In this document: positions 1 through 64,000 of the stretch, piece after piece
Numbering within the stretch: position 1 is the first letter of the stretch
Layout of the letters: each line of letters opens with the position of its first letter
Origin: Escherichia phage fp01
Direction: 5' to 3' (one strand)
Sequence record: NC_048731.1
Length of the DNA: 64,000 bases
Position numbers and translations under genes: made by a program
The notes under the pieces: generated by a model
Seen by the model: only the letters and a program-made list of their open reading frames with translations
Told to the model about the DNA's origin: nothing
The model's database searches: none

Positions 1-827
1 TCCTCATCTGTTGTCTCAATCCAGATCATGACGATAAACACCCAAGTTTGCGTATTGATCCTGAAACAGGTATTATGCACTGCTTGAGTTGTGGCTTCGG
101 TAAAGGTATACCGAGCATTTACCATTATTTTAATGAGACTCAGTACCGACAGTCTCCAAGACTATCGCAGGTACGTAAAAAGATTTCAGAGATTAGGAAT
201 GGATCTACGAATCTTGCAATTCCTGAATCTGCTTACCTTTTCGAAGGTGATTTCCGAGGTATAAGTTCTAAGACCTTGAAGAAATATTTTGCTTTCCAAC
301 ACCAAGCAGACTGGGAAGGCAGAATTGTATTCCCAATCACAGATGCTGTTGGACGCAATATCCTATTTTTGGGTCGTTCTATAAACAGTTCTGCCCCTCC
401 TAAATACTTAGTAAAACCAAAACAAGTTTCACCACCGATTTTCCCTGTACGATATAATACTCCAGTTCTTATTCTAGTTGAAGGTATCTTTGATATGCTG
501 AACCTAGAGGATAATGGTATAGACTATGCTTCTTGCTGCTTTGGCACACATCAGTTCACCTCAGATAACATTGCAGATAAGTTCAGTCCTTATATTATTG
601 CTGGTGTTAAAGTTGTTGTTATCTTACTAGATAATGATGCTTCTGGTAATAAGGCTGCACAAGCATTGGCCAAATTAATTCGTACAAAAACGCGTTTAAC
701 ACCTGTAGTTGCTAACTTTCTTCTACCAGAAGGCAAAGATCCAGGTGACTTAAACAAAGATGAAATTGATATGTTAGCAAAACGTATTGAAATTTTAGTT
801 GCTGAATCGCTTAAAGATTTGGTATAA
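1..827 (+). CDS. DNA primase, C-terminal part (5' end lies upstream of the window)
   Basis: Frame is open from nt 3; CHC2-type zinc-finger motif 'HDDKHPSLRID...HCLSCG' and TOPRIM-like acidic motifs 'VEGIFD', 'LLDNDASGNKAA', 'KDPGD'. The TTG at 48 in the ORF track is not the real start. Confidence 0.6.
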   Translation, partial: LICCLNPDHDDKHPSLRIDPETGIMHCLSCGFGKGIPSIYHYFNETQYRQSPRLSQVRKKISEIRNGSTNLAIPESAYLFEGDFRGISSKTLKKYFAFQHQADWEGRIVFPITDAVGRNILFLGRSINSSAPPKYLVKPKQVSPPIFPVRYNTPVLILVEGIFDMLNLEDNGIDYASCCFGTHQFTSDNIADKFSPYIIAGVKVVVILLDNDASGNKAAQALAKLIRTKTRLTPVVANFLLPEGKDPGDLNKDEIDMLAKRIEILVAESLKDLV

Positions 828-828
828 T
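799..828 (+). promoter_or_regulatory. sigma70-type promoter upstream of DNA polymerase gene
   Basis: 'TTGCTG' + 18 nt + 'TATAAT' followed by AT-rich 'ATATATTGG', same style as other early promoters in the window. Confidence 0.4.
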
Positions 829-889
829 ATATTGGTAAGTTAGAGAAGAAACACTGAAGTTATACTTACTTACCAAGAGGAGATTAAAT

Positions 890-3457
890 TTGAAAATCGC
901 AGTAGTTGATAAAGCTCTAAATAACACTCGTTACGATAAACATTTCCAGCTATACGGCGAGGAAGTTGATGTATTCCATATGTGTAACGAGAAGTTATCT
1001 GGTCGTTTGCTTAAAAAGCACATTACTATTGGAACACCAGAAAACCCATTTGATCCGAATGATTATGATTTTGTTATACTAGTAGGTGCTGAACCTTTCC
1101 TGTATTTCGCAGGTAAGAAAGGCATTGGTGACTATACTGGTAAACGTGTAGAGTATAATGGATATGCTAACTGGATTGCGAGTATCAGCCCAGCCCAGTT
1201 ACACTTTAAGCCTGAAATGAAACCAGTTTTCGATGCAACAGTAGAAAATATCCACGATATTATCAATGGTCGTGAGAAGATTGCAAAAGCTGGTGATTAC
1301 CGTCCTATTACTGACCCTGATGAGGCGGAAGAATATATCAAGATGGTGTATAATATGGTTATCGGACCTGTCGCATTCGACTCCGAAACCTCAGCACTAT
1401 ACTGTCGAGATGGTTATCTGCTAGGTGTTTCTATATCTCACCAAGAGTATCAGGGTGTATATATCGATTCTGATTGTCTCACAGAGGTTGCAGTATATTA
1501 TCTCCAGAAAATTCTGGATAGTGAAAACCACACTATTGTTTTTCACAACTTGAAGTTTGATATGCACTTTTATAAGTACCATCTGGGACTTACTTTTGAT
1601 AAAGCACATAAAGAACGCAGGCTCCATGATACTATGTTGCAGCATTATGTTCTAGATGAGCGTCGTGGTACTCATGGCTTGAAATCTCTAGCAATGAAGT
1701 ATACCGATATGGGTGACTATGACTTTGAACTAGATAAGTTCAAGGAGGATTACTGCAAAGCACATAAAATCAAGAAAGAAGATTTCACCTATGATTTAAT
1801 TCCGTTTGATATTATGTGGCCTTACGCTGCGAAAGATACTGATGCCACCCTACGTTTGCACAACTTCTTCTTACCAAAAATTGAGAAGAATGAAAAACTT
1901 TGCAGCCTGTATTATGATGTCCTAATGCCTGGTTGTGTATTTCTCCAGCGTGTTGAGGATCGTGGTGTACCTATTTCTATTGATCGTTTAAAAGAAGCAC
2001 AGTACCAGTTAACCCATAATCTGAATAAAGCTCGTGAGAAGCTGTATACTTATCCAGAAGTAGTTCAGCTAGAGAAAGATCAGAATGAAGCGTTTAACCC
2101 AAACTCTGTTAAACAACTCCGTGTTCTTCTGTTTGACTATGTTGGCTTAACTCCAACAGGTAAATTGACGGATACTGGAGCAGACTCTACAGATGCAGAA
2201 GCTCTGAACGAATTGTCTACGCAGCATCCAATTGCTAAGACTCTACTAGAGATTCGTAAGCTGACTAAGCTGATCTCTACTTACGTTGAGAAAATTCTTC
2301 TGAGTATTGATGCAGATGGTTGCATTCGTACTGGCTTCCACGAACACATGACTACTTCTGGTCGCCTGAGTTCTTCTGGTAAACTGAACCTGCAACAGTT
2401 ACCTCGTGATGAATCTATTATCAAGGGCTGTGTAGTAGCTCCTCCCGGGTATCGTGTAATCGCATGGGACTTAACAACTGCGGAAGTTTATTATGCTGCT
2501 GTTCTATCTGGCGATAGAAATATGCAACAAGTATTTATCAACATGAGAAATGAACCAGATAAATACCCGGACTTCCACTCTAACATCGCACACATGGTAT
2601 TTAAGCTCCAATGCGAACCTCGTGATGTTAAAAAGTTATTCCCAGCTCTGCGTCAAGCAGCTAAAGCAATCACCTTTGGTATTCTATATGGTTCTGGCCC
2701 AGCTAAAGTAGCTCATTCTGTTAACGAAGCTCTTCTGGAGCAGGCTGCTAAGACAGGCGAACCGTTTGTAGAATGTACGGTTGCAGATGCTAAAGAGTAT
2801 ATCGAAACTTACTTCGGTCAGTTCCCGCAGCTTAAGCGTTGGATTGATAAGTGCCACGATCAGATCAAGAATCATGGATTTATCTATAGTCACTTTGGTC
2901 GTAAGCGTCGTCTGCACAATATCCACTCCGAAGACCGTGGTGTTCAGGGTGAGGAAATCCGTTCTGGATTTAACGCAATCATTCAGTCTGCTTCTTCTGA
3001 TAGTCTCCTTTTAGGTGCTGTAGATGCAGATAATGAGATCATTTCTCTTGGCCTAGAACAAGAGATGAAGATTGTTATGCTGGTTCATGACTCCGTAGTT
3101 GCTATTGTTCGTGAGGATTTGATCGACCAATACAATGAAATCCTGATTCGTAATATTCAGAAAGACCGTGGTATCAGTATTCCTGGCTGTCCGATTGGTA
3201 TTGATTCAGATTCTGAAGCTGGAGGTTCTCGTGACTACTCTTGTGGTAAGATGAAGAAGCAGCATCCATCAATCGCTTGTATTGATGATGATGAATATAC
3301 CCGCTATGTCAAAAGTGTGTTACTTGATGCAGATTTCGAGTATAAGAAACTAGCTGCAATGGATAAAGAGCATCCAGATCACAGCAAATACAAGGATGAT
3401 AAGTTTATTGCTGTATGTAAAGATTTGGATAACGTGAGAAGGATTCTCGGTGCTTGA
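890..3457 (+). CDS. DNA polymerase, family A with 3'-5' exonuclease domain (T5 DNA polymerase-like, 855 aa)
   Basis: Exo motif 'VAFDSETS'; Pol I motif B 'RQAAKAITFGILYGSG'; motif C 'LVHDSVV'. Apparent TTG start preceded by 'AGGAG'. Size matches T5 DNA polymerase as I recall it. Confidence 0.85.
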   Translation: MKIAVVDKALNNTRYDKHFQLYGEEVDVFHMCNEKLSGRLLKKHITIGTPENPFDPNDYDFVILVGAEPFLYFAGKKGIGDYTGKRVEYNGYANWIASISPAQLHFKPEMKPVFDATVENIHDIINGREKIAKAGDYRPITDPDEAEEYIKMVYNMVIGPVAFDSETSALYCRDGYLLGVSISHQEYQGVYIDSDCLTEVAVYYLQKILDSENHTIVFHNLKFDMHFYKYHLGLTFDKAHKERRLHDTMLQHYVLDERRGTHGLKSLAMKYTDMGDYDFELDKFKEDYCKAHKIKKEDFTYDLIPFDIMWPYAAKDTDATLRLHNFFLPKIEKNEKLCSLYYDVLMPGCVFLQRVEDRGVPISIDRLKEAQYQLTHNLNKAREKLYTYPEVVQLEKDQNEAFNPNSVKQLRVLLFDYVGLTPTGKLTDTGADSTDAEALNELSTQHPIAKTLLEIRKLTKLISTYVEKILLSIDADGCIRTGFHEHMTTSGRLSSSGKLNLQQLPRDESIIKGCVVAPPGYRVIAWDLTTAEVYYAAVLSGDRNMQQVFINMRNEPDKYPDFHSNIAHMVFKLQCEPRDVKKLFPALRQAAKAITFGILYGSGPAKVAHSVNEALLEQAAKTGEPFVECTVADAKEYIETYFGQFPQLKRWIDKCHDQIKNHGFIYSHFGRKRRLHNIHSEDRGVQGEEIRSGFNAIIQSASSDSLLLGAVDADNEIISLGLEQEMKIVMLVHDSVVAIVREDLIDQYNEILIRNIQKDRGISIPGCPIGIDSDSEAGGSRDYSCGKMKKQHPSIACIDDDEYTRYVKSVLLDADFEYKKLAAMDKEHPDHSKYKDDKFIAVCKDLDNVRRILGA

Positions 3458-3947
3458 TTTCAAATTGCCCGTATATGCTTTACGGGCGTTTGTATCAATT
3501 GAGCAAGAGGGTGATTATTCCGTAATTACAACAAGGTATAATAAATATGTGCTAGATAACAGGAAGTTGCCTGGCACGTTTTCTCAACGTAGGCTTATTC
3601 TATTTGAGAAACGGAAAGAATTACCCTACAAGCTCTACCCTATTAGAGGTAGAATATCAATGTTGTCTCAATTAGTTGGGTCAAAGCGTAGCCAATTTAT
3701 AGATTCTGATGGAAATCTTATTAACTGGAAGAAAACTACATTCTATGATGTTGTCACCTCTAAAGTTTTGCATTCAGCTAGAATTTATAATGGAAAATAC
3801 CAATGCTATGTAGCTAAAGTTCCATACCCATTTGTATTATCCTATGTTCCAGCTTATATAAGCTATATTCTGGTAAATAATAGCCCTGTTATTTACCAAG
3901 TCCATCAAGAGGAGCCTGAAATTCCTAGACTTAGAATAAAATTATGA
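3450..3947 (+). CDS. hypothetical protein (start uncertain; possible internal ATG near 3660)
   Basis: Open frame between polymerase and helicase genes; no recognisable motif. Confidence 0.3.
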   Translation: MLDFKLPVYALRAFVSIEQEGDYSVITTRYNKYVLDNRKLPGTFSQRRLILFEKRKELPYKLYPIRGRISMLSQLVGSKRSQFIDSDGNLINWKKTTFYDVVTSKVLHSARIYNGKYQCYVAKVPYPFVLSYVPAYISYILVNNSPVIYQVHQEEPEIPRLRIKL

Positions 3948-5296
3948 AAGTTGTTATATCTAATAAAGCCTATTTCAAGCCCGATGATGAACTTTGGGAT
4001 TATTGTAGTAAGCAAACCACTTATCACATAGAGACAATGACTAGTAAATACCCTATTATGTATAAGAATAGTGGTGTTGTTGCCAAAGAGATTAAGTGGA
4101 TTCCTATCACTCGTCTAGATTTATTAGATGCTAAAGGAGTAAAATACGAATTAGTCGATAAACGCACATTAGCTCCGGCAGATATACCAAAACCTAAGTT
4201 CAAGCTGCGTGAAGAAGATCAGCTTCCAATATACGAAGAATGCGATGATACCTGTATTATTAATGGTAAGCCTGGATTTGGTAAAACTATCCTAGCCCTT
4301 GCACTTGCGTATAAATTTGGCCAAAAAACTCTGGTAATATGTACGAATACATCCATTCGTGAGATGTGGGCAGCAGAAGTTCGTAAATGGTTTGGGTTTG
4401 AACCGGGTATCATAGGTTCTGGGAAATACAATATTGATCCACCAATTGTAGTCAGTAATATTCAAACAGTGAATAAACATGCGAATAATCTTTCTAAAGT
4501 ATTCGGTACTGTTATAGTTGATGAAGTTCACCATTGTGTGGCTACAACTTTCACTAACTTCCTAGAAATATCATGTGCTCGCTATAAGATTGGACTATCC
4601 GGTACATTAAAAAGAAAAGATGGTCTACAAGTTATGTTCAAAGATTTCTTTGGATATAAGATTTTTAGCCCACCGGTTAATAATACTGTTGCACCTACAA
4701 TCCATAGGTACTCTGTACCTGTTGAGTTATCAGGAAATCAGAATGTGCCATGGGCATTACGTGCTAATGATGTGTACAATCATCCTGAGTATCGAGAAAC
4801 TATTATAAACCTAGCACATTTATATGTGAATATGGGGCATAAAGTACTCATTGTAAGCGATAGAACAGAGTTAATCCAAACAGTACTAGAAGCTCTTGCA
4901 CAGCGTGGTGTTACAACTTATGAAATTATAGGGGCAACCCACTTAGATGACCGATTAAAAATCCAGGAAGATATAGCAAAAGGTGGACCTTGTGTACTTG
5001 CAGCAGCTCAGAGTATCTTCTCTGAAGGTATTTCCCTTAATGAGCTATCTTGTTTAATAATGGGAAGTCTTATTAATAATGAATCTCTCATTGAACAGCT
5101 TGCAGGACGTGTTCAACGTATTGTCGATGGTAAACTCGACCCTATTGTTGTAGATCTAATCATGAAAGGTGGTACTGGGCTAAGACAGGCTTCTGGACGT
5201 ATGGCAGTATATCGTAACAACGGGTGGAAAACTATTACCACGACTCCGGAGAAAGCAGTTCAATTAGCTAAAATTGCATTTGGCAACAGCTCATAA
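3944..5296 (+). CDS. SF2 DNA helicase (T5 D10-like)
   Basis: Walker A 'NGKPGFGKT', Walker B/DEAH-like 'VDEVHH', later 'SGT' and Q/R-rich helicase motifs; ATG at 3944 overlaps the upstream stop. Confidence 0.7.
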   Translation: MKVVISNKAYFKPDDELWDYCSKQTTYHIETMTSKYPIMYKNSGVVAKEIKWIPITRLDLLDAKGVKYELVDKRTLAPADIPKPKFKLREEDQLPIYEECDDTCIINGKPGFGKTILALALAYKFGQKTLVICTNTSIREMWAAEVRKWFGFEPGIIGSGKYNIDPPIVVSNIQTVNKHANNLSKVFGTVIVDEVHHCVATTFTNFLEISCARYKIGLSGTLKRKDGLQVMFKDFFGYKIFSPPVNNTVAPTIHRYSVPVELSGNQNVPWALRANDVYNHPEYRETIINLAHLYVNMGHKVLIVSDRTELIQTVLEALAQRGVTTYEIIGATHLDDRLKIQEDIAKGGPCVLAAAQSIFSEGISLNELSCLIMGSLINNESLIEQLAGRVQRIVDGKLDPIVVDLIMKGGTGLRQASGRMAVYRNNGWKTITTTPEKAVQLAKIAFGNSS

Positions 5297-5308
5297 ATGA
5301 TGTATAAT
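5280..5308 (+). promoter_or_regulatory. sigma70 promoter (T5 early type)
   Basis: 'TTGGCA' + 17 nt + 'TATAAT', followed by 'ATATACATAAATTTGAGAGAG', which resembles the downstream region of the classical T5 PN25 promoter as I recall it. Confidence 0.45.
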
Positions 5309-5379
5309 ATATACATAAATTTGAGAGAGAAAGTTTCGGATTGATAAGAAAGTCCGAAGCAGAAAAATAAAAATTTTAG

Positions 5380-5409
5380 TTGCTAAATTCTCTCGAAATC
5401 TAGTATAAT
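5380..5409 (+). promoter_or_regulatory. sigma70 promoter (T5 early type), tandem copy
   Basis: 'TTGCTA' + 18 nt + 'TATAAT' followed by 'ATATACATAAATTCGAGGAG'; near-duplicate of the promoter at 5280-5308. Confidence 0.45.
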
Positions 5410-5793
5410 ATATACATAAATTCGAGGAGAAAACAAAAATTAAATTCTTCGATTATGAAAAGCTATACTTACTAGCTAGAGGAAATTCCGACCTAATTAT
5501 TAAGCTATTCAAAAGAATGCTTACAGAGCCTGATGCTCACCAACTATTGGTCGGTTCCTCATTCATTTTGAATGAATCAACTATTGTTGATAATCCAAAT
5601 AAATTGTCTAATAGACAACTGGCAGAATATCTAGGAATTTTAAGTCTACGAAATTATGCCGAATACAAGTTTACAAACGATCCTAGTTTGGACATGCAAT
5701 ATGTTCCAGTATGGATACCACGTTTAGTAATCGACACTAACCCACTAATCGCAATTAACAAATCGAAATTAATCTTTAAAGAGGAAATAAAAT

Positions 5794-6567
5794 ATGGCTA
5801 AGTCTTGGGGCGAAACTACTGGCGGTTCTAACGATAAAATCGAATTCCTGAAGTTCAACAACGGTATCACTCGTGTTCGTATCGTTTCTGGTGTTCTTCC
5901 ACGTTATGTCTATTGGCTGACTAATAAAGAGGGTAACGTAGCTCCTTTTGAATGTCTCCGTTTTAACCGTGACAAAGAGAGCTTTGTTCGTGGTAAAGCT
6001 GATCCAGTTCATGAGATGGGCTTCTTCGAGAAAGAGCTGGATAAAGATGGTAATCGTGTTCCGCTGAAACCGAAGAAAAACTATATCGCTTTTGTTATTG
6101 ACCGTTCTGATAACAAACTGAAAGTAATGGAAGTCAAGGCTACTATTCTGAAAGGCATCCAGTCTATCATGAAGCAGCTGAGCCTGGCAACTCCGTTTGA
6201 TATTGATATTTCTATCGAGAAAAAAGGTAAAGGTTTCGATACTGAGTATGATGTACAGCAGATTGCTGCTATGCAGTTCCAGATTAAGCTGCAAGATCCT
6301 AACAGTGCGGAATCTAAGCAATATGCTGCGGATGTCGATCTGATCGGTGAAGCTATGTGTGATGAAGATGGCGACATCATTAAGTTCGAAAAAGTTCCTT
6401 CTCTGGAACAAACCTATCCGGTTCCTACCTATGAAGAGCAGAAAGAAGCAATTCAAGCCTTCATGGAGGGTCGTGAGAATAAAGATGATGATGCCAAATC
6501 TGGTAATAGCAATGCAGGCTCCCAGAAAGGTATTGACTCAGAAGCTGCAAGCGATCTGGACGACTAA
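5794..6567 (+). CDS. abundant early protein with acidic C-terminal tail, possibly ssDNA-binding protein
   Basis: Strong RBS 'AAAGAGGAAATAAAATATG'; codon usage visibly biased toward major E. coli codons; C-terminus 'DSEAASDLDD' is SSB-like; followed by a strong terminator. Function is inference. Confidence 0.55.
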   Translation: MAKSWGETTGGSNDKIEFLKFNNGITRVRIVSGVLPRYVYWLTNKEGNVAPFECLRFNRDKESFVRGKADPVHEMGFFEKELDKDGNRVPLKPKKNYIAFVIDRSDNKLKVMEVKATILKGIQSIMKQLSLATPFDIDISIEKKGKGFDTEYDVQQIAAMQFQIKLQDPNSAESKQYAADVDLIGEAMCDEDGDIIKFEKVPSLEQTYPVPTYEEQKEAIQAFMEGRENKDDDAKSGNSNAGSQKGIDSEAASDLDD

Positions 6568-6574
6568 TAAATAG

Positions 6575-6598
6575 AGGGGCTTCGGCCCCTTTCTTTTT
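6575..6598 (+). terminator. rho-independent terminator
   Basis: Hairpin 'AGGGGC-TTCG-GCCCCT' (UUCG tetraloop) followed by 'TTCTTTTT'. Confidence 0.7.
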
Positions 6599-6603
6599 AA
6601 CCA

Positions 6604-7581
6604 ATGAGAATATTATTTAGTGCTGATCATCATATCAAACTAGGACAAGATAAAGTTCCAAAGGAATGGCAGAAGCGTCGCTTCCTGATGCTAGGAGAAC
6701 GGTTAAATGATATATTCCATAATCATAACTGTGATCTTCATATTGCTGGTGGTGATATACTTGATGTTGCCGACCCGTCGTCAGAAGAAATAGAACTGCT
6801 TGAACAGTTCATGTCAAGACTTGACCATCCAGGCAAAATCTTTACTGGAAATCATGAAATGTTAACTAAAACCATTTCATGTCTATATCATTATGCAGGA
6901 GTTATTAATAAAGTAACGAGCGGGAAGTGGGAAGTAATTACCAAACCATATCGTTCCCCTGAATTTGATATTGTTCCATATGACGAAATCCATAAATCTA
7001 AGTGGAAACCATCTGAATCAAAACTATGTTTCACGCATGTTCGTGGTGAAATCCCTCCACATGTAAAACCAGAAATTGATCTAACTAAGTATAACTGTTA
7101 TGATACTGTAATTGCTGGCGATTTACATTCTTATACTAATAGCCAGACTATCGGATCTACTAGACTTCTCTACCCAGGGTCTCCATTAACTACATCGTTC
7201 CATAGAGAACGCACAAAAGGTACAAATGGTTGTTTTATCGTTGATACCGACACATTAAAAGTAGAATGGATTGAACTCGGTGATTTACCACAACTGATTC
7301 GTAAAACAATCGGAGCCGGTGAAGAGATGGAACCTAGTGATTATGATCGTGTAGTATATGAAGTTACTGGTGACGTTGTTCAATTAAAGTCAATCAAAGA
7401 CTCTGATTTATTAGATAAGAAGATTAACCATCGAGTTACTAAAGACGCTAAGTTAAATCTTGTCGATCTTGATATGTTAGGTGAACTTGAACTTTACTTC
7501 CGTGAAGTCGAGAAGCTATCTCAAGGCGACATTGATAGAATCTTGGCTAGAGCTGCGAAATATGTCAAAGATTACAATTAA
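6604..7581 (+). CDS. Mre11/SbcD-like metallophosphatase nuclease (T5 D13-like)
   Basis: Calcineurin-like phosphoesterase motifs 'ADHH', 'GGDILD', 'TGNHE'. Confidence 0.75.
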   Translation: MRILFSADHHIKLGQDKVPKEWQKRRFLMLGERLNDIFHNHNCDLHIAGGDILDVADPSSEEIELLEQFMSRLDHPGKIFTGNHEMLTKTISCLYHYAGVINKVTSGKWEVITKPYRSPEFDIVPYDEIHKSKWKPSESKLCFTHVRGEIPPHVKPEIDLTKYNCYDTVIAGDLHSYTNSQTIGSTRLLYPGSPLTTSFHRERTKGTNGCFIVDTDTLKVEWIELGDLPQLIRKTIGAGEEMEPSDYDRVVYEVTGDVVQLKSIKDSDLLDKKINHRVTKDAKLNLVDLDMLGELELYFREVEKLSQGDIDRILARAAKYVKDYN

Positions 7582-9400
7582 GACACTAAAATTTAGTAAC
7601 GTTATGTCTTACGGTAAGGACATCGTAATTCATTTCGATAAGAATCCAGTTACTCAACTAATTGGTGGCAATGGGCTAGGGAAATCCACTATTGCTACTG
7701 TTATTGAAGAATTGTTTTATAACAAGAACTCACGGGGTATTAAGAAGGACGCCCTGTTCTCTTGGTCTACTCCGAAAAAAGAGTATGATATGCACGCTTA
7801 CTTCTCGAAAGATGAAGATGAGTATGAATTGCATAAAGTAGTTAAATCAACTGCTAAAGTAACTCTTATTAAGAATGGAGAAGATATTAGTGGCCACACG
7901 GCAACTCAAACATACAAGATGATTGAAGAGATTATGGGTGGTGACTTCCAAACATTCACCAAACTAATTTATCAATCAGTGGGTTCCAATCTAGACTTTC
8001 TAAAAGCAACAGATGCAACACGTAAGGCTTTTCTTGTCAACTTGTTCAATCAAGAACAGTATAAAGAAATGTCAGAAACTATTAAGGCTGACCGTAAAGA
8101 AATAGCAAATACCTTAAATAATTTGCAGGGCCAAATGGCTGTAATTACGAAGATCCTTAATGGAAAGAATAATCTGGGAACTTTGCAGGAACCTGTAGAA
8201 GTACCGGAGTTTGATGAAGAGCCATTAGCACAAGAACTTACTGAATCGAAAATTAAGGCGGCATTAGCCAAGTCTCAAGAGGCTAATATTACTAAATTGC
8301 GTAATTTGGACAAAGCTGTACAAGTTGCCGAACAATCTTTCGAACCTTTCAAAAATTTGCCCGCGCCTACTGACCAAAACGAAGAGATCTCAAGTGTTAC
8401 GCGTGACCTAACGATTGTGACCTCACGTGCGGGAGAAGTTAAGAAACGTTATCAGAAGTTCAAGCAAGAGGCTTCAAATACTGAATGTCCTACTTGTGGT
8501 ACTCATCTGGATACAACTGCTGCTCAAAAAGCAATGGATATGGCTAGAATAGAATATGACCCTCTGTTCAAAGAGAAGCAATCTCTTGAAGCTAAGCTAG
8601 AACAGTTGAAGAAAGAACAACTTGAGTACGTTGCGTATACTAGAGCAAAGGATGCTTTGGATAAAGCAGTGGCAGCTAGAGACGAGTTCAAAAATTCAAT
8701 GAGTGACGCCTCTTTTGAAGAACTCAATGTGCAAAACCTACAGGTGCAAATCCGACAACTAGAACAGGAAATAGCTGATGGCCGTTCTAAGGTTGCAATT
8801 GCCAAAGAGCATAATGCAAATGTCGAATTAGCCAATGCAAAATATAAAGCGAAACTAGAACAGATTGAGAAAGCTGAGGCAGAAATGTCTGAGATTACTT
8901 CCAAACTGGATGAAGTATCAGAAGCTGTTTCTGATCTAGATATTCTGATTGCTGCATTGAAAAATCTGGTAGGGTATAAACTAGAACATAGCGTGAAAGT
9001 ATTTGAAGAGCTTATCAATAAATACCTTTCCATTATGACTGGCGGTAAGTTCGCACTTGGATTTGAACTTGATGAAACAAAATTACAAGTAGTAATCTTC
9101 AATGATGGAAACCGTACTAGTATGGAGAATTGCTCTACTGGTCAGCAAAGTCGAATCAACCTAGCAACTCTGTTAGCTATTCGAATGCTACTAACATCTA
9201 TTAGTAAAGTTAATATTAATCTTCTATTCCTTGATGAAGTAATTAGCTTTATTGATACGAAAGGACTTGACACCCTTGTTGAATTATTAAATGAGGAAGA
9301 AAGTCTAAATTCTATCATTGTTTCTCATGGGCATACGCATCCATTGGCCCATAAGATTACTGTCAAAAAAGATGCAGAAGGATTTTCCTACTTAGAATAA
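7562..9400 (+). CDS. Rad50/SbcC-like ATPase (T5 D12-like)
   Basis: Walker A 'GGNGLGKST', long coiled coil with zinc-hook-like 'CPTCG', ABC signature 'STGQQSRINLA', Walker B 'LLFLDEV'. Likely start is ATG at 7562 (MSKITIK), not 7481. Confidence 0.75.
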   Translation: MSKITIKTLKFSNVMSYGKDIVIHFDKNPVTQLIGGNGLGKSTIATVIEELFYNKNSRGIKKDALFSWSTPKKEYDMHAYFSKDEDEYELHKVVKSTAKVTLIKNGEDISGHTATQTYKMIEEIMGGDFQTFTKLIYQSVGSNLDFLKATDATRKAFLVNLFNQEQYKEMSETIKADRKEIANTLNNLQGQMAVITKILNGKNNLGTLQEPVEVPEFDEEPLAQELTESKIKAALAKSQEANITKLRNLDKAVQVAEQSFEPFKNLPAPTDQNEEISSVTRDLTIVTSRAGEVKKRYQKFKQEASNTECPTCGTHLDTTAAQKAMDMARIEYDPLFKEKQSLEAKLEQLKKEQLEYVAYTRAKDALDKAVAARDEFKNSMSDASFEELNVQNLQVQIRQLEQEIADGRSKVAIAKEHNANVELANAKYKAKLEQIEKAEAEMSEITSKLDEVSEAVSDLDILIAALKNLVGYKLEHSVKVFEELINKYLSIMTGGKFALGFELDETKLQVVIFNDGNRTSMENCSTGQQSRINLATLLAIRMLLTSISKVNINLLFLDEVISFIDTKGLDTLVELLNEEESLNSIIVSHGHTHPLAHKITVKKDAEGFSYLE

Positions 9401-9403
9401 AAC

Positions 9404-9886
9404 ATGGCTGTAGATAGTAGAGAGAAAGGTAAACGTGGTGAATATCAGGTAAGAGATATTCTACGTGAGCGTACAGGTCTTGAGTGGGAACGTGTTCCTG
9501 GCTCTGGTGCTTTTGGCCAGAGCCACGGACTAAAAGGTGACATCTACCTTCCACCACAAAGCGGACACATTAGTAGATACTGCTTCGAAGTTAAGTGGTA
9601 TAAAGATGATAATATATCAAGTAATTTATTTAATGTTGGTGAATCCACTCTAGAGAAGTGGTGGCAGCAGTGCTCACGTGAAGGTGAGCAAATGAACTCC
9701 AAACCTGCATTAATATTCAAAAAAGACAGAGGACAGTGGTTAATAGCTTTGGATAGCTCAGACCCGATGGTTGACAACTTAATGAGTCGTACCCATATGG
9801 TGTTAAATAAGAAAGACATGGAAATCGTAATTGGTTTATTTGAGCCGTGGCTACATCATGCATCTGTTGAGGACTTAATTAAATAA
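9404..9886 (+). CDS. hypothetical protein, possible PD-(D/E)xK-type nuclease
   Basis: Candidate 'GDIYL...FEVKWYK' D...ExK arrangement; placed between SbcC-like and flap endonuclease genes. Weak. Confidence 0.4.
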   Translation: MAVDSREKGKRGEYQVRDILRERTGLEWERVPGSGAFGQSHGLKGDIYLPPQSGHISRYCFEVKWYKDDNISSNLFNVGESTLEKWWQQCSREGEQMNSKPALIFKKDRGQWLIALDSSDPMVDNLMSRTHMVLNKKDMEIVIGLFEPWLHHASVEDLIK

Positions 9887-10761
9887 TGAGTAAATCCTGG
9901 GGAAAATTTATTGAAGAAGAGGAAGCTGAAATGGCTTCCCGTCGTAACCTAATGATTGTCGATGGAACTAACTTAGGCTTTCGCTTCAAGCATAACAATA
10001 GTAAAAAACCATTTGCCTCAAGTTATGTTTCCACTATTCAGTCTCTTGCAAAATCTTATTCTGCTAGAACTACAATAGTTTTAGGAGATAAGGGGAAGTC
10101 TGCATTCCGCTTAGAGCATTTACCTGAGTATAAGGGTAATCGAGATGAGAAATACTCTCAGCGTACGGAAGAGGAGAAAGCGTTAGATGAGCAGTTCTTC
10201 GAGTATTTGAAAGATGCTTTCGAATTATGTGAAACTACGTTCCCAACTTTCACTATTCGTGGTGTAGAAGCAGACGACATGGCAGCTTATATTGTTAAGC
10301 TCATCGGGCATCTATATGATCATATTTGGCTAATTTCTACCGATGGTGACTGGGATACTTTATTAACTGATAAAGTATCTCGCTTCTCTTTCACAACACG
10401 TCGTGAATATCATCTTCGTGATATGTATGAGCATCATAATGTTGACGATGTAGAGCAGTTTATCTCCCTGAAAGCAATTATGGGTGATTTAGGGGATAAT
10501 ATCCGAGGTGTTGAAGGTATTGGGGCAAAGCGTGGGTATAATATTATTCGTGAATTTGGTAACGTTCTGGATATTATTGATCAGCTTCCACTGCCTGGAA
10601 AACAGAAATATATACAGAATTTAAATGCTTCGGAAGAATTGCTTTATCGAAACCTAATTCTGGTTGATTTACCTACCTACTGTGTGGATGCTATTGCTGC
10701 TGTAGGTCAAGATGTATTAGATAAATTTACAAAAGATATTTTGGAGATTGCAGAACAATGA
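9886..10761 (+). CDS. flap endonuclease / 5'-3' exonuclease (T5 D15-like, 291 aa)
   Basis: N-terminus 'MSKSWGKFIEEEEAEMASRRNLMIVDGTNLGFRF' and overall sequence match what I recall of T5 5'-exonuclease; conserved acidic clusters 'VDGTN', 'GVEADD', 'STDGDWD'. Confidence 0.85.
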   Translation: MSKSWGKFIEEEEAEMASRRNLMIVDGTNLGFRFKHNNSKKPFASSYVSTIQSLAKSYSARTTIVLGDKGKSAFRLEHLPEYKGNRDEKYSQRTEEEKALDEQFFEYLKDAFELCETTFPTFTIRGVEADDMAAYIVKLIGHLYDHIWLISTDGDWDTLLTDKVSRFSFTTRREYHLRDMYEHHNVDDVEQFISLKAIMGDLGDNIRGVEGIGAKRGYNIIREFGNVLDIIDQLPLPGKQKYIQNLNASEELLYRNLILVDLPTYCVDAIAAVGQDVLDKFTKDILEIAEQ

Positions 10762-11204
10762 TTAAAATTAAATTAACTCATCCAGATTGTATGCCTAAGA
10801 TTGGTTCCGAAGATGCTGCAGGTATGGATCTGCGAGCATTCTTTGGTACTAACCCTGCTGCAGATTTACGTGCTATTGCACCAGGCAAATCCCTAATGAT
10901 TGACACCGGTGTCGCGGTGGAAATTCCGCGAGGTTGGTTCGGTTTGGTAGTTCCTCGTAGCTCTTTAGGTAAGCGTCATTTGATGATTGCAAATACCGCG
11001 GGAGTGATTGACTCAGACTATCGTGGAACTATTAAGATGAACCTGTTCAACTACGGTTCTGAAATTCAAACTCTGGAAAATTTTGAAAGACTTTGTCAGC
11101 TGGTAGTAGTACCACACTACTCAACTCATAATTTTGAAATTGTTGACGAACTAGGGGAGACTGATCGTGGAGAGGGTGGCTTTGGAAGTTCGGGAAGTAA
11201 ATAA
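10758..11204 (+). CDS. dut: dUTP pyrophosphatase
   Basis: dUTPase motifs 'AGMDLRA', 'VPRSSLG', 'GVIDSDYRGT', 'RGEGGFGSSG'. Confidence 0.85.
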   Translation: MIKIKLTHPDCMPKIGSEDAAGMDLRAFFGTNPAADLRAIAPGKSLMIDTGVAVEIPRGWFGLVVPRSSLGKRHLMIANTAGVIDSDYRGTIKMNLFNYGSEIQTLENFERLCQLVVVPHYSTHNFEIVDELGETDRGEGGFGSSGSK

Positions 11205-11228
11205 TCTACATATCAAATAAATAATAAA

Positions 11229-11260
11229 CCCCAGAGGGATATCCCTCTGGGGTTTTCTTT
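11229..11260. terminator. bidirectional rho-independent terminator between converging modules
   Basis: Hairpin 'CCCCAGAGGG-ATAT-CCCTCTGGGG' flanked by A-run upstream and 'TTTTCTTTTATT' downstream. Confidence 0.65.
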
Positions 11261-13389
11261 TATTGAGGTACTATCTGTACCTTTAATTGCTTGAGTTCTT
11301 CTTCTAAGTCTTCAATCCTTTTAATAAGATCTTGAACAACATGCATAGTATCAAGAAGCATTGGAGTTGTATCAAGTTCTTTTTGTTCCTGTTCTGCCCC
11401 ATTGTTATCATAGAATTTTCTAGTTTTAACATAAAGCGGTTCTATAACTTCTGTTTCCTGAGCGATAACACCTCGTCTTATACGTTGAAGATTATCGTTA
11501 TTATATATGAATGTCACAAAGTTTAGATTTTTGATGTTTTCTAAAGCTTTTTCAACAGTTGTATTTTCTATAGAATGTTTAAGGCGCCTATCTGAAGTTG
11601 CATTCTTTTGTAAAGTGTATGTTTCTTCTGATCCTGGTTGCCATTTGTGGAAAAAAATATCGGAATTTAATGGTTGAATACCGACACGAACTCCATAAGC
11701 GTTATTAGCATCGCCAGCAATATGCCATACGGATTGTGCAAAAGATGTTCCGTTGTGATGAATCATCCCCCAGTGACACGAAGTCTTATAACCACCTTGA
11801 CTAGATTGGGCACCACTAAGAAGACTATTAAAAGCGTAATTTGCTCCAATAGCCTGGTCTTCCGCGCTAAATGTACCTTTAGTAAAACCTGTTTCACTCC
11901 AAGCCATCATAGTCCCATATCTTGCTCTATATCGATCGCTACTCAGCGTACCTGTGTCATCAAAGGCAAGGTCTTTTGTCACCCCTTTTGTCTTGTTGTA
12001 TACAGACAGAATCGCATAATAAAGGCCATCCATGTATGCATCGCATCGCAATCCTGCATCCGCTTCAACAACGGTGCCGATTTTGTATTGGGCCTTTACC
12101 TGTCCTGACAATGCCTTTACGCCAGAGCCTGGGCGGACAGCATCAGCATTCATTACACTCCAAGACGTATTCGCGGCAACAAAGCCACCAGAGGCACGAA
12201 TCACCCAAACGCCGACAAAGTTGCGCGGAACGATTTCTGCTGCTGAACGACCATAAACAGGACTGCAGCGAGAAGCGTCAAAGTTGGTTTGTATGTACCT
12301 TGAACCAGAGCCAACCGCAGCAGGAGCGTCCCCCGAAGTTATCGACTGAAAAGCACCGTTAGTTGCCACTTGGCTTGCTAAAGAAGCCAATGTCACCATT
12401 GTGTGCGGCGCTGCGTAAGTTATATTTGGAGCGCCTGATTCAGACACAACCCCGTTGGACGATGAATTCCCGCCGTCACCCCTGCCAAATAAGGCCTGTA
12501 TGGAACCAGTTTGAACACCGTTCCTGTCAGGCACTCGAAACGTTGTTGTTCCGTTACCCAAAGAATATTTACCACGCTTTGATGCGTCAGCAAGCCATTC
12601 CGCATCTGAAATCGGCGTAAGCATTTGCGCATATGCCCAAAGCTCAGGCCAGTCAGCCCTGTTAAGAAGCTGCCCATCAGAAACCACCTCATACGGTTGA
12701 ATATACGCACGGCTATCTCGAAGATGGAAATCACCGACACCGTAGTTCATCACGCCATTCATTGTGGGTCCTACTGTGCCAGTATTAATTTTGTTCTCCA
12801 CCCAACGCTTAGTTACAGCATCATAATCATTAACGGGGTCTCCCGCAAGGGGGGTAGATCCAATAGGACGAACATTTAACCACGCAGCTGCGCGATCTGC
12901 TAAATCTGATAAATTATTTTCAGTCAATAGGCTTTCGTCTTTTGTTGGCACATTATAACTTTGTCTAAAAGCTTCTTTTGATACTACTCCAGTACCCCCT
13001 TGTTCTATAGAAAGTGCAGTGGTTAAACCTGTTAAAGATTTAATAGTTGAGTTGGCACCATCCATGTCTATACTAGCAAATCTTGACCATGCAGTCCATG
13101 AACTGTAAAAAGATCTACTATATATCTCATTACTATTATAAGGTAAGTAAATTTGAGTACAAGAAGTTGCTAAATTGCTTGCATTATTTTTTAAAACTAG
13201 TAATGTACCTGCAGCCGCAACAGGATAGTTAAGAGAAGTAGGAGAGTTAGCATTTTCAGATTGCCAATACTTTCCATACACACTCCCATCAAGTGTATTT
13301 AAATTTGTTCCTGTAGTAATTAAACCATATACAGGTAAAGCGGCTACATCAGTAGCCTTTAAGTTAATTTTATCAATTCTAAGAGCCAT
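11260..13389 (-). CDS. L-shaped tail fibre distal protein with C-terminal intramolecular chaperone (auto-cleaving) domain
   Basis: C-terminal ~110 aa ('KHSIENTTVEKALENIKNLNFVTF...EDLEEELKQLKVQ') resembles the S74-type chaperone domain found at the end of T5 pb1 and other phage fibres; body is Gly/Ser/Thr-rich. Confidence 0.65.
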   Translation of the reverse strand: MALRIDKINLKATDVAALPVYGLITTGTNLNTLDGSVYGKYWQSENANSPTSLNYPVAAAGTLLVLKNNASNLATSCTQIYLPYNSNEIYSRSFYSSWTAWSRFASIDMDGANSTIKSLTGLTTALSIEQGGTGVVSKEAFRQSYNVPTKDESLLTENNLSDLADRAAAWLNVRPIGSTPLAGDPVNDYDAVTKRWVENKINTGTVGPTMNGVMNYGVGDFHLRDSRAYIQPYEVVSDGQLLNRADWPELWAYAQMLTPISDAEWLADASKRGKYSLGNGTTTFRVPDRNGVQTGSIQALFGRGDGGNSSSNGVVSESGAPNITYAAPHTMVTLASLASQVATNGAFQSITSGDAPAAVGSGSRYIQTNFDASRCSPVYGRSAAEIVPRNFVGVWVIRASGGFVAANTSWSVMNADAVRPGSGVKALSGQVKAQYKIGTVVEADAGLRCDAYMDGLYYAILSVYNKTKGVTKDLAFDDTGTLSSDRYRARYGTMMAWSETGFTKGTFSAEDQAIGANYAFNSLLSGAQSSQGGYKTSCHWGMIHHNGTSFAQSVWHIAGDANNAYGVRVGIQPLNSDIFFHKWQPGSEETYTLQKNATSDRRLKHSIENTTVEKALENIKNLNFVTFIYNNDNLQRIRRGVIAQETEVIEPLYVKTRKFYDNNGAEQEQKELDTTPMLLDTMHVVQDLIKRIEDLEEELKQLKVQIVPQ

Positions 13390-13398
13390 TTTAACTCC

Positions 13399-13704
13399 TT
13401 ATGCCCACATGCGAACAGGTGTTTCTGGGTTTACTATAAATTTATCTAGTATAGAGAGATCAAAATCATCAATATTCATAATACGCAGATTAACGTGATA
13501 TCCTTCTTGCACTACATACTCAATATCTTCTATATTTTGATACTCTGTTAAGGGTTTTGCAGGCTGACTGATAATACCGATAAAATCAATACTGACATTT
13601 TCACAATATAAACTACCTGTTTCTTCATCTAAACTAAAGCCAAATTTTATCAAATTAATTTTCATTTCATCAGCATTAGTAAATTTTAGATATAAATCTT
13701 TCAT
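13399..13704 (-). CDS. hypothetical protein within tail-fibre locus
   Basis: Compact ORF between the two fibre genes; no motif. Confidence 0.4.
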   Translation of the reverse strand: MKDLYLKFTNADEMKINLIKFGFSLDEETGSLYCENVSIDFIGIISQPAKPLTEYQNIEDIEYVVQEGYHVNLRIMNIDDFDLSILDKFIVNPETPVRMWA

Positions 13705-13750
13705 TATAGAATCCTTAATTTTATGGGAACATTATATAATATTCCTGTAC

Positions 13751-15654
13751 TTACCGTAAGCCATTAATTTGATCATTATTTAAAGCCCTATACCATACTC
13801 GGAAATTCTTAATATGATATACAAATTTAGAAGGGGTAGGAGATGGTGATGCACCTAACCTAGACGGAATACCTGTCAAACTCACGGGAGTACTAGTAGA
13901 TTTAGCAGTTTTACCATTAAAGAAATTACTAATCTCATTCCCTGTTATTTTTTGAGCATAGGTCATAGGAGGTAGACTTTCTATATCTGGAATAGCTAAG
14001 GTTGGCCCTGTACTAGATCTATATGTTCTTATAGTGGCATTATCAGCGCTATCACAGCGGCAGATAATGTCATACTTAGAACCTCTTACTTGCATAACTT
14101 CTACATAACTAGTATAAGGTCGTACTTTACAATTAAATTCAAAAGATACTGTGCGCTCAAAGTAGTCCGCCAGGGTTCTATAGCCGGCATTATCTGGTAT
14201 ACACCACCATTCATCTGCTGTTCTAGTAGTGGTGGTATCAGTGCTATTACGGATGTAAGAAGTTGGAGCTATGCCTTCCTCAACCTGTATACCCCAAATG
14301 TAGAAACCAGAAACACCATCCCCCTGGTAGACAGTAGTATTGGTATTTTTAGCCATCTGGAGTCTAAATATAGTGCTTCGACTTTCAGTGGCTGCAAAAG
14401 AAACCCAAATTCTATATATACCTCCAGTTAATCTCTCATACCCCCCTCTAATATTACTAGCAGAACCACTTGTAGCAACAGTTTCATTTTTAATATCAAA
14501 AAACATACCAACAGTTGTACCGGAAGCTACACGTAGATATACTAAACGGTTAGCGGTATCATCTTTAACATAAGCAGAATAGCAATAAAAAGTATCAGCA
14601 GTCAAAGATATCCATTTATCGTTGCAGTAATGCTCGCCGTCATTGGTATTCTCGGTAAACTTAGTCATCAACATTTCGCCAGTCGGGCACGCCGAAGCAT
14701 TAGGAGTTGTAATAACTAGACTACCTCCAGTAATTGCTTCTGAATTAGTATATAAATTAGTGCACTGAGACTCCATTAATAAACCTTGCTTTTCAAATCT
14801 AGGTTCATTAATATCTGCAAAACACATTTTACCACTTTTATCTATATAACTGGCGGTAGTTGAGCGAGTAAAATTTGCAGATTTTGTTGGCAATTCCAGA
14901 GTTACATCATTAATTGTTGCTAAATCGTAGGGGGCCATACCAGATAATAATCTCATATCATCAGTTAAAGGTACCCAAACATCCGGATAAGGGACAGGTT
15001 CATACATAATAATACTAGCAGCAGAAGCAGCGGCGGCAGCTTCAGAAGCTTTAGCATTAATTTCAGAAGCTTTAGCGTTAGTCTCTGAAGCTTTAGCATT
15101 AGTCTCAGAAGNNNNNNNNNNNNNNNNNNNNNNNNNNNNNNNNNNNNNNNNNTTTTACTTGCTAATGCATTAGTTTCGCTAGTAGCAGCATTAGTTTCCG
15201 AGGTTTTAGCTTTGGTTTCACTAGATTTTGCATTAGTTTCTGATGCTTTTGCATTAGTCTCGGATGTTTTAGCCTTAGTTTCACTAGCTTTCGCATTAGT
15301 CTCAGATACTTTAGCTGCTGCGGCTGATGCTGCAGATCTATCCGCTGATGCAGCAGATTGAGTAGCAGATGTAGCGGACTGAGTGGCAGAGGCTTCAGAA
15401 GCTCCAGCAGAAATAGCAGCTTCCTGTTCAGAATCCTTAGCATTAAGTTCTGAAGTCTTAGCAGCTATCTCAGAAGCTTTTGCAGCTGCAGCAGATTTAG
15501 CCGTAGCCTCAATAGAGGATACTAATTCACTTGCAGTAATAGAGCTAATAGAATTACCTAGAGTTACAGTATATCTAGGAAATTTACTAGCAGTAGCTTT
15601 AGTATCATCAATATTTAATATCTGTTGTACAATAATCTTAGTAGTTACTGCCAT
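13751..15654 (-). CDS. L-shaped tail fibre proximal protein (interrupted by assembly gap; true length unknown)
   Basis: Reading upstream of the Met at 15007 in the same frame stays open through the 21-nt repeats to the gap; beyond the gap the N-terminal part starts at 15654. Track ORFs 13751..15007 and 14965..15654 are therefore one gene. Confidence 0.55.
15040..15310 (-). repeat. tandem 21-nt repeats encoding 7-aa units (SETNAKA-like)
   Basis: At least 10 copies of 'GCATTAGT(C/T)TC(A/G)GA(A/T)GCTTTA'-like units on the plus strand, encoding 'ASETNAKASETKAKTSETNA...'. Confidence 0.8.
15112..15152. other. assembly gap (41 N)
   Basis: Run of n inside the tandem-repeat region; length is not a multiple of 3, so the downstream frame in the track is artefactual. 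Confidence 0.95.
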
Positions 15655-16076
15655 TATTTAGTTACCCCATCACTGATAAATACTTTACCCTCCATTATGC
15701 GAAAGGAGCTAATTGCAGATCCTACAACATCTCTAGTCATGATTATATCATAGTATCCTGCTAATCGCTGACGGGGGTTATACTTATCTCTATCTTTAGA
15801 TGCTTTAGCTCCTAGATTTTCCACGGATTCTACTGGCAAACTTATAGCCACAGCCCCCTGGGCAGCATCAATAATATTAGTAGTAAAGGATGCTAGGGTT
15901 TCTGCGTTCTCTTCTAGACTACTTTTTATAACACCTCTTAGAGAATACCCCGTTAAATTAACAGGGGTATTTGTAGGTGGGTAAGTACTATCATCAACAT
16001 CTAAGAACTGCATCATTAAACCATATGGTACTTTCTCATCTATTACTAAGTCTATAACTCTATTTTCAGTACTCAT
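15654..16076 (-). CDS. tail collar protein (T5 p132-like)
   Basis: 140 aa; sits between baseplate genes and the fibre gene as in T5; assignment by order and size. Confidence 0.45.
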
Positions 16077-16079
16077 TAT

Positions 16080-18152
16080 TTACCTTATATGGATGTACCC
16101 GTTTTGCAGGTCTATCTTCATTCTGTAATAGGCTTCCGGGTTGGAGGATAGTGCTGCTGCACGATCATATATAATATTTACACCGATTTGGGATAGGAAA
16201 GCATTACCAGCAACTATTTTACTAGCAGTTACAGTACCATTAACTATCATATCACCGTGTAAGACCATAGCAGGGCTAACCCATGCCGAGCCATTCCATT
16301 GTCTAGTAAATGCTGTTTGCGGAGCATTACTATTAAACTCAGTTAATACATCGTATTTAACAGGCGGGGAACCAAAATTACTTTGGAAGAAGGAGTTAGC
16401 ACGACTATCGTCCCATCCTCCTAATCCGGCCACTCCAAGAGAATACATGCCCGGACCTCTCTGGCCATCCGCACCAATAGTACCTTCAGTACCACTCCAC
16501 TGAACAACATCCGCCCAACTAGTACCTTCCAATAATTTATTTGTAACAGGGTCTAGAGTACCAGTTGTAGCATAAATATTCTGAGTCATATCAGTACGGT
16601 TAGGTGGTGTTTTAGACCATCCAGGAGGCGGATAATCTTGCTCCAATGGTTTTGCTGGCAAACTTTTACCAAGTTTATAAACAAATACTGTTTGTTTACC
16701 CTGCATCCCAGTACCAATATCTACGTCTCCATTAGGAGTACCAATAACAACTCCACTAGAAATACGAAGAGTATCGCCATCATAGCGTATCCACTGAGTA
16801 GCATTACCTATATCTAACTTTGGCTTAGCAGAAGTGTTATCCATTCCCATCCAGATACCAGATTTTGTATCTCCCCAAGTTTTACCTTGAGTATAGATTG
16901 CCGGGTTATCTTGGCCAGTTAGATTAGTCATTACAAAGTTAGCAGCATTGATAGTTTTAGTTATAATACTACCATCAACGTTAACTATCTTTTTAATAGG
17001 GTCGAAAGATATTGGTGCTTTTCCTTCTGCATCTAGGAGGCCTATATTAATAGCACCAGTAGCAGCATCGATTAAAAATGTTTGCTTCCACGTGGAGCCA
17101 TCTTTGATCTTACCTTTAATATACGCATAGTTTACTTCTATACCAGTTTCATTAACAAAGCTATTATCAAGATGGGTGTCCTCATTTAGTATAAAAGTCT
17201 GTACTGCAGAATCTGTAACATCTTGAGCATTTGGCCCCCACGCTATAGAGGAGACCTTAAATTTATGCTCAATTTTCCACGGAAACGATATAATAGTTGC
17301 CGCTTGTGCAGCACCTACGTTAATTTTTTGGGCCTTAGTCCATCCAGTTCTTGCAAATTCTGTGGAATCTATATAAGAAACGACAAATTCCCGAACATTG
17401 GCTCCAGATCCCCTATTCCACTCCCACTGTACACGAAGGTCATATCTCTCTTTACCATCTGCAATTCTTGCAGCCTTGAAGGTAATATTGCTAGGAGCAG
17501 TGGGCGGTACAAAGTTATACTCTACAGTAAGAACTTTAGAAAATTCAAAGTATCCAGAGGAGTCTACCGTTACACCATCAGGCATAGTAACTTGCCCTGA
17601 TATGCGTACTTTATAATCACCAATAGGGACACCACCAAATCTAATAGTGGGGGATAACGGACCTACATAATATTTTACCCACGTACTATTTGAAGGTTGA
17701 GTACTTTTTAACTCAATAGTACAGTAGCTTGCTTCACCAGTTGTTTCTACGACAACTATCGGTGCACCTACCCCAACATCCACAGGTTCTGATTCAGATC
17801 TTGCTGCAACAATTGTTGGCTTCTCTTTTGTCCTAAAGTTAGTCTCATTAGAGAGATTGATACCAATCTTAGCCTCTAACAGTTCAGAATCAATAATAGA
17901 GTCGTAAAAAGCCCCTTGAATCTCATAAGAGGTTGAAGGGGTCAGATTATTAATCATTACGAAGAAAGTATCTATACCAGTATAATCACGTCTATCTATA
18001 CTTTCTCCTGTCTTTAACCAAAAAGATCTGCCAATAACGTCATAGTCAGTATATATAGAATGCTGGACATATGCCATTGTATATCCAGTCATTATACTAT
18101 TTAAGACCATTTTGGCTGGTGCATTATTCGAAATCATTAAATGGATGCCCAC
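16080..18152 (-). CDS. baseplate tube / central fibre protein (T5 pb4-like)
   Basis: 690 aa, Gly/Thr/Ser-rich beta-rich composition, downstream of hub gene. Confidence 0.45.
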   Translation of the reverse strand: MGIHLMISNNAPAKMVLNSIMTGYTMAYVQHSIYTDYDVIGRSFWLKTGESIDRRDYTGIDTFFVMINNLTPSTSYEIQGAFYDSIIDSELLEAKIGINLSNETNFRTKEKPTIVAARSESEPVDVGVGAPIVVVETTGEASYCTIELKSTQPSNSTWVKYYVGPLSPTIRFGGVPIGDYKVRISGQVTMPDGVTVDSSGYFEFSKVLTVEYNFVPPTAPSNITFKAARIADGKERYDLRVQWEWNRGSGANVREFVVSYIDSTEFARTGWTKAQKINVGAAQAATIISFPWKIEHKFKVSSIAWGPNAQDVTDSAVQTFILNEDTHLDNSFVNETGIEVNYAYIKGKIKDGSTWKQTFLIDAATGAINIGLLDAEGKAPISFDPIKKIVNVDGSIITKTINAANFVMTNLTGQDNPAIYTQGKTWGDTKSGIWMGMDNTSAKPKLDIGNATQWIRYDGDTLRISSGVVIGTPNGDVDIGTGMQGKQTVFVYKLGKSLPAKPLEQDYPPPGWSKTPPNRTDMTQNIYATTGTLDPVTNKLLEGTSWADVVQWSGTEGTIGADGQRGPGMYSLGVAGLGGWDDSRANSFFQSNFGSPPVKYDVLTEFNSNAPQTAFTRQWNGSAWVSPAMVLHGDMIVNGTVTASKIVAGNAFLSQIGVNIIYDRAAALSSNPEAYYRMKIDLQNGYIHIR

Positions 18153-20986
18153 TCCACAGACTGTTCTCCATCATCTCCTTCCGCTCTAATACGAAAATAT
18201 AGTTTTCTATTGATTCCTAGAGCATCACTATTATGAAGAGCAAAATCTGCCTTATTATACATTAATAAATAGTCATAAGTATACTGATTTTCAATACGTA
18301 CACTTCTTAGCATTCTATTCTGGGAATCATAGATTTCCAGAGTATAGAATATACTTTCTATTATATCTTCTTCTGGTATCCTATCCCAAGCTAGTTTTAC
18401 ATCTGGGCCTACAAATTCAGTTACATCCCCAGAAGCCGTATTAGTTACCCTAAAATTAGATACTACGCTTAGGTTTTTAGCAGAGTTAAGTTCTATAGAT
18501 AATGTTACTGGAGAACTTCTCCTACCATTTATATCCACAGCCCTTATTTCAAATATTGCTAAACCTGCAGGCTCTCCAATTATCTCTTGGATCATGCGTT
18601 CATTGGGATTTGTTTCTAGTTGCTGCACAATATAAGGCTCAGCATGACCGGAATGCACGATAGAGTAATAAACTACGTTATTAGTTAAACTTGGAAGCCA
18701 GGATAACTCACCATTTTTTCCTATGGAACCAACTAAACCACCAGGTGTAGGAGTATATTTAAAATCTCTAGGAGGAAGAACATTGTTACTAATATCTGGT
18801 ATATCATTACCACTATTATCTACTTGATCAGAGTTGATAAATACATCTTCCCCATACTCCTGTAGAGTAACATTTATCTTTCCTTCCCTAGAGTTTTCGA
18901 CTTCATCTACTAAAAAGTACTTCTTATCCCATCCGTAACGGTCGTATGTAAATGCAATAGCATCATTAGGCTCAATACCAATGAATTGATATGGTAAAGA
19001 AAATGAGAGGGTTCTAGAATACCTAGATTTCTTAAGTTCTCTGTCTGCAAAACTTCTAGCAGTATAGTAGTTAGTTATATTTGCAAAAGATAATTGTAAT
19101 TTTTTGTCTAAATTTTTATCTTGCTCTTTATATCTAGAGTTATAAAAGGTAATAGAGTTAGTTTTCCAGCTAAGAGCTGGGTCTACGATAGATGCTTGAA
19201 CTGAGTTGAATTTATTTCTACCAGTAGTATCTGATAGCTCTAAATCACCATAAGTATCCAGAAAATTAATTTCTAATGGAGTATTAGAATATTTTTCTAC
19301 AGTAATCCTATATTGACCCGATAAGTTGTTAATAGCCCCACCGTAGGATTCTAGTAAACCTTGAACATTTTTAAATACTGATTCAGATGTATCTAGAATA
19401 GTATTCATTTGTACTATTTGTCTATTTTCTGCTAATGGATCAGTCCACCCAACATATCTCCAGTATGGCTGCCAGGATACTTGGTAGGATTCATCTATAA
19501 TATCTAGGATAGCAGCTTCTTGTACCAATTGTTGGAGAGGGAACTGATCAATAGCAATGTTTGCACCATACCTATCTGAAGTTAAGTAGTCAAGTGTTTG
19601 CCAAATACCATTTAAACTAGTACTATTAGCAGTTACTCTACCATCAGAATGGTAGATTTTTATCTTCTTACCCTGAATCTCAGCACTAACTTCTGGAATC
19701 TCAGTTCTATTTTCATTAATAGTAAAGCGTACTACCGCGTATGCAGTATCTAATAGTTTATATCTAGCATCCCAGTACTCAGGCCCATTACCGTTCATAC
19801 TTTGGAGATAGAACCCACGCTCCTTCGCTATATTTACTAATACTTCAGAAGCCGTTTGATCAGCTTTTCCATGATAAGTCCAAATCCTTATATCACCATT
19901 ACCATCGTTATATTTATATTCCTGGCCATGCACAGAAGGACTACTAGAAGACATTCCTGATGCTATTCTCTGCATGGTGTCTCCTGCTACTTTTTTAACA
20001 CCGAAACAGGTTCTAGCAGAGCTATCATTAGAGTCCATACAAATCATAGGGTTATCCCCGAAGGAAAAGTCAAGAAAACCGTCTATCTCTCCTTCAGCAA
20101 AAGCATATACTACGTAAACTATATTAGGATTGTGTAATTCCGTATCCGCAAAAATAGGTATTCCCGGTATTTTCTGTACACCATAAACTACTGGTATATA
20201 CTTAGCAGCAAGGTTAAAATCTATATCTACTTCTTTAGTAACAGTCTCATAATACTTTTTAAGACTATAACTTCTAGATAGTCCAAATAGCTTTTTCTTA
20301 GACTTTAGCTTGTATCTTTCTTCCTGTACCTGATACTTTGCTAGAATAGAGATACTTTTATTGGCGTGAAAGAAACCGTAGTCTTCTTGGTACTCAAGTC
20401 TTTTAGCCCCATTAGATGGAAGTAATTGTCCTGCTACAACTTCAAGCCCTCTATGAGAAGCATCATCAGTAAATCTACCATTAACCCTATCAAAATCATA
20501 GAATTGGTTAGAACAATTCCAAGTAATTGTGGAGGTTCCAACTCCCGAAGTACTAATATTATCCTTAATACCTCCACCAGTAATTCTACCTCTAAAGTAT
20601 AATAAAGGCCCATTTGTGTCTGGGTCTACAGGTAAAATAGAACCATCCTCTGTAATAATTGCTTGATGAATTGATACTAGTCTATCTAAAAAGGACACAC
20701 CATTCTGCACTAATTTCAGTACTTCATCCTGCGCTGTACCTGTAATAGTAAAAGATAGGCTGCCAATAGATAAATCTCTATTTTGTTTATGTGTGCTAAT
20801 AGACTTAACTTTACCGGCCTGGTACAGAATACCGTTATATAGTACATCTCTAAAATAGTCAGTTAAGTAAATAAAAGCAGTACTAGTACCAGTAGAGCCG
20901 GGTAATTCTAGAGAAATTAGACTAGCAGTTTTTATTCTGCTATTATTTTTTAAGTAGTTTCTAGCACTATCTAATATTTTTTTCAT
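18137..20986 (-). CDS. baseplate hub protein (T5 pb3-like, 949 aa)
   Basis: Large protein directly after Dit-like gene; size matches T5 pb3 as recalled. Confidence 0.55.
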   Translation of the reverse strand: MKKILDSARNYLKNNSRIKTASLISLELPGSTGTSTAFIYLTDYFRDVLYNGILYQAGKVKSISTHKQNRDLSIGSLSFTITGTAQDEVLKLVQNGVSFLDRLVSIHQAIITEDGSILPVDPDTNGPLLYFRGRITGGGIKDNISTSGVGTSTITWNCSNQFYDFDRVNGRFTDDASHRGLEVVAGQLLPSNGAKRLEYQEDYGFFHANKSISILAKYQVQEERYKLKSKKKLFGLSRSYSLKKYYETVTKEVDIDFNLAAKYIPVVYGVQKIPGIPIFADTELHNPNIVYVVYAFAEGEIDGFLDFSFGDNPMICMDSNDSSARTCFGVKKVAGDTMQRIASGMSSSSPSVHGQEYKYNDGNGDIRIWTYHGKADQTASEVLVNIAKERGFYLQSMNGNGPEYWDARYKLLDTAYAVVRFTINENRTEIPEVSAEIQGKKIKIYHSDGRVTANSTSLNGIWQTLDYLTSDRYGANIAIDQFPLQQLVQEAAILDIIDESYQVSWQPYWRYVGWTDPLAENRQIVQMNTILDTSESVFKNVQGLLESYGGAINNLSGQYRITVEKYSNTPLEINFLDTYGDLELSDTTGRNKFNSVQASIVDPALSWKTNSITFYNSRYKEQDKNLDKKLQLSFANITNYYTARSFADRELKKSRYSRTLSFSLPYQFIGIEPNDAIAFTYDRYGWDKKYFLVDEVENSREGKINVTLQEYGEDVFINSDQVDNSGNDIPDISNNVLPPRDFKYTPTPGGLVGSIGKNGELSWLPSLTNNVVYYSIVHSGHAEPYIVQQLETNPNERMIQEIIGEPAGLAIFEIRAVDINGRRSSPVTLSIELNSAKNLSVVSNFRVTNTASGDVTEFVGPDVKLAWDRIPEEDIIESIFYTLEIYDSQNRMLRSVRIENQYTYDYLLMYNKADFALHNSDALGINRKLYFRIRAEGDDGEQSVEWASI

Positions 20987-21597
20987 AGACTTTCCCGTAA
21001 ATTTAATGAGATGTTGGAATATGTTCCGTTATTATTTAGTGTAGATCCAAAAGCATCACCATTCATGAGTTTTGTTCTAAATAGTATTCCATTAAATACT
21101 GGCTTCTCCGCTCCAGTAGTAGTTATAAATAAATCAGGGTATAAGTTTATAGACCATGTATTACCTGATTTGTTAAATGATGTTATTTTATATACTTTTG
21201 GGTGGTTAGACAGCTTAAATAGATCCCCCGGTTTTGGAGTACCTGTAAGAAGTCCTTTTGTATCCATAGTTACATTAGAACCCTTCTGTCCAGCAGGTAT
21301 ATTTACTAGACTAGTATTACCTCTAACTCTAAAAGCTTCGTATTGGGGTAATATAACATCTATGTAACCACCAGTCCTTTTGTATTCTAGAATAAAAGCA
21401 TCTAGAACACTATATTCATCTGGAAATAATTCTGGATAAGAAATATTTATACCCCAGTATTGAGCAGATACCTTAACTTCGTTAACTTTACCATTTGGTA
21501 ACTCATCACGAATTACTGGGTCATTATCAATCAGGTTAACACTTTCGAATCCTAAGCCTGAAAGTTCTGGATTCGTGTATGGGTCTGGTAATCTCAT
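20983..21597 (-). CDS. distal tail protein Dit (T5 pb9-like, 204 aa)
   Basis: Immediately downstream of the tape measure gene; size matches T5 pb9. Confidence 0.5.
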   Translation of the reverse strand: MRLPDPYTNPELSGLGFESVNLIDNDPVIRDELPNGKVNEVKVSAQYWGINISYPELFPDEYSVLDAFILEYKRTGGYIDVILPQYEAFRVRGNTSLVNIPAGQKGSNVTMDTKGLLTGTPKPGDLFKLSNHPKVYKITSFNKSGNTWSINLYPDLFITTTGAEKPVFNGILFRTKLMNGDAFGSTLNNNGTYSNISLNLRESL

Positions 21598-21680
21598 AGT
21601 TAATTTCTCCTCTTTAATAACAATATTATAATAGTATTAGAAAATTTTATCAAGAAATTTTTATTTTTCCATAAAGAAAA

Positions 21681-21699
21681 GGAGGACTCAAAGTCCTCC
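21681..21699 (-). terminator. hairpin after tape measure gene
   Basis: 'GGAGGACT-CAA-AGTCCTCC' followed on the minus strand by T-rich 'TTTTCTTTATGGAAAAATAAAAA'. Confidence 0.5.
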
Positions 21700-21706
21700 T
21701 CCAGTT

Positions 21707-24700
21707 TTAAGAATTTCCTAATGTTTTCAGACTAGCACCGTTCTCATTCAGAGCTAATTCTACTGCGTCTCTTAGAGCACTACTATTACTAGAAGCAAAC
21801 TCTCTAAAACTTGCAGCATCCATAGCACTAATATTCAGGATGATAGGTCTTCCTGAAGTTGAGTTAGATGAGGTTTTTAGCTCATCATTAGGTGTAGCTT
21901 TCATAGGAACCATAGGGGTAACTACTTCTGTACCATGCTCACCCATTTGATAACTAACCCCAGGGTACATATTACCGCCTTCAGCACGAGGAACGAAAGA
22001 GTTAGCACCACCTATACCTTTATCGCCTCTGATATAAGATAGTTCACCTGCATTAGCAGACATGGACACATCTATATTCTTCTGACGTTCTCCTAAGGTT
22101 AGGTAACTAGTTGTATCCGCTCCAGAATCTGCAATAGAAGACATACCAGATGCAGAAGATGCTTGAGCAAGAGCTAAGGCACCTGCTAAACCTGCCGCCA
22201 CCATCAAAGGAATAGAGAACGGGTACGGTACAGCTGTCGCCGCTTGCATTACAGCTACTGCAGTTTGGATGATGATCTGCTTCTTAGCTGCGTCTTGTTG
22301 AATCTTCAGTTTTTCAGCTTCCAACTTCTTCAACTTAGCTTTAGATGCTTCTGATTTACCATCACGTTTCTGCTCTGCTGCAATAGCCTGATCAATTGCA
22401 CTAACCTGCTGACTAGTACTATACTGAATCACAGAAGATACAGCTTGCATACCTGCTGCGATCGTGGAAGTAGTATCTAGTGATTTCATTGAGAACTGAA
22501 TCATAGCATTAGTTAAATTACCCATGCTTTGAGCCACAGCAGTTGCTTCTGAGTTTAGCTCAGATAACTTAGAGATTGCCTGATCATAAGAGGCCATCCT
22601 ATTTCCCATATCAGCAAAATCTTTGTCTTTTCCAGATAGTCCAGTTGTAGGAGTATACACAGCACCTAAAGAAGACCCAACAGAAGCTTGCATTTGAGCA
22701 TTACGTTGTGCTGTTAAAGCCGCTATCTGAGCCCTTGTCTTGGCTATTTCAGCATTCCAACGCATCTGCTCATTAGCGTTACCTTTAGTAAGTTCCTTCA
22801 TCTGAGTATAAAAGTCTAACTGCATTTCCATTTTTTGCATTTCCCCTGCCAGAGGGAACATTGAAGTTAGAGTATTTTCAAAGGCTTCCTGCCTTTTACT
22901 GGTCATTTCAGCTTGCTGATCTTGGCGGAATTTCCAGATTTCACGTTCAATTTGGGCTTGAGCACGTCTTGATTGTTCAGCTTCTTTGTGTTTATCTGCT
23001 TGCTTAGAGTACCACTCATACTTTTCTTTTTCAATGGTCAATTCAAGATTTAACTGTGCTAGACGATACTGAGTATCTGTCATAGTACGGTTATTTAAGA
23101 GAGCTATCTCACGATCTACACCCAGGATTTTATCTGTGTAATCCTTGACCTTCTTCTGAGCTTCCATACCCTGATTGGTAAGTTTAAGTTTCTCCAGCTG
23201 AATTTTTTCAATTTCTTTCTCAACAGCTTTATTTCCCTGGTTTGTTTGAAGAACACGGCGTAAAGCAGCTTCTTGCTCTTCTAACTGTTGCAGCTCTAAA
23301 CGTCTACCAGCTTCCTGAGCTTTTTCTTTATCCTTAGTTTGGTTATATACATCAGCTATCTTCTGTTGAACTGCTAACTGGTTCTTAGTCTCATTACCAG
23401 TTAGTTTAACGTACTCAGATAAGGCCTGAGACGCAGTTTTCATTTCAGACAGAGTATTGTAACCTAGGTTAAGATTTTTAACGTATTCATCAGCACTCTT
23501 ACCAGTACCTAGAGATAGAGATTCTATGTTTTTTATAGCATCTGCTAAAGTAGCACTAGTTTTAGCAGCAGTATCTGTATTCTGAGCAACGTTCTGTATA
23601 TCATTAGCTAAGTCACTAGCAGTTTTCTTAGTCTGATTGTACGCTTTCTGCTGCTCAGTTAATCCTTTTAATACAGTAGAGTTAAAATCGTATACAGCAT
23701 CAGGATCAGTAGTGTCTCTTTGTAGATTAATTTGCTTCTGAAACTCTGGACTAGCCTTTGCAGCAGCAGCCCCAGCAGCTTGATACGCTGATTTCCAAGC
23801 ATTTAGGTTCTCTGTAGAATCCTCTACTTCCTTACCAAGTCTAGTTACTTGTAGACCCATAGCTGCAGTTTCTGCTACAAATTGCTTATTGGCCTCCGAA
23901 GCACCTGCTGCTGCAAGACCAACAGGAATACCTTCACCAACTTGACGTATAGCTAGTTTTGTATAGAAATCTGCTTGTTCCATTCGTTTATCGAACTCAG
24001 ATTTTAGCTTATTACGCTTATCAAGAGATTCCTTATACATATCTAGAGCTTTATTATAGCCTTCTTCAGAGGCAGCTAAACTTAAAGCAACAGCACCAAC
24101 ATTGGTAGGGTCTATCTGTCTATTAGTTTTTTCTTGGGCCCTAGCTGCTTCAGCAGATATAGAAGCCTGAGATGTATAAAATACTGTGTTGATAGCATCA
24201 ATTACTGGCCCTAAATATTTAGCAGCAGCTTGTTGTATTTTTCTTAGTGCAGCATCTGCATTAGCAGCAAATTGCTCCCACGGAGTTGCACGTAGTACTT
24301 CATCTAGGTAGCCAAATCGCTTAGTAGATTCAGCAATTACCGCGTTAGCGTATGCTTGTTGTTTCTGGAAGGTAGTAAGACTATTAACATTATATGTTAT
24401 ACCTGTGTTTGCAGCATTTAACTGTTTAACATAATCAGCGTATGCGTCATTAAGACGGATAGTGACACCAAGTTCATCCAGAAGTTCGATTTCTTGTTTA
24501 GATACGCCCTTAATTACACGGTTAAGTGCATCAGTCATATCAACGCCAAGAACAGCAGCCGCACGACGAGCTACTAAACCAAATTTATTAAGTTGTTCGG
24601 CATCAAATCCATAAGCGGATGCTGAAGACGCCTGTCTCATTGCTTCCTCAAAAGAAATAGCATATCCAGCAGCTTCTTGTAGCGATCTAGCAAGGGTCTG

Positions 24701-25390
24701 AACAGGAGTACCTGTCTGAGTACCTACTATAACACCAAATTTTTCTAGACGATTTAGCTGATCACCTAGTTTAAGTTGTTCAAATGCTGATTGCAAAACG
24801 AAGATGTTGGAAGCAAGAGCTGCGTACATAATAGGTAGACTACCACCGATCTTAGCCATTGCCGCAAAATCACGAGTTGCACCACGTGCTGAACCAGAAG
24901 TATTACCAATAGCTCTAGAAGCTCTACCAGCGGCACCAGCAGTATCATTAAAACCCCTAGCTGTGCCACCTAATGCTCTATTAGTATCATATAATCTATC
25001 CTGGACTTTTTCTGTTGCAGCTGCAACATCATTACCCATTGTTTTAACAGATCTAGAAACTCCATCGAATCCAATTTCTAGTTTATCTGTTACTTCAATG
25101 AGCTGGATAGCCAGGTAATCTAGCTTATCACCAATACCGTCAATGGATTTAGTGATACCAGCCATACCCCTACTAGCTTGCATTTTAGTAAGACTTTTCG
25201 CTGCTCTGTCTGCTGCCCTCTCAATGGAATAAAGAGTTTTGGGCATTTTACCTAACTGCTCATTTGTCAGTTCGGAAGCAGCAGCAGCGTTTTCTAACGC
25301 ATCAGATACGTTTTCAATAGACTTTGCAGTACGAGTTGCCCCCTTCTGTTTAACGTCTATTAATAATTCTCGTATTAGCTTATCAGTCAT
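21707..25390 (-). CDS. tail tape measure protein (T5 pb2-like)
   Basis: 1227 aa, Ala/Gln-rich, extended coiled-coil-like composition; largest gene of the tail module. Confidence 0.85.
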   Translation of the reverse strand: MTDKLIRELLIDVKQKGATRTAKSIENVSDALENAAAASELTNEQLGKMPKTLYSIERAADRAAKSLTKMQASRGMAGITKSIDGIGDKLDYLAIQLIEVTDKLEIGFDGVSRSVKTMGNDVAAATEKVQDRLYDTNRALGGTARGFNDTAGAAGRASRAIGNTSGSARGATRDFAAMAKIGGSLPIMYAALASNIFVLQSAFEQLKLGDQLNRLEKFGVIVGTQTGTPVQTLARSLQEAAGYAISFEEAMRQASSASAYGFDAEQLNKFGLVARRAAAVLGVDMTDALNRVIKGVSKQEIELLDELGVTIRLNDAYADYVKQLNAANTGITYNVNSLTTFQKQQAYANAVIAESTKRFGYLDEVLRATPWEQFAANADAALRKIQQAAAKYLGPVIDAINTVFYTSQASISAEAARAQEKTNRQIDPTNVGAVALSLAASEEGYNKALDMYKESLDKRNKLKSEFDKRMEQADFYTKLAIRQVGEGIPVGLAAAGASEANKQFVAETAAMGLQVTRLGKEVEDSTENLNAWKSAYQAAGAAAAKASPEFQKQINLQRDTTDPDAVYDFNSTVLKGLTEQQKAYNQTKKTASDLANDIQNVAQNTDTAAKTSATLADAIKNIESLSLGTGKSADEYVKNLNLGYNTLSEMKTASQALSEYVKLTGNETKNQLAVQQKIADVYNQTKDKEKAQEAGRRLELQQLEEQEAALRRVLQTNQGNKAVEKEIEKIQLEKLKLTNQGMEAQKKVKDYTDKILGVDREIALLNNRTMTDTQYRLAQLNLELTIEKEKYEWYSKQADKHKEAEQSRRAQAQIEREIWKFRQDQQAEMTSKRQEAFENTLTSMFPLAGEMQKMEMQLDFYTQMKELTKGNANEQMRWNAEIAKTRAQIAALTAQRNAQMQASVGSSLGAVYTPTTGLSGKDKDFADMGNRMASYDQAISKLSELNSEATAVAQSMGNLTNAMIQFSMKSLDTTSTIAAGMQAVSSVIQYSTSQQVSAIDQAIAAEQKRDGKSEASKAKLKKLEAEKLKIQQDAAKKQIIIQTAVAVMQAATAVPYPFSIPLMVAAGLAGALALAQASSASGMSSIADSGADTTSYLTLGERQKNIDVSMSANAGELSYIRGDKGIGGANSFVPRAEGGNMYPGVSYQMGEHGTEVVTPMVPMKATPNDELKTSSNSTSGRPIILNISAMDAASFREFASSNSSALRDAVELALNENGASLKTLGNS

Positions 25391-25413
25391 GTTTTATTTT
25401 TCCCAATAAAAAA

Positions 25414-25438
25414 GGCTCTGGGCAAATCACCCAGAGCC
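25414..25438 (-). terminator. hairpin plus T-run upstream of tape measure gene
   Basis: 'GGCTCTGGG-TGATTTG-CCCAGAGCC' (minus strand) followed by 'TTTTTTATTGGGAAAAATAAAAC' then ATG. Confidence 0.55.
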
Positions 25439-25473
25439 AAGCCTCATCGTGGAACGCCCATTGGAGGAAACTT

Positions 25474-25842
25474 TTATCGTGCACGAGATTTAGCATGTGG
25501 TTTAACGTTAGGAATCCTTCCGTTTTGCGGTTTATGCTTCTCAGCACGTTTACGTGCAGCGTCTACAGCTTTAGCATCAAATATATTGATAATGTGTAGA
25601 ACAAATTCTTTTTCTATAGGATCAGTAATCCCATAAATATCAAATAAAACACCTAATGCAGCCTTATCCTTACCTATAAAAATAGGAAAGTCACCCGGTA
25701 TGAAACAATCAATTAGACTGTTATAAATATTCATACTAATAGATACAATAGGTGGAAAATCTTCGAGTTCAACGGGCATAGCCTTTGGATCAGGTTCTAT
25801 ACCCATTGACTCGCAAAGTATTAAATATTGTTGTTTAGTCAT
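25474..25842 (-). CDS. hypothetical tail assembly protein
   Basis: 122 aa, between tail tube and tape measure genes where chaperones usually lie. Confidence 0.35.
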   Translation of the reverse strand: MTKQQYLILCESMGIEPDPKAMPVELEDFPPIVSISMNIYNSLIDCFIPGDFPIFIGKDKAALGVLFDIYGITDPIEKEFVLHIINIFDAKAVDAARKRAEKHKPQNGRIPNVKPHAKSRAR

Positions 25843-25903
25843 TTTAGATGCTGAGCTTTTAATACATTTGTCTGCAAAATCAGCAACAGCATCTAGGAGT
25901 TCT

Positions 25904-26308
25904 TTACGCTTTTGGGCTACGAAAAGTGTCTAAGTGGAACACTGTCTGGTTGATCCAAGAATCAAACGCAGCAGAGTTCTGCATGAGCATTACAGCATTA
26001 TCGCGGCTAAAAGGAACCTCAGTAGCAGGATCAGCATCTGTTTCAATCAGCATCAGTTTTTCAACGTCACCAACAGTTAAGCCAGTCCAACCTTTAATAG
26101 CTGCGTCAACAAAGGCTTCAATGAACTTATCATCATCCTGCACCTGAATCAAAGTACCGTTAACCCATTCATCGCGTTTAGCAGAAGAAATAACACGTTT
26201 AGAGGTAGCACGAGACATATAGTTAAGTTCTAGTTTAAAGTTCGGCATACCTGGGTAGGAAAGAGTAATAGTACGAGTATCAAGAGTAATATCTTTTAAA
26301 TTAATCAT
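25904..26308 (-). CDS. putative tail assembly chaperone
   Basis: 134 aa, position only. Confidence 0.35.
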   Translation of the reverse strand: MINLKDITLDTRTITLSYPGMPNFKLELNYMSRATSKRVISSAKRDEWVNGTLIQVQDDDKFIEAFVDAAIKGWTGLTVGDVEKLMLIETDADPATEVPFSRDNAVMLMQNSAAFDSWINQTVFHLDTFRSPKA

Positions 26309-27204
26309 TTTTTAATTTCTCCAAAGAAATCTATTCTCACTGGGTCTGAAGAAGCAGTAGGTATAATATCCCACTCAACTCTATACACATCTGAGAACTC
26401 TAGGCGTTTTGTAATACGTGCTGAAGGAAAATCTATAGAAATATTATTATTTCTTATCGTTAAAGGTACATCTGTCTCCGGTTCTATATTATAAACCATA
26501 TCTCCTGCAAAACGTTTTAAGTAGTATAGAGAAATGGTTGCCGAAGCATTCATTTCAGTTACATAGGCTCTTTTATTATTATAAATTTTATTTATATCAA
26601 AAACACTCTTATCCTCTCTCCAGGAGCACTGCTGTTGGAAAGATAAAGAGGCAGAAATAAGACCGGGTAAGATGCTGCCATTAGTAGAAGCCATTACTGG
26701 GCTGTAAGACATTACTTCACCCTGTATAATAGAAGCTGCTTCTCTATATGTAGATACTTCTGAGAATTTCCCAGACTCAATACCAACATTAAGAATTGGT
26801 ATGTTCTTATCTAAAGAAAAATCTACTGTAGATACATAACAGTTTTCAAAATATACACAGTTATTATCTTTGTTTACTATATAGATATTGAACATAATAG
26901 GTTCAATATTACTACTATATAGCGGGAGTAAGAAAGTATTACCTTTTCTATCAAAACCTAACCATTCAAAGAAGTTAGCCTCAGTAAGAGTATTACTGAA
27001 ATTTACTGCTAAAGAGATAGAAGAGGGGGTTTGAGCATTTATAATAGAGTCTGCATAGTTAGTTCTACGATGAACAGTCCTACGAAGAGTCTTGAATTCC
27101 TCGTAGGAAGTCTGTATATCATAGTTTGATAGGGCATCAAAATGAAATGCCCTACCATCATACTCAACTATAACTTTTGACTCTCTCATTAGAGAGTAGT
27201 ACAT
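26305..27204 (-). CDS. hypothetical tail protein
   Basis: 299 aa directly downstream of the major tail gene. Confidence 0.4.
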   Translation of the reverse strand: MYYSLMRESKVIVEYDGRAFHFDALSNYDIQTSYEEFKTLRRTVHRRTNYADSIINAQTPSSISLAVNFSNTLTEANFFEWLGFDRKGNTFLLPLYSSNIEPIMFNIYIVNKDNNCVYFENCYVSTVDFSLDKNIPILNVGIESGKFSEVSTYREAASIIQGEVMSYSPVMASTNGSILPGLISASLSFQQQCSWREDKSVFDINKIYNNKRAYVTEMNASATISLYYLKRFAGDMVYNIEPETDVPLTIRNNNISIDFPSARITKRLEFSDVYRVEWDIIPTASSDPVRIDFFGEIKK

Positions 27205-27208
27205 TTAA

Positions 27209-28618
27209 TTAGCCACCAGAACTAGTAACTGTAATGCTCTTAGTACCTTCTACACCAGAACCATCTTTAGCAACAGCTTTAACAGTAACCTCTCCAGTCT
27301 TAGTAGTATCCGCAGTTAATAGACCAGATTCTGGATCAATTGTAGCTGCATCACCACTAGAAATAGACCAAGTTACAGCACTATTAGTAGCGTCAGGCGG
27401 AGTTACTTCAACAGACATCTGTAAAGTATTGCTATTCTCCACTGAAGTGACATTACCAGCAGATTTAACTGTGATTGATTCAACTAGTTTTGGTGGAGTT
27501 TTAGCGCCATCTCCTGTAGCAATCAGATTAGCCACAGTGGTTTTAGTATACTTGTTAGAGAAACCAAGATAACCCTCATCACCCGTATCCAAATCTGTAG
27601 GGATAGCTTTAAACTCTACTGAAGTACCAAGTACATCATCAGTCTCAATAGTAGGAATGTTAACATGCGCCTGTTTAGCAACTAACACAGCTGCCGGACG
27701 TTCATCATCGTATTCACCACCAAGGATAAGTGCAATCTCAAACTTGTTAACTACCTTAAGAGTTTTAATTAGATCTTTATATAGCTCCATAGATCCTAGA
27801 GCTTTATCGTTAAGGTAAGCTGTCAGAGAACCAGTTAGTTCAAATGCGCCAGTAAATGAACCGATCGGAATATTTACACGGGACATAATATTCGGGGTTA
27901 GATACGTGATGTTATTATTAATGGTGAAAGTACCACCAGTAATAGGGATATCATATGCCTTATCAGAATCCATATCCTTAATTTTCAGGATAGTCAATTT
28001 GTTCTTGATATAAGAACTCTGAATAGTCATATAAGTTTCATCATCAATACCTACCTCATCTGGATCAAATGGTTGCGCATCCAGAGGAATAAGCTGATTA
28101 CCATTACCAGACCAAGTTACACGACCAATATCCTCAATATCAACGTTAACTTCTGCCTGGTTGATCTGGCAAGAGTCGATGTAACTCCATGCTTTGTCAG
28201 TCAGGATGTAGATATGCAGCATTGCCAGTTCGTGGTACGCGTTATCTTTAAAGTTAACCATAAAATTGGTTTCGTTATTATGTGCTCCTGTATCACCTTC
28301 TAGGTTAAGAGCTTTACCACTAGAAAGAGCATGCCATAACATATAGTCAGGGACAATCTGTTTGTTAGTAGTTTTATCTTTATATGGCAGGATATAAGTA
28401 GAGAAACTCCACTCAGCCGCGTTTAAAGAGTCGTTAAAACGTTTAGAACCACGAGTTGGACGCGGACCAGCTTCATTAACAGTAATATCTGTTGAGTTAC
28501 TGTCCTGACCCCAAGAAATATCATCCTGAACTAGAATCTCTTGCGTGTTGGTCTTATCATGACCAGTCTTAACCGTAGACACGAAGATTCGAGTATTACG
28601 TAATAGTTGTAAAGACAT
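27209..28618 (-). CDS. major tail tube protein with C-terminal Ig-like domain (T5 pb6-like)
   Basis: 469 aa; C-terminal ~90 aa 'ITVKSAGNVTSVENSNTLQMSVEVTPPDATNSAVTWSISSGDAATIDPESGLLTA...' is BIG2/Ig-like. Confidence 0.7.
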   Translation of the reverse strand: MSLQLLRNTRIFVSTVKTGHDKTNTQEILVQDDISWGQDSNSTDITVNEAGPRPTRGSKRFNDSLNAAEWSFSTYILPYKDKTTNKQIVPDYMLWHALSSGKALNLEGDTGAHNNETNFMVNFKDNAYHELAMLHIYILTDKAWSYIDSCQINQAEVNVDIEDIGRVTWSGNGNQLIPLDAQPFDPDEVGIDDETYMTIQSSYIKNKLTILKIKDMDSDKAYDIPITGGTFTINNNITYLTPNIMSRVNIPIGSFTGAFELTGSLTAYLNDKALGSMELYKDLIKTLKVVNKFEIALILGGEYDDERPAAVLVAKQAHVNIPTIETDDVLGTSVEFKAIPTDLDTGDEGYLGFSNKYTKTTVANLIATGDGAKTPPKLVESITVKSAGNVTSVENSNTLQMSVEVTPPDATNSAVTWSISSGDAATIDPESGLLTADTTKTGEVTVKAVAKDGSGVEGTKSITVTSSGG

Positions 28619-28644
28619 TTAATTATTTTCTCCTAATCTGTAAC

Positions 28645-29130
28645 TTATCTGCGAAGTGACCTACGTGGAGGCTGATACCTCACTGTTACATTTATTTCTG
28701 CTAAACCATATGGGGCCAGTAGACCCTCATCTGTACTAACTGATGTAATGATCATATCAGTTGCCTCACATGGGAAGGTCGATCCATTAGGTTTACTAAC
28801 AGTATATTCTAAATTTCCACCTGTGTCAATAACGGTTTTTATATCCGCTACGAGTTTTTCAAGTTGCTCTTGAATGTCTGTTTTCTCTTTATCGTACACC
28901 AGGATTGGAAGTTCTAAAAACATCCACTGTTGGCCTGAAGGAAGATACTGCCCAGTTTCAGTTCCGATATGAACTGCCACATAAGGAAACTCTCGTATTT
29001 CCTCAAATTTATAAGTTTGACGAGAAACGTTTCCATATAGGTTATTAAAATATTCGTCAGGTTGAGAACCGTCCAACTGTTTAGATATACGGTCAACCAG
29101 AGCTTGTGCAATACTTGTTCTATGATCCAT
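28645..29130 (-). CDS. tail terminator / completion protein
   Basis: 161 aa immediately upstream of the tail tube gene. Confidence 0.45.
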   Translation of the reverse strand: MDHRTSIAQALVDRISKQLDGSQPDEYFNNLYGNVSRQTYKFEEIREFPYVAVHIGTETGQYLPSGQQWMFLELPILVYDKEKTDIQEQLEKLVADIKTVIDTGGNLEYTVSKPNGSTFPCEATDMIITSVSTDEGLLAPYGLAEINVTVRYQPPRRSLRR

Positions 29131-29133
29131 TTA

Positions 29134-29901
29134 TTAGGTTCCTTGATTAACCTTGATTTTATATCTAGAGTGAATCAGGTCTCTTGCAGCTTTTGCTATA
29201 GCCTCACCAATAAGTTTTTGGGGGTTTCTAGCACCAGGATAAGGTCGTAGAGATAGTCCCCTATAGGTAGATACTGCAGGGTTGAATACAGAATATGGAC
29301 GAGTCATATAATTATACGTTACGTTTAATTCAGGAGAACCTTTACTAGTTTCAGAATCACGGAGCATAACATCTTTAATTTTTAAAGAGTTTGCAAACCT
29401 GCCAGTTCTAAATTTTAATGGAGCTCCTGTCTTTTTCATATCCTTTATTAAGTACTCTTTAGCAACTATCTCTAGTATAACCTTCATATTGCTATTAGAC
29501 ACGAAACGTCCGGAAGCACCTGTTATTGCACCTGAGTATCCATCCTCTACGTCTCTAGGATCCCCAAAGTTTACCTGCACTCTGCCTGTAGAACGTTTTT
29601 TACCTACAGCGGATTTTTTGCCAGCAGTTGCCTGTATAAGATTTTCTAGAGCACCTAAATCCCCAGAAAGATCTAAACTAGAGGATACCGCTTTTAGTAT
29701 AGAGGCTGTTCTAACATCAAGAAGATCTTGTGATACGGGTTTTGAAAACTTAAAAGATACTTGAGCAACAGTACCATCTCTGGTAGGATCTTTTAACCCT
29801 GTTTCAACAGAGTATACAACAGTATTCTTATTATTTTCAGATCGTCCTGCAGTATCTAGCTGCTCTTTAATAATCTGTTTAGCTAGATCGGAAAGAGACA
29901 T
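29134..29901 (-). CDS. hypothetical head-tail joining protein
   Basis: Position between capsid and tail genes. Confidence 0.4.
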   Translation of the reverse strand: MSLSDLAKQIIKEQLDTAGRSENNKNTVVYSVETGLKDPTRDGTVAQVSFKFSKPVSQDLLDVRTASILKAVSSSLDLSGDLGALENLIQATAGKKSAVGKKRSTGRVQVNFGDPRDVEDGYSGAITGASGRFVSNSNMKVILEIVAKEYLIKDMKKTGAPLKFRTGRFANSLKIKDVMLRDSETSKGSPELNVTYNYMTRPYSVFNPAVSTYRGLSLRPYPGARNPQKLIGEAIAKAARDLIHSRYKIKVNQGT

Positions 29902-30413
29902 TATACTCTCCTATACACTTCAATAATAGTACGAATATGCTCTGGAATACCAGACTTAGTGCTATTGAAGGTTACTGTTTCACCACCAATTGTTTTAGCT
30001 TGGCGGTAATCTTGTTTGTGCCAATGATCTACTAGCATACATGCTGCAAGTTTGAGATCTTCAGGTATTGGATTGAATCCACCTTGTGTATATGCTACAT
30101 CCATATAACCTTCTGGAGGATTAAATTTGAGAAGGATAATACCGTCAGAGTATAGCTTATACTGCTCTGGGTCAATCTCATTATCATTAATCGTCACTTT
30201 AGTTACGGAAGTAGCAGATGGTGAACTCAGAAAATATTTCCTACGTGTAGGTTTTGTATTGATTAACTGGTCTACCGCATCAGCATCATCCATGCCTAGA
30301 AGGCTTGTAATCAGCGCATTGGCAGCAGTAATCATCATTTCTACACCAGACTCTAATTCAGGTCGTTTTAAACTACCGTATAATCTATAATCTTCGGCTG
30401 TGATGATTTGCAT
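29901..30413 (-). CDS. hypothetical head completion / connector protein
   Basis: Position; start follows the shared intergenic cassette. Confidence 0.4.
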   Translation of the reverse strand: MQIITAEDYRLYGSLKRPELESGVEMMITAANALITSLLGMDDADAVDQLINTKPTRRKYFLSSPSATSVTKVTINDNEIDPEQYKLYSDGIILLKFNPPEGYMDVAYTQGGFNPIPEDLKLAACMLVDHWHKQDYRQAKTIGGETVTFNSTKSGIPEHIRTIIEVYRRV

Positions 30414-30433
30414 TTATTTTTCCCAATAAAAAA

Positions 30434-30451
30434 GGAGAGCCGAAGCTCTCC
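30434..30451 (-). terminator. hairpin plus T-run after major capsid gene
   Basis: 'GGAGAGC-TTCG-GCTCTCC' (minus) followed by 'TTTTTTATTGGGAAAAATAAATG'. Confidence 0.55.
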
Positions 30452-30472
30452 TTATCGGCTGAAAAGCCTGTA

Positions 30473-31849
30473 TTAAGACGCAGCGTAAGCACCAGATACA
30501 ACGCCATTACTAAAGTAACGTTGCAGGTTAACACGCTGAGTAACGTAGTACGCATCACGCTGTTTACCAGCTTGGCGCTCACGTTCAACAGTAACAGCGC
30601 GCTGACGCGGCATTACGAAGTTATCTTTATAAACAATAACTGCGAACTCTTTATCTACTGCTTTAGCTGGGAAGTACTCAGAAACTACAACCGGCAGACC
30701 ATAAATACGACCAACCTGACCTTGCAGTTTAACAGCATCGTTACCAACCTGGGCAACATCCTGCCATTCTTCATCTTCTAGCAGGTCGTAGTAAGCATCC
30801 ATAGATACGATCAGTACCAGTTTGCTCAGTTTCAGACCATGACGGCCAAGTTTACGACGCAGTTTAGAAATAGTTTTAGCAGTTACCAGAACAGTACCAT
30901 CAGCTTTAGCTTCAGTAGTAACTTTAGCACCATCGTCTTCAGCCAGTTTCAACAGACCTTTCGGTTTACCAGTACCATCACCAGTCATAAACGCTTCTTC
31001 GATAGAAACAGCATGTGCTTCAATCAGACGCTTACGCAGCAGAGGCAGCAGAGAGAAGATTGCATCTTCTTCAGTTTCATCAGTGATGAAGGATTTAGCA
31101 GCCAGTTTGTAGGTTTTAAAACTAATTTCAGTTAAAGTACCCTTAACTTCTTCACCAACAGTAGCATCAGTACCATATGAACCAGCATCTACCCAAGTAG
31201 CTTTTCCAGCTTCAGGCTCAACCAGCATAGTAAGAATTTTGCTGGACATTGGCAGTTCATCGAACAGTGCACCAACTACTAACTCTTTCTGCAGGTCACG
31301 AAGAATACGGGTAGAGAAAATAGTTTCATAGTTTTCACTGGAAACCTGTACAGAGGAAGAGGTATTAACAGCTTTAACGTGGGCCTTACCATGTTCAGTT
31401 TCAAATACGTCCTTCTCCATCATATAGGACAGAAGAACTAGTTTTTCAACTTCATCTTCAAAAGCTTCCTGAGTACCGTACAGTGCTTTAGCTACACTAT
31501 CACCAACGAAGGAACGACCTTCACGAGCTGCTAGCAGAGATTTAATTTCATCCTGAAGACCAACAATAGTTTCCTGCTGTTTTTCTACAGTCTGTGCAAA
31601 CAGTTCTGCGCTCTTCTTGGATTTTTCATCCAGGGACTTAACCAGCTCCAGAGCTTGTTCCAGTTTCTGACGATCTTCGCCAACTGCTTTAGAAACCAGG
31701 TCATTCATACGAGCCAGTTCTTTTTCTTCCTGCTCTTTACGCATACGTTCAGCTTCGGCAGCTTTCTGAGCAGCGGTCAGACCTTCCAGAGATTTAGCCA
31801 GATCACCCAGACCAAGTTCTTCTTTCAGCTTATTAATATCAATAGTCAT
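30473..31849 (-). CDS. major capsid protein with N-terminal scaffolding (delta) domain (T5 pb8-like, 458 aa)
   Basis: N-terminal coiled-coil 'KLKEELGLGDLAKSLEGLTAAQKAAEAERMRKEQEEKE', then HK97-like body; lies after protease gene. Confidence 0.8.
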   Translation of the reverse strand: MTIDINKLKEELGLGDLAKSLEGLTAAQKAAEAERMRKEQEEKELARMNDLVSKAVGEDRQKLEQALELVKSLDEKSKKSAELFAQTVEKQQETIVGLQDEIKSLLAAREGRSFVGDSVAKALYGTQEAFEDEVEKLVLLSYMMEKDVFETEHGKAHVKAVNTSSSVQVSSENYETIFSTRILRDLQKELVVGALFDELPMSSKILTMLVEPEAGKATWVDAGSYGTDATVGEEVKGTLTEISFKTYKLAAKSFITDETEEDAIFSLLPLLRKRLIEAHAVSIEEAFMTGDGTGKPKGLLKLAEDDGAKVTTEAKADGTVLVTAKTISKLRRKLGRHGLKLSKLVLIVSMDAYYDLLEDEEWQDVAQVGNDAVKLQGQVGRIYGLPVVVSEYFPAKAVDKEFAVIVYKDNFVMPRQRAVTVERERQAGKQRDAYYVTQRVNLQRYFSNGVVSGAYAAS

Positions 31850-31866
31850 TTTTAAATAATTCTCCG

Positions 31867-32499
31867 TTATTCTTTAACGTAGCCTAAAGCTATCGCAAGT
31901 TTTTCTAGTTCAGAAAGATTACGTTCTTGAGCTGGGACAGCTTTAGAACTTATTGCAGTAAAAGATTTGCGCCATTCAGTATAATCATGACCATTCATAC
32001 TCTTAGCGAGATTGAATGTTGAGTCTTGATTACAAGGTACAGAAACTACCGAAACTTCGTATAGTTCTAAATCTTTAATAATAAATATATCAGTAGCTTC
32101 ATCCCACTCTGCATCTAGGCAGCGGAATCCGATACTAAAAGTTTTCAGTACACCGTTTTTAATTAGTGAAAAGATAGCCGGATCAGAACTTTCATAGATC
32201 TCGCATTCGATTTCGAGACCCATTTCAGTAGGATTAAGATCAATACACTTGCCGATTGGACGACGATGGTCGTGTCCGAAAAGAATAATCGGGTTTTTCA
32301 TGTAGTTAGCAAGTGCATTAGATGTTTTCCATGCCGAAGCAGGAATCACATCACCAGCACGATCTTTACTAATTGTATTAGCAAATCCACGGATTTTTAC
32401 AACACCCTCTTTGGATTCGCTATCAATAGATTTAATATAAGCATCTAAATGAACCGGTGCTGATTTTAACTTATTATAGTCAATCGCAGCGTTTGTCAT
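31867..32499 (-). CDS. prohead protease (T5 pb11-like, 210 aa)
   Basis: Position between portal/decoration and capsid genes; size. Confidence 0.65.
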   Translation of the reverse strand: MTNAAIDYNKLKSAPVHLDAYIKSIDSESKEGVVKIRGFANTISKDRAGDVIPASAWKTSNALANYMKNPIILFGHDHRRPIGKCIDLNPTEMGLEIECEIYESSDPAIFSLIKNGVLKTFSIGFRCLDAEWDEATDIFIIKDLELYEVSVVSVPCNQDSTFNLAKSMNGHDYTEWRKSFTAISSKAVPAQERNLSELEKLAIALGYVKE

Positions 32500-32502
32500 T
32501 TA

Positions 32503-32985
32503 TTAGCCTCCAACACCGGGATTAACAGTAGCCACACACTCGTTAGAAGTAATAGAAACGGATTTACTATCCGTTACCACAACTTTATAAGTGCCAGCAT
32601 CTTCCGCAGCAGCTGTAGCTTTGTTAAAGTTAGGACCAGTAGCACCACTTAGCGGGGAACCATCTTTAGTCCAAGCATAAGTATAAGGTGCTGTACCTCC
32701 AGTAACTGTTACACCAAGATTAATTGCTGCACCAGTTTCAACTGTTAGAGTTTTAGCTAAATTTTTAGTGAAGGCTAGAGCAGGTACTGCTGGACCAGCC
32801 TTACCATAAGCCTCTACAAATTTCTTCCATACTTTGCGGTTAGTATGCGCAGATGAAAGTCCTAGTTCTCTACGCAGAAAAGCATAGCTAGGAACATATT
32901 TATGCGCAGCAACCGTAGCAAAGAAGATATGAGATTCTGGTAGTTTTTCACCAAAAATGGTCTTTAGACCACTATAATCAATCAT
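32503..32985 (-). CDS. capsid decoration protein with Ig-like domain (T5 pb10-like)
   Basis: C-terminal 'VTVTGGTAPYTYAWTKDGSPLSG...GTYKVVVTD' Ig-like repeat. Confidence 0.5.
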   Translation of the reverse strand: MIDYSGLKTIFGEKLPESHIFFATVAAHKYVPSYAFLRRELGLSSAHTNRKVWKKFVEAYGKAGPAVPALAFTKNLAKTLTVETGAAINLGVTVTGGTAPYTYAWTKDGSPLSGATGPNFNKATAAAEDAGTYKVVVTDSKSVSITSNECVATVNPGVGG

Positions 32986-34199
32986 TCTTTATCTCCCTCG
33001 GTGGAACCTTGAGGTCTACCACCTTCTTGACCGGATACGCCTGTTGCAGAACCAGCGACGTTAGCAGGAATACGAATCTTATTCATCTGCTCATCATCTA
33101 AAGGCTCAAGGTTCAGCTCTAAACGAGCTTCGTTACCAGTTATAATACCATTATTAACCAATGAGGTTAAATGTTTAGCCTCAGATTCTTTATCTGGTGT
33201 TAATGCAGCTACTTCCTTAGTATTAGGAGTAATCTTATAACCAAAAAAGAAAGTAAGAGAACTAGTCAGCTTGTTCAGCATAGGGATGATAGTCATATAA
33301 TAGAACAGTTCGATATTTGGTCGAATGTTCGCATTATTACCACCATCAAGTAGCACTTGCGGAACACCAAAGGCTAGACAGATAGATTTATTAAATCCTT
33401 CAATGTCTTCCTTAAAGTCTAGATCTTTAAAAGAGGATATTTGGGAGTACGGTTTAGCTTTCATACCACCATCTAGAATCAGGACAGAGGACTGACCAGT
33501 ACTAGGATTATAATCTAGTTGCAATTCTTCTTGTTTACGCTCACGCAATTTCTTGTTCAGGATTTCATCCGTCTCAAGAATAAGACCAATCACGGTTCCG
33601 TTATCGAGGAATTTCTCTTTAAAGTTAAGCATCTTAGAACGCTTCTCAAGAGAATCAATAACAGTAGCAACACGAGATTGTCCAGAAATTTGAGAATTTG
33701 TGCCGCACACGTAACTGTTATCCTTTATAAAGATAATCTCATCTACGCGATAGTCTATCTGATTATTAAATATAAATTTTTTGATAAACTTATTGGCATC
33801 TGCCTCTACTTGCATTAGTGCAGCAGGGACATGGTAAAGTGCTGTGCCATCCCAATAGATGTATGCACAACCTTCAAAGAGTAGGTCAGTGACTACAAGT
33901 CTACGGAATGTGCTTATATCCATGAATGGATTAGGTCGTACATTTAAGAGAGTGTCTAGAGTCTTTGTCTTGATGCCATTGGCATATGTGACAATATTAT
34001 ATTTATCTCCGACAGTATAAGAACACTCCGCCGCACTATCTATAACCATATTAGCAGTTCTATTGAGAATCTCAATTTTACTGTAGGCTTGTCCAGTGGT
34101 AAAAGGCTTACGGTTAGTGCGATGACTAACTGGTTCCATGTCTCTTATAATACGTTGACCCGGATTTAGCTTTTCAGTAATCCAGCTTTTAAAACCCAT
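32982..34199 (-). CDS. portal protein (T5 pb7-like)
   Basis: 405 aa downstream of terminase large subunit; size and position. Confidence 0.7.
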   Translation of the reverse strand: MGFKSWITEKLNPGQRIIRDMEPVSHRTNRKPFTTGQAYSKIEILNRTANMVIDSAAECSYTVGDKYNIVTYANGIKTKTLDTLLNVRPNPFMDISTFRRLVVTDLLFEGCAYIYWDGTALYHVPAALMQVEADANKFIKKFIFNNQIDYRVDEIIFIKDNSYVCGTNSQISGQSRVATVIDSLEKRSKMLNFKEKFLDNGTVIGLILETDEILNKKLRERKQEELQLDYNPSTGQSSVLILDGGMKAKPYSQISSFKDLDFKEDIEGFNKSICLAFGVPQVLLDGGNNANIRPNIELFYYMTIIPMLNKLTSSLTFFFGYKITPNTKEVAALTPDKESEAKHLTSLVNNGIITGNEARLELNLEPLDDEQMNKIRIPANVAGSATGVSGQEGGRPQGSTEGDKE

Positions 34200-34636
34200 T
34201 ATAAGAACCTTGCGAATCCTGATTTTGTTTCAGTCTTGACTTGTGTCTTTTCTTGAGGATTCTGTAATTTGTCTTTCTGCTTTTGAACCCACACTTTTTG
34301 CTTATTAGCAGAAAATAAGGGAGGTTCTTTTGTGTAAACCTTATGTAATAATTGGTGATGGTGTACACAAAGGGTAACAGTGTCTTCTACTAGCTCATGC
34401 CTGTATCGATCATAGAATGCCGTCCTATTTGAAAGGACTGTTTCTTCGTCAGTGAAATCCAGTTGGAGTTCTTTAGCAAATTTTTTAACTAGTAGAGACA
34501 CCGTATGGTAATGATGAAGCTCTAATTCTTCAGCACAACCGCAGATAGCACATTGAGAGTCTTTTTTATATTGACTTTTTATTCCGTCTCTCATAAGGGA
34601 TATAGCATCGCGTTTATATTTTACATTGCTTGCCAT
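34199..34636 (-). CDS. HNH endonuclease
   Basis: 'CAICGC...ELHHYH...LCVHHHQLLH' Cys/His HNH-type motif; likely start 'MASNVKYK' with 'GAGGAG' RBS. Confidence 0.5.
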   Translation of the reverse strand: MASNVKYKRDAISLMRDGIKSQYKKDSQCAICGCAEELELHHYHTVSLLVKKFAKELQLDFTDEETVLSNRTAFYDRYRHELVEDTVTLCVHHHQLLHKVYTKEPPLFSANKQKVWVQKQKDKLQNPQEKTQVKTETKSGFARFL

Positions 34637-34750
34637 AGTGTTCTCCTCAACTGTATGAATATAGTATACATAATCGTATCGAATTTGTAAAGGGGATTTT
34701 AAAATGCAGGAATGGGATACCAACTGAGTAGTATCCCATCCTATACTTAT

Positions 34751-36067
34751 TTATTTACCACGGGAAATAGAGTAAATTCCATAGCGCAGAGCATCACAAA
34801 GGTGAGAGTTAGCATCATGACGTGGTTTTTCACGTGATAATTTCTCTTCGCCTTCTTGGAAATCCCACTTGTAGTTCTGCAATGCATGGATTAATGAAGA
34901 GCATGAAGCGTCTACAATAATCTTACCCTGTTGGAATAGTGCTTGTAAACATGCTAATCCATCTAGGACAGATTTTTTAGCTGGAGCTGATGCAATTTCA
35001 TGTTCGTAAGCTAAGTCCTGGCGGAACTGAGCTGCCGCGGAATCAACGAAGATACGATCTACGTTATAACGATCTATACAGTGCTGAATATACGCAGCAT
35101 GCTGAGCTGTAGTTTTCTCTGCCTGCTGGTACTCTTCTAATACATAGTAAGTATCTGTATCATAATGATACTTGATAGTAAGAACTGCTGTAGGATCACG
35201 ATAACCAACGTCAATGCCAAGCAATGTTTCGAATGCTTCATCATCTTTAAAGAAGTGACGCATACCTTTAAGGTCTTTAACATGATCGATAGCATTAAAG
35301 GTATCAAAGATCTGACCTTCGAATACAGAGAAGTCAGCCTCATATTCCTGACGGAAGTAGTTTTTACTAACAGTACGACGTGCTTCTTCGATGTCATTCA
35401 GGTCAGCACGTGGATTATCACGATATGTACCATGAATAGACACCCAGTTAGGTAATGTATCATCAAATCCATAGGCATAAAACTCTTTAAACCAGTTACC
35501 ACCACGAGGAGTAGAGATAAATAGAGCCTTAGAATTAGGTTTATCTAGAGTAGGGCGCAGCTGAACCCTAAAGGCATCACCACCCACATCGGAAATTGCC
35601 GCCTCGTCAAAGATGATAAAATCATATGAACGTCCAACTGCGGAGTCCGCCTGAGCCGCAGAAGCTAGTTTAAATAGAGAACCATTAGCTAACTCAATCT
35701 CTTTATCTTTAGCATTCTCACGTTCAGTTTGCAACCCATACTTCTTAATAAGACCACGAATCTGAGACCATCCGATATTGGCCAGTGAGTAGTTAGGGGC
35801 AACTACTAGCACCTTCACATTAGGTTCCAGCAATTTTAGGAACCCAAGTGTATATGCTATAAAGGATTTGCCTACACGACGTGACACACACGCCGTTACA
35901 AAACGATGTCTAGGGTCCTCTAAAGCATTAATAATTGCTATTTGAGGACCATTAGGTGTAATACCTTCTTGCGCTAGTATTCCTGAAACCGGTAGACGAA
36001 AGAAACGTTTGTCTATTCCGAAATCAATAACATCTACTGTATTAACGTAGGGTCTTGATACTTCCAT
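34751..36067 (-). CDS. terminase large subunit
   Basis: Walker A-like 'SRRVGKSF', Walker B 'DFIIFDEAA', C-terminal RNaseH-like nuclease acidic residues; 438 aa. Confidence 0.85.
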   Translation of the reverse strand: MEVSRPYVNTVDVIDFGIDKRFFRLPVSGILAQEGITPNGPQIAIINALEDPRHRFVTACVSRRVGKSFIAYTLGFLKLLEPNVKVLVVAPNYSLANIGWSQIRGLIKKYGLQTERENAKDKEIELANGSLFKLASAAQADSAVGRSYDFIIFDEAAISDVGGDAFRVQLRPTLDKPNSKALFISTPRGGNWFKEFYAYGFDDTLPNWVSIHGTYRDNPRADLNDIEEARRTVSKNYFRQEYEADFSVFEGQIFDTFNAIDHVKDLKGMRHFFKDDEAFETLLGIDVGYRDPTAVLTIKYHYDTDTYYVLEEYQQAEKTTAQHAAYIQHCIDRYNVDRIFVDSAAAQFRQDLAYEHEIASAPAKKSVLDGLACLQALFQQGKIIVDASCSSLIHALQNYKWDFQEGEEKLSREKPRHDANSHLCDALRYGIYSISRGK

Positions 36068-36549
36068 TACTTCTTACCTCCAGTAGCTAGGGAAGTAATT
36101 AAGTCCATGTAGTTTTGATCCCCAGCTCCAGCAATAATATTATTCTGGATGTTGGTCTGATTGGCTGGAGTACGGGCTGCTGCCTTCACTTTCTCCAGTT
36201 CTACCATCATTTTCATTTCTTCCATCTTCATCTTGTGTGCCTTCCAGAGAATATCCATAATATCCTGGTCAGAACCCATGCCGGTTTCTTCTAGCTCCTC
36301 TAGTTTACGCTTGATAACTTCATCCAGAACACCAAATAAACGATCTCTGTTACGGAAACCACTCTCCATAAAAATATCATTTAAGTAGTTCTTAACTTCA
36401 CTACGATTCATAATATCTCGAAAAGCAATTTCGGACATCCCAAGACTACGTGCGGCAGAAGGCACATCGCTGCCGCACTGTAAATAAGCTTCAATCACAT
36501 CCATCCCTTCAGGGGACATAAGATCTGGTACTAATACATCATTTGCCAT
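36067..36549 (-). CDS. terminase small subunit (putative)
   Basis: 160 aa immediately upstream of and coupled to the large subunit gene. Confidence 0.5.
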
Positions 36550-36559
36550 ATTTCCTCCT

Positions 36560-38317
36560 TTAGGTAAGGCGTTGAACTGTTACTCTTAATCTAGGTAGGA
36601 AAACCGCACTACCTAAACTTACGTGCATAACTACCCCTAACTCTACATTTCCATTTCCTAGATTTTTAACTGTATATGTGAAACTATTTCTACTTAGTGC
36701 ATTATTAGGTGTGTATCTAAATGCAGATGTAGTATGAAATGGTACTAAGTAACCTACAGGTAATGTTAAAATCTGGTGGAATATTGCATCTCCATTACTA
36801 TAGCTATAAGCCCTTCTTCCCTGCACCTGAAATACACCGTTATTCCATGTATTAGCCGGAACACCAGCACAATTAAGATTACCAGATATAACTTCAGTAG
36901 TAAGAATAACGGTAGCATTACCTCCTGGAATTCCTAGTCCAATAGTAGATAGAGCCACGTATCTGTCTCCAGTTCCGGGGTAGTAAGGGGTAATATCATC
37001 CCCCATGTAAGAACTACCAACATTTCCACTAAAAAGTCTCAGAGGAACTGAAGAAGGCCCCCAAACAACACCATGTTCATTACCAATAGTATTATTACTT
37101 GAGTTTACGTACCATTGCTTACCCGCTCCGAATTTGTAAATACTAATTTGAGACTTAGCCCCTCCATAGTCTACGGGAGACCATAAACTTCCATTACTAG
37201 AGCCTACAAGTTCGCACCTTGCAGTGGTATCTCCAAAGGCTCCAGTGTACGCTGCGTTATTTCCGACGTATTCCATATCTGGCCTATAGCCTAAGTTACC
37301 AAAAGCATTCTGGTTAATAAACTTATATCCAGTATTCGGTAAACTAACCCCTTTTATAGTAAAATTAGAGGGGGAGATAAGAATATCTGAACCAGTAAAA
37401 GGATTACCAGAGATACCCATATTACCATTAGAATACCTCAGATTAAGTACATACCAAATAACCTTAGTAGGAGTTATGTTATACCAATCCTGTAATATTG
37501 TAGCATTACCAGATTGATTAGCTAAATTAGTTGTAGAACCCCTACAAACAAATCTGTTACCTCCATCGTGGTACATAGTATTTACGCTACCAGGAAGACC
37601 TTGTCTTACCCCGCCATACCCACGTATGTTAGAGCTACAAACATAGAACCAATCGTGTCCTCTGTGTGCTGATCCTAAAGGAGACATCCATCCCGGATCC
37701 CAGTAATATGGATTATTACCATCTATAGGTACTGTACTACTATTAGTAGGAAAACCCAGCTGTGCAAAAGCTTCTGCAACAGTAATACCTACTGGAGCTC
37801 CTGCACCTGGCCTAACTATACCATGATAAGTACTATGTAGGGTGGTCCCACCAGTACCATTTCTAGAGATAGATTCTTCATGCCCTATAGATGGGTTATA
37901 GTTATATGTGCCAGATGCCAGGCTATTACCAAATGCAAATCCACTAGTTTGGGAAACGCTAGCAAAAGATCTAAAAGGATCTGCTTGAGTGGCAACTATA
38001 GTTTGACCTACTTTACTCTGAGTACCATTAAGAAAAGCCCTATGAGTACCATTAATCTCAATAGCAGTTAGTATAACTCTACCTGGGTCATTGGATTTAA
38101 TATTTATTATGTCAGAGGGCATCTGACATACAAAAAACCCATTTCCAGCATTTCCTAACCCGGCCTCATAAGTACCATCAACTAGGACAAATGGCATATC
38201 ACTATGAAAAATACTATTGGCATTTGGACTATAGTGACGATTAATGTCACCCCCAGATTCAGTATTTAAAGATAGTACGGTCTTACCATCGCTATATTTT
38301 CCAGCGAAAAAACCCAT
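36560..38317 (-). CDS. receptor-binding tail protein (T5 pb5/Oad-like)
   Basis: 585 aa Gly/Asn/Ser-rich beta-type protein at the end of the late module, divergently paired with an Llp-like lipoprotein gene as in T5; 'AGGAG' RBS. Confidence 0.55.
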
Positions 38318-38402
38318 ATAATCTCCTATTATAAAAATGTATTTGCTTTCATCCCTCTATTTTGCTATAATAGATTCATAAATTAGAAATGGAGAGATAA
38401 AT

Positions 38403-38669
38403 ATGAAAAAGTTTGTGATTGCACTAGTTGCCGCAGTTATGTTATCTGGTTGTGCACCTGCTCCCAAACCATTTTGTACTGGATTTGTAAAATCTTTTGG
38501 TGGTGCGGGAGAAGAACATTACGGTCTCAAGATTCAAAAAGTTCGTATTAAGGGAGATCGCTTCCCAGTAGTACAGCTCCGTACTAAGTTTGGGTGGTGG
38601 GATCTCAGTCAGTTTGACCTTAAATATGGTGATTGTAAATTTAAACTAGAGCAATCTAACTACCTGTAA
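38403..38669 (+). CDS. llp: superinfection-exclusion lipoprotein (Llp-like)
   Basis: Signal peptide with lipobox 'LSGC'; small size; divergent from the receptor-binding protein gene. Confidence 0.6.
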   Translation: MKKFVIALVAAVMLSGCAPAPKPFCTGFVKSFGGAGEEHYGLKIQKVRIKGDRFPVVQLRTKFGWWDLSQFDLKYGDCKFKLEQSNYL

Positions 38670-38844
38670 TTAGTATAAAGCAAAAAGACATCCAAGTAAA
38701 CTAAATTTTTTATTTTTTGGATGGTATATTGGCAGAAACCACTATGCAAGAAAAGTAGAAGTCCTTCTAGGAAGTCACGAGTATGGTTGGTTATGCACAA
38801 ACTATAAAATATTCCAAATACAACATTTACGGGGCACGAAAGTT

Positions 38845-38973
38845 ATGTCAAATAAAAGAAAGAGCAGACGCGGAGAAGTGTATGATAGCTGGATAAATAG
38901 TTTTGGGTTCGGAACTATCTTATTCTTTATTTTCGTAGGTTTTTGGTTAGCAGCTATGGCGGGGTGGATTTAA
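38845..38973 (+). CDS. small membrane protein (42 aa)
   Basis: 'MSNKRKSRRGEVYDSWINSFGFGTILFFIFVGFWLAAMAGWI'; stop overlaps next start (TAATG). Confidence 0.3.
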   Translation: MSNKRKSRRGEVYDSWINSFGFGTILFFIFVGFWLAAMAGWI

Positions 38974-39077
38974 TGGGAGTAGTAATTATTGTTTTACTAA
39001 TTATTGTAATTCTAGGGCAATGTGTCTTGGATAACCACTTAGCTCGTATTGAACGTAAGCTGCGGGAATATAAATAA
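38973..39077 (+). CDS. small membrane protein (34 aa)
   Basis: 'MGVVIIVLLIIVILGQCVLDNHLARIERKLREYK'; start/stop overlaps with neighbours. Confidence 0.3.
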   Translation: MGVVIIVLLIIVILGQCVLDNHLARIERKLREYK

Positions 39078-39322
39078 TGTTTAGTATTATAATTGCTTTT
39101 ATTATCGGGATACTCGCGGGAGTTTTCGGGACGACTGCGGCAATCAACAAGCATCGTAAATATATTGCGGGAGTGACGCGGGAGATTGCGGAAAGGGAGC
39201 GGAAGTTTGACGAGAAACGTGCGGAGTTTGAGCGAGAGTGGTCGGATGGATCTCGGGCGTCGCGGAAGAGATTCCGTGAGTTCAGGCCAGAACACAGGTT
39301 TGATGACCCTTCTATGCGCTAA
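39077..39322 (+). CDS. small membrane protein with charged C-terminal tail (81 aa)
   Basis: N-terminal TM helix 'MFSIIIAFIIGILAGVFG', Arg/Glu-rich tail. Confidence 0.4.
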   Translation: MFSIIIAFIIGILAGVFGTTAAINKHRKYIAGVTREIAERERKFDEKRAEFEREWSDGSRASRKRFREFRPEHRFDDPSMR

Positions 39323-39436
39323 TTTGACTTTTGCCAAATTTCATAAGATTACACATGGAGGTGTGCCCAGTGGGTTGGGGGAGAATACTTAGTCTGCTAA
39401 CCGCCACCCCCGTTACTATTACCTTGCTAACTGTTT

Positions 39437-39471
39437 CATCCTGTAACCATTTTAATTACAGGATGAAACTA
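39437..39471. terminator. strong hairpin (13-bp arms) downstream of dmp-like gene
   Basis: 'TTTCATCCTGTAA-CCATTTTAA-TTACAGGATGAAA' perfect inverted repeat. Confidence 0.45.
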
Positions 39472-39486
39472 TGTCAACTTTAATTA

Positions 39487-40221
39487 TTACGCAACTTTTA
39501 ATTTCTCAATATATTGTTGCGGGCTGCAACTATATTCTGCGCGTTCTTCCTCGGTCATACTTTCCCAACATAATTTCAAACGATCGGCTAGGAACTGATA
39601 ATCATTATCATCCTCGAGGGATTCATCAATAAAGGTTCCGCCTATCAATGCCACGCCGATTGATAGAATATCATTAACGGCTTGCGCATCTAGCGTTTTA
39701 AATCCATATGACGCAGCCGCTGATAATACACCTTTATGATCATCAATCATTGTAAAATCAGCGTTCGGATATAGCTGTTTAAATAATTCAAAGTAATAAC
39801 TTTTGTATACTGCGTCCTTGCTGTGGTATATCTCGCTAACCTTATCAGCCTCAAAATATTTATGCAGTGTATCGCGGGAAAATACACGGATATTACTATC
39901 ACCACGCCCGCGCAATCCTTGTTTGCGCAAATAATAATAATCCGACTTGCTCATCAGCCGAGCGGTGCAAATAATGTTTAAAGTATTTGAGTCATTCATA
40001 CATTGGCGCATATATTCCACCAAAGGTAATAAGGTGTCTTGCATTATTAAATCATGTTTACACGCTTCATTTTTATACTTATTTAAATTTAAATTCCCGT
40101 CGCTATCAAAGCAAGGCGCTACACGATGGAAAGAATTAATGATAGTGCCGTCCAGATCCCAAATCATGACGCGGGAAATATGCGGGAAATTACGGGAAAT
40201 ATTCATAATAGCTTTATTCAT
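39487..40221 (-). CDS. dmp: HAD-superfamily 5'-deoxyribonucleotidase (T5 Dmp-like)
   Basis: HAD motif I 'IWDLDGTI'; 244 aa; sits downstream of the A1-like gene in the GC-richer island. Confidence 0.6.
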   Translation of the reverse strand: MNKAIMNISRNFPHISRVMIWDLDGTIINSFHRVAPCFDSDGNLNLNKYKNEACKHDLIMQDTLLPLVEYMRQCMNDSNTLNIICTARLMSKSDYYYLRKQGLRGRGDSNIRVFSRDTLHKYFEADKVSEIYHSKDAVYKSYYFELFKQLYPNADFTMIDDHKGVLSAAASYGFKTLDAQAVNDILSIGVALIGGTFIDESLEDDNDYQFLADRLKLCWESMTEEERAEYSCSPQQYIEKLKVA

Positions 40222-40300
40222 TTGTTACGTTCTCCATTAAAGGGATGTAGTTTATCCAGCACTGCCCGCTATTTATAAGCGGGCAATAATAAATCAACTA

Positions 40301-40693
40301 TCAAAGACCATAAGCCAAAGCATCGGCGATAAAACTAATATCTTCGCCGGATATATGGGAACGAATACCCGCGCAGATATACACCTTTGCGCTTGATAGC
40401 TGATCATCAAAGCAAGCCGGACAAGGCGCGACAACTGCAAACGCAAGGCCAGCTTTCACGGCGTCAATGATAATCGTTTCTTGTTTCACCGTATCAACAT
40501 AAACGCCTGCGGCCTTGATGTAACTACTTGCGCGGCCTTGCGTATAGGCGAAAGTCGTGATCTGTAGCGCCTCATTAAATTCGATTAAATCATCAACAAC
40601 GTGACCGGCCTCAACGTGATACCGCTCACCATTAGAATAAACCAGAACGATTGAGGATTGAGCGCGATCGAATGGAATATTTTGCTTTTTCAT
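40301..40693 (-). CDS. hypothetical protein with HxE...PCxxC motif
   Basis: 'YHVEAGH' and 'APCPACF'; start 'MKKQNIPF' with leader 'TTAAATTAATTGGAGTTT'. Confidence 0.5.
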   Translation of the reverse strand: MKKQNIPFDRAQSSIVLVYSNGERYHVEAGHVVDDLIEFNEALQITTFAYTQGRASSYIKAAGVYVDTVKQETIIIDAVKAGLAFAVVAPCPACFDDQLSSAKVYICAGIRSHISGEDISFIADALAYGL

Positions 40694-40759
40694 ATTTATA
40701 AACTCCAATTAATTTAATAAGGGGCATAAGCTGGAAGTATTTCCAGCTTATAAATTTAA

Positions 40760-42424
40760 TTATGCGAAAAATTTGCCGTTTTTAAAGTCAATCAAAGTGC
40801 GTTGCCCGTTGGCGTATGTAATTAAATGCGTTTGCGTCCAGCTTGACGCGCCAACGTTGTAACCCATATCCAGACTACCAGCTACGCCAGCGGTATAAAC
40901 GCCGCCATAAATGCTAGCGGTGTGAGTGTGTCCGGTGTTTAACTTGCCCAATTTCTTAAACTGCTTAGGATTGCCACGGCTGCCGTTTATGCCGTTATGA
41001 CCGTGTACACCACACTCAATGCCTGCAATTTTGAATGATTGATCAGTCGTTAGGAAAATCGCGTTAAACTCGCAACCTGCGACGCTACGCAGCGCATAAT
41101 CTAGCACGTTGAAAGTATCGTCATGATTACCGATTGCCGCGTAAATTGCAGCATTAAGGCGGTGATATAGTTCCGCATTGGCTGGGTCGTCTTTAATGTT
41201 AGCATTACGATCATCAAGCCAACGAGATAGCGCCAAATCGTGATTCGATTCAACAATGATCGTTTGACTAAAATCACGCTCCATCGATTCCAGCACGCGC
41301 CCGGTATCGATAAGATCATCAATAACCTTATCCCGTCCGGCTGCATACTGTTTCGCTAGAAATACACCGGAAGCGCGGTTATGATGATTGCGCGATGTAA
41401 AATCATGCACGTCATGGATAAACTGATATTTAGGCTTGAGAATATCAAGCAAACTATTGTCGCCAGCCCATGACGCTGCGGCGCACTCCTCATCTAATTT
41501 TTCGGCGTGAATGTCACCATACTGTAAGCCTAAAACATGCCCCGATGTTTCATAGCATCCGGCGGGAGTAGCGCAAACATTCAGATCATAAAACACCCCG
41601 CTTTCATCCATTGTTTCAAGCTGGCGAACAAAAAATTCACCGTCCTCATCGAACTCGACAATCAGCGCACCAAAGTTATGAAGTGCTTCCGCTTTCTGTC
41701 CTGCTTTCTGCTGAATGTAGTTTTTGAGTGTTGCCGTTCCGGTTGAATACATGCGGCGCACCACTTCACCTTTTAAAGCTGGGACGCTTTCGGCGGTGAT
41801 TTTAGCGTGACCAATTGCCAGACCCTCGATATTTAAAGCCGTTGCAGTTTCTGCAAATCCAGAAAGCGGATAATCTGCGGTTGGCAAAACATTAATTTCA
41901 GCCATGAAAGCAAAACGGCGGTTATTTAAAAACACGTTTTTGCTGCAAATATACTTATCAAAAGCGGAATCATATTTGATTCCGTCAGCACCTTCCCCAT
42001 TTTGGAATCCGTTTTTATTATAAATATACTTAGAAACAAGCAAATCAGCGCCGATAAATTTGGCATATTGTTCAAGCGAGGACAAAAAGTTTTTATGCGG
42101 GAAAGTATTATTCTGAATCGATGTAATAATAAAGCGTTTGCCTTGTTTTACTTCCCACTGTTCCACGGTACTAGAAACAATTCCAGCCGCTTCGGGGCGC
42201 TCATCGTTTTTAATGGCTTTTACCGCTTTCGCCGCTTTCGGTTTAGCTGGTTTATTTGCTTCCAGCCAGTCGCAGATAGCGGTTGAATGTTTTGCAGTAT
42301 CGTAAACCGCTTTTGATATATCGTCGCAGACCTCCAATTTAGTAGCGCGCAGACGTTTACCATAGAAATTAAAGTCAGCGGCTAGTTTCAGGATAGCGGT
42401 TTGTTTTTCTGCGGAAAAAATCAT
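40760..42424 (-). CDS. A1: pre-early A1-like protein with metallophosphatase (Mre11-like) motifs
   Basis: ~554 aa from 'MIFSAEK'; 'GDIHAE', 'ESNHD', 'GHNGINGSRG', 'TGHTHTA' phosphoesterase motifs; size and position match T5 A1 as recalled. Confidence 0.65.
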   Translation of the reverse strand: MIFSAEKQTAILKLAADFNFYGKRLRATKLEVCDDISKAVYDTAKHSTAICDWLEANKPAKPKAAKAVKAIKNDERPEAAGIVSSTVEQWEVKQGKRFIITSIQNNTFPHKNFLSSLEQYAKFIGADLLVSKYIYNKNGFQNGEGADGIKYDSAFDKYICSKNVFLNNRRFAFMAEINVLPTADYPLSGFAETATALNIEGLAIGHAKITAESVPALKGEVVRRMYSTGTATLKNYIQQKAGQKAEALHNFGALIVEFDEDGEFFVRQLETMDESGVFYDLNVCATPAGCYETSGHVLGLQYGDIHAEKLDEECAAASWAGDNSLLDILKPKYQFIHDVHDFTSRNHHNRASGVFLAKQYAAGRDKVIDDLIDTGRVLESMERDFSQTIIVESNHDLALSRWLDDRNANIKDDPANAELYHRLNAAIYAAIGNHDDTFNVLDYALRSVAGCEFNAIFLTTDQSFKIAGIECGVHGHNGINGSRGNPKQFKKLGKLNTGHTHTASIYGGVYTAGVAGSLDMGYNVGASSWTQTHLITYANGQRTLIDFKNGKFFA

Positions 42425-42518
42425 AGTAATAAACTCCATTAAAGGGATAAAAAACGTTTGTTATTGGCAATATTGCCAGATATAACGCCTTGAATAATAG
42501 GCGTTATAATTTGCAACA

Positions 42519-42716
42519 TTAATTTAAAGGCATAAGGCTAGAACTAACACCACAAACAACGGCGGCAATAAAACAAATCAGACCTAAACGCTTCGCTAAC
42601 TTAGATTTGCGTTTAAAATAATACGAATCTAAGTCATTTTGAAAATATGCGAACAATAACGAGGCCGCCATAATAAATAGTCCTAGAATCAGCGATTCAG
42701 TAGGGTAAAAGATCAT
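42519..42716 (-). CDS. small two-TM membrane protein (65 aa)
   Basis: 'MIFYPTESLILGLFIMAASLLFAYF...LICFIAAVVCGV'; leader 'CCCTTTAACTGGAG'. Confidence 0.4.
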   Translation of the reverse strand: MIFYPTESLILGLFIMAASLLFAYFQNDLDSYYFKRKSKLAKRLGLICFIAAVVCGVSSSLMPLN

Positions 42717-42745
42717 TTTAATAACTCCAGTTAAAGGGAAATTAT

Positions 42746-42765
42746 AGTGGGGAATAATCCCCACT
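42746..42765. promoter_or_regulatory. perfect inverted repeat between A2-like and small membrane genes
   Basis: 'AGTGGGGA-ATAA-TCCCCACT'. Confidence 0.35.
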
Positions 42766-42773
42766 AGTTAAAT

Positions 42774-43181
42774 TTATTCACCTGCGGCCTGTTTTACTTC
42801 ATCGGCAACGCCTAACAACTGCGCCACGGCGTCCAGCGTTTCCAGTTTCGCGCTTTCAAGGCTTGCCAGATCATCGGCGTCTTTGATAATGCCGGAATCA
42901 ATAGCGTGTTTTGCAATTACTCGCACATAATGAGCCTTGCGGATTGAACTGCCGCCGCCAACTTTGCGCGGCTTATCGCTTTTTTGATAGGCTTTCGCGC
43001 TGGTCAATTTTGAGCGAACGGATACGGGAGAAGTCGCGCCCACTGCCTTTGCAATCTCTTTCAGGCCGTCGCTATTTGCAAATTCTAAACCGTTTTCGTT
43101 GATTAACTGCTGATACAGGGTAACAGCTTTTTGGGTGTTGTCTTCATTCCAAGTGAATTTTGCGGTTTTTGCGTTAGTCAT
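42774..43181 (-). CDS. hypothetical pre-early protein (A2-sized, possibly DNA-binding)
   Basis: 135 aa, Lys/Ala-rich; upstream of the A1-like gene in the same operon; leader 'TTAAATTAATTGGAGTTT'. Identity with T5 A2 is a guess from order and size. Confidence 0.3.
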   Translation of the reverse strand: MTNAKTAKFTWNEDNTQKAVTLYQQLINENGLEFANSDGLKEIAKAVGATSPVSVRSKLTSAKAYQKSDKPRKVGGGSSIRKAHYVRVIAKHAIDSGIIKDADDLASLESAKLETLDAVAQLLGVADEVKQAAGE

Positions 43182-43279
43182 GGTAAAAACTCCAATTAAT
43201 TTAATTTAAGGGATTAGATTAACTAATGTTAATCGTTATAACCCTCCTTATTCTAGGAGGGTATAAAGTTAACACTAAT

Positions 43280-43531
43280 TTATAATACAGCTTCCCATTT
43301 TTCGTTGCGTTGAACAACCTTTACAACATCGCCTGATTTAACGCGAACGTTATAAACGGTTTTGCCGTTGTTACTGCGTTCTGTTTCAGCGTATACCGCG
43401 TCGATTGTATCGAACGGCATAAGCGCCGCGCCTTTAATACGTTCGGCCTTTCCGGTTAATTCATCCGTTTTAGTAACGAAAGGAATAAAAACGGATTGAC
43501 CAATTTTAGGCGTGGTAATAACGTTTTGCAT
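43280..43531 (-). CDS. hypothetical protein (83 aa)
   Basis: ORF with 'GGAG' RBS. Confidence 0.45.
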   Translation of the reverse strand: MQNVITTPKIGQSVFIPFVTKTDELTGKAERIKGAALMPFDTIDAVYAETERSNNGKTVYNVRVKSGDVVKVVQRNEKWEAVL

Positions 43532-43762
43532 AATATAGACTCCAGTTTATTCAGTGGATTGTTCCGCATTACCTGCTAGAAAATAACAGGTAATAAGAAA
43601 AAATCCGCTCGCCATTATAAAATCAAATTAAAGAACTCCACGCGGGCCGCTATATCCCAGTTAGGGGGCGAGACACATTATGGTAAGTGCCGACCGTCAA
43701 ATTGTATCAAGTTATCGCTCTTTTCGAACTGGGTATATCTTAAAAGCCCATCGGCTAGGTTG

Positions 43763-43963
43763 TCAAACTATTTTTTGCAGTTTTTTATGATTTTCCTTCA
43801 GGTCAATCATAATATTACGCCAGATCATTTCTAAACCTTGCTGGCGCCCTTTCTTGTACTGCGTGAAGCGGTATTTTACCGATCTTTGCGCTACTGTCAA
43901 TAATTTTTTAGTTTCGCTATCCAGTGCCTTGCTAGGTTTACCAGTGATCAATAGAGTTTGCAT
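43763..43963 (-). CDS. hypothetical basic protein (66 aa)
   Basis: ORF; coupled to an upstream 52-aa ORF by TAATG overlap. Confidence 0.35.
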   Translation of the reverse strand: MQTLLITGKPSKALDSETKKLLTVAQRSVKYRFTQYKKGRQQGLEMIWRNIMIDLKENHKKLQKIV

Positions 43964-44121
43964 TATTTGAGATCCTCCAAAGCGTATAAACCTTTGCCAT
44001 CATTGCAGATTATTACTGCTTCTGAATAGGTGGCATGATATTCGTTTGCCGCTTTTACCCATTGCTCGATCTTTTCGATCGTGTCGTGGGTAGCTGGATG
44101 ATCGTTATATATTGTTTGCAT
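43963..44121 (-). CDS. hypothetical protein (52 aa)
   Basis: ORF 'MQTIYNDHPATHDTIEKIEQWVKAANEYH...' translationally coupled to the next gene. Confidence 0.25.
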   Translation of the reverse strand: MQTIYNDHPATHDTIEKIEQWVKAANEYHATYSEAVIICNDGKGLYALEDLK

Positions 44122-44583
44122 ATCGTCGATTCCTTATAATGAATAAGTTTACCGCCGATAGGCTTTTAAGATATACCCAATTTTTAAAGAGCGCGGCGGT
44201 AAACTCCCCGCCGTGTAGTTCGTCATTGCCGCCCTACGAGATAAATAATAACAAACAACGAAAAAGGCGCAACCTTATATTTGTAAAGAAATGTAAAGAC
44301 AAAATCCACCGGACACCGTGCGGCGATCTGGGCGCGACGGCCTAAAATTAAAAGAAACGGGCGCGCGAATACCACAAAACACAGCAGATAAGCAAGTAAT
44401 TTTTTCATTTATATTTGCTTTGCCCTACTTGACAAAATCTAAAAAGCTCGTGGCGACGATAAACGACGTGGCCCCTTATGATTGGATGGCTAAAAACTTT
44501 ACTGCGTTCTGGGGCGTTTCAGGCCGCTTATTTTCGACTTAACAAATCATTAACAAACGCAAAATTGAAAAATAGTTGGAAAA

Positions 44584-44609
44584 GGTCTTGACTTTTAAAA
44601 ATCAAGACC
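44584..44609 (-). terminator. hairpin downstream of HNH gene
   Basis: 'GGTCTTGA-(10 nt)-TCAAGACC'. Confidence 0.4.
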
Positions 44610-44633
44610 AAATGACTTAATTTATTAAATTAA

Positions 44634-45152
44634 TTAATTGACAATTCCAAATTCAGCTTTTTTAGTTTCAAGCCATAATAATAACTCTTGTAAATCATAA
44701 CCTGACTTACTAACACGCTTGTTAGTAATAGGATTCTTAATTTGAGCAGTCAAATAGTCACGCCCGTAACTATCACGGGGGCGAACTTTATTAACGTAAA
44801 TGTTTTTAGGGATACCATTAGCACGCTTACAGTTTTCATACTCACTAGGAGTACGATTATAATTATTCTGCGAACTATCAACCGCGCGAAGATTCCAGAT
44901 GTTATTATTACGAGTGTTACGATCGATATGATCAATCATTAGCTCGCTATCTATACCGCCATTCATTATACAAAAGATAATTCTATGTACTTTTAACTGT
45001 CCCATGCCTAATAGTTCAACTTGCCAATAATTACCATTTAAACCACCTGCGACGGCGTGATCTTCCCGCCAACGTAAAAATGATAACGCTGTTTCATCAT
45101 AATAAAAGTAACTATTAAAAAGATCATAATCTATATCTTTATATTTACCCAT
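44634..45152 (-). CDS. HNH homing endonuclease
   Basis: 'IDHIDRNTRNNNIWNLRAV' HNH motif; gene is markedly AT-richer than its GC-richer surroundings. Confidence 0.65.
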   Translation of the reverse strand: MGKYKDIDYDLFNSYFYYDETALSFLRWREDHAVAGGLNGNYWQVELLGMGQLKVHRIIFCIMNGGIDSELMIDHIDRNTRNNNIWNLRAVDSSQNNYNRTPSEYENCKRANGIPKNIYVNKVRPRDSYGRDYLTAQIKNPITNKRVSKSGYDLQELLLWLETKKAEFGIVN

Positions 45153-45717
45153 TGTTATAGTTTCCTTATGTTATTAATTTAATCTCTATTATATTATATC
45201 AAAACAATTAGCAGACTAGCTAATGAGTTTTTCAGGTTTAATTAGCAGACTCATAATCACTCTAAAAACCTATTAGCCAACTAACTATATTTTATTATAT
45301 AATAACTGTATAAATTAGTTAGTGAGAACCACTATCATTTAAGTTACCCACAGCCTTATACATTTTGTAAAATAATTTGACACAATAGGCGGCGATATGA
45401 GGGCTTTTACACAGACTTATCCACAGGTTATTCCACTGTATAAATATACAGGGTAAAAAGGTAGTGTTAACAACTGCAATCAATTTTAAGCGGCCTAAAA
45501 CGCTTTCTAACGAGCTAAACGCTGCGGGGTAGTATTAAAGTAAAGCCTTCACCCGTCGGCCTGGTGGCTTCGCCGTGTCTTGCTCTTTACTACACCGCTG
45601 CGCGGTTAGCATAAAACTAGGTGTTAGGCAAGGAAAATAAAAAAGTAAAATAATCTTTGCCTATGCTAGAAAATTACCCTTATCATTCACTCACCGATTA
45701 ACGAGGGAGGCCAACAA

Positions 45718-46704
45718 ATGCGGCTATATAAACCAGATAACGCAACCGTCTTAAAAGGTGCGCTGCGTAACCTGCTGGACGGTAGCAGAACAACCAGCAT
45801 TAAACATTTTGTTTTCAATATTGAAACTATTCATCAAAACTTTTTTGATGATTATGATGCTTACAATATGAATAGTTTTCTACCGTTATATAAGCAAGGG
45901 GCAACGCTTGTTTTATATAATCAGGATTATCAATTACTTACTAGTAGGGGGCCGGATACTGATTTCATAGTCGTAAAAGGCAACACAGTAAAAGCCTATG
46001 ATACTGGGGCGGGCTTAGAAGTTTTTTCAATAGAAAACTATGAAGCCAATGATAATGATCTTTATGACGTAGAAAATTTTCTTGATTCATTTTGGCGTTA
46101 TTTATCAGTTGGCTGGAATCGGTCGGATTCTGATGGGTATCGTTTTGCGGCTATAATGGCCTTTGATGATAACGGTAATTTTTTGCTACCGTCGGAGTTA
46201 TATAATCGGGTATATGAAGGCGATATTGTTGACGCCGGATTTTCTTTCGAAAGGGAAGAAAGTATTGACAGTATAGAAAAACATGCTGTAAATTCTAACA
46301 CTAAAAGCGTTCACACTCAAACTACTGAAAACAAAGGAAAAAATGCCATGACCAAGATCGCTAACATCGTTGCCGCCAATAAGTCTGCCGTTGTAAACGC
46401 TGCAAAACTGGAAGCGGGTAAAATTGCACTGACTCAAATTACGAAAGTAGCGGCTAAAAAAGCACCGTTCATGATCAAAGGCTATATTGATACGCCGATT
46501 GGTCGTGTAGTGATCGCTAACCTGCTGAGTGTAGCGGTTGACCAGTACGCCCCGAGTAACCAGAAAGCGAAAGCGGTAGCAGGGGCGGCTATGGAAGCGG
46601 CGATGTTGGAAATGGTGCAAAGTTTTAACATCGCTGAGATGATTGATGAAATGGTAAAAGGTATCGATATTTCTACTTTCACCACTAACACCGAAAGCGA
46701 GTAA
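45718..46704 (+). CDS. hypothetical protein, acidic N-terminal half and Ala/Lys-rich C-terminal half
   Basis: 328 aa; RBS 'GAGGGAGG'; first gene of a tightly packed plus-strand operon. Confidence 0.6.
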   Translation: MRLYKPDNATVLKGALRNLLDGSRTTSIKHFVFNIETIHQNFFDDYDAYNMNSFLPLYKQGATLVLYNQDYQLLTSRGPDTDFIVVKGNTVKAYDTGAGLEVFSIENYEANDNDLYDVENFLDSFWRYLSVGWNRSDSDGYRFAAIMAFDDNGNFLLPSELYNRVYEGDIVDAGFSFEREESIDSIEKHAVNSNTKSVHTQTTENKGKNAMTKIANIVAANKSAVVNAAKLEAGKIALTQITKVAAKKAPFMIKGYIDTPIGRVVIANLLSVAVDQYAPSNQKAKAVAGAAMEAAMLEMVQSFNIAEMIDEMVKGIDISTFTTNTESE

Positions 46705-46768
46705 TAATAACTAGCGGGGTAACAATCCCCGCTTTACTATTCCCTTGTTAATTAATAGGAGGCTAATT

Positions 46769-47086
46769 ATGCAGCTTAACAAAAAAATGCTAGAACAATT
46801 GCGGGGTAGAATCCAGCGCGATGACTACCCTCACATTAATTATTCTTCGGAAGTAGTAGACACTGCCGATTCATGGAAAAAAGCAGGTTACCCCTATGTA
46901 TGGCAACATGCAGAAAGCGCAAACGGATTCCATGCCTTTCGTGATTTAGGTCATGGAAAACTTTGCGTTTTTAAAGGTGAGTTATTAATAGGAGTATCAG
47001 AATCGGAAGTAATCACGGATGAGGTTGTATTCTTAGACAATGACCAATATGAAACAGGCAATCAGTTTTATTTTCCCGCTAATTAA
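46769..47086 (+). CDS. hypothetical protein (105 aa)
   Basis: Start 'MQLNKKM' preceded by 'TTAATTAATAGGAGGCTAATT'. Confidence 0.55.
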   Translation: MQLNKKMLEQLRGRIQRDDYPHINYSSEVVDTADSWKKAGYPYVWQHAESANGFHAFRDLGHGKLCVFKGELLIGVSESEVITDEVVFLDNDQYETGNQFYFPAN

Positions 47087-47100
47087 TAGGAGGCTAATTA

Positions 47101-47595
47101 ATGGCTGAAGAAAAATATGGCTTCTCACTGGGAGAAGTGAGCACGGCAAAACATGATATGATCATTTTAGTCGATTGTCATACTGGCTATTGCGGGGAAG
47201 GGAATACCGAGGAATATTTTGTTCCTGCTGGTACGGATCTAGACGCTTTCGCTCAGGAAATGGCTATTGATAATGCTTCTCGTTTTGGTAGCGATGGCTA
47301 TGAAGACGAGGAAACTGGCGAATGGTATGAAAATGAAAACGTATATGCGAGCCTTTATCATTATCAATTAAGTAAATCCGGCACATATGTAAACGGCGGC
47401 GATCCTATTAATTCCGTCATGAAATTAATTATTAAACACGGTGGCGTCGAGATAATTGATAACAAAGCGGTAATATATGCAAACCGATTAAAACAGCTTG
47501 TTTATATCCCTGATAGTACCCGATGGGATGAATACGCCGTTTTGCATGACGAATTGAAACGATGTTTCAATGTTGAAGCCTTACAAGTAGTCTAA
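47101..47595 (+). CDS. hypothetical acidic protein (164 aa)
   Basis: Preceded by the same 'TTAATTAATAGGAGGCTAATTA' cassette; Asp/Glu/Tyr-rich. Confidence 0.6.
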   Translation: MAEEKYGFSLGEVSTAKHDMIILVDCHTGYCGEGNTEEYFVPAGTDLDAFAQEMAIDNASRFGSDGYEDEETGEWYENENVYASLYHYQLSKSGTYVNGGDPINSVMKLIIKHGGVEIIDNKAVIYANRLKQLVYIPDSTRWDEYAVLHDELKRCFNVEALQVV

Positions 47596-47701
47596 TGTAA
47601 AGTTTTGTAAAGGTCGCCTTTTATGGTGGCCTTTTTTGCTATAATGCCTTTACACCGTTTGAGGACGGTTGAAAATTTTCCCAAAAATTTGGAGGCTTAA
47701 A

Positions 47702-47932
47702 ATGGTTGCTTATTCTTCTTCTGACGCTCTTTTCACTGGGAAAGGCTGGGTATCTAATCGCTGGATTATTCAAGAAATGGTGCAAGAATACGGCATTGCT
47801 AAAACTTACACTACCATTCAGGCGCTTTATGATAATGATCAAATCGATCAGCAAACGGCGGGCTTTTTGCTGGATACCCTGAAAGCGGAACACTGTACCA
47901 AAAAACAAGCGGCAAAAATTGTTTTAATGTAA
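47702..47932 (+). CDS. hypothetical protein (76 aa)
   Basis: ATG at 47702 with 'GGAGG' RBS; preceded by a 'TATAAT' element at 47639-47644. Confidence 0.45.
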   Translation: MVAYSSSDALFTGKGWVSNRWIIQEMVQEYGIAKTYTTIQALYDNDQIDQQTAGFLLDTLKAEHCTKKQAAKIVLM

Positions 47933-47981
47933 TTAATAACGGGGCGTTACTTTCGCCCCACTAACTAGGGGAGTAGTACAA

Positions 47982-48164
47982 ATGGTTATTTTTCGAGCTG
48001 TTCTAGCAGGTATCTTGGGCGCTATTTTGACCCTTTTCGCCACCGCGTATGGTATTCAGGATTCCTATTGCGGTTTGGTAAATACAAAACCAATGGTTAC
48101 TATTGGCGCTGGCATTGCTGTATTTTCTTATCTGCTAGGCTGCATGACTAGTAAAGGAGAATAA
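47982..48164 (+). CDS. small membrane protein (60 aa, two TM)
   Basis: Hydrophobic 'VIFRAVLAGILGAILTLFATAYG' and 'TIGAGIAVFSYLLGC'. Confidence 0.45.
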   Translation: MVIFRAVLAGILGAILTLFATAYGIQDSYCGLVNTKPMVTIGAGIAVFSYLLGCMTSKGE

Positions 48165-48166
48165 AA

Positions 48167-48379
48167 ATGATCCGCAACGTTTCTCTTGCACGTTCGAAAG
48201 GCTTTAAGCTGGTGGATGCTAACACGTTCGAGCGTCTTGATTGTAAAATCGAATATGTAGCACGTAACAAAAATGCCTTTCGTGTTACCGAGAAAAAATT
48301 TGACAAGCGCGGCAACGTGATCGCTGAAACGGTTAAACACTTTGCCACCTTTTACGCTGCGTTTCGTGGGGTGTTATAA
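48167..48379 (+). CDS. hypothetical basic protein (70 aa)
   Basis: 'AAGGAG' RBS; coupled to neighbours. Confidence 0.45.
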   Translation: MIRNVSLARSKGFKLVDANTFERLDCKIEYVARNKNAFRVTEKKFDKRGNVIAETVKHFATFYAAFRGVL

Positions 48380-48380
48380 A

Positions 48381-48725
48381 ATGGTTATTTATGAAGGCAA
48401 TCGTTTTGTTGCTAATTGCCGCCCGGCATTGTTAGCAAACTATTTAAATCAGCTTTCGCCAGCTTATAAGGGCGTTATTAATATTTATGAGGGCAAGGCA
48501 CATTATAAAATTAATGCGGTCGTTGCCCGTGAACTAGCATTTCAATTTTTGACCTTTGCATCTTGTGACGTTCAAGTTATGGGTGAAGCATTAATTGCGG
48601 AAAATGAAGAGGATTTTATTAATATTTTCCGCAAGGTATGCACCGAGCGCCTGATAATGAAAGGCGCGTATATTCAATCCACTGCGGATAGTATTGAAAC
48701 AGCGTTTCGAAAGGTGGCACAATGA
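48381..48725 (+). CDS. hypothetical protein (114 aa)
   Basis: ATG at 48381 directly after upstream stop. Confidence 0.5.
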   Translation: MVIYEGNRFVANCRPALLANYLNQLSPAYKGVINIYEGKAHYKINAVVARELAFQFLTFASCDVQVMGEALIAENEEDFINIFRKVCTERLIMKGAYIQSTADSIETAFRKVAQ

Positions 48726-48880
48726 AAAAGTTTTTAATAGCTGGCATGTTTCCTTTGTTGCCTTATGTAATTTGCTGGGCTTTATATGCTCATGGTGCTA
48801 GTGTTCCCGGTGTGGCTGCATTTGGTGTATCAGCGGGCTTTCTAGCCGGACTACTAGCAAGCGTATATTTACGCAAGTAA
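48722..48880 (+). CDS. small membrane protein (52 aa)
   Basis: 'MKKFLIAGMFPLLPYVICWALYAHGASVPGVAAFGVSAGFLAGLLASVYLRK'; ATGA overlap with previous gene. Confidence 0.4.
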   Translation: MKKFLIAGMFPLLPYVICWALYAHGASVPGVAAFGVSAGFLAGLLASVYLRK

Positions 48881-48899
48881 TTAACAACGGAGCGTTATT

Positions 48900-49094
48900 A
48901 TGAGCAATAAAATTATTGTAACCAAAACCAGCACAACGGTTGATGTTTTTTACGTGCCCGATACGCCGGAAAACCGACAAGCGGTCGAGCGTGGGGAATA
49001 TGATAAAGTGATTTATGATCACGATGGTTATTATCAGTATTTGGTGGATTCATATGGGGAGGAGGAAAAGATCACGCACCGACTACCGGACTAA
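48900..49094 (+). CDS. hypothetical acidic protein (64 aa)
   Basis: Last ORF before the repeat landscape. Confidence 0.45.
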   Translation: MSNKIIVTKTSTTVDVFYVPDTPENRQAVERGEYDKVIYDHDGYYQYLVDSYGEEEKITHRLPD

Positions 49095-49133
49095 TAATCA
49101 CGGGGCGCAACTATCAGGAAGTGCCCCCAATTC

Positions 49134-49158
49134 TCAAATGAGAATGATTCTCATTTGA
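49134..49158. repeat. perfect 25-nt palindrome
   Basis: 'TCAAATGAGAAT-G-ATTCTCATTTGA'; motif 'AAATGAGAATGATTCT' recurs at ~49650 and ~49700. Confidence 0.85.
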
Positions 49159-49360
49159 CCGCGCCCGCGATGGTTAGCCTGCTAATGGTTAGGGTGTTAC
49201 GTGTCGCCTTGTGTGATCGTTAGCGAGCTAACTAATTTTCAAGCCTCCTCCAATTTTGCCCTTGTTTTAGTATCCCCACCAAAATTAAACGCGTTAGAAT
49301 GCGTTTGAGGGCGTTTTAGCGGTATATTAGAATTATTCACTGCGTAGGAATACTGTATAT

Positions 49361-49460
49361 TTATCCAGTAGGATAAGCTGTGGATAAGTCTGTTGATAAC
49401 GCTTCAAAACGGCTAGGATTTTGTCAAGTCAAATCGTGCTGTTGATAAGTCTGGGGATAA
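49361..49460. promoter_or_regulatory. cluster of DnaA-box-like 9-mers
   Basis: 'TGTGGATAA' (perfect complement of TTATCCACA) plus 'TGTTGATAA' x2, 'TGGGGATAA', 'TTATCCAGT' within ~100 bp. Confidence 0.6.
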
Positions 49461-49485
49461 CTTAAATAATAGTGTTTCTCACTTC

Positions 49486-49740
49486 CGTTCTTAAATGCGA
49501 ATCATTATCATTTGCATTCCACTTCCTGAATAAGAATCATTCCACTATCTAAACGATAATCATTCCACTTCCTGAATAATAATCATTCCACTATCTAAAT
49601 AAGAATCATTCCACTATCTAAACGATAATCATTCCACTTTTTAAATGAGATTGATTCTCATTCCACTTTCTAAATGCGAATTATTATCATTCGCATTCCG
49701 CTTTTTAAATGAGAATGATTCTTATTATCATTCGTATTTA
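49486..49740. repeat. tandem iteron-like ~23-bp repeats
   Basis: About 8 head-to-tail units of 'CATTCCACT(A/T)(T/C)CT(A/G)AA(T/C)(A/G)A(T/G)AAT' with variants. Confidence 0.8.
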
Positions 49741-49762
49741 GCGCAGAGCAATTGCTCTGCGC
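49741..49762. repeat. perfect 22-nt palindrome followed by T-run
   Basis: 'GCGCAGAGCA-ATT-GCTCTGCGC' then 'TTTTGTG'; could act as a terminator or protein site. Confidence 0.8.
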
Positions 49763-49765
49763 TTT

Positions 49766-50369
49766 TGTGCAAAACCGACATTGCTCCACGGGTGTTACGT
49801 GCGGGCGTATGTGCAAATCCGACAGGATTTTTGGTAGTGTGCAAATCCGACCCGAAAAATTTTTATAGTGTGCGAATCCGACAATGAATTTTTCCAAAAA
49901 CTCCAGCAATCCGATGCTGCGCATCAATCCTGTGGAATTAACTAGAATATGTGCAAATCCGACATGAGTTTATTTGTGCGAATCCGACAAGATTTTTGTG
50001 ACTTCGATTGGAGGGTGTGTGATTGTGTGGGTTTGGGGAGAAGTTGAGAGAGCGAGGGAAAATTAGGGGAGAAGCTAGAGAGGCGCATGTTTGGTGCGGG
50101 GGCACCCGATTTGCGGGGATTTTGGGGAAGAGTTGAGAAGATTTGGGTTAATTTGAGATTAGTGGAGATAAAGTAAAATTTTATTAGCTAAATGGGGCAA
50201 AATAGCTTGACAAGTGAAAATTCTTGTGGCTCTAAAAACTCAGGCAATCATGGGCCTTCGGCCCGAAATAATGCTGCCATTTTCAAGAGATTATGTGTCC
50301 ATGAAAACTTAGGCAATTGTGCAAATCCGACCATAAATTTCTAGAAACACAATGTGCAAATCCGACAGT
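49766..50369 (+). repeat. eight dispersed direct copies of a 14-nt motif
   Basis: 'GTGC(A/G)AA(A/T)CCGAC(A/C)' at ~49767, 49811, 49840, 49871, 49950, 49977, 50320, 50353, all on the same strand. Confidence 0.8.
50000..50200 (+). repeat. purine-rich G-tract region with 3 copies of 'GGGGAGAAG(T/C)TGAGAG'-like unit
   Basis: Strong G+A skew on plus strand; G-runs 'GGG','GGGG','GGGGG' spaced by short linkers. Confidence 0.7.
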
Positions 50370-50914
50370 AAAATCCAGAAATGTGTTTTCAAAAAATGTT
50401 GTCTAGAAATAACCGCCCTCCCCATAACCGCCCTGTATTAAACCGCCTAGTATATGTTCCTAGAAACTTAGGAGAACCGCCCACTAGAAGTGTGATATCT
50501 CGTGAGTATTTCGTGAGAACTCTGGAGTTTCTAGGAAAGTGTTGTGCCATCCTAGCAGATGAGCGGCAACAGGTGTATCATCTTGAATGTAAATTATGTG
50601 GTCAAAAGTTTTACTTTTATTTTAAATATAAGATCCCCCAGGGTTCTCATATAGAGCTTTGCCCCCGCCAGAAGGTCTCGTGATGTTTCTAGCAATTTAT
50701 ATTAAATTACTTATTAACTTGTCCTGTCGCTCCGTATCCTCCGCTACAAGTTAGTAATTTTAAATTACTGAACCACCACACCTTCTGTGTGGCAACTCTA
50801 AATGGTTAATTCTATTAACTCATAGAGTTATGATAACATACATTTAGCTATCTGTCAACGAGAGTTTGTATTTGAGTCTCGGTACAGGTATTGTGCACCG
50901 AGACTTGCAGGATC

Positions 50915-51799
50915 TTACAGTAACTCTTGGTATGCTTTTTGATACGCCTCAGTGTCCGTAGGTGTACCTTTTGCAATGGCTATTAATTCATCTGTAATCT
51001 GAATATTCGTATTATAACGTGAGTGGAACTCGTCAGGAATTTCTAGATACCTATTGATGAATGCTGCAGCAAGCGGTGAAGCTACACCCATTTCTAGAAC
51101 CCATCCAACATGGTTTTCAAATTTCAGATAAGGAGAATCAGATGGGATTGGTGGGGTTACATCAATTTTCTCTGGTTCTTTTTCTGGAAGCAACGGATTA
51201 TTATATAATGCTTCATCTGGAAGCACAGATTTACGCTCTTTAAATATATAAGTTTCTAGATCAGATGCTTTAGATCCTGAGTATACAGCAAAGATGCTAG
51301 CTTTACCTTGTGATGCTCTAACTGGTAGATAACTAGTAGGATAGCTTCTTAATGCATCATGGAATGGACTTCCTGAATATTTGTACGTATCCCCATAGAG
51401 ATCGTCAATATTCATTCGTTCATCTTCAAAAATGTGAAATGACTTAAATGGTGGAATGGTGAAGTATTCCATCTGTAATCCATAAACTAAGAAACGATGT
51501 GCATATGCACTGATTTTTAAGACTGTGAATGCTTTTTCACCTTCTTTATGGGCATTGCCCTTTGAAGTAACTGGGTAACGTTTACAAAACATCTCTACTA
51601 GACGTTTCTCATTAAGACTAAGGGTGGAGTACAGTCGTCCACTTAACCCTATAAGTGCATCGAACATAAATGCTAGTTTATCTTTTTCTTCTTGGGTTAG
51701 TTCAGGAAACGGAAGTACTTTAGCATTAGGAACACTATTATTCTCCTTTGCCTTTACTTTGCCAGCATTTTGTCTTAGTTTATCTTTAAAGTTATACAT
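50915..51799 (-). CDS. hypothetical early protein (294 aa)
   Basis: Long ORF, first gene of the minus-strand early block after the repeat region. Confidence 0.55.
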   Translation of the reverse strand: MYNFKDKLRQNAGKVKAKENNSVPNAKVLPFPELTQEEKDKLAFMFDALIGLSGRLYSTLSLNEKRLVEMFCKRYPVTSKGNAHKEGEKAFTVLKISAYAHRFLVYGLQMEYFTIPPFKSFHIFEDERMNIDDLYGDTYKYSGSPFHDALRSYPTSYLPVRASQGKASIFAVYSGSKASDLETYIFKERKSVLPDEALYNNPLLPEKEPEKIDVTPPIPSDSPYLKFENHVGWVLEMGVASPLAAAFINRYLEIPDEFHSRYNTNIQITDELIAIAKGTPTDTEAYQKAYQELL

Positions 51800-51877
51800 T
51801 ATTTATCTCTCATTTTTAAGGTCTGGATGACCTTCTTTTTATTTTAGAGCCTCCGTAGAGGCTCATGTATTAGAGGA

Positions 51878-52492
51878 TTAGCTACCTCTCTTATCCTCGT
51901 CGATAACAGCTCCCAACGCCTCCATAATAGCATCTTCTAAGCTTCCATGCTTACTAGGATTATTAAAATGAATAGTACAAACAGAACTCCTAGAAACTCC
52001 AGCATCCGCAGGTGCTACGCTTCGCATATCAGATTCAAAAGCTTCTTGAGTATGTTTCAGCTGTACAGAAGGGCCGTAGTCTTCACCAAACTTATATGAC
52101 TGCGTACTACTTACCACACCCCCACAAGGAACATTGTGCATATCCGACATTAATCTTTTATCGGAGTTATTCAGCATTGAGATTGTCCCTGACTGCCACG
52201 GATCTCTAATAGTCACTGGAGTACTGGGGCGATTCACCTCGGTCTTCACAAGTTTGTACCCTGCATCGATTAATGCGTTAATTAGATTATCAGCCGGGAT
52301 GCGAGCCTTGCCAAAAATCTTACGAGCATCTTCGAGCTTATCCTCAAGATCTTTACATGCTCTAAGGTCATTGTGTGCAAATGTTAGCTTCATAGATTTG
52401 AATTGTACAGTAGCAGTTAAATCTTTAAAGCTATAATCCCATGTGTTCAGTTCATGATCTGGTACTACTTGAATAGGTTGTTGTGTAAACAT
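51878..52492 (-). CDS. hypothetical early protein (204 aa)
   Basis: ORF. Confidence 0.5.
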   Translation of the reverse strand: MFTQQPIQVVPDHELNTWDYSFKDLTATVQFKSMKLTFAHNDLRACKDLEDKLEDARKIFGKARIPADNLINALIDAGYKLVKTEVNRPSTPVTIRDPWQSGTISMLNNSDKRLMSDMHNVPCGGVVSSTQSYKFGEDYGPSVQLKHTQEAFESDMRSVAPADAGVSRSSVCTIHFNNPSKHGSLEDAIMEALGAVIDEDKRGS

Positions 52493-52677
52493 TATTTATT
52501 CTCCAGTTTGTCTAATAGCTTATGAGCTGCTAGATTATATTGTTCAAGTTCACGATTAAGGATTTGGTTTTCACACTTTAACTCTAGGTTCTCTTTATTA
52601 AGAAGATTGCTAATAAATAGAAGTGCTAGTATAATTAGCAAGGAACCTACGAGCATTAAAAGAAAAAGAGTTTCCAT
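52492..52677 (-). CDS. small membrane/coiled-coil protein (61 aa)
   Basis: N-terminal TM 'LFLLMLVGSLLIILALLFI' then coiled-coil-like tail. Confidence 0.4.
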   Translation of the reverse strand: METLFLLMLVGSLLIILALLFISNLLNKENLELKCENQILNRELEQYNLAAHKLLDKLENK

Positions 52678-53117
52678 TATTTTATCTCCATTCTTAACTT
52701 TGAAAACTTATTATACCAAACTATATGATTATCGTCAATTACAAATTTATGATAACATGCTGGTACGGTATAAGTTCCATAATCCGTGACACGCTGCACA
52801 ACCTTGTGTGCACACAGTCGACAACCATGCCCTTCTAAATGAGATCTAGCAGTTTGCCAGTAATAACCATCATGGTCCGGGCAATAGATCTCAACTTGCT
52901 GTTGCATTGTCTTATAATTTACACGCTCATACCCAAAGAAAGCTCCATGAGCTGCAACAGCTTTCTTGATAAATATAAGGTTTAATGCTTCTTGTTGAAA
53001 GTCGGGATGTAGCTGCTTAATCTTAGTTCTATTAATAGATCCATCCGATTTGATAAACCTATTTATTGGGAAGTTGTTAGCTTCCTCGATTAATAATTCA
53101 TTTACTTTTTCTCTCAT
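52677..53117 (-). CDS. hypothetical Cys/His-rich protein (147 aa from 'MREKVNE')
   Basis: 'CPDHDGYYW...HLEGHGCRLCAH' possible metal-binding motif; TAAtATG junction with upstream gene. Confidence 0.45.
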   Translation of the reverse strand: MREKVNELLIEEANNFPINRFIKSDGSINRTKIKQLHPDFQQEALNLIFIKKAVAAHGAFFGYERVNYKTMQQQVEIYCPDHDGYYWQTARSHLEGHGCRLCAHKVVQRVTDYGTYTVPACYHKFVIDDNHIVWYNKFSKLRMEIK

Positions 53118-53118
53118 A

Positions 53119-53343
53119 TTAGATATTCTCACAGCTAAGGTAGAAACATTCGTAAGCATCCCCAGTAAACTCTTTATCTTGTAATATACACTTAGCCTGG
53201 TCTTCTGGTACTCCAGCATCTAATAATTGTTGTTTACTTGGCTTTTCAGCGAATACCTTTACAAAATATTCACCATCCTGATTATACTCATTTATATCTC
53301 TAGTAAGGACATATACTTGCATTTGAAGTTCCTTGAAACACAA
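53119..53343 (-). CDS. hypothetical protein (74 aa)
   Basis: ORF. Confidence 0.4.
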   Translation of the reverse strand: MCFKELQMQVYVLTRDINEYNQDGEYFVKVFAEKPSKQQLLDAGVPEDQAKCILQDKEFTGDAYECFYLSCENI

Positions 53344-53376
53344 AAGGCCAGAACAATTAAGTCCTGGCCTCTAGAA

Positions 53377-53751
53377 TTAATGAAGTTGTTTACCACTTCT
53401 TAAAATAGTGGCCGTTTCCATAAGATTTAATGTTGTATCACGCTTTTTGATTTGTTTGTCGAGTTCATCGGTACGTTTGCCAATGTAAGCGTTAATAGCC
53501 ATATTCATAGCTGAGGCGAGATCTTCTTTGGTTATCTCTTCATCATCTAAAGCTAATTTAGCTAAAGAATCGAAAGTACTAGAAAGTCCTATAAGATCAG
53601 AAGCTTCCCCAGCCAAAATAGGATTTATATTATCTATTGTTACTTCTAACATAGAGTTAACAATATCTTCACCATCTATTAGACCAGATTCAATATTACT
53701 CTCCCACTCCTTCATCTGCTCCAGCAATGGATTTTTCTTTTCTGTCATGGT
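53377..53751 (-). CDS. hypothetical acidic protein (start uncertain)
   Basis: ORF; probable start at internal Met 'MTEKKNP'. Confidence 0.4.
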   Translation of the reverse strand, partial: TMTEKKNPLLEQMKEWESNIESGLIDGEDIVNSMLEVTIDNINPILAGEASDLIGLSSTFDSLAKLALDDEEITKEDLASAMNMAINAYIGKRTDELDKQIKKRDTTLNLMETATILRSGKQLH

Positions 53752-54157
53752 AAAGGTTTCCTGTGTCAGTTGGTAAGAAGGACGATTGAGCTTTAGGTGG
53801 ATGTTGTTTAGCAATCCAGTTAAGAATCAGCACACGACTAGGGACAATATCGGTATTATACCAGAAATCGTGAACCCATTGACGAGCATCCTCAAACTTA
53901 CCAAATTTATACGCTTTCTTAAACAATTCAAACCCAAAACAATCCGGCGTAAAGTCTACTTCACGATACTGAATTACTTTAGAACCCGTTAGATCTTGAA
54001 TTGCTGCATTAATTTCTGTATGGGAGAATTTTGTTTCGTGAAACTTATTAAAGAATCGGTAGTTGAAGCGTCCGTTCGTTTCGACAAATAACTGGATAAA
54101 GAGATCGTTAAATTGGTTATCAAACCAGTAATTCTGTAGTTGTTGTAGTGCTGTCAT
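53696..54157 (-). CDS. hypothetical protein (153 aa)
   Basis: ORF, aromatic-rich. Confidence 0.45.
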   Translation of the reverse strand: MTALQQLQNYWFDNQFNDLFIQLFVETNGRFNYRFFNKFHETKFSHTEINAAIQDLTGSKVIQYREVDFTPDCFGFELFKKAYKFGKFEDARQWVHDFWYNTDIVPSRVLILNWIAKQHPPKAQSSFLPTDTGNLYHDRKEKSIAGADEGVGE

Positions 54158-54354
54158 TTACGAACTCCGTTAATTGCCACGATGATGCCTTCGTACATAA
54201 AAGGAAGTAGTTCAGAAGTGTAGAAGATATTTTCCGTTATTCCTAGATGTCGAAAAAGTATATTAAATAATGCTGTTAGAAATACAATCTGAGGCAGTAA
54301 TACAAAATACTCAGTTACAATCTTTGGTGCCTGATAAACAAGACGTTTTATCAT
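54154..54354 (-). CDS. small membrane protein (66 aa)
   Basis: Hydrophobic core 'VLLPQIVFLTALFNILF'. Confidence 0.35.
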   Translation of the reverse strand: MIKRLVYQAPKIVTEYFVLLPQIVFLTALFNILFRHLGITENIFYTSELLPFMYEGIIVAINGVRK

Positions 54355-54453
54355 TGTTTTTAAGTCTCCTTATTACTTTGGCCTGCTCCACAATAATAAA
54401 AACTGCAAGCACTAATAGTGCTATTAGCCCCGCAGTAATTGGTACTAAATCAA

Positions 54454-54780
54454 TCATGGGAGACGCCATACGTAATTAGCTGTCTGTAGAGTCTTAGCAG
54501 TATCATCATGGTACATTACTACAGACTTTGGTGAATAGCTATCAGCTAGTTCTTTACGAATCATTTCACACTCTTCACCAGTATCAATATTTTTAACTAT
54601 CACTTTCATATTAAGTGGTGTTAATACAGAAAGTGGTTTCCAAGAGTCCTCAATTTCAATTCCTACCTTTTTCTCGATTAACATGAGAACTTCTAGTGTA
54701 TCATCTGGAATACTAATATTATTATTCACAAACTGTAATATCTCATGTAAGGTATTTAATTCATTAAAATTAAGCTTCAT
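54454..54780 (-). CDS. hypothetical protein (108 aa)
   Basis: ORF. Confidence 0.45.
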   Translation of the reverse strand: MKLNFNELNTLHEILQFVNNNISIPDDTLEVLMLIEKKVGIEIEDSWKPLSVLTPLNMKVIVKNIDTGEECEMIRKELADSYSPKSVVMYHDDTAKTLQTANYVWRLP

Positions 54781-55015
54781 CTTTAAGAATATCCTCTACC
54801 ATATCACAAGACTGTTGCAATTCATCCGCAATTCGTTTAATATCAGTTTTTGTTATTTTACCAATTAACATCACCAGTAACATAGAAAAGATAATAAGTG
54901 GGACTGGAATAACAAATAAAGCTACCTTAGCTACATTCTTTGGCGTCCATGTGTGGTACTTAGTAACCAGTACACCAACCACAATTAGATAAAACGCTAG
55001 AATAAACATCATCAT
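54770..55015 (-). CDS. small membrane protein (81 aa)
   Basis: Two hydrophobic helices. Confidence 0.4.
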   Translation of the reverse strand: MMMFILAFYLIVVGVLVTKYHTWTPKNVAKVALFVIPVPLIIFSMLLVMLIGKITKTDIKRIADELQQSCDMVEDILKDEA

Positions 55016-55293
55016 TTTTTAATCTCCGTAATTATCTGTGCACGCATTACTTTATTAGGTAGTTTTGTATTCCCAGCAATTGCTTCGATATTGTTTAGTT
55101 TTTCTTTTAGAATATCTGAGCGTCTCTGAGCTAGTTCAATATCTTGTTCTTGTTCTATTAAGCGGCAGTGAAGTCCACTATTAGTAGTAAGCATACTCTC
55201 TATATTTTTTCGCATGCTTACAATACCAATAATCCCCCCAATCGCTGCTAGTGTCATAAGAACTAGCAATCCAATGAGAATTTCTATAATCAT
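55012..55293 (-). CDS. membrane-anchored coiled-coil protein (93 aa)
   Basis: N-terminal TM 'IIEILIGLLVLMTLAAIGGIIGIV'. Confidence 0.4.
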   Translation of the reverse strand: MIIEILIGLLVLMTLAAIGGIIGIVSMRKNIESMLTTNSGLHCRLIEQEQDIELAQRRSDILKEKLNNIEAIAGNTKLPNKVMRAQIITEIKK

Positions 55294-55826
55294 TTATTTA
55301 ATTCCTCTAAAGTAGGTAATGGTTTTGTATGATCAAAAGTTTCTATAACAGCGGTAGGCCCATGTAGTTCTAAACGTAGTTCATTAGCTCTTTGAACTGC
55401 CAACTCTAAATCTAGGTATCTAAAGTAACCTCCGTGTACTGTAATACTTTCGGCGCTTCTGACCTGGACTCTCCATTGTTGTCGATCTTTTTTCCAGGTA
55501 ATTCCTAAGTACCCCGAATTAGATTGAGCGATTTTGCTACGATTATTCTCTTGGGACGTACAATCTTTTAAATTACACCACCTATTATCTTTTCTTATAT
55601 TATTTAAGTGGTGTACTAGATTTGGAATATACCCCTCCATGTACAAAAAGGCTAATCTATGGGCTGCGTATCTTTTTCTATTTATTCCAATAAATATATA
55701 ACCATCCTTATCAGGACTACCAGCAATACTACCTGCTTTACCTCGTCCTCTACTGACTTTCCTTATAAACTCGCCCGTTTCCGGGTGGTATTCAAATAAC
55801 TCTTTTAATCTTTCTTGTGTTAGCAT
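55290..55826 (-). CDS. HNH homing endonuclease with AP2-like DNA-binding segment
   Basis: 'VHHLNNIRKDNRWCNL' HNH motif; 'GYLGITWKKDRQQWRVQV' AP2-like. Confidence 0.6.
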   Translation of the reverse strand: MLTQERLKELFEYHPETGEFIRKVSRGRGKAGSIAGSPDKDGYIFIGINRKRYAAHRLAFLYMEGYIPNLVHHLNNIRKDNRWCNLKDCTSQENNRSKIAQSNSGYLGITWKKDRQQWRVQVRSAESITVHGGYFRYLDLELAVQRANELRLELHGPTAVIETFDHTKPLPTLEELNK

Positions 55827-56089
55827 TTTTTCTTTAATTGCTTGACTTCACGCTCAAAGCTAGCTGCTCGGCGTTCTGCCACTGCTTGATGCTCCTTAGC
55901 AAAGCGTGTCTCTTGTTTTGCTAAGTTAAAGGCCATAGCGTTCTTGTTAAGAGAATCGTACATCTTCTTCATCGCCGGAATAGACATTTTCATCAGTTGC
56001 CCCTCAAATCCTTGCATGTCGAGGAGAATTGCCAGAACGTTAGCCATTTCATTTTTAGTCATGTTTTCCATTAGAATTTCCTCTCTCAT
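55820..56089 (-). CDS. hypothetical protein (89 aa)
   Basis: ORF downstream of a PN25-like promoter with 'GAGAGAGG' RBS. Confidence 0.45.
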   Translation of the reverse strand: MREEILMENMTKNEMANVLAILLDMQGFEGQLMKMSIPAMKKMYDSLNKNAMAFNLAKQETRFAKEHQAVAERRAASFEREVKQLKKKC

Positions 56090-56103
56090 TAATTTATGAA
56101 CTT

Positions 56104-56132
56104 ATTATACAGAATTTTAAGGCTTAAAGCAA
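56104..56132 (-). promoter_or_regulatory. sigma70 promoter closely resembling T5 PN25
   Basis: Minus-strand 'TTGCTT' + 17 nt ('TAAGCCTTAAAATTCTG') + 'TATAAT' + 'AAGTTCATAAATTAATGAGAGAGG'. Confidence 0.6.
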
Positions 56133-56149
56133 CTGAATTTTTTAATTAC

Positions 56150-56578
56150 TTACCAATCGTTAACAACGCCGGAGAACTCAGAAGCAAAAACTTTTTCAAA
56201 TTTCTCTGCAATTTCAGGATGATCTTTGCAGATCAGCTCAATACAGGCTTCTGGAGTCATTCCTTCATCTTCAGGATCACCGTAGTATTTGTCCCAGAGA
56301 TCATCAGGAATGATGCGTTCAGCTAGATCTTGGAAATAAACTGCCTGGTAACGTGGGGCTTCTTCAGCAAAGAGTTCTTCGATCTCTTCATCAGCCTCAC
56401 CTCTGTAATCTGCCATTAATAGGGCATCAGTTGCGTAACATTCCCAGACCATCAAACGTTCAGAGATAGGATTAGACTTATCTTGAACGTAAGACTGGAA
56501 CAAGGTTCGGAAAGTTGCCTTAACTTGTTCAAACTTATCTGCTGCTGCGAAAACTAGAGCTTTATCAACTTTGTTCAT
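56150..56578 (-). CDS. hypothetical acidic protein (142 aa)
   Basis: ORF with own promoter. Confidence 0.5.
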   Translation of the reverse strand: MNKVDKALVFAAADKFEQVKATFRTLFQSYVQDKSNPISERLMVWECYATDALLMADYRGEADEEIEELFAEEAPRYQAVYFQDLAERIIPDDLWDKYYGDPEDEGMTPEACIELICKDHPEIAEKFEKVFASEFSGVVNDW

Positions 56579-56608
56579 TTTGATTCCTTCTCATCAATTT
56601 ATAAAGTA

Positions 56609-56637
56609 ATTATACAGAAACTTAAGCATTTTAGCAA
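56609..56637 (-). promoter_or_regulatory. sigma70 promoter (T5 early type)
   Basis: Minus-strand 'TTGCTA' + 17 nt + 'TATAAT' + 'TACTTTATAAATTGATGAGAAGG'. Confidence 0.55.
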
Positions 56638-56745
56638 ATAAAACTTTTAATTAAAATGCCTAATCCCGTGCCAATAGCAATACAAATGATTATAAGTATT
56701 GCTATCGCTTGTATGATTCGTTTAATAATAGCCTCGGTTATATAC

Positions 56746-57267
56746 TCAGACATTTAACATCCAGCTAGTTTTATCATGTGAAGTGTACTTACCACCCATG
56801 ATGTCTTCCAGGCGTACTGGTGATTTTGCATACTCGACACAAACATTAATATAACGAGGGTCTCCCATTAGCTCAAAGTGAGTATGCCCATGTAAGTTCT
56901 TTTTACCTCTCAGTTCCCCAGGGTGTATTGGAGCATGGGAAAGCCAGAAGTTTTTATACTTAACTAGTGATTGTACGTTATCTACAACCCCTATTAAGTC
57001 TTTGAAAGATAATCCTTCTCGTTCTAAGTCGTGGTTTCCCAAAACTAACGTAGTTCTAACATTGCCAAATAGTTTTTCGAACTTCTCCAAACCATTTCTA
57101 GATACAAATGCGTCTCCTAAAATATAGAATACTGTACGCTTATCTTTCATGGATGTAATAGTATCCATAATAAATTCATCATGCTCTTCCATAGTAGAGA
57201 AGATTGGTCTGAATTTAGTAATATTTGTATGCCCCAAGTGGAGATCACTCCAAAAGCGAACTTTCAT
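56746..57267 (-). CDS. calcineurin-like metallophosphoesterase (173 aa)
   Basis: 'SDLHLGH', 'GDAF', 'GNHD', 'HGHTH' motifs. Confidence 0.65.
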   Translation of the reverse strand: MKVRFWSDLHLGHTNITKFRPIFSTMEEHDEFIMDTITSMKDKRTVFYILGDAFVSRNGLEKFEKLFGNVRTTLVLGNHDLEREGLSFKDLIGVVDNVQSLVKYKNFWLSHAPIHPGELRGKKNLHGHTHFELMGDPRYINVCVEYAKSPVRLEDIMGGKYTSHDKTSWMLNV

Positions 57268-58130
57268 TAAAGAATCCTCTGTACACCGCAGCTATTATTT
57301 TTGTCTGTGGTAAATGTGGTGATTTTGCCAGTTTCATCGTTAACTTGCGCAACCGTCAACTGCCCGTTGAAAACACCGCCAGTATCCAGATAAACACGGT
57401 TTTTATAAAGAAGTGGGTAAGGAACTCCAGTGTGTCCGTGGAACACAAAATCTACCCCCTTAACTTCTGGCACTACGTTTATTAGTTCCACCGGCATCCC
57501 GGCATACCTTTTAAAGTATGGGTGATTTGCATCCTCAGACATATGGGAAAATACATCTTGAATAATATCACGATCCCATAGGCAAGCATCCATAAGACCT
57601 CCTAACCCATGATCTGTAGCATGTTCTAGTTGTACTACTAGATTGTCCCAATTAGGGATTTTTACTTCATCGCCACATTCTTTGTATTCAATTGGTACTG
57701 CGGCATGTGCTACACCATATTTTTTCCCTCTATGTAGTACAGTCATAAGTAGGGGCATTTTTTCAGCCATATCTTCGGCAATATTTTTAATGGTGTCTGC
57801 ATCTAGTTCATTCATAGCCCACATACCACCATTATACATCCAATTAGCCCAATCTCCTACAATCATAAATTGGTCATGATTACCACGTACACTGATAAAA
57901 CGTGGATTATACAGGAATTTGGCTAAAACTTGTAGGTTTTGTGTGCCTCGGTCTATTAAGTCTCCGACACATACTACGCAATCTTTTTTGCTATTATACC
58001 CAGCTAATTTCAACGCATCTTCTAGCAAATCATTGCATCCATGAATATCACCAACGAAAAACAAGTTGGCGTCATCCGGCACTACTAGAGTTTTATGTAC
58101 ATTAAATTCTTTTTTCATAATTATTCCCAA
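57267..58130 (-). CDS. serine/threonine protein phosphatase (PPP family)
   Basis: 'GDIHGC', 'GDLIDRG', 'GNHD' signature triad; 'HGHT' later. Confidence 0.75.
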   Translation of the reverse strand: MGIIMKKEFNVHKTLVVPDDANLFFVGDIHGCNDLLEDALKLAGYNSKKDCVVCVGDLIDRGTQNLQVLAKFLYNPRFISVRGNHDQFMIVGDWANWMYNGGMWAMNELDADTIKNIAEDMAEKMPLLMTVLHRGKKYGVAHAAVPIEYKECGDEVKIPNWDNLVVQLEHATDHGLGGLMDACLWDRDIIQDVFSHMSEDANHPYFKRYAGMPVELINVVPEVKGVDFVFHGHTGVPYPLLYKNRVYLDTGGVFNGQLTVAQVNDETGKITTFTTDKNNSCGVQRIL

Positions 58131-58366
58131 ATAACAGTTAAAATAGTTGTGCCATAATCATTAGATAGTTGGAGAGTATAACCCTCTTTATAGAGGGCTT
58201 TTATAGCTTCATAACTAATTTCATCACGATTAAACTGTACAAAAGAACCTCCAATCTCCACAGAAGAAACTATTCTCTTTTTAACATACTTATACGTTTT
58301 CTTCTTGCTCTTAAGGAGTGCAGCTCTATTTATCCTGGCTAAACGTTTTGCTTGTTCCGCTAACAT
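58121..58366 (-). CDS. hypothetical protein (81 aa)
   Basis: ORF with PN25-type promoter and 'GGAGGA' RBS. Confidence 0.45.
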   Translation of the reverse strand: MLAEQAKRLARINRAALLKSKKKTYKYVKKRIVSSVEIGGSFVQFNRDEISYEAIKALYKEGYTLQLSNDYGTTILTVIWE

Positions 58367-58393
58367 TTAATCCTCCAATCAATTTATATAAGT

Positions 58394-58422
58394 ATTATAC
58401 CAAAATTTTTAGCAAAAAGCAA
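58394..58422 (-). promoter_or_regulatory. sigma70 promoter (T5 early type)
   Basis: Minus-strand 'TTGCTT' + 17 nt + 'TATAAT'. Confidence 0.5.
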
Positions 58423-58431
58423 GTAAAATAA

Positions 58432-58457
58432 AAGCCTGATCAGCTAAGATCAGGCTT
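58432..58457 (-). terminator. rho-independent terminator
   Basis: 'AAGCCTGATC-(loop)-GATCAGGCTT' then T-rich tract on the minus strand. Confidence 0.55.
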
Positions 58458-58463
58458 TGTTTA

Positions 58464-58754
58464 TTAGTCCTCTGGATTATCATCCAGGAAATTTTTAATA
58501 GCTTCGTGCATAGTTTCTTTACGAAGCTGACGTCCAATCAGAATATGATTAGCTTCTACTCGACCATTAGGTAAGCGATCCGCCAGAACCACTACAGGAA
58601 CTTGGCGCACTCCAAATTTCTGCATTAATTCTGTATTATCAGTCTCTTTATGGATTTCCAAATTATAGTCACTGACTACTTTATCAAATACTGGCTCAAA
58701 CATTTTGCAAGGATTGCAAGTGGAACCTTTCAATAGATATACTAATTTACTCAT
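58464..58754 (-). CDS. thioredoxin/glutaredoxin-like protein
   Basis: Active-site-like 'CNPC' near N-terminus in a ~96-aa protein. Confidence 0.55.
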   Translation of the reverse strand: MSKLVYLLKGSTCNPCKMFEPVFDKVVSDYNLEIHKETDNTELMQKFGVRQVPVVVLADRLPNGRVEANHILIGRQLRKETMHEAIKNFLDDNPED

Positions 58755-59178
58755 AGTTATTAATGGCCTCTAAGAAGTTTTTCATAGTTTTTACAGTTGC
58801 GGTGCTCAGATCAAGATTTACACCCAAACACTCGGTTAGTGCTTCCTGATAAGGAGCCTTTAATCTGCCTTCTGGGACTTCTACCTTCTTATATTCTTTA
58901 TTTTTGACCTTTTTAATCATAGTCTCTAGTACAAGAAGAGGTAATTTAGCACCTTCAATATCAGTACCCAAAAGTTCAGTTAAAATTTTATTAAGATCAA
59001 GACGAGTTAACTTTTTGCCCTTAGACATAGATGCACCTACCTTTGTATCAATAGATTTTTCCGCTTTCTTTTCGAGCTTTTTGTACTCAGGAGAGTCATG
59101 ATCACGGAGTGCAATGTTTAGCTCGTACTGTGGTATACGAAAATGTTCCGCCATTTGAGTATAGAAACGATCAGACAT
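58747..59178 (-). CDS. hypothetical protein (143 aa)
   Basis: ORF. Confidence 0.45.
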   Translation of the reverse strand: MSDRFYTQMAEHFRIPQYELNIALRDHDSPEYKKLEKKAEKSIDTKVGASMSKGKKLTRLDLNKILTELLGTDIEGAKLPLLVLETMIKKVKNKEYKKVEVPEGRLKAPYQEALTECLGVNLDLSTATVKTMKNFLEAINNYE

Positions 59179-59213
59179 AATATATACCTCTCTCTTAACT
59201 AATTTATGTATAT

Positions 59214-59242
59214 ATTATATAATAACTAGGGCTAAAAGTCAA
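59214..59242 (-). promoter_or_regulatory. sigma70 promoter (T5 early type)
   Basis: Minus-strand 'TTGACT' + 17 nt + 'TATAAT' + 'ATATACATAAATTAG'. Confidence 0.5.
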
Positions 59243-59255
59243 CTACTTTTTTATC

Positions 59256-59672
59256 TTAATCTACTGCATGGATAAATCTTTTCCTAACTAGATACATAGT
59301 TATTGGGTAAATTGAGTACATAAGTATCGGGGAGAAAAGGGTGAAATAAGCTGTAACTCCCCCAGCTAACATCAAAGGTATTAATGCTAGAGTAAGGGCC
59401 ATAAGAATCATGCCGAATGAAACAGCCAAAGCTATGGATATAGGATTCTCTAGTTCCATCCATAGCCAACAATATTTCGTATCTCTATGGCAATTGCATT
59501 TACAAACGCCGAATGAACCCATAATTATATACTCTAGTCCGTGAATAACCTTTATTAATAAGCTATTTCGGGTAGTTAATGCAAGGATAGTAAAGACTAT
59601 CATTAAAATGAATACTACTAGACTTATTTTCCAGATACCTAGCAGCATCATAGTGAATAGTTCTGCAAACAT
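59256..59672 (-). CDS. multi-pass membrane protein with 'CKCNCH' motif
   Basis: Four hydrophobic segments; located just downstream of endolysin. Confidence 0.45.
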   Translation of the reverse strand: MFAELFTMMLLGIWKISLVVFILMIVFTILALTTRNSLLIKVIHGLEYIIMGSFGVCKCNCHRDTKYCWLWMELENPISIALAVSFGMILMALTLALIPLMLAGGVTAYFTLFSPILMYSIYPITMYLVRKRFIHAVD

Positions 59673-59750
59673 GGCTTTCTCCTATCTTCAAAAAATTATT
59701 AAAGCCCCCTTTGCCTAAAAAGGCGGGAATATTCCCGCCTCAGTTATTAA

Positions 59751-60164
59751 TTAAACTAGTTCTACATGACCGCCATCATAGGTACCACGTTTTATTTCAT
59801 CGTGATAGTCTCCCGAAGCATTCCAATCAGCACCAAAACGAAGTTTAATGCCTAGTTCTTTACCTGCTTGTTCAAAAGCCTTTTTAACTGCCCAAAATGC
59901 TTCTAAGTCATTCCAATCAATCTTGCCATTAATGTATGGAGCAAAATCAAGAGCATCCCCAGTAATATGCTTGCTTTTACTAGGATCTTTTAAAAATGAA
60001 GTACCATTAGCAATATTCTGGGCACTTTGTGCTACTGTACGAATACCCTGTACGATCGTGAAATCATATGGAGATAATTCTAAAGCTCTACGAGCTACTT
60101 TTTGTAGCTCTGGCTTAACGGTAGCTAATTGTTTTTCGCTATTTTTACCAAATTTAAAACTCAT
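59751..60164 (-). CDS. lys: endolysin, L-alanyl-D-glutamate peptidase type (T5 Lys-like, 137 aa)
   Basis: Sequence 'MSFKFGKNSEKQLATVKPELQKV...' matches T5 endolysin as I recall it; coupled to holin gene. Confidence 0.8.
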   Translation of the reverse strand: MSFKFGKNSEKQLATVKPELQKVARRALELSPYDFTIVQGIRTVAQSAQNIANGTSFLKDPSKSKHITGDALDFAPYINGKIDWNDLEAFWAVKKAFEQAGKELGIKLRFGADWNASGDYHDEIKRGTYDGGHVELV

Positions 60165-60817
60165 ATTGATCTACCTAAAGATCTCTGTTGTGGGGAACAG
60201 AGCTTTGTTAAATACTCGTTAAATTTCTCAGAATCGGCTGCATCTACAGGATTATCTTTCCAAGCAATACCAATATATCCAGCATAGATATTGTTTAGAT
60301 TGAAATACGGACAAGTGTATATGTAATTAAAAGTAACGTTCTTAAACGCAGGTATATTTAACCCCATGTATTTATTTACTTTTACACTTAAATCCGATGC
60401 GTAGTTAAAGCCTTCCAAGTGACGTCTATATAGCTCAGACGTTTTATTTACCGCTTTATCGGCCAAGTCAGCCCTATCTAATTGCGCATTGCTTTCCCAT
60501 GCAATAATGTTAGAATAATCATTAATGGCATCGGGTTTATACTTGACGACAAAAACAGCATCCGCACCCGTTTGAGAAAAGAGTACCATGCTTTTTTCTC
60601 TAGCTACATTAGGAAAGTTATCTATCCTTTGAGTTTGAACATCCTGTAGAACCGCAGACGTGGAGAAAGTCTTTAAGAATGACATCACCTCGCTAGTATT
60701 ACTAACAAATAAGAAAATAATGACAGCAACTAAGATAGTTAGCAGACGTTTAAGAAGCGATGCTGGATCTTTCGCTTCTTGGAGCAGTACCGTTAATAAT
60801 TGTAAGAACTTTTCCAA
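60161..60817 (-). CDS. hol: holin, T4 T-type (single N-terminal TM, large periplasmic domain, 218 aa)
   Basis: One TM 'LLTILVAVIIFLFV' then ~170-aa soluble domain; directly upstream of endolysin. Confidence 0.7.
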   Translation of the reverse strand: MEKFLQLLTVLLQEAKDPASLLKRLLTILVAVIIFLFVSNTSEVMSFLKTFSTSAVLQDVQTQRIDNFPNVAREKSMVLFSQTGADAVFVVKYKPDAINDYSNIIAWESNAQLDRADLADKAVNKTSELYRRHLEGFNYASDLSVKVNKYMGLNIPAFKNVTFNYIYTCPYFNLNNIYAGYIGIAWKDNPVDAADSEKFNEYLTKLCSPQQRSLGRSI

Positions 60818-60973
60818 TTGTAACCTCCTCTAACCAGTACCATTATACTAATTTTGGAGGAAAATTACAATGTGTTTTTAAAGATCACTTCTGGAGCATA
60901 AAATTTTGTCGTTGTCAAGAAGAATTTTAGATAAAAGAAAAGCCAGGGTCGTTAAACCCTGGCTTAAAATTAC

Positions 60974-61573
60974 TTACTCTTCGTTATGCTCCTCGGATTG
61001 AGGTAACTGGGCTTTATTATATTGCTCAGATCGATATTTTGCCAAGATTTCAATACGCTTATGGATTTCTTTGCTATCTAGATAGATATTTTTGTTGTCT
61101 TTTACCATCTCGTCGATTTCATCTATTGAGAAGAACGGATAGTAGACATCTAGCATCATATCTTCTACGAACTTGTTGTAAGATTCATAGGCTTTCTTGA
61201 TTTCTTGACCTTTCTCACAGAATCCGCCAGAGAACGTGTGTCCCATTAGCGTAGCATGTGGATGTACTACCCACCCATGACAGGATAGGAAAATTGTGCA
61301 GTAAGCAGAAGCACTAGGACCAACCAGATGTCCTATAACTGTTCCACGGCAATTAGCAATTAAGTTAGATAACTGTGCAGCAGTATCAACATAACCACCA
61401 GGGCCATTAATCATCAGATTAATTTCGTCGTCCTCATTTGCTTGCATAAGTACCATTGATAAATCACGGTATTCATCCGGCGGGCCTAATTCTTCATCAA
61501 AGAAAAAGGTATACTCATTAGATTGGCGAATGGAGTGAAACAGGTTAGTCTTTTCTTCTTTTTTATTAGTCAT
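60974..61573 (-). CDS. ClpP-like serine protease
   Basis: 'INGPGGYV' and 'GHLVGPSASAYCTIFLSCHG' resemble ClpP active-site regions. Confidence 0.55.
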   Translation of the reverse strand: MTNKKEEKTNLFHSIRQSNEYTFFFDEELGPPDEYRDLSMVLMQANEDDEINLMINGPGGYVDTAAQLSNLIANCRGTVIGHLVGPSASAYCTIFLSCHGWVVHPHATLMGHTFSGGFCEKGQEIKKAYESYNKFVEDMMLDVYYPFFSIDEIDEMVKDNKNIYLDSKEIHKRIEILAKYRSEQYNKAQLPQSEEHNEE

Positions 61574-61585
61574 AGCGATCCTTGA

Positions 61586-62338
61586 TTATCCAACTAGTGG
61601 TTCTAGCTCTAAGTCACAGAAGTTATAAACTTCTAGTTTAAGGTTATTGATACCATCGAATTTATTAACTAATTCGTGAGTAATATATTTTGCAGGAATG
61701 CCACTTTCAGATGGATGATCTGATTTAATAGTGAACTTCTGCTCAGCGGGTACTACATTTACTATCAAAGAATCCATATCTAAATGGTTTGTTTCTCTGA
61801 GTAGCTCTCCTTCATTGGGGAATCTAACATCTGTTATTACGGCGACGTCTGGGTCGTCTTTAGCGATGGATTGCTCCAGAATTATGAGCCAAATGCGTTC
61901 ATGCACCAGCTGCCTTCCTAGCTCTGTTCCTACGAGCTGTAACATTTTTCTCGGAGAAATAAATAAGCTATAAAGACCGTCTTCTTTATTCTCTGAGATA
62001 AGTTGTTGAGGATTAAGATATTTTTCCTCAAAAATAGGCCAAACGTACGAGAAGTCTTCAAACTTATCGATACCGTACTTAAACCACACATCTCTGGCTC
62101 GCTCCAGTTGAGATTGTGTGACCGTAAACCATTGGTCAACCTCTTTCCCCCTGCGCTCTCCTAGAAACTCTGGAGTTACACCGAGGATTACGGATGCAAG
62201 TTCATAAACGGGCTTAGCAAAACTATAACGACGGGGTAAACACGTTGGATACGTGTCATTACACCAATCGATAATTAATTTTGCAACGGTATCTTTTCCC
62301 GAACCAGCTTCACCATGTAAACCGACTAATACTGACAT
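61586..62338 (-). CDS. dnk: deoxynucleoside monophosphate kinase
   Basis: P-loop 'GLHGEAGSGKDT'; 250 aa; matches T5 dNMP kinase in size and position. Confidence 0.65.
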   Translation of the reverse strand: MSVLVGLHGEAGSGKDTVAKLIIDWCNDTYPTCLPRRYSFAKPVYELASVILGVTPEFLGERRGKEVDQWFTVTQSQLERARDVWFKYGIDKFEDFSYVWPIFEEKYLNPQQLISENKEDGLYSLFISPRKMLQLVGTELGRQLVHERIWLIILEQSIAKDDPDVAVITDVRFPNEGELLRETNHLDMDSLIVNVVPAEQKFTIKSDHPSESGIPAKYITHELVNKFDGINNLKLEVYNFCDLELEPLVG

Positions 62339-62691
62339 TAATCTTTCCTATTGTTAATTGGTGGATAGTAAACTAAGCAACGTTTTTCTTGTAAATCTTG
62401 GCGATAGAAGCAAACCATACCAGTCAGTCGTGAAATGTAAGAGTAAACTGCTTCCTCACATTTTGCTTTTGCATTCCAATCTTTATATGGTACAACAACT
62501 ACTACGCCATCTTCTCCATTTGTAGCTAATTTCTTTTCAAACTTAAAGTCAAAGCTACAAGGTTGAAGTCCTTTAGGCCAGTCTACATGAGCTTGCTTTA
62601 ACTCATGAGATGGCTCTGGTTTTATTTCTTCTGCACAGCCTGTGATTGTGATTGCGGCTGCGAGCAGTATTCCAAGTTTCCAGTTAAACAC
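62338..62691 (-). CDS. lipoprotein (117 aa)
   Basis: Signal peptide with lipobox 'ITGC'; Cys-rich mature part; overlaps upstream gene by 70 nt. Confidence 0.55.
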   Translation of the reverse strand: MFNWKLGILLAAAITITGCAEEIKPEPSHELKQAHVDWPKGLQPCSFDFKFEKKLATNGEDGVVVVVPYKDWNAKAKCEEAVYSYISRLTGMVCFYRQDLQEKRCLVYYPPINNRKD

Positions 62692-63071
62692 GCTAATCTT
62701 TCCTCGAACTCTTTATTCTGCTTTTTAGCAATTAATGTTACCAACCCAGGCTTTGCAGCTATAATATCTTGGCGACTAAGTGCTTTATCTAACTGCTTGA
62801 TCTTTTTGTCTAGATCTGCTTGCGAAATATTATTCATTGTGAAATACTGATTCATTCTAGTCTCACGAAGTTCACTTTCAGCTTTCACCTTATTAAGCGA
62901 AGTCTCTAGAGAAGAGATCTTTTTAGTAGCTACTGCAAGATCACCTGCTAGAGTCTCAACCTTATTAACTAAGTGATAAGCACCGAATCCGATGCCTATC
63001 GCTAGACCTGCTCCCAGGATAAACCACTTACCGTGCCATATTCCTGAAAGAAGTTTTTGTATCAAATCCAT
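62622..63071 (-). CDS. membrane-anchored coiled-coil protein (i-spanin-like)
   Basis: N-terminal TM 'WFILGAGLAIGIGFGAY' followed by heptad-rich periplasmic region. Confidence 0.45.
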   Translation of the reverse strand: MDLIQKLLSGIWHGKWFILGAGLAIGIGFGAYHLVNKVETLAGDLAVATKKISSLETSLNKVKAESELRETRMNQYFTMNNISQADLDKKIKQLDKALSRQDIIAAKPGLVTLIAKKQNKEFEERLACLTGNLEYCSQPQSQSQAVQKK

Positions 63072-63726
63072 GCGCTGCTAACCTGTCTTTATCTGATACT
63101 TTAATCATATCAGGCTCACCAGTTCCTAGTACACCGAAGATATACTGTTCGAGAACTTGGTGTAAACGGTATAAGTTACTTTCAATTTCCTGCCACGGAA
63201 TACCTGACTGATGGAAACGAATGTTAGTCTGAATCACGAAGTTACGAACATCATCGTTATCGTTCTTCTTGATACCTTTCACATATGCAATCGGTACACG
63301 CAGTTCGGATAAGATACGTTCTGCTTTAGGTTTTGCTTCAACGAGCAAATCACGCATTGTTTCACGAACATCTCCACGACTCTTATCCATTAAGTAAGAG
63401 CGAGCATGCAATCCCATCTCTTCCATTTTATCGAACATAGTGTCGAGATTAAACGTTTTGAAGCTAAATGCTGGATGCCAGCAGTACAGCTCGTGTAACC
63501 AGTAAACTTCACCTGCAACAAATAGTGGATTCACAAAATATTCGAAATCACCACGGAAAGATAGCGAACCATCACGAAATACCTGGCGACTATGCACGAT
63601 GTTCTTTTCTGCATCATCAGTTACTTTAACCAGTAGCTCTTCGGTTTTACGCTCCCAAACACGATCTGCATCAAATAAACTGTTCTGCAAATCATATACG
63701 TCGGCGAATTTAGAAATGATCCTCAT
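63028..63726 (-). CDS. hypothetical protein (232 aa)
   Basis: ORF with PN25-type promoter upstream. Confidence 0.5.
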   Translation of the reverse strand: MRIISKFADVYDLQNSLFDADRVWERKTEELLVKVTDDAEKNIVHSRQVFRDGSLSFRGDFEYFVNPLFVAGEVYWLHELYCWHPAFSFKTFNLDTMFDKMEEMGLHARSYLMDKSRGDVRETMRDLLVEAKPKAERILSELRVPIAYVKGIKKNDNDDVRNFVIQTNIRFHQSGIPWQEIESNLYRLHQVLEQYIFGVLGTGEPDMIKVSDKDRLAAHGFDTKTSFRNMAR

Positions 63727-63757
63727 ATTTAATCCTCTTGCCTCAATCTATAAACAT

Positions 63758-63786
63758 ATTATACAAAAGTTTGGGCATCTAAGCAA
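63758..63786 (-). promoter_or_regulatory. sigma70 promoter (T5 early type)
   Basis: Minus-strand 'TTGCTT' + 17 nt + 'TATAAT' + 'ATGTTTATAGATTGAGG'. Confidence 0.5.
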
Positions 63787-64000
63787 CTAAAATTTTATTA
63801 TAAAAATAGCCCAGTCGCAAAAGTGCAGGCTGGGCTTTGTCATTATTTGCTTTTGCTAGTAAGCTGACTTAGTGTCAATCTTATGTAATATTAGTTTCTC
63901 TAGCTTTGCGTAGTACCCCTGCATTTCTCCACAATTTGATGTCAGCAACTGTTTCTTTATATGGAGCAATGGTAGAACCAATTGGGCCAGCAACTAATAG

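Follow-up and report, generated by a model that had tools for sequence, protein, structure and literature searches.

A three-gene lateral tail fibre locus in Escherichia phage fp01, with a small uncharacterised protein encoded between the two fibre proteins

How are the parts of a tail fibre held together when they are made as separate proteins? The question is raised by Escherichia phage fp01 (NC_048731.1), of which we analysed a stretch of 64,000 nucleotides (the window). The initial annotation had placed at 11260-13704 an L-shaped tail fibre encoded as a proximal and a distal protein with a 101-aa open reading frame (ORF) between them. The small ORF and the distal gene do lie in that span and have, in the ORF list, exactly the coordinates that had been claimed, but the proximal gene lies outside it. 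The main features of the locus are given below.

15654..16076, minus strand: gene for the LtfC collar protein, 140 aa (Pfam PF23926 LtfC, E 3.5e-13)
13751..15654, minus strand: LtfA-like proximal fibre gene, one ORF broken by an N placeholder
15112..15152, no strand: 41-N placeholder in the coiled-coil repeat region of the proximal gene
13399..13704, minus strand: gene for a 101-aa protein of an uncharacterised family (MxDxYLKF...GYHVNLR...PxTPxRVWA)
11260..13389, minus strand: distal fibre gene, 709 aa, with Peptidase_S74 at the C-terminus
11226..11255, no strand: bidirectional intrinsic terminator with a 13-bp stem, 8 G-C pairs and T-runs on both strands

The three fibre-locus genes are flanked on the minus strand by the LtfC collar gene and a dUTPase gene, with the pb4 and LtfC genes upstream and the dUTPase gene downstream (ORF list, Pfam). 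The placement of ltfC matches that in DT57C, AKFV33 and Bas32, and its product would anchor the lateral fibres to the tail tip. The terminator separates the distal fibre gene from the dUTPase gene that converges on it, and in AKFV33 a terminator is annotated at the equivalent site. [quoted passage not shown] This layout has already been published for AKFV33 (2012), mar004NP2 (2019) and Bas32 (2021 and 2025), and the locus is ordinary except for the unstudied small protein.

The proximal gene appears in the ORF list as a 418-aa ORF (13751..15007) and a 229-aa ORF (14965..15654), which are one gene split artificially by the run of Ns. Its pieces measure 502 nt, 41 N and 1361 nt, a sum that is not divisible by three, which marks the N run as a placeholder. 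The size first proposed for the proximal part, ~635+ aa, agrees with the 167 + ~14 + 453 residues found here. Tandem repeats of 21 nt flank the N run. In IME178, to which the proximal gene has ~95% nucleotide identity, the orthologue is one intact ORF of 729 aa, and ~560 nt of 21/63/105/147-nt repeats occupy the position of the gap. The first 167 aa nearly match the IME178 orthologue and give PHROG tail-fibre matches that include a 1396-position pb1-type profile; PHROG 1419 and 5939 are matched by the proximal fibre. Residues 1-212 of the IME178 orthologue are 52% identical to DT57C LtfA, in the part that binds LtfC, and the structure of the DT57C LtfA-LtfC complex has been solved (PMC10713586). 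By homology, the N-terminus of the proximal protein would insert into the LtfC collar as it does in DT57C, and a trimeric heptad-repeat coiled coil would form the shaft of the fibre.

A gene interrupted in this way could also be truly disrupted, as a pseudogene or as two polypeptides, leaving a fibre that is non-functional or differently organised. At the proximal position the annotation of HMD-P3 has a pair of overlapping CDS (222 and 481 aa), and in culture the lateral fibres of T5-like phages are readily lost (PMC4728585). Against this, on either side of the gap an open frame carries on the same heptad repeat, the IME178 orthologue is intact, and the gap falls within tandem repeats of a type that is typically collapsed in assembly, which makes a disrupted gene quite improbable. 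It had also been suggested that closing the gap might fuse the fibre genes into a single pb1-like ORF. Gap closure cannot do so, because the N run is internal to the proximal gene and there is complete sequence across both gene junctions; the proximal gene ends at a sequenced stop codon (13753-13751) and the distal protein has a new start at 13389. The single fused ORF is rejected, and the proximal and distal parts are separate genes, as originally described.

Beyond its N-terminal anchor and heptad-repeat coiled coil, the proximal protein has a C-terminal lectin-like module and carries no S74 domain.

13754..15007, minus strand: C-terminal module of the proximal protein, ~418 aa (entry segment, lectin-like body, last strand)

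The module opens with an entry segment (PYPDVWVPLTDDMRLL...EPRFEKQGLL) that is conserved, continues in a lectin-like body that varies and ends in a last strand (HIKNFRVWYRALNNDQINGLR) that is again conserved. Across 76 non-redundant loci, conservation is 0.7-0.85 in the entry segment, 0.22-0.48 in the body and 0.83 at the end. The entry segment is present in 215 phage records; it is 44-51% identical to its counterparts in JLBYU40, mar004NP2, JenP2 and KurtStettler, with matches in the proximal genes of Bas32-type loci. The proximal fibre of the window thus ends in the conserved lectin-like module that marks the AKFV33/Bas32 type. Residues 43-265 of the 418-aa ORF match the head-spike fibre Rcc01080 of RcGTA, the gene transfer agent of Rhodobacter (6tb9, E 9.8e-19); Rcc01080 is a monomer that binds the polysaccharide capsule (PMC7296036), and the C-terminal 62 aa have a sub-threshold match to Laminin_G_3 (Pfam). 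In Bas32, Gp22 has been described with a protruding galectin-like domain (PMC11990801). Each proximal chain would therefore end, by this homology, in a lectin-like lobe related to the RcGTA head-spike fibre, and the lobe is likely to be an extra glycan-binding site. Conservation of the last 20 aa may reflect nothing more than their place as the core strand of a LamG fold.

The distal protein can be divided as follows, with the names of the receptor-binding domains (RBD) taken from PMC11990801.

13330..13389, minus strand: aa 1-20, putative docking peptide (MALRIDKINLKATD...)
12883..13329, minus strand: aa 21-169, knob-like domain and linker
11890..12882, minus strand: aa 170-500, RBD1 (like T4 Gp12) and adjoining region
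11596..11889, minus strand: aa 501-598, putative RBD2 (T5-like tip), by homology to RBD2 of Bas32 Gp24
11263..11595, minus strand: aa 599-709, Peptidase_S74 intramolecular chaperone, with predicted autocleavage before Ser599

Bas32 Gp24, which has been published as a "T-shaped" fibre bearing two receptor-binding domains (PMC11990801), shares 67% identity with the distal protein over 560 aa, and both carry an S74 domain, as expected of the AKFV33/Bas32 type. Residues 35-107 resemble knob domains of many tail fibres, including those of Wifcevirus and of T4-like gp36/37 type; aa 21-110 are 36% identical to Gp110 of phage Bas98, and the knob region (aa 21-169) has no counterpart in Bas32 Gp24. Identity to Bas98 Gp110 rises to 92% over aa 170-410 and 87% over aa 411-500, compared with 80% and 40% to Bas32 Gp24. 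The region coding for aa 170-500 has ~83% nucleotide identity to Bas98, Bas100 and Bas101, and its product is strongly similar to residues 528-876 of DT57C LtfA (8hqz_d). Residues 501-598 are 49-54% identical to Bas98, Bas32 and HMD-P3.

The chaperone domain was said to belong to the distal protein alone, and the Pfam search bears this out: Peptidase_S74 (PF13884) is found at aa 599-649 of the 709-aa protein only, with 46.8 bits against a cut-off of 22 (E 3.6e-12). Its proposed self-cleavage is consistent with the residues T598-S599-D-R-R-L-K604, a catalytic serine preceded by threonine and followed five residues downstream by lysine. The equivalent in T5 pb1 is T1263-S1264...K1269 (PMC4690869). 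The distal protein would be a trimer in its own right, T-shaped in type and with two receptor-binding domains, and the S74 domain would drive folding of the trimer and then cleave itself off before Ser599, judging from the Thr-Ser...Lys arrangement.

The primary receptor is likely to be an O16-type O-antigen, because O16-dependent Wifcevirus phages have an almost identical RBD1. This amounts to a host-range prediction for the phage. The earlier suggestion of a modular, multi-protein fibre with a role in O-antigen recognition is likewise supported by the homology of the distal protein to DT57C LtfB, Bas32 Gp24 and the O16-dependent Bas98 Gp110. Together, the proximal lobe and the two distal receptor-binding domains probably give the fibre up to three glycan-binding sites.

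Between the two fibre genes, the 101-aa ORF is a real gene. It carries its own Shine-Dalgarno sequence, and its product is 98-99% identical to annotated genes of IME178 and HMD-P3. A simple homologue search returned only five close matches; an exhaustive profile search of 1.84 billion proteins returned 173 cluster representatives, all of them stand-alone proteins, with none longer than 176 aa among the 150 listed. Profile E-values for the homologues of AKFV33, Bas32, phage 21 and tunus range from 1e-8 to 1e-20, and a profile search of bacterial genome contigs with a narrower alignment found four enterobacterial prophage loci. The family occurs in lambdoid, Mu-like, T1-like, rV5-like and Queuovirinae phages. 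A structural model from a 132-sequence alignment is confident and ferredoxin-like (pLDDT 93.8); a poor model from a 5-sequence alignment (pLDDT 61.7) was set aside. No relative of the small protein was found in Pfam or the PDB, and comparison of the fold of the model gave no informative match.

The small gene directly follows a fibre gene with the lectin-like module in all loci that were examined, which come from at least eight phage groups, and the window has the same arrangement, with the small gene directly downstream of the proximal gene as in AKFV33 and Bas32. From this co-occurrence we infer that the small protein is an obligate partner of the lectin-like module. It also occurs with no distal fibre gene following, in phage 21, in Mu-like prophages, in rV5-like phages and in the terminal unit of locus L076. 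In most loci the upstream stop overlaps the start of the small ORF (translational coupling), and the distal start lies 10 nt past the stop of the small ORF, a spacing that is fixed.

The small protein varies together with the C-terminus of the proximal protein and the N-terminus of the distal one, in cognate sets. In one set a proximal end in ...GLR goes with a small protein of 100-101 aa and a distal start of MAxRxD; in the other, ...KExV goes with 92 aa and MVTKTxIPTDITKLK. Mean pairwise identity in the 76 non-redundant loci is 0.73-0.88 for the small protein and 0.70 for the first 10 aa of the distal protein, compared with 0.2-0.5 for the adjacent bodies. In 67 of these 76 loci the product of the downstream gene begins with the motif MAxR[IK]D[ST]IxL, while the remainder of that protein varies. 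The putative docking peptide of the window is identical throughout to those of IME178 and HMD-P3 and is unrelated to the N-termini of DT57C LtfB and of the Bas32 distal protein. This suggests that the conserved peptide at its N-terminus (MAxRxDxIxL) would fasten the distal protein to the proximal fibre. The small protein would most likely stay in the fibre, in the joint that receives the distal peptide, which is the least certain step of the mechanism.

A different role for the small protein is a serious possibility, although we would put it below an even chance. It could be an assembly chaperone of the Tfa/gp38-like kind, acting on the lectin-like module and absent from the virion, with the distal protein docking directly on the proximal one. 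The small protein is always paired with the upstream module, even where there is no distal fibre, and such loci fit a folding factor or a cap for the proximal module as well as they fit a joint; the coupling of the small gene to the upstream gene points the same way, as does the lack in the proximal protein of the S74 chaperone carried by other T5-type fibres. The published model of the Bas32 complex joins Gp22 to Gp24 and assigns no role to Gp23, and so needs no third protein (PMC11990801). The virion proteomes of AKFV33 and mar004NP2, very shallow datasets of 4 and 8 proteins, include the proximal fibre and neither the small nor the distal protein. Several observations argue against a chaperone. 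The small protein is uniformly conserved and the body of its supposed client is hypervariable, whereas fibre-tip chaperones usually co-vary with their clients. LamG and jelly-roll domains normally fold unaided. The small protein has no similarity in sequence or fold to the known fibre chaperones Tfa, Mu U, gp38 and gp57A.

A bolder reading, which we think less likely than not, is that the small protein is an unrecognised and widespread joint subunit that forms, with the lectin-like end of the proximal protein, a standard socket for N-terminal plugs of ~10 aa. If so, the socket could accept any protein that bears the plug MAxRxDxIxL or MVTKTxIPTDITKLK, and very different phages could swap their receptor-binding tips or even chain them, as in locus L076. 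A connector of this kind would be a portable plug-and-socket, useful for engineering phage host range; if the small protein is only a chaperone, it would represent a new chaperone family for lectin-tipped fibres. T5-like phages attach the second fibre protein to the first by at least two unrelated means, and the one that differs from DT57C always involves a small, conserved and unstudied protein.

The closest known systems are IME178, HMD-P3, AKFV33 (ORF137/136/135), mar004NP2 and Bas32 IrisVonRoten (Gp22/23/24). All five have the same three genes at the same site between ltfC and dut, namely a lectin-ended proximal gene with no S74, a member of the small family and a distal gene with S74. IME178 and HMD-P3 are 91-95% identical to the window in DNA over most of the locus; their distal proteins diverge from that of the window past ~aa 256, with a different RBD1, middle region and RBD2. 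In AKFV33, Bas32 and mar004NP2 the ends are different: the proximal protein ends in ...KExV, the small protein has 88-92 aa and is 31-35% identical to that of the window, and the distal protein begins MVTKTxIPTDITKLK. This peptide is not found in the window, which has ...GLR, 101 aa and MALRIDKINL, followed by a knob region of ~135 aa that those three phages do not have. The MALRIDKINL class is common to the window, IME178, HMD-P3, AZ23 and many prophages.

Over aa 21-703 (knob, RBD1, RBD2 and chaperone) the distal protein is 67% identical to Gp110 of Bas98 HermannAdler, a T-shaped fibre of Wifcevirus. This is its closest full-length relative, and belongs to a group described as attached to the baseplate by an N-terminal anchor; in ManiWeber Gp114 the corresponding N-terminal part is described in this way (PMC11990801). 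By analogy, the distal protein could be an independent second fibre on the tail tip. We regard this as improbable. Bas98 Gp110 is a myovirus protein with its own N-terminal part of ~100 aa, which is missing from the window protein, the alignment beginning at Bas98 residue 104; in its place is the 20-aa docking-type peptide, conserved only in genes that follow the pair of module and small protein. In addition, the DT57C tail core showed no density for a second fibre (PMC10713586).

DT57C and DT571/2 (Golomidova, 2016; Ayala, 2023) also have a lateral fibre of two proteins at the same locus position, with the LtfA N-terminus and the LtfC collar conserved. In the window an LtfC gene lies immediately upstream and the proximal N-terminus is LtfA-like. 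In DT57C both LtfA and LtfB recognise the O-antigen (Golomidova, 2016; Ayala, 2023). The alignment with LtfA and LtfB proposed in the initial annotation shows the distal protein to be homologous both to LtfB, with 43% identity, and to the part of LtfA that binds the receptor, and the proximal anchor, in its IME178 orthologue, to match the LtfA N-terminus. A branched fibre of the DT57C type, with the distal protein docked mid-shaft on the proximal one and the small ORF irrelevant, could be drawn from these likenesses, yet it seems very improbable. LtfB docks by an N-terminus of ~45 aa, like that of phiEco32 gp15, on an internal gp14-like region of LtfA. The first 110 aa of the distal protein do not align with LtfB, and the proximal protein shares with LtfA nothing beyond aa 1-212, lacking the internal region; on these comparisons docking of the DT57C type is rejected. 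DT57C also has no small ORF, and has S74 on both its proteins, whereas here S74 is on the distal protein only and the proximal one ends in a LamG-like strand. The joint of the window would thus be of another type, and from sequence the fibre may be either branched or end-to-end.

The single 1396-aa L-shaped fibre of T5, pb1, resembles the locus in its N-terminal anchor region and in its C-terminal S74 domain with Thr-Ser...Lys. In pb1 one polypeptide bears both ends, whereas here they are on two proteins, with sequenced stops and a third gene between them. Rcc01080 of RcGTA shares homology with the proximal lectin-like module; it is a monomer held on a pentameric capsid base by a 9-residue N-terminal peptide, whereas the module here is the C-terminal end of a tail fibre that is proposed to be trimeric.

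The window is a segment of a T5-like (Tequintavirus) genome, in which the proximal and distal parts of a tail fibre are encoded by separate genes with a small ORF between them. This arrangement, put forward in the initial annotation, is real and was correctly read. The features of the locus are as follows.

18152..16080, minus strand, pb4 straight fibre
16076..15654, minus strand, LtfC collar
15654..13751, minus strand, proximal fibre gene
13704..13399, minus strand, 101-aa ORF (small protein)
13389..11260, minus strand, 709-aa distal fibre gene
11226-11255, perfect 13-bp bidirectional terminator between the distal fibre and dUTPase genes
10758..11204, plus strand, convergent dUTPase gene

No gap interrupts the proximal stop codon, the small ORF (which has its own ribosome-binding site) or the point where the distal gene begins, and the Shine-Dalgarno sequence of the distal gene overlaps the small-ORF stop. 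Gap closure therefore cannot fuse the genes into one ORF, the outcome the initial annotation had set against its own reading. Elsewhere, an ORF at 36560-38317 (minus strand) has the same length as the AKFV33 receptor-binding protein pb5 (ORF158, 585 aa), and a tRNA search found no tRNA genes in the window.

The only run of Ns in the window (41 N, 15112-15152) lies within repeats of the proximal gene, and is the sole reason that the ORF list cuts this gene into 229-aa and 418-aa pieces; a SETNAKA-type heptad repeat is read on either side. As 502 nt, 41 N and 1361 nt together give a gene length that is not divisible by three, the run is a placeholder rather than a true length. It is flanked by 21-nt tandem repeats, and arrays of these 7-aa units (15042-15390) encode a coiled-coil shaft, the repeat number and hence length of which differ between relatives. 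The orthologue in IME178 is a single intact ORF of 729 aa with ~560 nt of 21-nt-type repeats, and the protein reaches 784 aa in AKFV33 and 796 aa in Bas32. In HMD-P3 (locus L001, 3045-5140) the annotation gives it as a pair of overlapping CDS (222 and 481 aa), which probably reflects a frameshift, or a faulty assembly, within these repeats.

T5 itself builds its fibre from one 1396-aa chain, pb1 (PMC4690869); that the fibre here is modular and made of several proteins is supported by homology. Only the 709-aa protein gave a Peptidase_S74 hit (46.8 bits, cut-off 22; aa 599-649), and in it T598-S599-D-R-R-L-K604 reproduces the Thr1263-Ser1264...Lys1269 arrangement that performs autoproteolysis in pb1 (PMC4690869), in agreement with the self-cleaving chaperone proposed for the distal protein only. 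The C-terminal end of the proximal protein gave a sub-threshold Laminin_G_3 match, and this lectin-like module shares homology (E 9.8e-19) with Rcc01080, the head-spike fibre of RcGTA, which is monomeric and binds capsule polysaccharide (PMC7296036).

The locus type is already known, with many GenBank entries. DNA and annotation searches found the three-gene layout in IME178, HMD-P3, AKFV33, FFH_1, mar004NP2, Bas32 IrisVonRoten and many others, IME178 and HMD-P3 sharing 91-95% nucleotide identity with the window across most of the locus. In 2012 AKFV33 was reported to lack pb1 and to have two-protein fibres (ORF137 and ORF135), with ORF137 confirmed in virions and the small protein ORF136 left undiscussed (PMC3326045). 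Two additional genes upstream of ltfB were noted in mar004NP2 (PMC6563131), and lateral fibres of one, two or more proteins occur across the Markadamsvirinae (PMC8594841). More recently the Bas32 distal protein Gp24, 67% identical to that of fp01 over 560 residues, was modelled as "T-shaped", with a Gp12-like first receptor-binding domain (RBD1), a T5-like second (RBD2) and an intramolecular chaperone, attached to a proximal fibre, Gp22, bearing a protruding galectin-like domain (PMC11990801). That paper names the proximal fibre Gp23 in section 20 and Gp22 in the legend of Fig 12; GenBank has the 796-aa fibre as bas32_0022 and the 92-aa small protein, annotated 'tail fiber protein', as bas32_0023.

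The distal protein is a mosaic. Residues 1-169 (N-terminal plug peptide, knob and linker) are 92-100% identical to IME178 and HMD-P3, and RBD1 (170-410) shows 92% identity to Gp110 of Bas98 HermannAdler, a Wifcevirus myophage, and 75-76% to IME178 and HMD-P3. Over residues 411-500 identity is 87% to Bas98 Gp110 but falls to 42% with HMD-P3 and 10% with IME178. RBD2 shows about 50% identity to Bas98, Bas32 and HMD-P3, and the chaperone domain 60-72% to these three and IME178. At the nucleotide level, 11888-12882 matches Bas98, Bas100 and Bas101 (locus L090, 2167-3161) at about 83% over ~1 kb, with 87-92% amino acid identity; such similarity to a Wifcevirus T-shaped fibre indicates a recent exchange of a receptor-binding domain across morphotypes, between a siphovirus and a myovirus. 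O16-type O-antigen is strictly required by Bas98-101, and of the Markadamsvirinae in the BASEL collection Bas32 alone infects K-12 with restored O16 (PMC11990801; PMC8594841). On this basis, O16-type O-antigen is predicted as a primary receptor of fp01.

Co-occurrence shows the small protein to be an obligate partner of the lectin-like module in which the proximal fibre ends. Its surroundings are highly regular: it lies directly downstream of a fibre gene ending ...RN[FL]RIW...L...Q... in 80 loci from IMG/VR, in several phages from GenBank and in four enterobacterial prophages, its start overlapping the upstream stop codon in most loci sampled. GenBank carriers include Tequintavirus, Aeromonas phage AhSzq-1, the Drexlerviridae phage tunus, the Queuovirinae phages JenP2 and KurtStettler, Vequintavirus naswa and lambdoid phage 21. 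Most commonly, a variable protein begins 10 nt past the small-ORF stop, and its first ten residues fit a conserved motif.

Three features were counted in favour of a place in the joint between the fibre parts, where the small protein would be retained in the virion as a structural component, a role that we rate as possible but short of probable. The first is uniform conservation beside hypervariable domains: the small protein keeps a mean pairwise identity of 0.73-0.88 along its entire length over 76 non-redundant loci, compared with 0.7-0.85 in the entry segment of the proximal module, 0.22-0.48 in its ~300-aa body, 0.83 in its last 20 residues, 0.70 in residues 1-10 of the distal protein and about 0.4 in the remainder. 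The second is the fixed gene spacing. The third is co-variation with the plug peptide, since proximal end, small-protein length and distal N-terminus form two cognate sets: ...GLR, 100-101 aa and MAxR[IK]D[ST]IxL, to which the window belongs, and ...KExV, 92 aa and MVTKTxIPTDITKLK (Bas32, JenP2, KurtStettler), with AKFV33 as a variant of the second (...REKV, 88 aa, MTTYTNIPQDITKLK).

A pure chaperone, acting as a transient folding factor, is a possibility that we rate about as highly. This role, or that of a cap, would fit a proximal protein in which the domain search found no S74, and a published Bas32 complex model that does not need the small protein. It would also fit the persistence of the small protein in loci lacking a downstream distal fibre, for example those of phage 21, Mu-like prophages and rV5-like phages. 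Six Mu-like prophage contigs from IMG/VR (L018, L022, L066, L073, L083 and L084) carry the module/small-protein pair between DNA-circulation and baseplate genes (e.g. a ~520-aa module-bearing protein and a 94-aa small protein at 4421-6285 of L022), and no plug-bearing distal gene comes after it; apparently this is an accessory fibre with a lectin tip, set within a myovirus tail cluster. In Vequintavirus naswa (L098, 321-5092) a 1479-aa rV5-type tail fibre likewise terminates in a LamG-type strand; after it comes a divergent family member of 110 aa without the RVWA C-terminus, and the pairing therefore reaches multi-fibre rV5-like phages. Locus L076 (IMGVR_UViG_3300011762_000002, 3815-7903) has two units in succession: a 728-aa fibre ending ...GLR with a 94-aa small protein, then a 441-aa protein whose plug-type MAIRKDSI start runs straight into the module, ending ...IKGL, with a second small protein. 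This looks like a chained fibre. What remains of interest at the locus is this conserved small protein and its plug-and-socket setting, a regularity that is widespread and unstudied.

The junction differs from that of DT57C, where LtfA and LtfB both terminate in S74, the small ORF is absent, and LtfB is thought to dock via its N-terminus like phiEco32 gp15 (PMC4728585); in the window, S74 is confined to the distal protein. The proximal protein, compared through the IME178 orthologue, resembles DT57C LtfA only over its ~210 N-terminal residues, which comprise the anchor and coiled coil; the distal protein can be aligned with LtfB only from residue 111 on (43% identity), their N-termini being unrelated. 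Because the two junctions differ in these ways, T5-like phages have at least two non-homologous fibre joints.

Follow-up and report, generated by a model that had tools for sequence, protein, structure and literature searches.

The stretch of DNA analysed here, hereafter the window, comprises 64,000 nt of Escherichia phage fp01 (NC_048731.1) and carries a lateral tail-fibre locus, the features of which are collected in Table 1. The gene order is that of T5, pb3 - pb4 - ltfC - ltfA, with ltfA directly downstream of ltfC, the ltfA ATG at 15654 overlapping the ltfC stop codon by one base. The gene tables of relatives likewise include the PB4 and LtfC Pfam families. On its other side, ltfA is followed by a 101-aa ORF, which matches PHROG families of unknown function only, and by the gene of a second, LtfB-like fibre of 709 residues that returns a strong hit with the tail-fibre PHROG 6921 (E=8e-193). 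ARAGORN analysis did not report any tRNA in the window. Between the 101-aa ORF and ltfC, the ORF list contains two reading frames, of 418 and 229 residues, and a letter scan reports a run of 41 N, the sole one in the 64 kb, located within an array of 21-nt repeats that encode 7-residue repeats on the minus strand.

Table 1. Features of the fp01 lateral tail-fibre locus, in window coordinates.
Feature	Coordinates	Strand	Basis
LtfB-like second fibre, 709 aa, with C-terminal intramolecular chaperone domain	11260..13389	-	Peptidase_S74, 46.8 bits; exact match to QIE02371.1
Conserved 101-aa ORF between ltfA and ltfB	13399..13704	-	Present in all relatives examined; exact match to QIE02372.1
Whole ltfA (lateral tail-fibre protein A), with the N gap inside	13751..15654	-	ORFs, frame arithmetic, single-ORF homologues
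ORF of 418 aa	13751..15007	-	ORF list
Putative C-terminal LamG / concanavalin-A-like beta-sandwich, presumed glycan-binding tip	13754..14212	-	PF13385, Foldseek
GTA head-spike-like domain, beta-sandwich	14213..14881	-	NF048003, PDB 6TB9, AlphaFold2
Spurious Leu-rich tail of the 229-aa ORF	14965..15111	-	Translation in the wrong frame
ORF of 229 aa	14965..15654	-	ORF list
ATG taken as start of the 418-aa ORF; internal Met codon	15005..15007	-	Residues of relatives, no Shine-Dalgarno
C-side heptad stalk, two codon-completing bases and 5 heptads	15005..15111	-	Register table
N run, 41 bases, a size estimate rather than sequence	15112..15152	.	Letter scan
N-side heptad stalk, aa 40-167, 18 heptads, then 'SK' and one extra base	15153..15537	-	Register table, Tandem Repeats Finder period 21
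N-terminal anchor, aa 1-39, predicted to insert into the LtfC collar ring	15538..15654	-	Homology to DT57C LtfA
ltfC / p132 collar protein, 140 aa, putative LtfA attachment point	15654..16076	-	PF23926 LtfC, 50 bits; exact match to QIE02375.1
pb4 homologue, 690-aa ORF	16080-18152		
pb3 homologue, 949-aa ORF	18137-20986		

In the frame of the 418-aa ORF, the sequence 5' of the Met has no stop codon as far back as the N run, its translation being SETNAKASETNAKASEINAKASEAAAAASAASII-MYEPVPYP. Translated in the frame of the 229-aa ORF, the bases encoding SETNAKASETNAKASEINAKASEAAAAASAASII yield LLRLMLKLQRLTLKLLKLMLKLLKL..., and the Leu-rich tail of this ORF (LLRLMLKLQRLTLKLL...) arises from out-of-frame translation of the stalk and of the beginning of the C-terminal part. 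The start codons of the two ORFs lie 647 nt apart, that is 606 + 41; the flanks consequently join in frame for any gap length that is 0 mod 3. A length of 41 does not satisfy this, and gene callers accordingly report two ORFs. The first-pass annotation had already noted the two ORFs and the 41-N gap, and had taken the Leu-rich tail for the 21-nt repeats out of frame, the frame 5' of the 418-aa Met for open and the gap length for the cause of the frame break; all of this is borne out by the ORF list, the N scan, the translation of the same bases in both frames and the frame arithmetic. The 418-aa ORF matches exactly the fp01 protein QIE02373.1 / YP_009841466.1, just as the 140-aa, 101-aa and 709-aa proteins of the window match fp01 proteins exactly, which identifies the window as fp01, a Tequintavirus; going by the accession numbering only, the separate fp01 CDS for the N-terminal fragment would be QIE02374. 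The contig index, queried for exact matches, does not contain the 418-aa ORF, and the 229-aa ORF, which has X residues, is absent from the protein collection that was searched.

The array itself is highly regular. It comprises 18 complete heptads of the pattern S-x-x-x-A-x-x and 'SK' on the N side of the gap and five heptads on the C side (SETNAKA SETNAKA SEINAKA SEAAAAA SAASIIM), with an unbroken register on both sides. The first heptad, TASELVS, starts at residue 40 with a Thr, while position 1 is a Ser throughout from residue 47; the Met at 15007 is the final residue of the final heptad, SAASIIM. With a period of 21, Tandem Repeats Finder reports repeats at 15167-15312 on the N side (scores 85-180, with higher orders of 42 and 63 nt among them) and at 15042-15111 on the C side (score 112). 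In the gap-free homologous gene of contig L006, Ser occupies position 1 in 24 of the 25 heptads and Ala position 5 in 18 of the 25. The regularity of the array in the window is far beyond chance. The core residues are small (Ala, Ser) instead of Leu/Ile/Val, which would make it an Ala/Ser-core variant of the coiled-coil heptad, and the 3/4 spacing of Ser and Ala at the core positions suggests a small-residue core. AlphaFold2 analysis, performed on a monomer, predicts the stalk remnant as a helix.

A protein search, with the two halves of the window gene joined as the query, returned 12 gap-free homologues, each a single ORF, of 519, 520, 630, 630, 631, 666, 680 and 680 residues and, in four cases, 729 residues, the annotated tail fiber protein of phage IME178 being one of the last four. 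The C-terminal part of the window protein is 87-97% identical to theirs, and no stop codon occurs within the array of any of these gap-free homologues. Both flanks of the gap align collinearly to four distinct gap-free genes on five contigs, namely L003 (a 111.9-kb Logan contig), L004/L005 (both from human gut metagenomes), L006 and L017, the gap-free contigs coming from independent samples. In all four genes, exactly 33 nt face the 41 N: ATGCRGCAGCAGCTTCACARACAGCAGCAAAAA, that is, ATGC[A/G]GCAGCAGCTTCACA[A/G]ACAGCAGCAAAAA. Together with the one and two bases that flank them, these 33 nt encode NAAAASQTAAKT (N-AAAASQTAAK-T) and complete the heptads SKNAAAA and SQTAAKT, giving rise to a 631-aa protein. 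The true ltfA product of fp01 is predicted to comprise at least 631 residues. The codon at the position of 15007 is ATA (Ile) in L004/L005, and encodes Ile or Thr in most other relatives; L003 keeps the ATG, but within a 630-aa ORF.

The 12 intact relatives, the 33 nt opposite the 41 N and the lack of conservation of the false-start Met all support the claim of the first-pass annotation that the locus holds one long ORF. We are highly confident that 13751-15654 (minus strand) is one gene, encoding the LtfA-type lateral tail fibre of the T5-like phage fp01, split by a 41-N assembly gap in its array. Its two-gene appearance is an artefact of assembly and annotation in an already known, ordinary gene type, and does not represent new biology. 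In the proposed course of events, the assembly would have broken within the 21-nt array and the scaffolder would have bridged the hole with 41 N, whereupon gene callers would obtain a 229-aa N-terminal piece running out of frame and a 418-aa piece starting from an internal Met. That the 418-aa ORF is instead a genuine separate protein translated from ATG 15007, with the N-terminal part forming a separate stalk protein, is exceedingly improbable: the ATG is present and the 418-aa product is listed in GenBank as well as in RefSeq, but the Met is replaced in most relatives, the frame upstream of it encodes repeats without any stop as far back as the N run, and such a protein would be devoid of the LtfC-binding N-terminus and of the trimerising stalk. 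The genome of phage HMD-P3 also has two CDS at this place, but that split stems from adapter sequence and NN, as described below. An internal translation start at 15007 was considered and rejected, the Met not being conserved and the 20 nt 5' of the ATG (CTTCTGCTGCTAGTATTATT) containing no Shine-Dalgarno motif.

The support for a single ORF is comparative, and a stop or a frameshift hidden within fp01's own gap bases is formally possible. The fp01 fibre gene might then be truly broken, for example in an LTF-defective laboratory variant or in a mixed population, and would yield two fragments or none; population heterogeneity could indeed explain why the assembly failed where the short form assembles easily. 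We nevertheless consider a broken gene very unlikely, since none of the relatives shows a stop within the array, the sequences on both sides of the gap are stop-free when read in the frame of the fibre and share 94-96% identity with intact genes, the gap length of 41, which is no multiple of 3, fully accounts for the frame break, and fp01 was propagated on S. Choleraesuis VAL201 (PMC9961651). A mobile element or a homing endonuclease in the gap was also considered and was rejected, as the gap-free relatives have none there and the size estimate is just 41 nt.

The array is a recurrent breakpoint of assemblies. Among the 20 contigs that carry an exact flanking protein (the 140-aa collar or the 101-aa ORF), 16 terminate inside it. 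Nine of the ten contigs with the exact collar protein stop within ltfA, the tenth reading through (631 aa), and four of these nine stop a few codons from the edge of the window gap, at ...ALASKNA, ...QTAAKT or ...QTAAKTSET. As for the ten contigs with the exact 101-aa ORF, three read through (631, 520 and 519 aa) and seven begin within the array, five of them 445-447 residues before the stop, as compared with 452 in the window; the seven include two near-complete genomes (108,953 and 109,588 bp) that end there. In the GenBank record of HMD-P3, the homologous gene is annotated as two CDS. Its array holds 33 nt identical to the Illumina TruSeq adapter, then further adapter sequence and NN, and the split into two CDS is due to these. 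CLC scaffolding puts an estimated N count between joined contigs, which fits an odd number such as 41. For the fp01 genome, MiSeq reads (2337x) were assembled using CLC de novo with its finishing module, and MinION reads (2067 of them, 7.5 kb long on average; BioProject PRJNA450422) were also used; the result is described as one contig of 109,515 bp in a paper that makes no mention of a gap or of tail fibres (PMC9961651). Beyond what the first-pass annotation had proposed, the fibre can be specified as a lateral (L-shaped) fibre of the LtfA type of T5-like phages (Demerecviridae), and its array is seen to break many public assemblies.

As the first-pass annotation had stated, the record does not fix the number of repeats and, with it, the length of the fibre: the minimal fill is 33 nt, and any fill of 33+21k nt would preserve both the frame and the heptad register. 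In close homologues, the stalk measured from T40 to PYPDVW has 65, 177, 212, 226 or 275 residues. All the differences are multiples of 7, and near-identical LtfA proteins differ by whole heptads only.

No exact repeat of at least 17-19 nt was found in the short arrays of relatives, because these are degenerate at synonymous sites, and they should therefore assemble without trouble. The failure of the fp01 assembly consequently hints at more than the plain 33-nt fill, either a longer array or a mixed population. One reading, to which we grant somewhat less than an even chance, is that of a single ORF whose gap conceals far more than 33 nt, fp01 having a long array like those of the 666-, 680- or 729-aa type, with repeated 'SETNALASKNAAA...' modules, and 41 N being a poor estimate. 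The array of phage IME178 (729 aa) points in this direction, as it has exact repeats of 33-38 nt and higher-order repeats of 126/147 nt, and its repeated 21-mers (CTAATGCATTAGCAAGTAAAA and ACTTCTGAAACTAATGCTAAA) closely resemble the two contig ends of the window, the very points at which contigs of other samples break. However, 41 differs from 33 by only 8 nt, paired reads at 2337x should estimate the gap fairly, and the 33-nt form is that of L004 and L006, which at 96% nucleotide identity are the nearest relatives. The 41-N estimate points to 33 nt, the failed assembly to an array that is longer or heterogeneous; the break would be better explained by a longer array, or by copy-number mixture in the lysate, than by 33 nt alone. 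That stalk length is a genuinely variable trait, the failure in fp01 reflecting a lysate mixed for copy number, seems to us rather unlikely. The rise of an alpha-helix being about 1.5 A per residue, stalks of 65 to 275 aa correspond by arithmetic to roughly 10 to 41 nm, and if copy-number variation were true, recombination in the array would tune the reach of the fibre, for example to the thickness of the O-antigen or of the capsule. The 519/520-aa forms, which come from Logan contigs, and possibly other metagenome-derived lengths, may be collapsed assemblies.

Several profile and structure searches assign the domains on either side of the stalk. Residues 1-207 of the close homologue P0004 (95% identical to the window protein) match residues 1-216 of 8HQZ_d, the LtfA protein of phage DT57C (E=1.7e-37), and the tail-fibre families PHROG 5481 and 24369 match residues 1-166 and 3-198, respectively; Pfam did not return any match for the N-terminal 167 residues or for the full IME178 protein. 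Following the stalk, the NCBIfam model NF048003 is matched over its full length 1-182 (112.4 bits versus a cut-off of 36), and residues 256-478 of P0004 match the GTA head spike fibre Rcc01080 (PDB 6TB9, E=2.8e-20). The AlphaFold2 model of the 452-aa C-terminal part has a mean pLDDT of 77, with block means mostly of 73-94 in the GTA-spike-like domain. For the last domain, Pfam reports PF13385 at 21.1 bits, under the gathering cut-off of 27.6. In Foldseek, tail-fibre chains of the Pseudomonas phages Pa193 and E217 are the best PDB matches of the model, and tandem laminin/neurexin LG pairs come next (probability 1.0, TM scores of just 0.2-0.37 owing to domain orientation). Since Pfam finds no Peptidase_S74 domain in the window ltfA product or in the 729-aa IME178 homologue, the ltfA product is assigned on its sequence to the S74-less 'proximal fibre' subtype and not to the DT57C subtype.

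If we assume that the fibre works as its homologues do, residues 1-39 would thread into the dodecameric LtfC collar and, from about T40, some 25 or more heptads would, by analogy with the DT57C structure, make a trimeric alpha-helical stalk. The distal GTA-head-spike-like and LamG-like beta-sandwiches at the tip presumably bind a surface glycan. LtfB, the fibre encoded nearby, is probably docked onto LtfA in the manner of DT57C and IrisVonRoten.

The published fp01 genome (MH745368 / NC_048731) is called complete and in one contig, yet it contains this gap, owing to which the lateral fibre gene appears as two CDS, labelled 'hypothetical protein' or 'tail protein'. The polyvalent host range of fp01 has been credited to its pb5-like receptor-binding protein alone, in a paper that leaves the lateral fibres unmentioned (PMC9961651), and the lateral fibres of T5-like phages are O-antigen-recognising host-range determinants. 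Our finding corrects the fp01 annotation and points to lateral fibres that were ignored in its host-range analysis. Most short-read assemblies of related phages break at the array, and adapter sequence is trapped there in the HMD-P3 record; ltfA lengths obtained for Tequintavirus from short reads therefore need caution.

Among the closest known systems is that of the Escherichia phage IME178 (Tequintavirus), whose genome is 95.5% identical to the window over 25 kb. Its fibre protein (QYC97257.1, 729 aa) is a single ORF with the same architecture and the same neighbours, 95% identical over the C-terminal 418 residues. It has an Ile at the false-start position and its stalk is 98 residues (14 heptads) longer than that of the minimal fp01 reconstruction. 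The LtfA protein of DT57C (PDB 8HQZ chain d; PMC4728585, PMC10713586) is encoded at the same locus, directly after ltfC and followed by an LtfB gene with Peptidase_S74, and its N-terminal ~200 residues are homologous to those of the fp01 fibre. In the cryo-EM structure, the residues before T40 are beta-strands that thread the dodecameric LtfC ring as a lasso, and a long helix that begins at T40 takes part in an outward-pointing three-helix coiled coil (PMC10713586); a similar lasso-like N-terminus and T40 helix are expected in fp01. The two proteins differ beyond this region, as DT57C LtfA comprises 1076 residues and ends with a Peptidase_S74, whereas the fp01 fibre has at least 631 residues, no S74 and a GTA-spike-like and LamG-like end. 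The heptad array of the fp01 stalk, built on SETNAKx, is also far more regular than that of DT57C LtfA.

The L-shaped fibre of T5, Pb1 (Ltf), occupies the same locus and attaches through p132/LtfC. The N-terminal ~200 residues of the fp01 fibre match the PHROG 24369 profile (length 1396), which we take to be the T5 pb1 family. However, the single fibre of T5 has 1396 residues and carries an S74 chaperone, whereas fp01 has a two-gene LtfA/LtfB locus and other distal domains. Only one domain is shared with Rcc01080 from Rhodobacter capsulatus, a capsid spike in the GTA, while its homologous domain in fp01 sits at the tip of a lateral tail fibre. Lastly, in the Tequintavirus IrisVonRoten, where a T-shaped distal fibre is described as attached to the proximal lateral fibre, the N-terminus of this proximal fibre (Gp22, P0091) is 87% identical to that of fp01 over the first ~30% of the protein, and the distal region of AKFV33-type fibres is distantly related to that of the fp01 fibre (26% identity). 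The fibres of IrisVonRoten and of the AKFV33 type have a longer stalk (301-341 residues) of other composition and a divergent distal domain.

In HMD-P3 (PQ462667.1), an Illumina TruSeq adapter (AGATCGGAAGAGCGTCGTGTAGGGAAAGAGTGT ... AGATCTCGGTGGTCGCCGTATCATT) followed by NN lies within the repeat array of the lateral tail-fibre gene ltfA, at about 4774-4848. The deposited gene is annotated as two CDS because the adapter and the NN interrupt it. Two near-complete Tequintavirus genome contigs from metagenome or Logan assembly, L019 (108,953 bp) and L020 (109,588 bp), break off exactly within the ltfA array. The fibre versions of contigs L016 (P0009, 520 residues) and L018 (P0010, 519 residues) possess a very short stalk of only 65 residues, with the repeat motifs SELNAK-TSETNAK and KSAA-DALASK at the short-stalk junctions. 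These short stalks could be genuine 16-heptad deletions or else the product of collapsed assemblies. Elsewhere in the tail genes, several overlapping CDS annotated as "tail fiber protein" cover the homologues of pb4 and pb3 in IME178 (MZ398246.1, 5967-8546), suggesting frameshift errors in this record. As for fp01 itself, its genome has been reported as a single complete contig (PMC9961651), in a text that mentions neither the N gap (window 15112-15152) nor any tail-fibre gene.

Two features accompany ltfA at this locus.

Features of the fp01 fibre locus near ltfA
Feature	Window coordinates	Strand	Location
LtfB-like 709-aa fibre	11260-13389	-	
Conserved 101-aa ORF	13399-13704	-	between ltfA and ltfB

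The small ORF is found at the same interval in all relatives examined, with an identical sequence on at least 16 contigs, and its PHROG matches are exclusively with families of unknown function. Since fp01 LtfA is devoid of the S74 intramolecular chaperone domain, this ORF might encode a fibre assembly factor. Regarding host range, the polyvalence of fp01 has been ascribed to the pb5-like protein gp108 only (PMC9961651). Clustering of about 15 billion proteins at 90% identity leaves the LtfB-like fibre of fp01 as a singleton, and its versions in relatives comprise 703-718 residues; among the host-range elements of the locus, it therefore probably diverges the most.

Follow-up and report, generated by a model that had tools for sequence, protein, structure and literature searches.

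The sites described here lie in a stretch of the fp01 genome (the window, meaning the whole 64,000 nt of DNA that was analysed) that belongs, by identity and gene order, to a T5-like phage (Tequintavirus), with the late structural genes encoded by the minus strand. Three intergenic sites are considered: site A, where the major capsid gene gives way to the head-tail adaptor gene; site B, between the tail chaperone genes and the tape measure gene; and site C, which joins the end of the tape measure gene to the promoter PG25. The features at these sites, in the order in which they would be transcribed, are as follows.

30473-31849, minus strand: major capsid gene
30457..30468, minus strand: additional small hairpin GGCU-UUUC-AGCC, past the capsid stop codon and ahead of terminator A
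30432..30453, minus strand: hairpin of putative terminator A, AAGGAGAGC-UUCG-GCUCUCCUU, 20 nt past the capsid stop codon
30425..30433, minus strand: T-tail of terminator A, TTTTTTATT
30414..30424, minus strand: head-tail adaptor leader, a weak Shine-Dalgarno (SD) sequence GGGA plus the A-rich spacer AAAATAA
25474-25842, minus strand: second tail assembly chaperone gene
25439..25473, minus strand: conserved non-coding element AAGTTTCCTCCAATGGGCGTTCCACGATGAGGCTT, from the chaperone stop codon to terminator B
25414..25438, minus strand: hairpin of putative terminator B, GGCUCUGGG-UGAUUUG-CCCAGAGCC, after the second chaperone gene
25405..25413, minus strand: T-tail of terminator B, TTTTTTATT
25391..25404, minus strand: tape measure leader, GGGA as a weak SD and then the A-rich spacer AAAATAAAAC
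21678..21702, minus strand: hairpin of putative terminator C, GGAGGAGGAC-UUUG-AGUCCUCC, just past the tape measure stop codon (21707)
21654..21677, minus strand: remaining T-tail of terminator C, followed by GGAAAAATAAAAATTTC
21625..21653, minus strand: late sigma70 promoter PG25, TTGATA-17-TATAAT

An earlier, sequence-only reading of this DNA had drawn attention to an identical 22-nt string behind two of the hairpins, and the string is indeed there: the 22-mer CCTTTTTTATTGGGAAAAATAA is present in two exact copies on the minus strand (25394-25415 and 30414-30435). A motif search of the window found it only at A and B; these two copies were still the only matches in the window when up to 3 mismatches were permitted, and none was found in 100 shuffles. 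The leading CC of the 22-mer forms the final two base pairs of the stem at both A and B. The variant reported at site C is also real, because all three copies of the 10-nt core GGAAAAATAA adjoin the three hairpin/T-tails: the core occurs exactly three times on the two strands of the 64 kb window, once each at A, B and C, immediately 3' of a strong hairpin and its T-tail. A dispersed repeat or mobile cassette was rejected on anatomy, as the identity spans just 22-25 nt and there are two copies in the window; T5-like genomes in IMG/VR carry at most two copies each.

The hairpins reported at the three sites were confirmed. They fold at -15.0 kcal/mol (A, GGAGAGC-UUCG-GCUCUCC, z -4.2), -20.3 kcal/mol (B, z -6.1) and -15.8 kcal/mol (C), values that 0 of 200 shuffles equalled at any of the sites. 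Their stems comprise 9-11 pairs and their loops 3-7 nt, and they are the top matches of the terminator scan. A U/T-rich tract follows directly 3' of each stem (TTTTTTATT at A and B, TTTTCTTTAT at C), and the distance from the preceding stop codon (capsid, chaperone or tape measure gene, each on the minus strand) to the start of the hairpin is about 5-35 nt. A bidirectional terminator was rejected: the A-tract sits 3' of the T-tail, not 5' of the stem, where the flanks read GCCGATAA at A, GAGGCTT at B and AAAACT at C. In the RefSeq record of T5 (NC_005859), the orthologues of all three hairpins are annotated as putative rho-independent terminators (101563-101586 for A, 96553-96587 for B and 92087-92113 for C), and in Klebsiella phage Sealy a terminator and a ribosome-binding site are annotated independently at both A and B. 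An Rfam scan of positions 21000-31000 returned no family, only sub-threshold snoRNA and sRNA noise, and a search of a paper library turned up no 3'-end mapping of T5 late transcripts and no data on 3' or 5' transcript ends at these sites. Judged by these sequence features, A, B and C would be intrinsic (Rho-independent) terminators, which is ordinary and already annotated biology; it is from the features that we infer termination itself and its efficiency.

What follows the shared core at site C is not the next start codon, as had been supposed, but the promoter PG25 (21653-21625). It matches 11 of 12 consensus positions with a 17-bp spacer, its hexamers are invariant in 28 relatives, and it would drive the distal tail protein gene (20983-21597) and the tail genes downstream. 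Comparison with T5 placed the annotated 'promoter P-G 25' (92013-92087) beside site C. The late in vivo 5' ends of T5 PG25 have been mapped by primer extension (Klimuk et al. 2020, PMC7472727); experiments have validated both PG25 and PJ5 as late sigma70 promoters of that phage, whose late promoters are of the sigma70 type with normal hexamers (PMC7472727). The A-tract at C lies at about -50 to -40 of PG25, an UP-element-like position. Every relative compared has, at this site, a terminator with a -35/-10 promoter behind it, and an A/T-rich tract separates terminator C from the -35 hexamer in all of them; in T5, promoter P31B has a similar A-tract, AGAAAAATAAAAATTTTAG, upstream of its -35. The suggestion that the motif is a late promoter element is thus apt for C, where the A-tract stands just upstream of the PG25 -35, but not for A and B, which have no -35/-10 pair. 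Since GGAAAAATAA at C cannot be a translation leader, one motif has to be assigned two different roles, a point against the explanation that we prefer below.

At A and B, the terminator runs straight into a translation-initiation region, and for these two sites the proposed terminator-leader module is a reasonable description. The string had also been said to stand directly before start codons. It does adjoin the adaptor ATG at 30413, with GGGA 7 nt before the ATG, but the tape measure ATG at 25390 lies 3 nt beyond the 22-mer, with GGGA 10 nt before it. Both start codons are kept as N-termini in relatives, and the GGGA of A and B, which supplies each with an SD, aligns with the canonical SDs of relatives (GGAG, AGGAG, AGAGG). 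The SD:anti-SD energy is -4.2 kcal/mol at each site, versus -5.4 to -11.6 kcal/mol elsewhere in the late block, which makes these two the weakest of its free-standing SDs. At the same spot, the tape measure leader of relatives reads GGAAAAATT, GGAAAAAATC, GAGGTAATAAA or GGAGAAAACA. Concerted evolution of A and B was looked for and not seen; variants are confined to one copy. In our reading, what A and B share over 22 nt is a junction of stem end, T-tail, weak SD and A-rich spacer, of low complexity and under similar constraints in both places; common ancestry or conversion may have sharpened the match. On this reading, the 22-mer is no separate sequence-specific signal. Nor is it supported, for the hairpin and T-tail, that exact reuse implies more than a generic terminator, as had been argued: these are elements that T5 RefSeq already annotates as putative terminators, and the remainder is a weak SD and an A-rich spacer that drift independently in relatives and are missing from T5 at site B.

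A hairpin and T-run after the capsid and chaperone genes, with an SD directly behind, recur among relatives to about 30% capsid identity, their stems differing in sequence. Phages of Pectobacterium, Klebsiella, Proteus, Providencia and Vibrio have this layout, as do many metagenomic relatives, and the site A T-tail TTTTTTATT itself is also present in Klebsiella, Pectobacterium, Proteus and Providencia relatives. When terminator B was compared among 9 divergent relatives from the Demerecviridae, compensatory changes were seen at 6 of its 11 pairs. For site A, the MAFFT alignment was too poor for covariation because stem lengths differ, and individual folds were used instead; in distant relatives the stems at A and C differ in sequence and each folds strongly. 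The layout is retained in the Demerecviridae with different, compensating stems, the leader sequence drifting independently at each site. Relatives also carry a GGC...GCC hairpin upstream of terminator A, with differing loops.

We consider it highly probable that terminators A, B and C divide the late structural block into expression tiers, together with the leaders and a restart from PG25. Terminator A would halt most transcripts past the very abundant major capsid protein, and terminator B would do so past the tail tube and chaperone genes, which would be transcribed from PJ5. The mRNA that reads through would carry, in order, the U-tail UUUUUUAUU, the weak SD GGGA, the A-rich spacer and the AUG of the low-copy adaptor or tape measure protein; given a read-through fraction and a weak SD, low transcription and modest translation initiation would combine. 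Terminator C would then close the tape measure unit, its T-tail leading into an A-tract in the position of an UP element, and PG25 would restart transcription for the distal tail genes. Termination at these sites may be partial, and the weak SD may tune protein stoichiometry. For this scheme we draw on what can be read directly at the sites: their anatomy, their orthology to annotated T5 features, the conservation of structure and the missing promoter hexamers at A and B.

The hairpins could instead serve mainly as stabilisers of mRNA 3' ends or as processing boundaries, and not as terminators, a reading that we hold to be unlikely. An endonucleolytic cut in the AU-rich stretch beyond the hairpin would then yield two mRNAs, the capsid or chaperone one being stable and the downstream one less so, with the same effect on stoichiometry. 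A single-stranded A/U-rich stretch after a hairpin is a context preferred by RNase E, and such a stretch does follow a strong UUCG-tetraloop hairpin here; it is also fitting that the hairpins come behind the genes with the most abundant products. However, a T-tail right after a GC stem defines an intrinsic terminator and is kept family-wide, whereas a pure stabiliser needs none. The two mechanisms are not mutually exclusive.

The preferred explanation, terminators joined to weak leaders, has also to be weighed against a more specific role, in which the 22-mer or the whole cassette is a sequence-specific DNA or RNA operator (for an antiterminator or a RegA-like translational repressor) that co-regulates the adaptor and the tape measure. 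This seems decidedly improbable to us, although several observations speak for it. Identity at the two sites is exact, and 11 nt of leader being the same at both is unlikely under pure drift, given the varied leaders of relatives. Across enterobacterial genera, the non-coding cassettes are better conserved than the neighbouring genes (intergenic A and B 70-84%, versus 54-76% for flanking coding DNA), and the entire A cassette is identical in Providencia phage PR1 despite a capsid that is just 57% identical; conservation of the A and B cassettes is tighter than a generic terminator strictly needs, and both this and the shared 11 nt of leader count against our main explanation. There is, in addition, an imperfect inverted repeat, TTTATT-N6-AATAAA, and an extra conserved element upstream of terminator B. 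Against the operator, T5, whose site B has no leader half, is viable; in Klebsiella, Pectobacterium, Proteus and Providencia phages the two leaders are unlike each other and change independently; and among close relatives indels of 1-7 nt affect just one copy, A or B. The inverted repeat, as an AU mini-hairpin (UUUAUU-GGGAAA-AAUAAA) showing the SD in its loop, was rejected, as its folding energy is just -1.5 to -2.1 kcal/mol, which 14-17 of 200 shuffles equalled, and is not significant. Moreover, the same 20-mer arose in an unrelated phage, on a contig where the hairpin before it is a different one and the tape measure gene after it is non-homologous, and no Rfam family matches.

The conserved element AAGTTTCCTCCAATGGGCGTTCCACGATGAGGCTT upstream of terminator B is single-copy in the window. 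Relatives that keep it include Klebsiella, Proteus and Providencia phages, even though identity in the neighbouring chaperone amounts to only 35-58%. The idea of a hidden coding sequence was rejected: the element tolerates frame-breaking 1-nt indels among close relatives and is therefore not coding, and its offset from the stop codon varies. When its pairing, local or long-range, was assessed with RNAalifold, nothing was supported beyond the stem of the terminator and a trivial one of 3 bp. To the proposal that the conserved cassettes form a dedicated cis-regulatory RNA system, bound by a phage late factor and setting read-through into, or translation of, the adaptor and tape measure genes, we give very little credence. 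Its proposed parts would be the UUCG terminator A with its leader, and terminator B with the element UUUCCUCCA...GGGCGUUCCACG...GAGG; if true, it would represent a new antitermination or translational-control module in the Demerecviridae.

A late-promoter role for A and B, whole or in part, with GGAAAAATAA as an upstream element starting the adaptor and tape measure transcripts, is very improbable: the same 10-mer does lie upstream of the validated PG25 at C and resembles the A-tract before T5 P31B, but the scan gave no promoter-like match on the minus strand at about 30380-30420 or 25360-25400, the hexamers in the PG25 register would be TCATCA/TTATAC (A) and CTGATA/TTAATA (B), the start site would fall within coding sequence, downstream of the ATG, the bases downstream vary only synonymously in relatives, pointing to coding constraint only, and the late promoters of T5 are sigma70-type with normal hexamers.

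All three sites are already annotated in T5, and the importance of the finding is mostly limited to good annotation. It does suggest how a phage of the T5 type probably balances its abundant virion proteins against the rare ones: by terminators past the capsid and tail-tube/chaperone genes, by weak leaders on the genes that follow, and by a promoter that restarts transcription. A further lesson is that an eye-catching exact repeat can be merely two functional signals joined end to end.

The closest system for comparison is T5 itself, in which the sites are orthologous and identically placed with respect to the capsid, chaperone, tape measure and distal tail genes; T5 sites A and C are almost base-for-base identical to those of fp01. 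In T5, however, the T-tail of terminator B is followed by an inserted gene, T5.141, for an endonuclease with a CapR domain, and T5 therefore has a single copy of the 20/22-mer; it lacks GGGAAAAATAA at site B, where its tape measure gene uses a different leader. Related endonuclease genes are inserted at these cassettes. T5 has no additional copies behind a terminator, and its other GGAAAAATAA match (78370-78379, plus strand) has no preceding hairpin or T-tail. AT-rich tracts (AAAAATT) at about -43 of promoters have been described in the T5-like phage AKFV33 (AKFV33 genome paper). The A-tract at site C likewise resembles the UP elements of rrnB P1 and of T5 early promoters; it is contiguous with the T-tail of the preceding terminator, and is UP-like by position.

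In T7, T-phi after gene 10, and in f1/M13, the terminator after gene VIII, are partial terminators past the major capsid or coat gene, and the lower-copy structural genes downstream are expressed by read-through. The arrangement in fp01 is similar in that an intrinsic terminator likewise comes right after the most abundant structural gene. It differs in that read-through is here what we infer, in that T5 uses the host sigma70 RNA polymerase, and in that the SD of the next gene adjoins the T-tail with no spacer between them.

Three cassettes in the late block, behind the major capsid gene (site A), the second tail assembly chaperone gene (site B) and the tape measure gene (site C), have a hairpin/T-tail anatomy, orthologues in T5 and a conserved structure. 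The 10 kb around them shares 93-97% identity with numerous Tequintavirus genomes, with Salmonella phage HMD-P4 as the top match, and the minus-strand late structural genes keep the T5 gene order.

Late structural genes of the window, in late order
First in late order, ahead of major capsid, minus strand: terminase, portal, protease
30473-31849, minus strand: major capsid
29901-30413, minus strand: head-tail adaptor
After the head-tail adaptor, minus strand: tail completion, tail terminator, tail tube
26305-27204, minus strand: 299-aa protein (relatives label it 'base plate tail tube' or minor tail protein)
25474-25842, minus strand: second of two tail assembly chaperones
21707-25390, minus strand: tape measure
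20983-21597, minus strand: distal tail protein
After the distal tail protein gene, minus strand: pb3

The second chaperone gene starts 61 nt after the end of the first and is practically without a Shine-Dalgarno (SD) sequence (-0.7 kcal/mol; upstream stretch 25843-25864); this would fit production by programmed frameshifting from the first, as in lambda G/GT. A hairpin of 13 pairs whose T-tail is poor (34710-34741, minus strand) separates the large terminase gene from its neighbour, a junction at which T5 has the endonuclease gene T5.154.

The exact 22-mer CCTTTTTTATTGGGAAAAATAA is found at 30414-30435 and 25394-25415 (minus strand), behind two hairpins as the sequence-only reading had reported; a motif search of the window returned no further copy even at 3 mismatches, and none appeared in 100 shuffles. 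The variant described at the third site is genuine, as the 10-nt core GGAAAAATAA has exactly three copies on both strands of the window, each directly behind the hairpin/T-tail of A, B or C. The initial CC of the 22-mer is part of the hairpin stems. A start codon follows the motif at A and B, as proposed for the adaptor and tape measure genes (the tape measure ATG lies 3 nt past the 22-mer), so that 'terminator-leader module' suits two of the three sites; at site C a promoter comes next.

All three hairpins are within the top four of a simple terminator scan and, folded alone, reach -15.0 (A), -20.3 (B) and -15.8 kcal/mol (C), with 0 of 200 shuffles folding equally well. In the T5 reference record NC_005859 the orthologous sites, after the major head gene, the tail assembly chaperone gene T5.142 and the tape measure gene, are labelled 'putative rho-independent transcription terminator', and in Klebsiella phage Sealy a terminator and a ribosome-binding site are annotated independently at A and B. 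The three intergenic cassettes hardly vary among 28 close IMG/VR relatives, while adjacent third codon positions vary. We also compared a distant Demerecviridae set (Pectobacterium DU_PP_V, Klebsiella Sealy, Vibrio PG07 and Achelous, Proteus Stubb, Providencia PR1, and metagenomic contigs with capsid identity as low as about 30%). A strong hairpin and T-run follow the capsid and second chaperone genes in all named genera and many metagenomic relatives, with the SD of the next gene directly behind the T-tail at A and B; a terminator and then, within about 10-25 nt, a -35/-10 promoter occupy the tape measure/distal tail junction of each relative examined. Distant taxa have other stem sequences, terminator B has compensatory double changes in 6 of 11 pairs (for example, GGCUCUGGG/CCCAGAGCC versus GGCCUAGGG/CCCUAGGCC), and several enterobacterial genera have the T-tail TTTTTTATT in common at A and B. 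Conservation of the intergenic cassette regions is 70-84%, against 54-76% for flanking coding DNA, and purifying selection on them is real. That the hairpins act as stabilisers or processing sites, a role compatible with termination, is possible but of low probability.

In Providencia phage PR1 (L066, about 7175-7213), a stretch of 41 nt that begins with terminator A and runs across the leader up to the ATG matches the window exactly, beside a capsid protein of 57% and an adaptor of about 29% identity; either unusually strong constraint or local exchange could account for this. The window has a small hairpin, GGCU-UUUC-AGCC, followed by GAUAA (30457-30468, minus strand), in the gap from the capsid stop codon to terminator A, and GGC...GCC hairpins with differing loops recur there in several genera.

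Exact reuse of the string could suggest a sequence-specific operator, which we regard as unlikely. In T5 an endonuclease gene is inserted at site B immediately behind TTTTTTATT and the tape measure gene has a different leader, ACAGGAAAACATTAGATG; T5 therefore holds only one copy. The A and B copies of relatives change independently, by 1-7 nt indels or substitutions confined to one copy. In PR1 the leader is exact at A and reads GGAAAAATATA at B, and the two leaders of Sealy differ (GGGTAAAAT versus GGAAAAAATC). The exact 20-mer TTTTTTATTGGGAAAAATAA occurs in 46 IMG/VR stretches, nearly all T5-like genomes with at most two copies each, about 5 kb apart. It is also found in an unrelated 42.6-kb siphovirus-like contig, with a different hairpin (GCCGC-UUUUAA-GCGGC) on one side and, on the other, the ATG of a tape measure gene whose product (phrog_9483) has no significant similarity to that of the window, apparently a case of convergence on one terminator-tail/leader string; in another IMG/VR contig a hairpin precedes it and AAGGAGG follows.

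Loci of the apparent convergence on the 20-mer
L114, 9512-9531: IMG/VR metagenomic contig
L144, 3124-3143: IMG/VR metagenomic contig

The single copy in T5, the independent drift and the recurrence in an unrelated contig argue that the 22-mer is not a private signal but a reachable solution of a grammar 'terminator tail + weak SD + A-rich spacer'. The claim that the cassettes are not merely a generic terminator is not upheld for the hairpin and T-tail, the three sites being orthologues of annotated T5 terminators. The A and B junctions may nevertheless be related by common ancestry or conversion.

Between T-tail and ATG at A and B, GGGA is the sole purine/G-rich patch, located 7 nt (A) or 10 nt (B) before the start codon. 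The strings that hold its position in relatives (AGAGG, GGGT, TGGAG, AGGAG or GGGG at A; GGAAAAA, GAGG, AGGTG or GGAG at B) identify GGGA as the SD; its predicted pairing with the 16S 3' end (-4.2 kcal/mol) is the weakest of the free-standing late genes (others -5.4 to -11.6). Downstream of the motif at both sites, relatives differ at synonymous positions only. Late promoters at A and B are highly improbable, since a scan after the motif at both sites found nothing like -35/-10, and the proposed late promoter element survives at site C only, which the T5 late promoter PG25 adjoins.

We infer partial termination and a stoichiometric role for the cassettes. In the most likely mechanism, host RNA polymerase on the late block would terminate efficiently, though not completely, behind the capsid gene and again behind the tube/chaperone genes; in read-through RNA, the leader of the next cistron would be U-rich and unstructured and its SD weak, keeping adaptor and tape measure protein output low. 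Transcription would stop after the tape measure gene and start again at PG25. A literature search for 3'-end mapping of late transcripts at the terminators found none.

Free-standing endonuclease-like genes lie at cassette B in T5 (T5.141; L002, 15778-16530) and, in some Salmonella phages, at cassette A (L015, 7578-8150). The two are homologous (36% identity, E 3e-35), both with a CapR homology domain and a treble-clef zinc finger, and one mobile gene family appears to insert preferentially at the terminator junctions. The host cassette A beside the insert has small changes, with one stem base pair lost and GGG changed to GG. Upstream of terminator B, after the stop codon of the chaperone gene, lies a 35-nt non-coding element, AAGTTTCCTCCAATGGGCGTTCCACGATGAGGCTT (25439-25473, minus strand; single copy in the window), with an anti-SD-like CCUCC and GAGG downstream. 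It is kept in Klebsiella, Proteus and Providencia phages and other relatives, next to a chaperone just 35-58% identical. It was rejected as coding sequence, an Rfam search matched no family, and RNAalifold supported no convincing structure.

At site C, the promoter TTGATA-17-TATAAT (21653-21625) agrees with the consensus at 11 of 12 positions. The leader that follows PG25 is ATTGTTATTAAAGAGGAGAAATTAACT-ATG (21598-21624, minus strand), which we take to be essentially the 'RBSII' paired with T5 promoters in pDS/pQE expression vectors. In the comparison with T5, NC_005859 has 'promoter P-G 25' annotated directly behind the third terminator, orthologous to site C. PJ5, a second T5 late promoter, corresponds to 28829-28801 in the window. 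Primer extension showed late transcripts from both PG25 and PJ5 in T5, whose late promoters are of the sigma70 type (Klimuk et al. 2020, PMC7472727). The A-tract of GGAAAAATAAAAATTTC, at about -50 to -40 counted back from the PG25 -35 hexamer, occupies the usual place of UP-element-like tracts; AT-rich tracts around -43 were described for promoters of the T5-like phage AKFV33 in its genome paper. The T5 promoter P31B has AGAAAAATAAAAATTTTAG at the equivalent position, and its orthologue in the window (5361-5420, plus strand), which reads AGAAAAATAAAAATTTTAG-TTGCTA and follows a hairpin, carries the same A-tract as that upstream of PG25. The cassettes are ordinary elements of T5 biology, already annotated.

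Follow-up and report, generated by a model that had tools for sequence, protein, structure and literature searches.

The divergent gene pair at positions 36560 to 38669 of the window (the whole stretch analysed here, 64,000 nucleotides of Escherichia phage fp01, NC_048731.1) is, with high confidence, a BF23-type BtuB host-recognition and lytic-conversion module of a T5-like phage, in which the lipoprotein Llp would block BtuB by way of the periplasm. The source phage is a Tequintavirus, and modules of this kind have been on record since 2006. Near-identical proteins of other phages lead us to infer that the receptor-binding protein (RBP) allele of fp01 binds BtuB, which differs from the receptor named for it in the literature.

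Organization of the locus

The open reading frame list confirmed both genes at the predicted coordinates and their divergent transcription. The features of the locus are as follows.

36560 to 38317, minus strand: RBP gene (hrs/oad homologue, pb5 family, AKFV33/fp01-type allele), an ATG-started open reading frame of 585 amino acids for a receptor-binding tail-tip protein
38318 to 38402: 85-bp intergenic region between the divergent RBP gene and llp
38403 to 38669, plus strand: llp, an open reading frame for the 88-amino acid precursor of a receptor-blocking (lytic-conversion, superinfection-exclusion) lipoprotein, assigned by homology
36067 to 36549, minus strand: terS (phrog_3802), directly downstream of the RBP gene
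34751 to 36067, minus strand: terL (Pfam Terminase_6N/6C), after terS
38323 to 38327, minus strand: Shine-Dalgarno sequence AGGAG of the RBP gene, 5 nt upstream of the ATG, read from the sequence
38343 to 38371, plus strand: llp promoter, with −35 element TTGCTT (38343 to 38348), a 17-nt spacer and extended −10 element TGcTATAAT (38363 to 38371)
38391 to 38396, plus strand: Shine-Dalgarno sequence GGAGAG of llp, 6 nt upstream of the ATG, read from the sequence
38403 to 38450, plus strand: Llp signal peptide
38442 to 38453, plus strand: Llp lipobox LSGC

The RBP gene opens the minus-strand run RBP-terS-terL, and its start region (the reverse complement of 38315 to 38327) reads AGGAGATTATATG. 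Placement of the RBP gene directly upstream of terS and terL and divergent from llp is common to T5, AKFV33, DT57C, Cit2, TrudiRoth, and IrisVonRoten. The intergenic region is about 98% identical to those of BF23, DT57C, and AKFV33 (131 aligned bases). Within it, the llp promoter aligns with the −35 and −10 elements marked for this gene in the BF23 record (DQ097178), both hexamers being identical, and in the AKFV33 record the site is labelled a T5-consensus promoter. We located the promoter through alignment to the annotated BF23 signals. A generic sigma-70 promoter scan of the window had missed it because TTGCTT agrees with TTGACA at only three of six positions.

Over a span of 24 kb, the remaining genome reaches only about 92 to 94% identity with the complete phage records that match it best. 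A 174-amino acid open reading frame at 34199 to 34723 was considered as an HNH endonuclease for its CxxC and HH motifs and was dropped, as Pfam returned no match for it.

A receptor-binding protein of the pb5/Hrs family

By its sequence, the 585-residue protein is a member of the pb5/Hrs family of receptor-binding tail-tip proteins of T5-like phages, and it matches fp01 gp108 (YP_009841487.1) exactly. The PHROG profile phrog_4815, “receptor binding tail protein,” aligns with residues 1 to 585 (E = 4e-273) and is also matched by T5 pb5 and BF23 Hrs. This end-to-end match, together with full-length matches in 523 phage records, shows that the gene is not a chance open reading frame. Searches of the Pfam and NCBIfam profiles gave no model for the RBP, leaving PHROGs as the only profile source. 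BLASTP aligned the protein end to end with T5 pb5 (E = 2e-52; 29 to 33% identity), and a PDB search returned T5 pb5 structures as its sole solved relatives (8B14, chain 8B14_B, and 8A8C, chain 8A8C_B; E = 1e-47).

The original prediction had noted that the protein is shorter than T5 pb5, and the lengths are indeed 585 and 640 residues. It had taken this as a hint of a receptor other than FhuA, a conclusion that stands on homology. However, length alone is not evidence, since the gap of 55 residues is scattered over more than 15 small indels. A full-length alignment with pb5, combined with a requirement for FhuA, had been named as grounds for refutation. Such an alignment exists, but its identity is too low to bear on specificity. 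The proposed comparison with the RBPs of H8 and BF23 gave identities of 27.9% and 67 to 68%, respectively, beside the values given above for T5.

Other relatives are closer. The RBP is 98.3% identical to AKFV33 orf158 (ten amino acid substitutions), 96.2 to 96.4% identical to the RBPs of IrisVonRoten (Bas32) and DaisyDussoix (Bas31), 73% to DT57C Hrs, 71% to the TrudiRoth RBP, and 56% to the RBP of the BtuB-dependent Yersinia phage phiR2-01. Identity among the 523 records falls into discrete bands, with 103 records at 90% or more, 293 at 60 to 80%, and the others below 60%. By pairwise identity, the protein clusters with RBPs of BtuB-requiring phages (BF23, DT57C, EPS7, SPC35, and Bas26 to Bas34), and separately from the clusters of FhuA and FepA users; within the BtuB set, the window RBP included, pairwise values range from 66 to 98%, against 31 to 35% for comparisons with T5. 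Phages with this allele have reported hosts among Escherichia, Salmonella, Shigella, and Citrobacter.

Divergence is found in the part of the protein predicted to meet the receptor. The receptor-binding region of T5 pb5 (T5 residues 89 to 305) is homologous to residues 88 to 280 of the window RBP, and over residues 101 to 290 identity drops to 49% with BF23, 55% with TrudiRoth, and 68% with DT57C. Where the protein aligns with T5 loops L1, L2, and L4, both sequence and length depart from those of BF23 and TrudiRoth. The diverged loops, which are candidate receptor contacts, lie at about residues 109 to 119, 165 to 176, and 530 to 539.

A near-invariant lipoprotein of the Llp family

The llp product begins with a lipoprotein signal peptide, MKKFVIALVAAVMLSG, followed by the predicted lipidated cysteine, and carries the lipobox L14-S15-G16-C17 (Pfam LPAM_1, 23.9 bits versus a cut-off of 20). 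The mature protein has 72 residues, with Cys25 and Cys78 as mature residues 9 and 62. Under the “+2 rule” of E. coli, Ala at position +2 directs a lipoprotein to the outer membrane. Because residue +2 of Llp is Ala rather than Asp, the protein is predicted to be sorted there.

Llp is identical to SPC35 Llp (ADW80124.1) and differs from BF23 Llp at one residue (87 of 88 identical) and from DT57C Llp at two (86 of 88). Full-length matches in 399 phage records, together with a match to phrog_1119, “Cor superinfection exclusion protein” (E = 1.7e-26; residues 1 to 82 on profile positions 1 to 78), show that it is not a chance open reading frame. The RBP and Llp genes travel together at nearly 1:1, for an Llp of this family occurs in 400 phage records and an RBP with 60% or more identity to that of the window in 396.

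The relationship with T5 Llp is more distant (26 to 30% identity; 30% over 67 amino acids, E = 2e-4), and T5 Llp, like the window Llp, matches phrog_1119 along its full length (E = 1e-19). The two proteins have in common the lipobox cysteine and a C-terminal cysteine, and each has a second cysteine 8 to 10 residues past the lipidated one. In the alignment, Cys78 is invariant with T5, whereas the N-proximal cysteine is offset by five columns from the T5 cysteine, beside a four-residue gap. The disulphide of T5 Llp, Cys11-Cys58, ties together the termini of the mature protein (PMC9586334). A PDB sequence search (phmmer) with the window Llp returned noise only (E ≥ 0.2), T5 Llp being too distant for this method.

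The same PHROG family includes the Cor lipoproteins of T1, phi80, N15, and lambdoid phages, which are likewise small outer-membrane proteins that exclude phages at a TonB-dependent transporter. Cor proteins act on FhuA, in contrast to the predicted BtuB target of the window Llp. Classification of Llp as a Cor equivalog (NCBIfam NF047972) was rejected; the score of 16.1 bits (cut-off 31) covers residues 1 to 34 only, and the protein is related to Cor without being an equivalog.

BtuB as the probable receptor

The prototype for a BtuB-binding and BtuB-blocking pair is hrs-llp of BF23 (DQ097178; Mondigler et al. 2006), which has the same architecture and an identical llp promoter. Its RBP differs in length (595 residues), and most of the ten additional residues fall close to the part that aligns with T5 loop L4. 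DT57C and DT571/2 (Golomidova et al. 2016) resemble the window in having a diverged hrs beside an llp nearly equal to that of BF23, with a recombination junction between the two genes. The DT57C RBP has loop-type sequences at residues 100 to 180 that resemble the window RBP, although it has 586 residues and the overall identity is that given above. The closest counterparts are AKFV33 (orf158/orf159), Bas31, and Bas32, in which the locus DNA is 96.7% identical, the RBP has 585 residues, and Llp is 98 to 99% identical, with no difference in gene order or promoter.

Because the receptor-binding stretch has diverged from those of BF23, TrudiRoth, and DT57C, our assignment of BtuB draws mainly on the RBPs of Bas31 and Bas32 (96% identity). 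The entries for these two phages in BASEL Table S5 give BtuB as the terminal receptor on E. coli K-12, and both are described as BtuB users elsewhere (PMC11619597). Other members of the cluster agree. BtuB use by DT57C was shown by resistance mutations that inactivate btuB and by Llp expression (Golomidova et al. 2016, PMC4728585), the btuB dependence of TrudiRoth was complemented (BASEL), and SPC35 is BtuB-dependent according to citing literature. Expression of DT57C Llp inhibited DT57C and BF23 but not T5. Receptor blocking has been shown for the Llp proteins of both BF23 and DT57C, against the BF23 and DT57C RBP alleles (PMC4728585). The original prediction that the lipoprotein acts on the same receptor as the RBP is supported by its near identity to BF23 Llp and its identity to SPC35 Llp. 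The predicted “masking,” in contrast, is unlikely to be steric; the example of T5 Llp suggests an action from the periplasmic side.

A different receptor has been published for this protein. In the fp01 paper, a trRosetta model of gp108 was docked on FhuA with favourable predicted affinity (PMC9961651), and in the Cit2 paper the RBP is described as 96.9% identical to the “T5” RBP (PMC12980165). The window RBP is a genuine full-length pb5 homologue, and its locus resembles pb5 (oad)-llp of T5 in PHROG families, position next to terS and terL, divergent orientation, and a lipobox plus what may be a matching cysteine pair. However, T5 uses FhuA, its pb5 is the longer protein, and membership of a T5 pb5-type FhuA module, considered through close identity to both pb5 and T5 Llp, was rejected at the 29 to 33% and 26 to 30% found.

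The FhuA case for fp01 rests on 95.6% identity to “T5_ev219” (PMC9961651), which is a T5-like isolate and not T5 and carries a BF23-type Llp 97.7% identical to that of the window. The same paper reports 31% identity to real pb5, and its text contains neither BtuB nor Llp. The docking was run on FhuA only and therefore does not discriminate between receptors. We measured the Cit2 RBP at 30% identity to pb5 of NC_005859 and 96% to the window RBP, and the value of 96.9% was not reproducible with the cited T5 record. In addition, the adjacent Llp is of the BtuB-blocking type, and the BASEL receptor entries for Bas31 and Bas32 name BtuB. Thus, the FhuA assignments in both papers, which are in silico only, look wrong, and we regard binding to FhuA in the manner of T5 as very unlikely.

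This distinction has practical consequences. Phage fp01 and its relatives are put forward for biocontrol as polyvalent agents, and the members of a cocktail are chosen to use different receptors. Yet the only published receptor statements for the fp01 RBP and the 96%-identical Cit2 RBP name FhuA, by way of docking or a mislabelled comparison. If BtuB is the true receptor, mutations in btuB would be the route to resistance, and these phages would duplicate the receptor use of the many other T5-like phages that depend on BtuB.

The original prediction had offered BtuB or FepA in place of FhuA. Of these, BtuB is favoured by the RBP clade and by Llp identity. FepA is among the three known receptors of T5-like phages and is used by H8 and probably by S124. 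However, the low identity to the H8 RBP, the legend of BASEL Fig. S3B, which describes RBP phylogenies split into BtuB, FepA, and FhuA clusters, and a fepA knock-out (fepA::kan) that had no phenotype for any BASEL phage, Bas31 and Bas32 included, make the chance that the fp01 RBP binds FepA negligible.

It might also be proposed that this allele recognizes BtuB together with a second receptor, or a different, unrecognized outer-membrane protein. The divergence from BF23 at residues 101 to 290 and in the segments aligned to L1, L2, and L4, along with the four host genera reported for phages with this allele, would fit such a proposal, and the AKFV33 authors also suggested a possible other receptor. 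Nonetheless, we consider it improbable. The terminal receptor listed for Bas31 and Bas32 on K-12 is BtuB, and DT57C, whose loops are of the same type, lost infection on btuB inactivation (PMC4728585). The cognate Llp is a BtuB blocker, and blocking an unused receptor would be of no benefit to a phage. Moreover, BtuB is conserved across these genera, and it is mainly the lateral fibres that set host range in the T5-like group (PMC4728585).

A proposed mechanism of BtuB binding and closure

The FhuA-pb5 structures and the FhuA-Llp crystal structure provide a template mechanism in which T5 Llp acts from the periplasmic side (van den Berg et al. 2022, PMC9586334). In the same paper, AF2 is reported to model both free Llp and the contact loops of pb5 inaccurately. 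BF23 Hrs can substitute for pb5, as cited in PMC10644984. A search of the PDB for a BtuB-Llp or BtuB-Hrs structure found none.

On this template, we propose that the straight central tail fibre carries the RBP at its tip. The lateral fibres would bind O-antigen first. Irreversible binding of the RBP to BtuB, the vitamin B12 transporter of the outer membrane, would follow and would trigger opening of the tail and DNA ejection. The strong sigma-70 promoter with its extended −10 element would give early expression of llp. Its product would receive a lipid at Cys17 and be delivered to the outer membrane. There, by analogy with T5 Llp on FhuA, it would bind the BtuB plug from the periplasmic side and lock the extracellular loops of BtuB in a conformation closed to the RBP. 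This allosteric block would prevent superinfection and would keep progeny from being lost on cell debris.

Allelic mosaicism at the RBP gene

Relative to BF23 and DT57C, only the RBP reading frame has diverged, and both flanks are at least 96% identical. DNA identity to these two phages in 100-nt sliding windows places the boundaries of the diverged cassette approximately as follows.

36550 to 36600: terS-side boundary, where identity changes from 0.98–1.00 to 0.70–0.76
38240 to 38320: llp-side boundary, inside the first RBP codons, where identity changes from about 0.73 to 0.96–0.97

The same llp-side junction was described in DT57C by Golomidova et al. 2016 (PMC4728585).

Boundaries at both ends of the RBP frame imply separate histories for the RBP and llp, and the Cit2 paper speaks of “decoupling” (PMC12980165). 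One possibility is that a swap of the RBP cassette has left a mismatched module, in which the BF23-type Llp no longer protects against its own RBP. However, DT57C, which combines a diverged Hrs with a BF23-type Llp, has been tested, and there Llp still inhibited both DT57C and BF23 (PMC4728585). If Llp acts allosterically from the periplasm like T5 Llp, its effect should be independent of how the RBP docks. Furthermore, about 180 records keep an Llp at least 90% identical to that of the window beside several RBP alleles, which argues for retained function. We therefore hold out little prospect for a mismatched module, and prefer one in which Llp still blocks the receptor of its own RBP.

A more specific idea, which we advance only tentatively and consider rather doubtful, is that RBPs of the fp01/AKFV33 type dock BtuB via contact loops substantially unlike those of BF23 Hrs, whereas the near-invariant Llp blocks all alleles, closure of BtuB being independent of docking mode. 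If this were true, the loop set might account for efficient use of the BtuB orthologues of Escherichia, Salmonella, Shigella, and Citrobacter.

The window RBP allele is also a mosaic in itself, because its residues 321 to 400 are 85 to 90% identical to BF23 and only 62 to 65% identical to DT57C.

Locus layout and receptor-binding protein family

Two proteins, a 585-aa receptor-binding protein (RBP) and an 88-aa lipoprotein (Llp), are encoded by genes that are transcribed divergently and separated by 85 bp, at the right end of a T5-like genome's late region. The original prediction placed both reading frames correctly.

Features of the locus
32982-34199, portal (Pfam)
34751-36067, large terminase (Pfam)
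36067-36549, small terminase (PHROG)
36560..38317, minus strand, RBP gene (585-aa ORF, ATG start)
38343-38371, plus strand, llp promoter (TTGCTT at 38343-38348, 17-nt spacer, TGcTATAAT to 38371), annotated in the BF23 record
38391-38396, plus strand, llp Shine-Dalgarno GGAGAG (from the sequence)
38403..38669, plus strand, llp (88-aa ORF)

An exact-sequence look-up identifies the RBP as gp108 from Escherichia phage fp01 (YP_009841487.1/QIE02394.1). It is covered end to end by PHROG 4815 (“receptor binding tail protein”; E=4e-273), a profile also matched by T5 pb5 and BF23 Hrs; only two solved structures were found among its relatives by PDB sequence search, both of T5 pb5. Relatives in phage records fall into discrete identity bands. 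The band at 90% or more holds 103 records (HMD-P4 98.8%, AKFV33 98.3%, DaisyDussoix [Bas31] 96.4%, IrisVonRoten [Bas32] 96.2%, the last two from the BASEL collection), and that at 60-80% holds 293, including BF23, DT57C, TrudiRoth, and other Epseptimaviruses. The phiR2-01 protein is 56% identical, and the remaining relatives (T5 at 29%, H8 at 28%, and Klebsiella phages) lie below 35%. In a common alignment, identity is 73% to DT57C, 71% to TrudiRoth, 68% to BF23, and 33% to T5 pb5.

Several database entries for this locus carry unexpected labels. In MT653146.1 (8sent1748) and KY677846.1 (phiLLS), the 585-aa RBP gene is called “superinfection exclusion protein,” a label that seems to have shifted over from the adjoining llp. 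Three short unannotated records of 3-14 kb (OR846838.1, OR844785.1, OR845102.1) carry the locus at ~91.5% DNA and 96.4% RBP identity; one is titled “Listeria phage LM 4-11-1,” and Campylobacter entries also occur in the organism tally. Mislabelling or contamination by T5-like sequences is the probable explanation. RBP and Llp sequences that are identical or nearly so also lie on ~97-110 kb contigs of Salmonella enterica and Shigella isolate assemblies (e.g., EBS3195830.1, EKE5412513.1); whole T5-like phage genomes are therefore carried within bacterial genome projects, as a carrier state or as contamination.

BtuB as the predicted receptor

Every reference at 56-98% RBP identity whose receptor is known uses BtuB. 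BF23 is the classical BtuB user (PMC10644984), and phiR2-01 is another (PMC8624392). BtuB use was demonstrated for DT57C through btuB-inactivating resistance mutations (PMC4728585) and for TrudiRoth through knock-out and complementation (PMC8594841). Bas31 and Bas32 are entered with BtuB under “host receptors on E. coli K-12” in Table S5 of the BASEL collection, an assignment repeated in PMC11619597. Knocking out fepA affected none of the BASEL phages (PMC8594841).

It had been proposed that an RBP shorter than pb5 might target BtuB or FepA rather than FhuA, and that the lipoprotein would mask the same receptor. Sequence relationships support this interpretation, with the predicted receptor resolving to BtuB. 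The pb5 length of about 640 aa given with that proposal agrees with both T5 records (640 aa). The 55-residue difference is scattered across >15 small indels; the shorter protein is a symptom of membership in another clade and in itself no evidence.

A BtuB-blocking type of lipoprotein

The N-terminus of Llp (MKKFVIALVAAVMLSG preceding the C) forms a lipoprotein signal peptide with the lipobox LSGC, and Pfam LPAM_1 scores above its cut-off. The mature protein has 72 aa, beginning with the lipidated Cys and then Ala, a residue that implies outer-membrane sorting. Cys25 and Cys78 are two further cysteines whose placement recalls that of Cys11-Cys58, the pair joined by a disulphide in T5 Llp. Exact-sequence look-up found the same protein in Salmonella phage SPC35 and many other Tequintaviruses. 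It matches BF23 Llp at 87/88 positions (sole change I44V) and DT57C Llp at 86/88, falling to 69% for the Epseptimavirus type of TrudiRoth and 26-30% for T5 Llp. PHROG 1119 (“Cor superinfection exclusion protein”) is matched over the full length, and T5 Llp matches it too; against the NCBIfam Cor equivalog model, Llp scores below the curated threshold. Cloned DT57C llp inhibits DT57C and BF23 and is without effect on T5 (Golomidova et al., PMC4728585). Among phage records, the Llp family numbers 400 and RBPs at least 60% identical to this one number 396, so the two genes co-occur essentially 1:1.

The account with the best support is the conventional one. Judging from its relatives, the RBP would sit at the central fibre's tip and bind BtuB irreversibly, leading to DNA ejection. 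Llp would be made early, from a strong promoter, and be located in the outer membrane's inner leaflet. There it may bind the BtuB plug from the periplasm, as T5 Llp binds that of FhuA (PMC9586334), and may thereby push the extracellular loops into an RBP-excluding conformation. This mechanism is an analogy within one PHROG family whose two members share just 26-30% identity; a PDB search found no BtuB-Hrs or BtuB-Llp structure.

Published FhuA assignments

Two papers assign FhuA in silico, one to fp01 gp108 (36560-38317; PMC9961651) and the other to the Cit2 RBP (1294-3051 of the Cit2 locus; PMC12980165). For gp108, the fp01 genome paper argues that T5 uses FhuA, that gp108 shares 95.6% identity with the “T5_ev219” RBP, and that a trRosetta model docks on FhuA. 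Against genuine pb5 that paper gives just 31% identity, and it contains no mention of BtuB or Llp (PMC9961651). The isolate called T5_ev219 is T5-like; its Llp shares 97.7% identity with that of the window, and thus the isolate also carries a BF23-type module. For the Cit2 RBP, the published figure is 96.9% identity to the “T5” RBP (PMC12980165). The Cit2 RBP is 30% identical to pb5 of the cited T5 record as measured here, compared with 96% to the window RBP, and the Cit2 paper's own Llp tree groups Cit2 with BtuB phages (PMC12980165). The Llp beside the RBP is, moreover, of the BtuB-blocking type. In the FhuA arguments, what stands for T5 seems to be a T5-like isolate (T5_ev219) or a mislabelled sequence, and both assignments are most likely reference-choice errors.

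Modules of this type have reportedly been known since 2006 (Mondigler et al.), and this RBP allele has already been sequenced in >100 phages, some listed as BtuB users. What is added, beyond one open question on the contact region, is a probable correction of the in-silico receptor for fp01 and Cit2.

An exchangeable RBP cassette

The 85-bp intergenic region is ~98% identical across BF23, DT57C, and AKFV33, and the RBP gene has its own Shine-Dalgarno (AGGAG, 5 nt 5' of the ATG). In sliding-window comparisons with BF23 and DT57C, DNA identity stays at 0.96 or more on either side of the RBP gene and falls to 0.4-0.85 exactly within its reading frame, with edges near 36550-36600 and 38240-38320. 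This restriction indicates an exchangeable RBP cassette between conserved flanks, with llp fixed, the arrangement described for DT57C in 2016 (PMC4728585). The allele itself also has a mosaic structure: its residues 100-180 are 78-80% identical to DT57C versus 42-68% to BF23, while residues 321-400 are 85-90% identical to BF23 versus 62-65% to DT57C.

Residues 101-290 are the most diverged part relative to BF23 (49% identity). By an approximate alignment at ~30% identity, they correspond to the pb5 region bearing the FhuA-inserting loops L1 and L2; T5 Gln115 and Phe170 align with residues ~109-119 and 165-176, and T5 loop L4 (T5 570-590) with 530-539, which also varies in length. A modest open question is how alleles of the RBP, half-diverged in this presumptive contact region, can all share BtuB and all be blocked by one conserved Llp.

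Neighboring genes

Over 24 kb, the window shares 92-94% identity with its best-matching complete Tequintavirus records, headed by Shigella phage SSP1 and Salmonella phage L6jm. Beyond llp lie genes for small membrane proteins, identified by PHROG matches as homologues of T5.159, T5.160, and T5.162, and the T5 5'-deoxyribonucleotidase gene has a homologue on the opposite strand. At 39051-39075, ~187 nt are missing relative to T5, DT57C, and BF23 (gaps of 18 and 169 nt). The absent segment encodes T5.161 (BF23 Orf3), a 64-aa putative membrane protein, and the T5.160 homologue (38973-39077) directly abuts that of T5.162 (39077-39322).

A near-consensus sigma-70 promoter-like site (39449-39477, minus strand; TTGACA, 17 nt, TAAAAT; 11/12 matches) is located just downstream of where a dmp-like gene (39487-40221, minus strand) stops. 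It faces the convergent genes for small membrane proteins, close to the start of the terminal repeat in T5 and DT57C. Between portal and large terminase, a 174-aa ORF (34199-34723, minus strand) with CxxC and HH-rich motifs has zero Pfam matches. AKFV33 instead has two ORFs of other sizes there (orf154 and the YomD-like orf155), and this spot seems variable.
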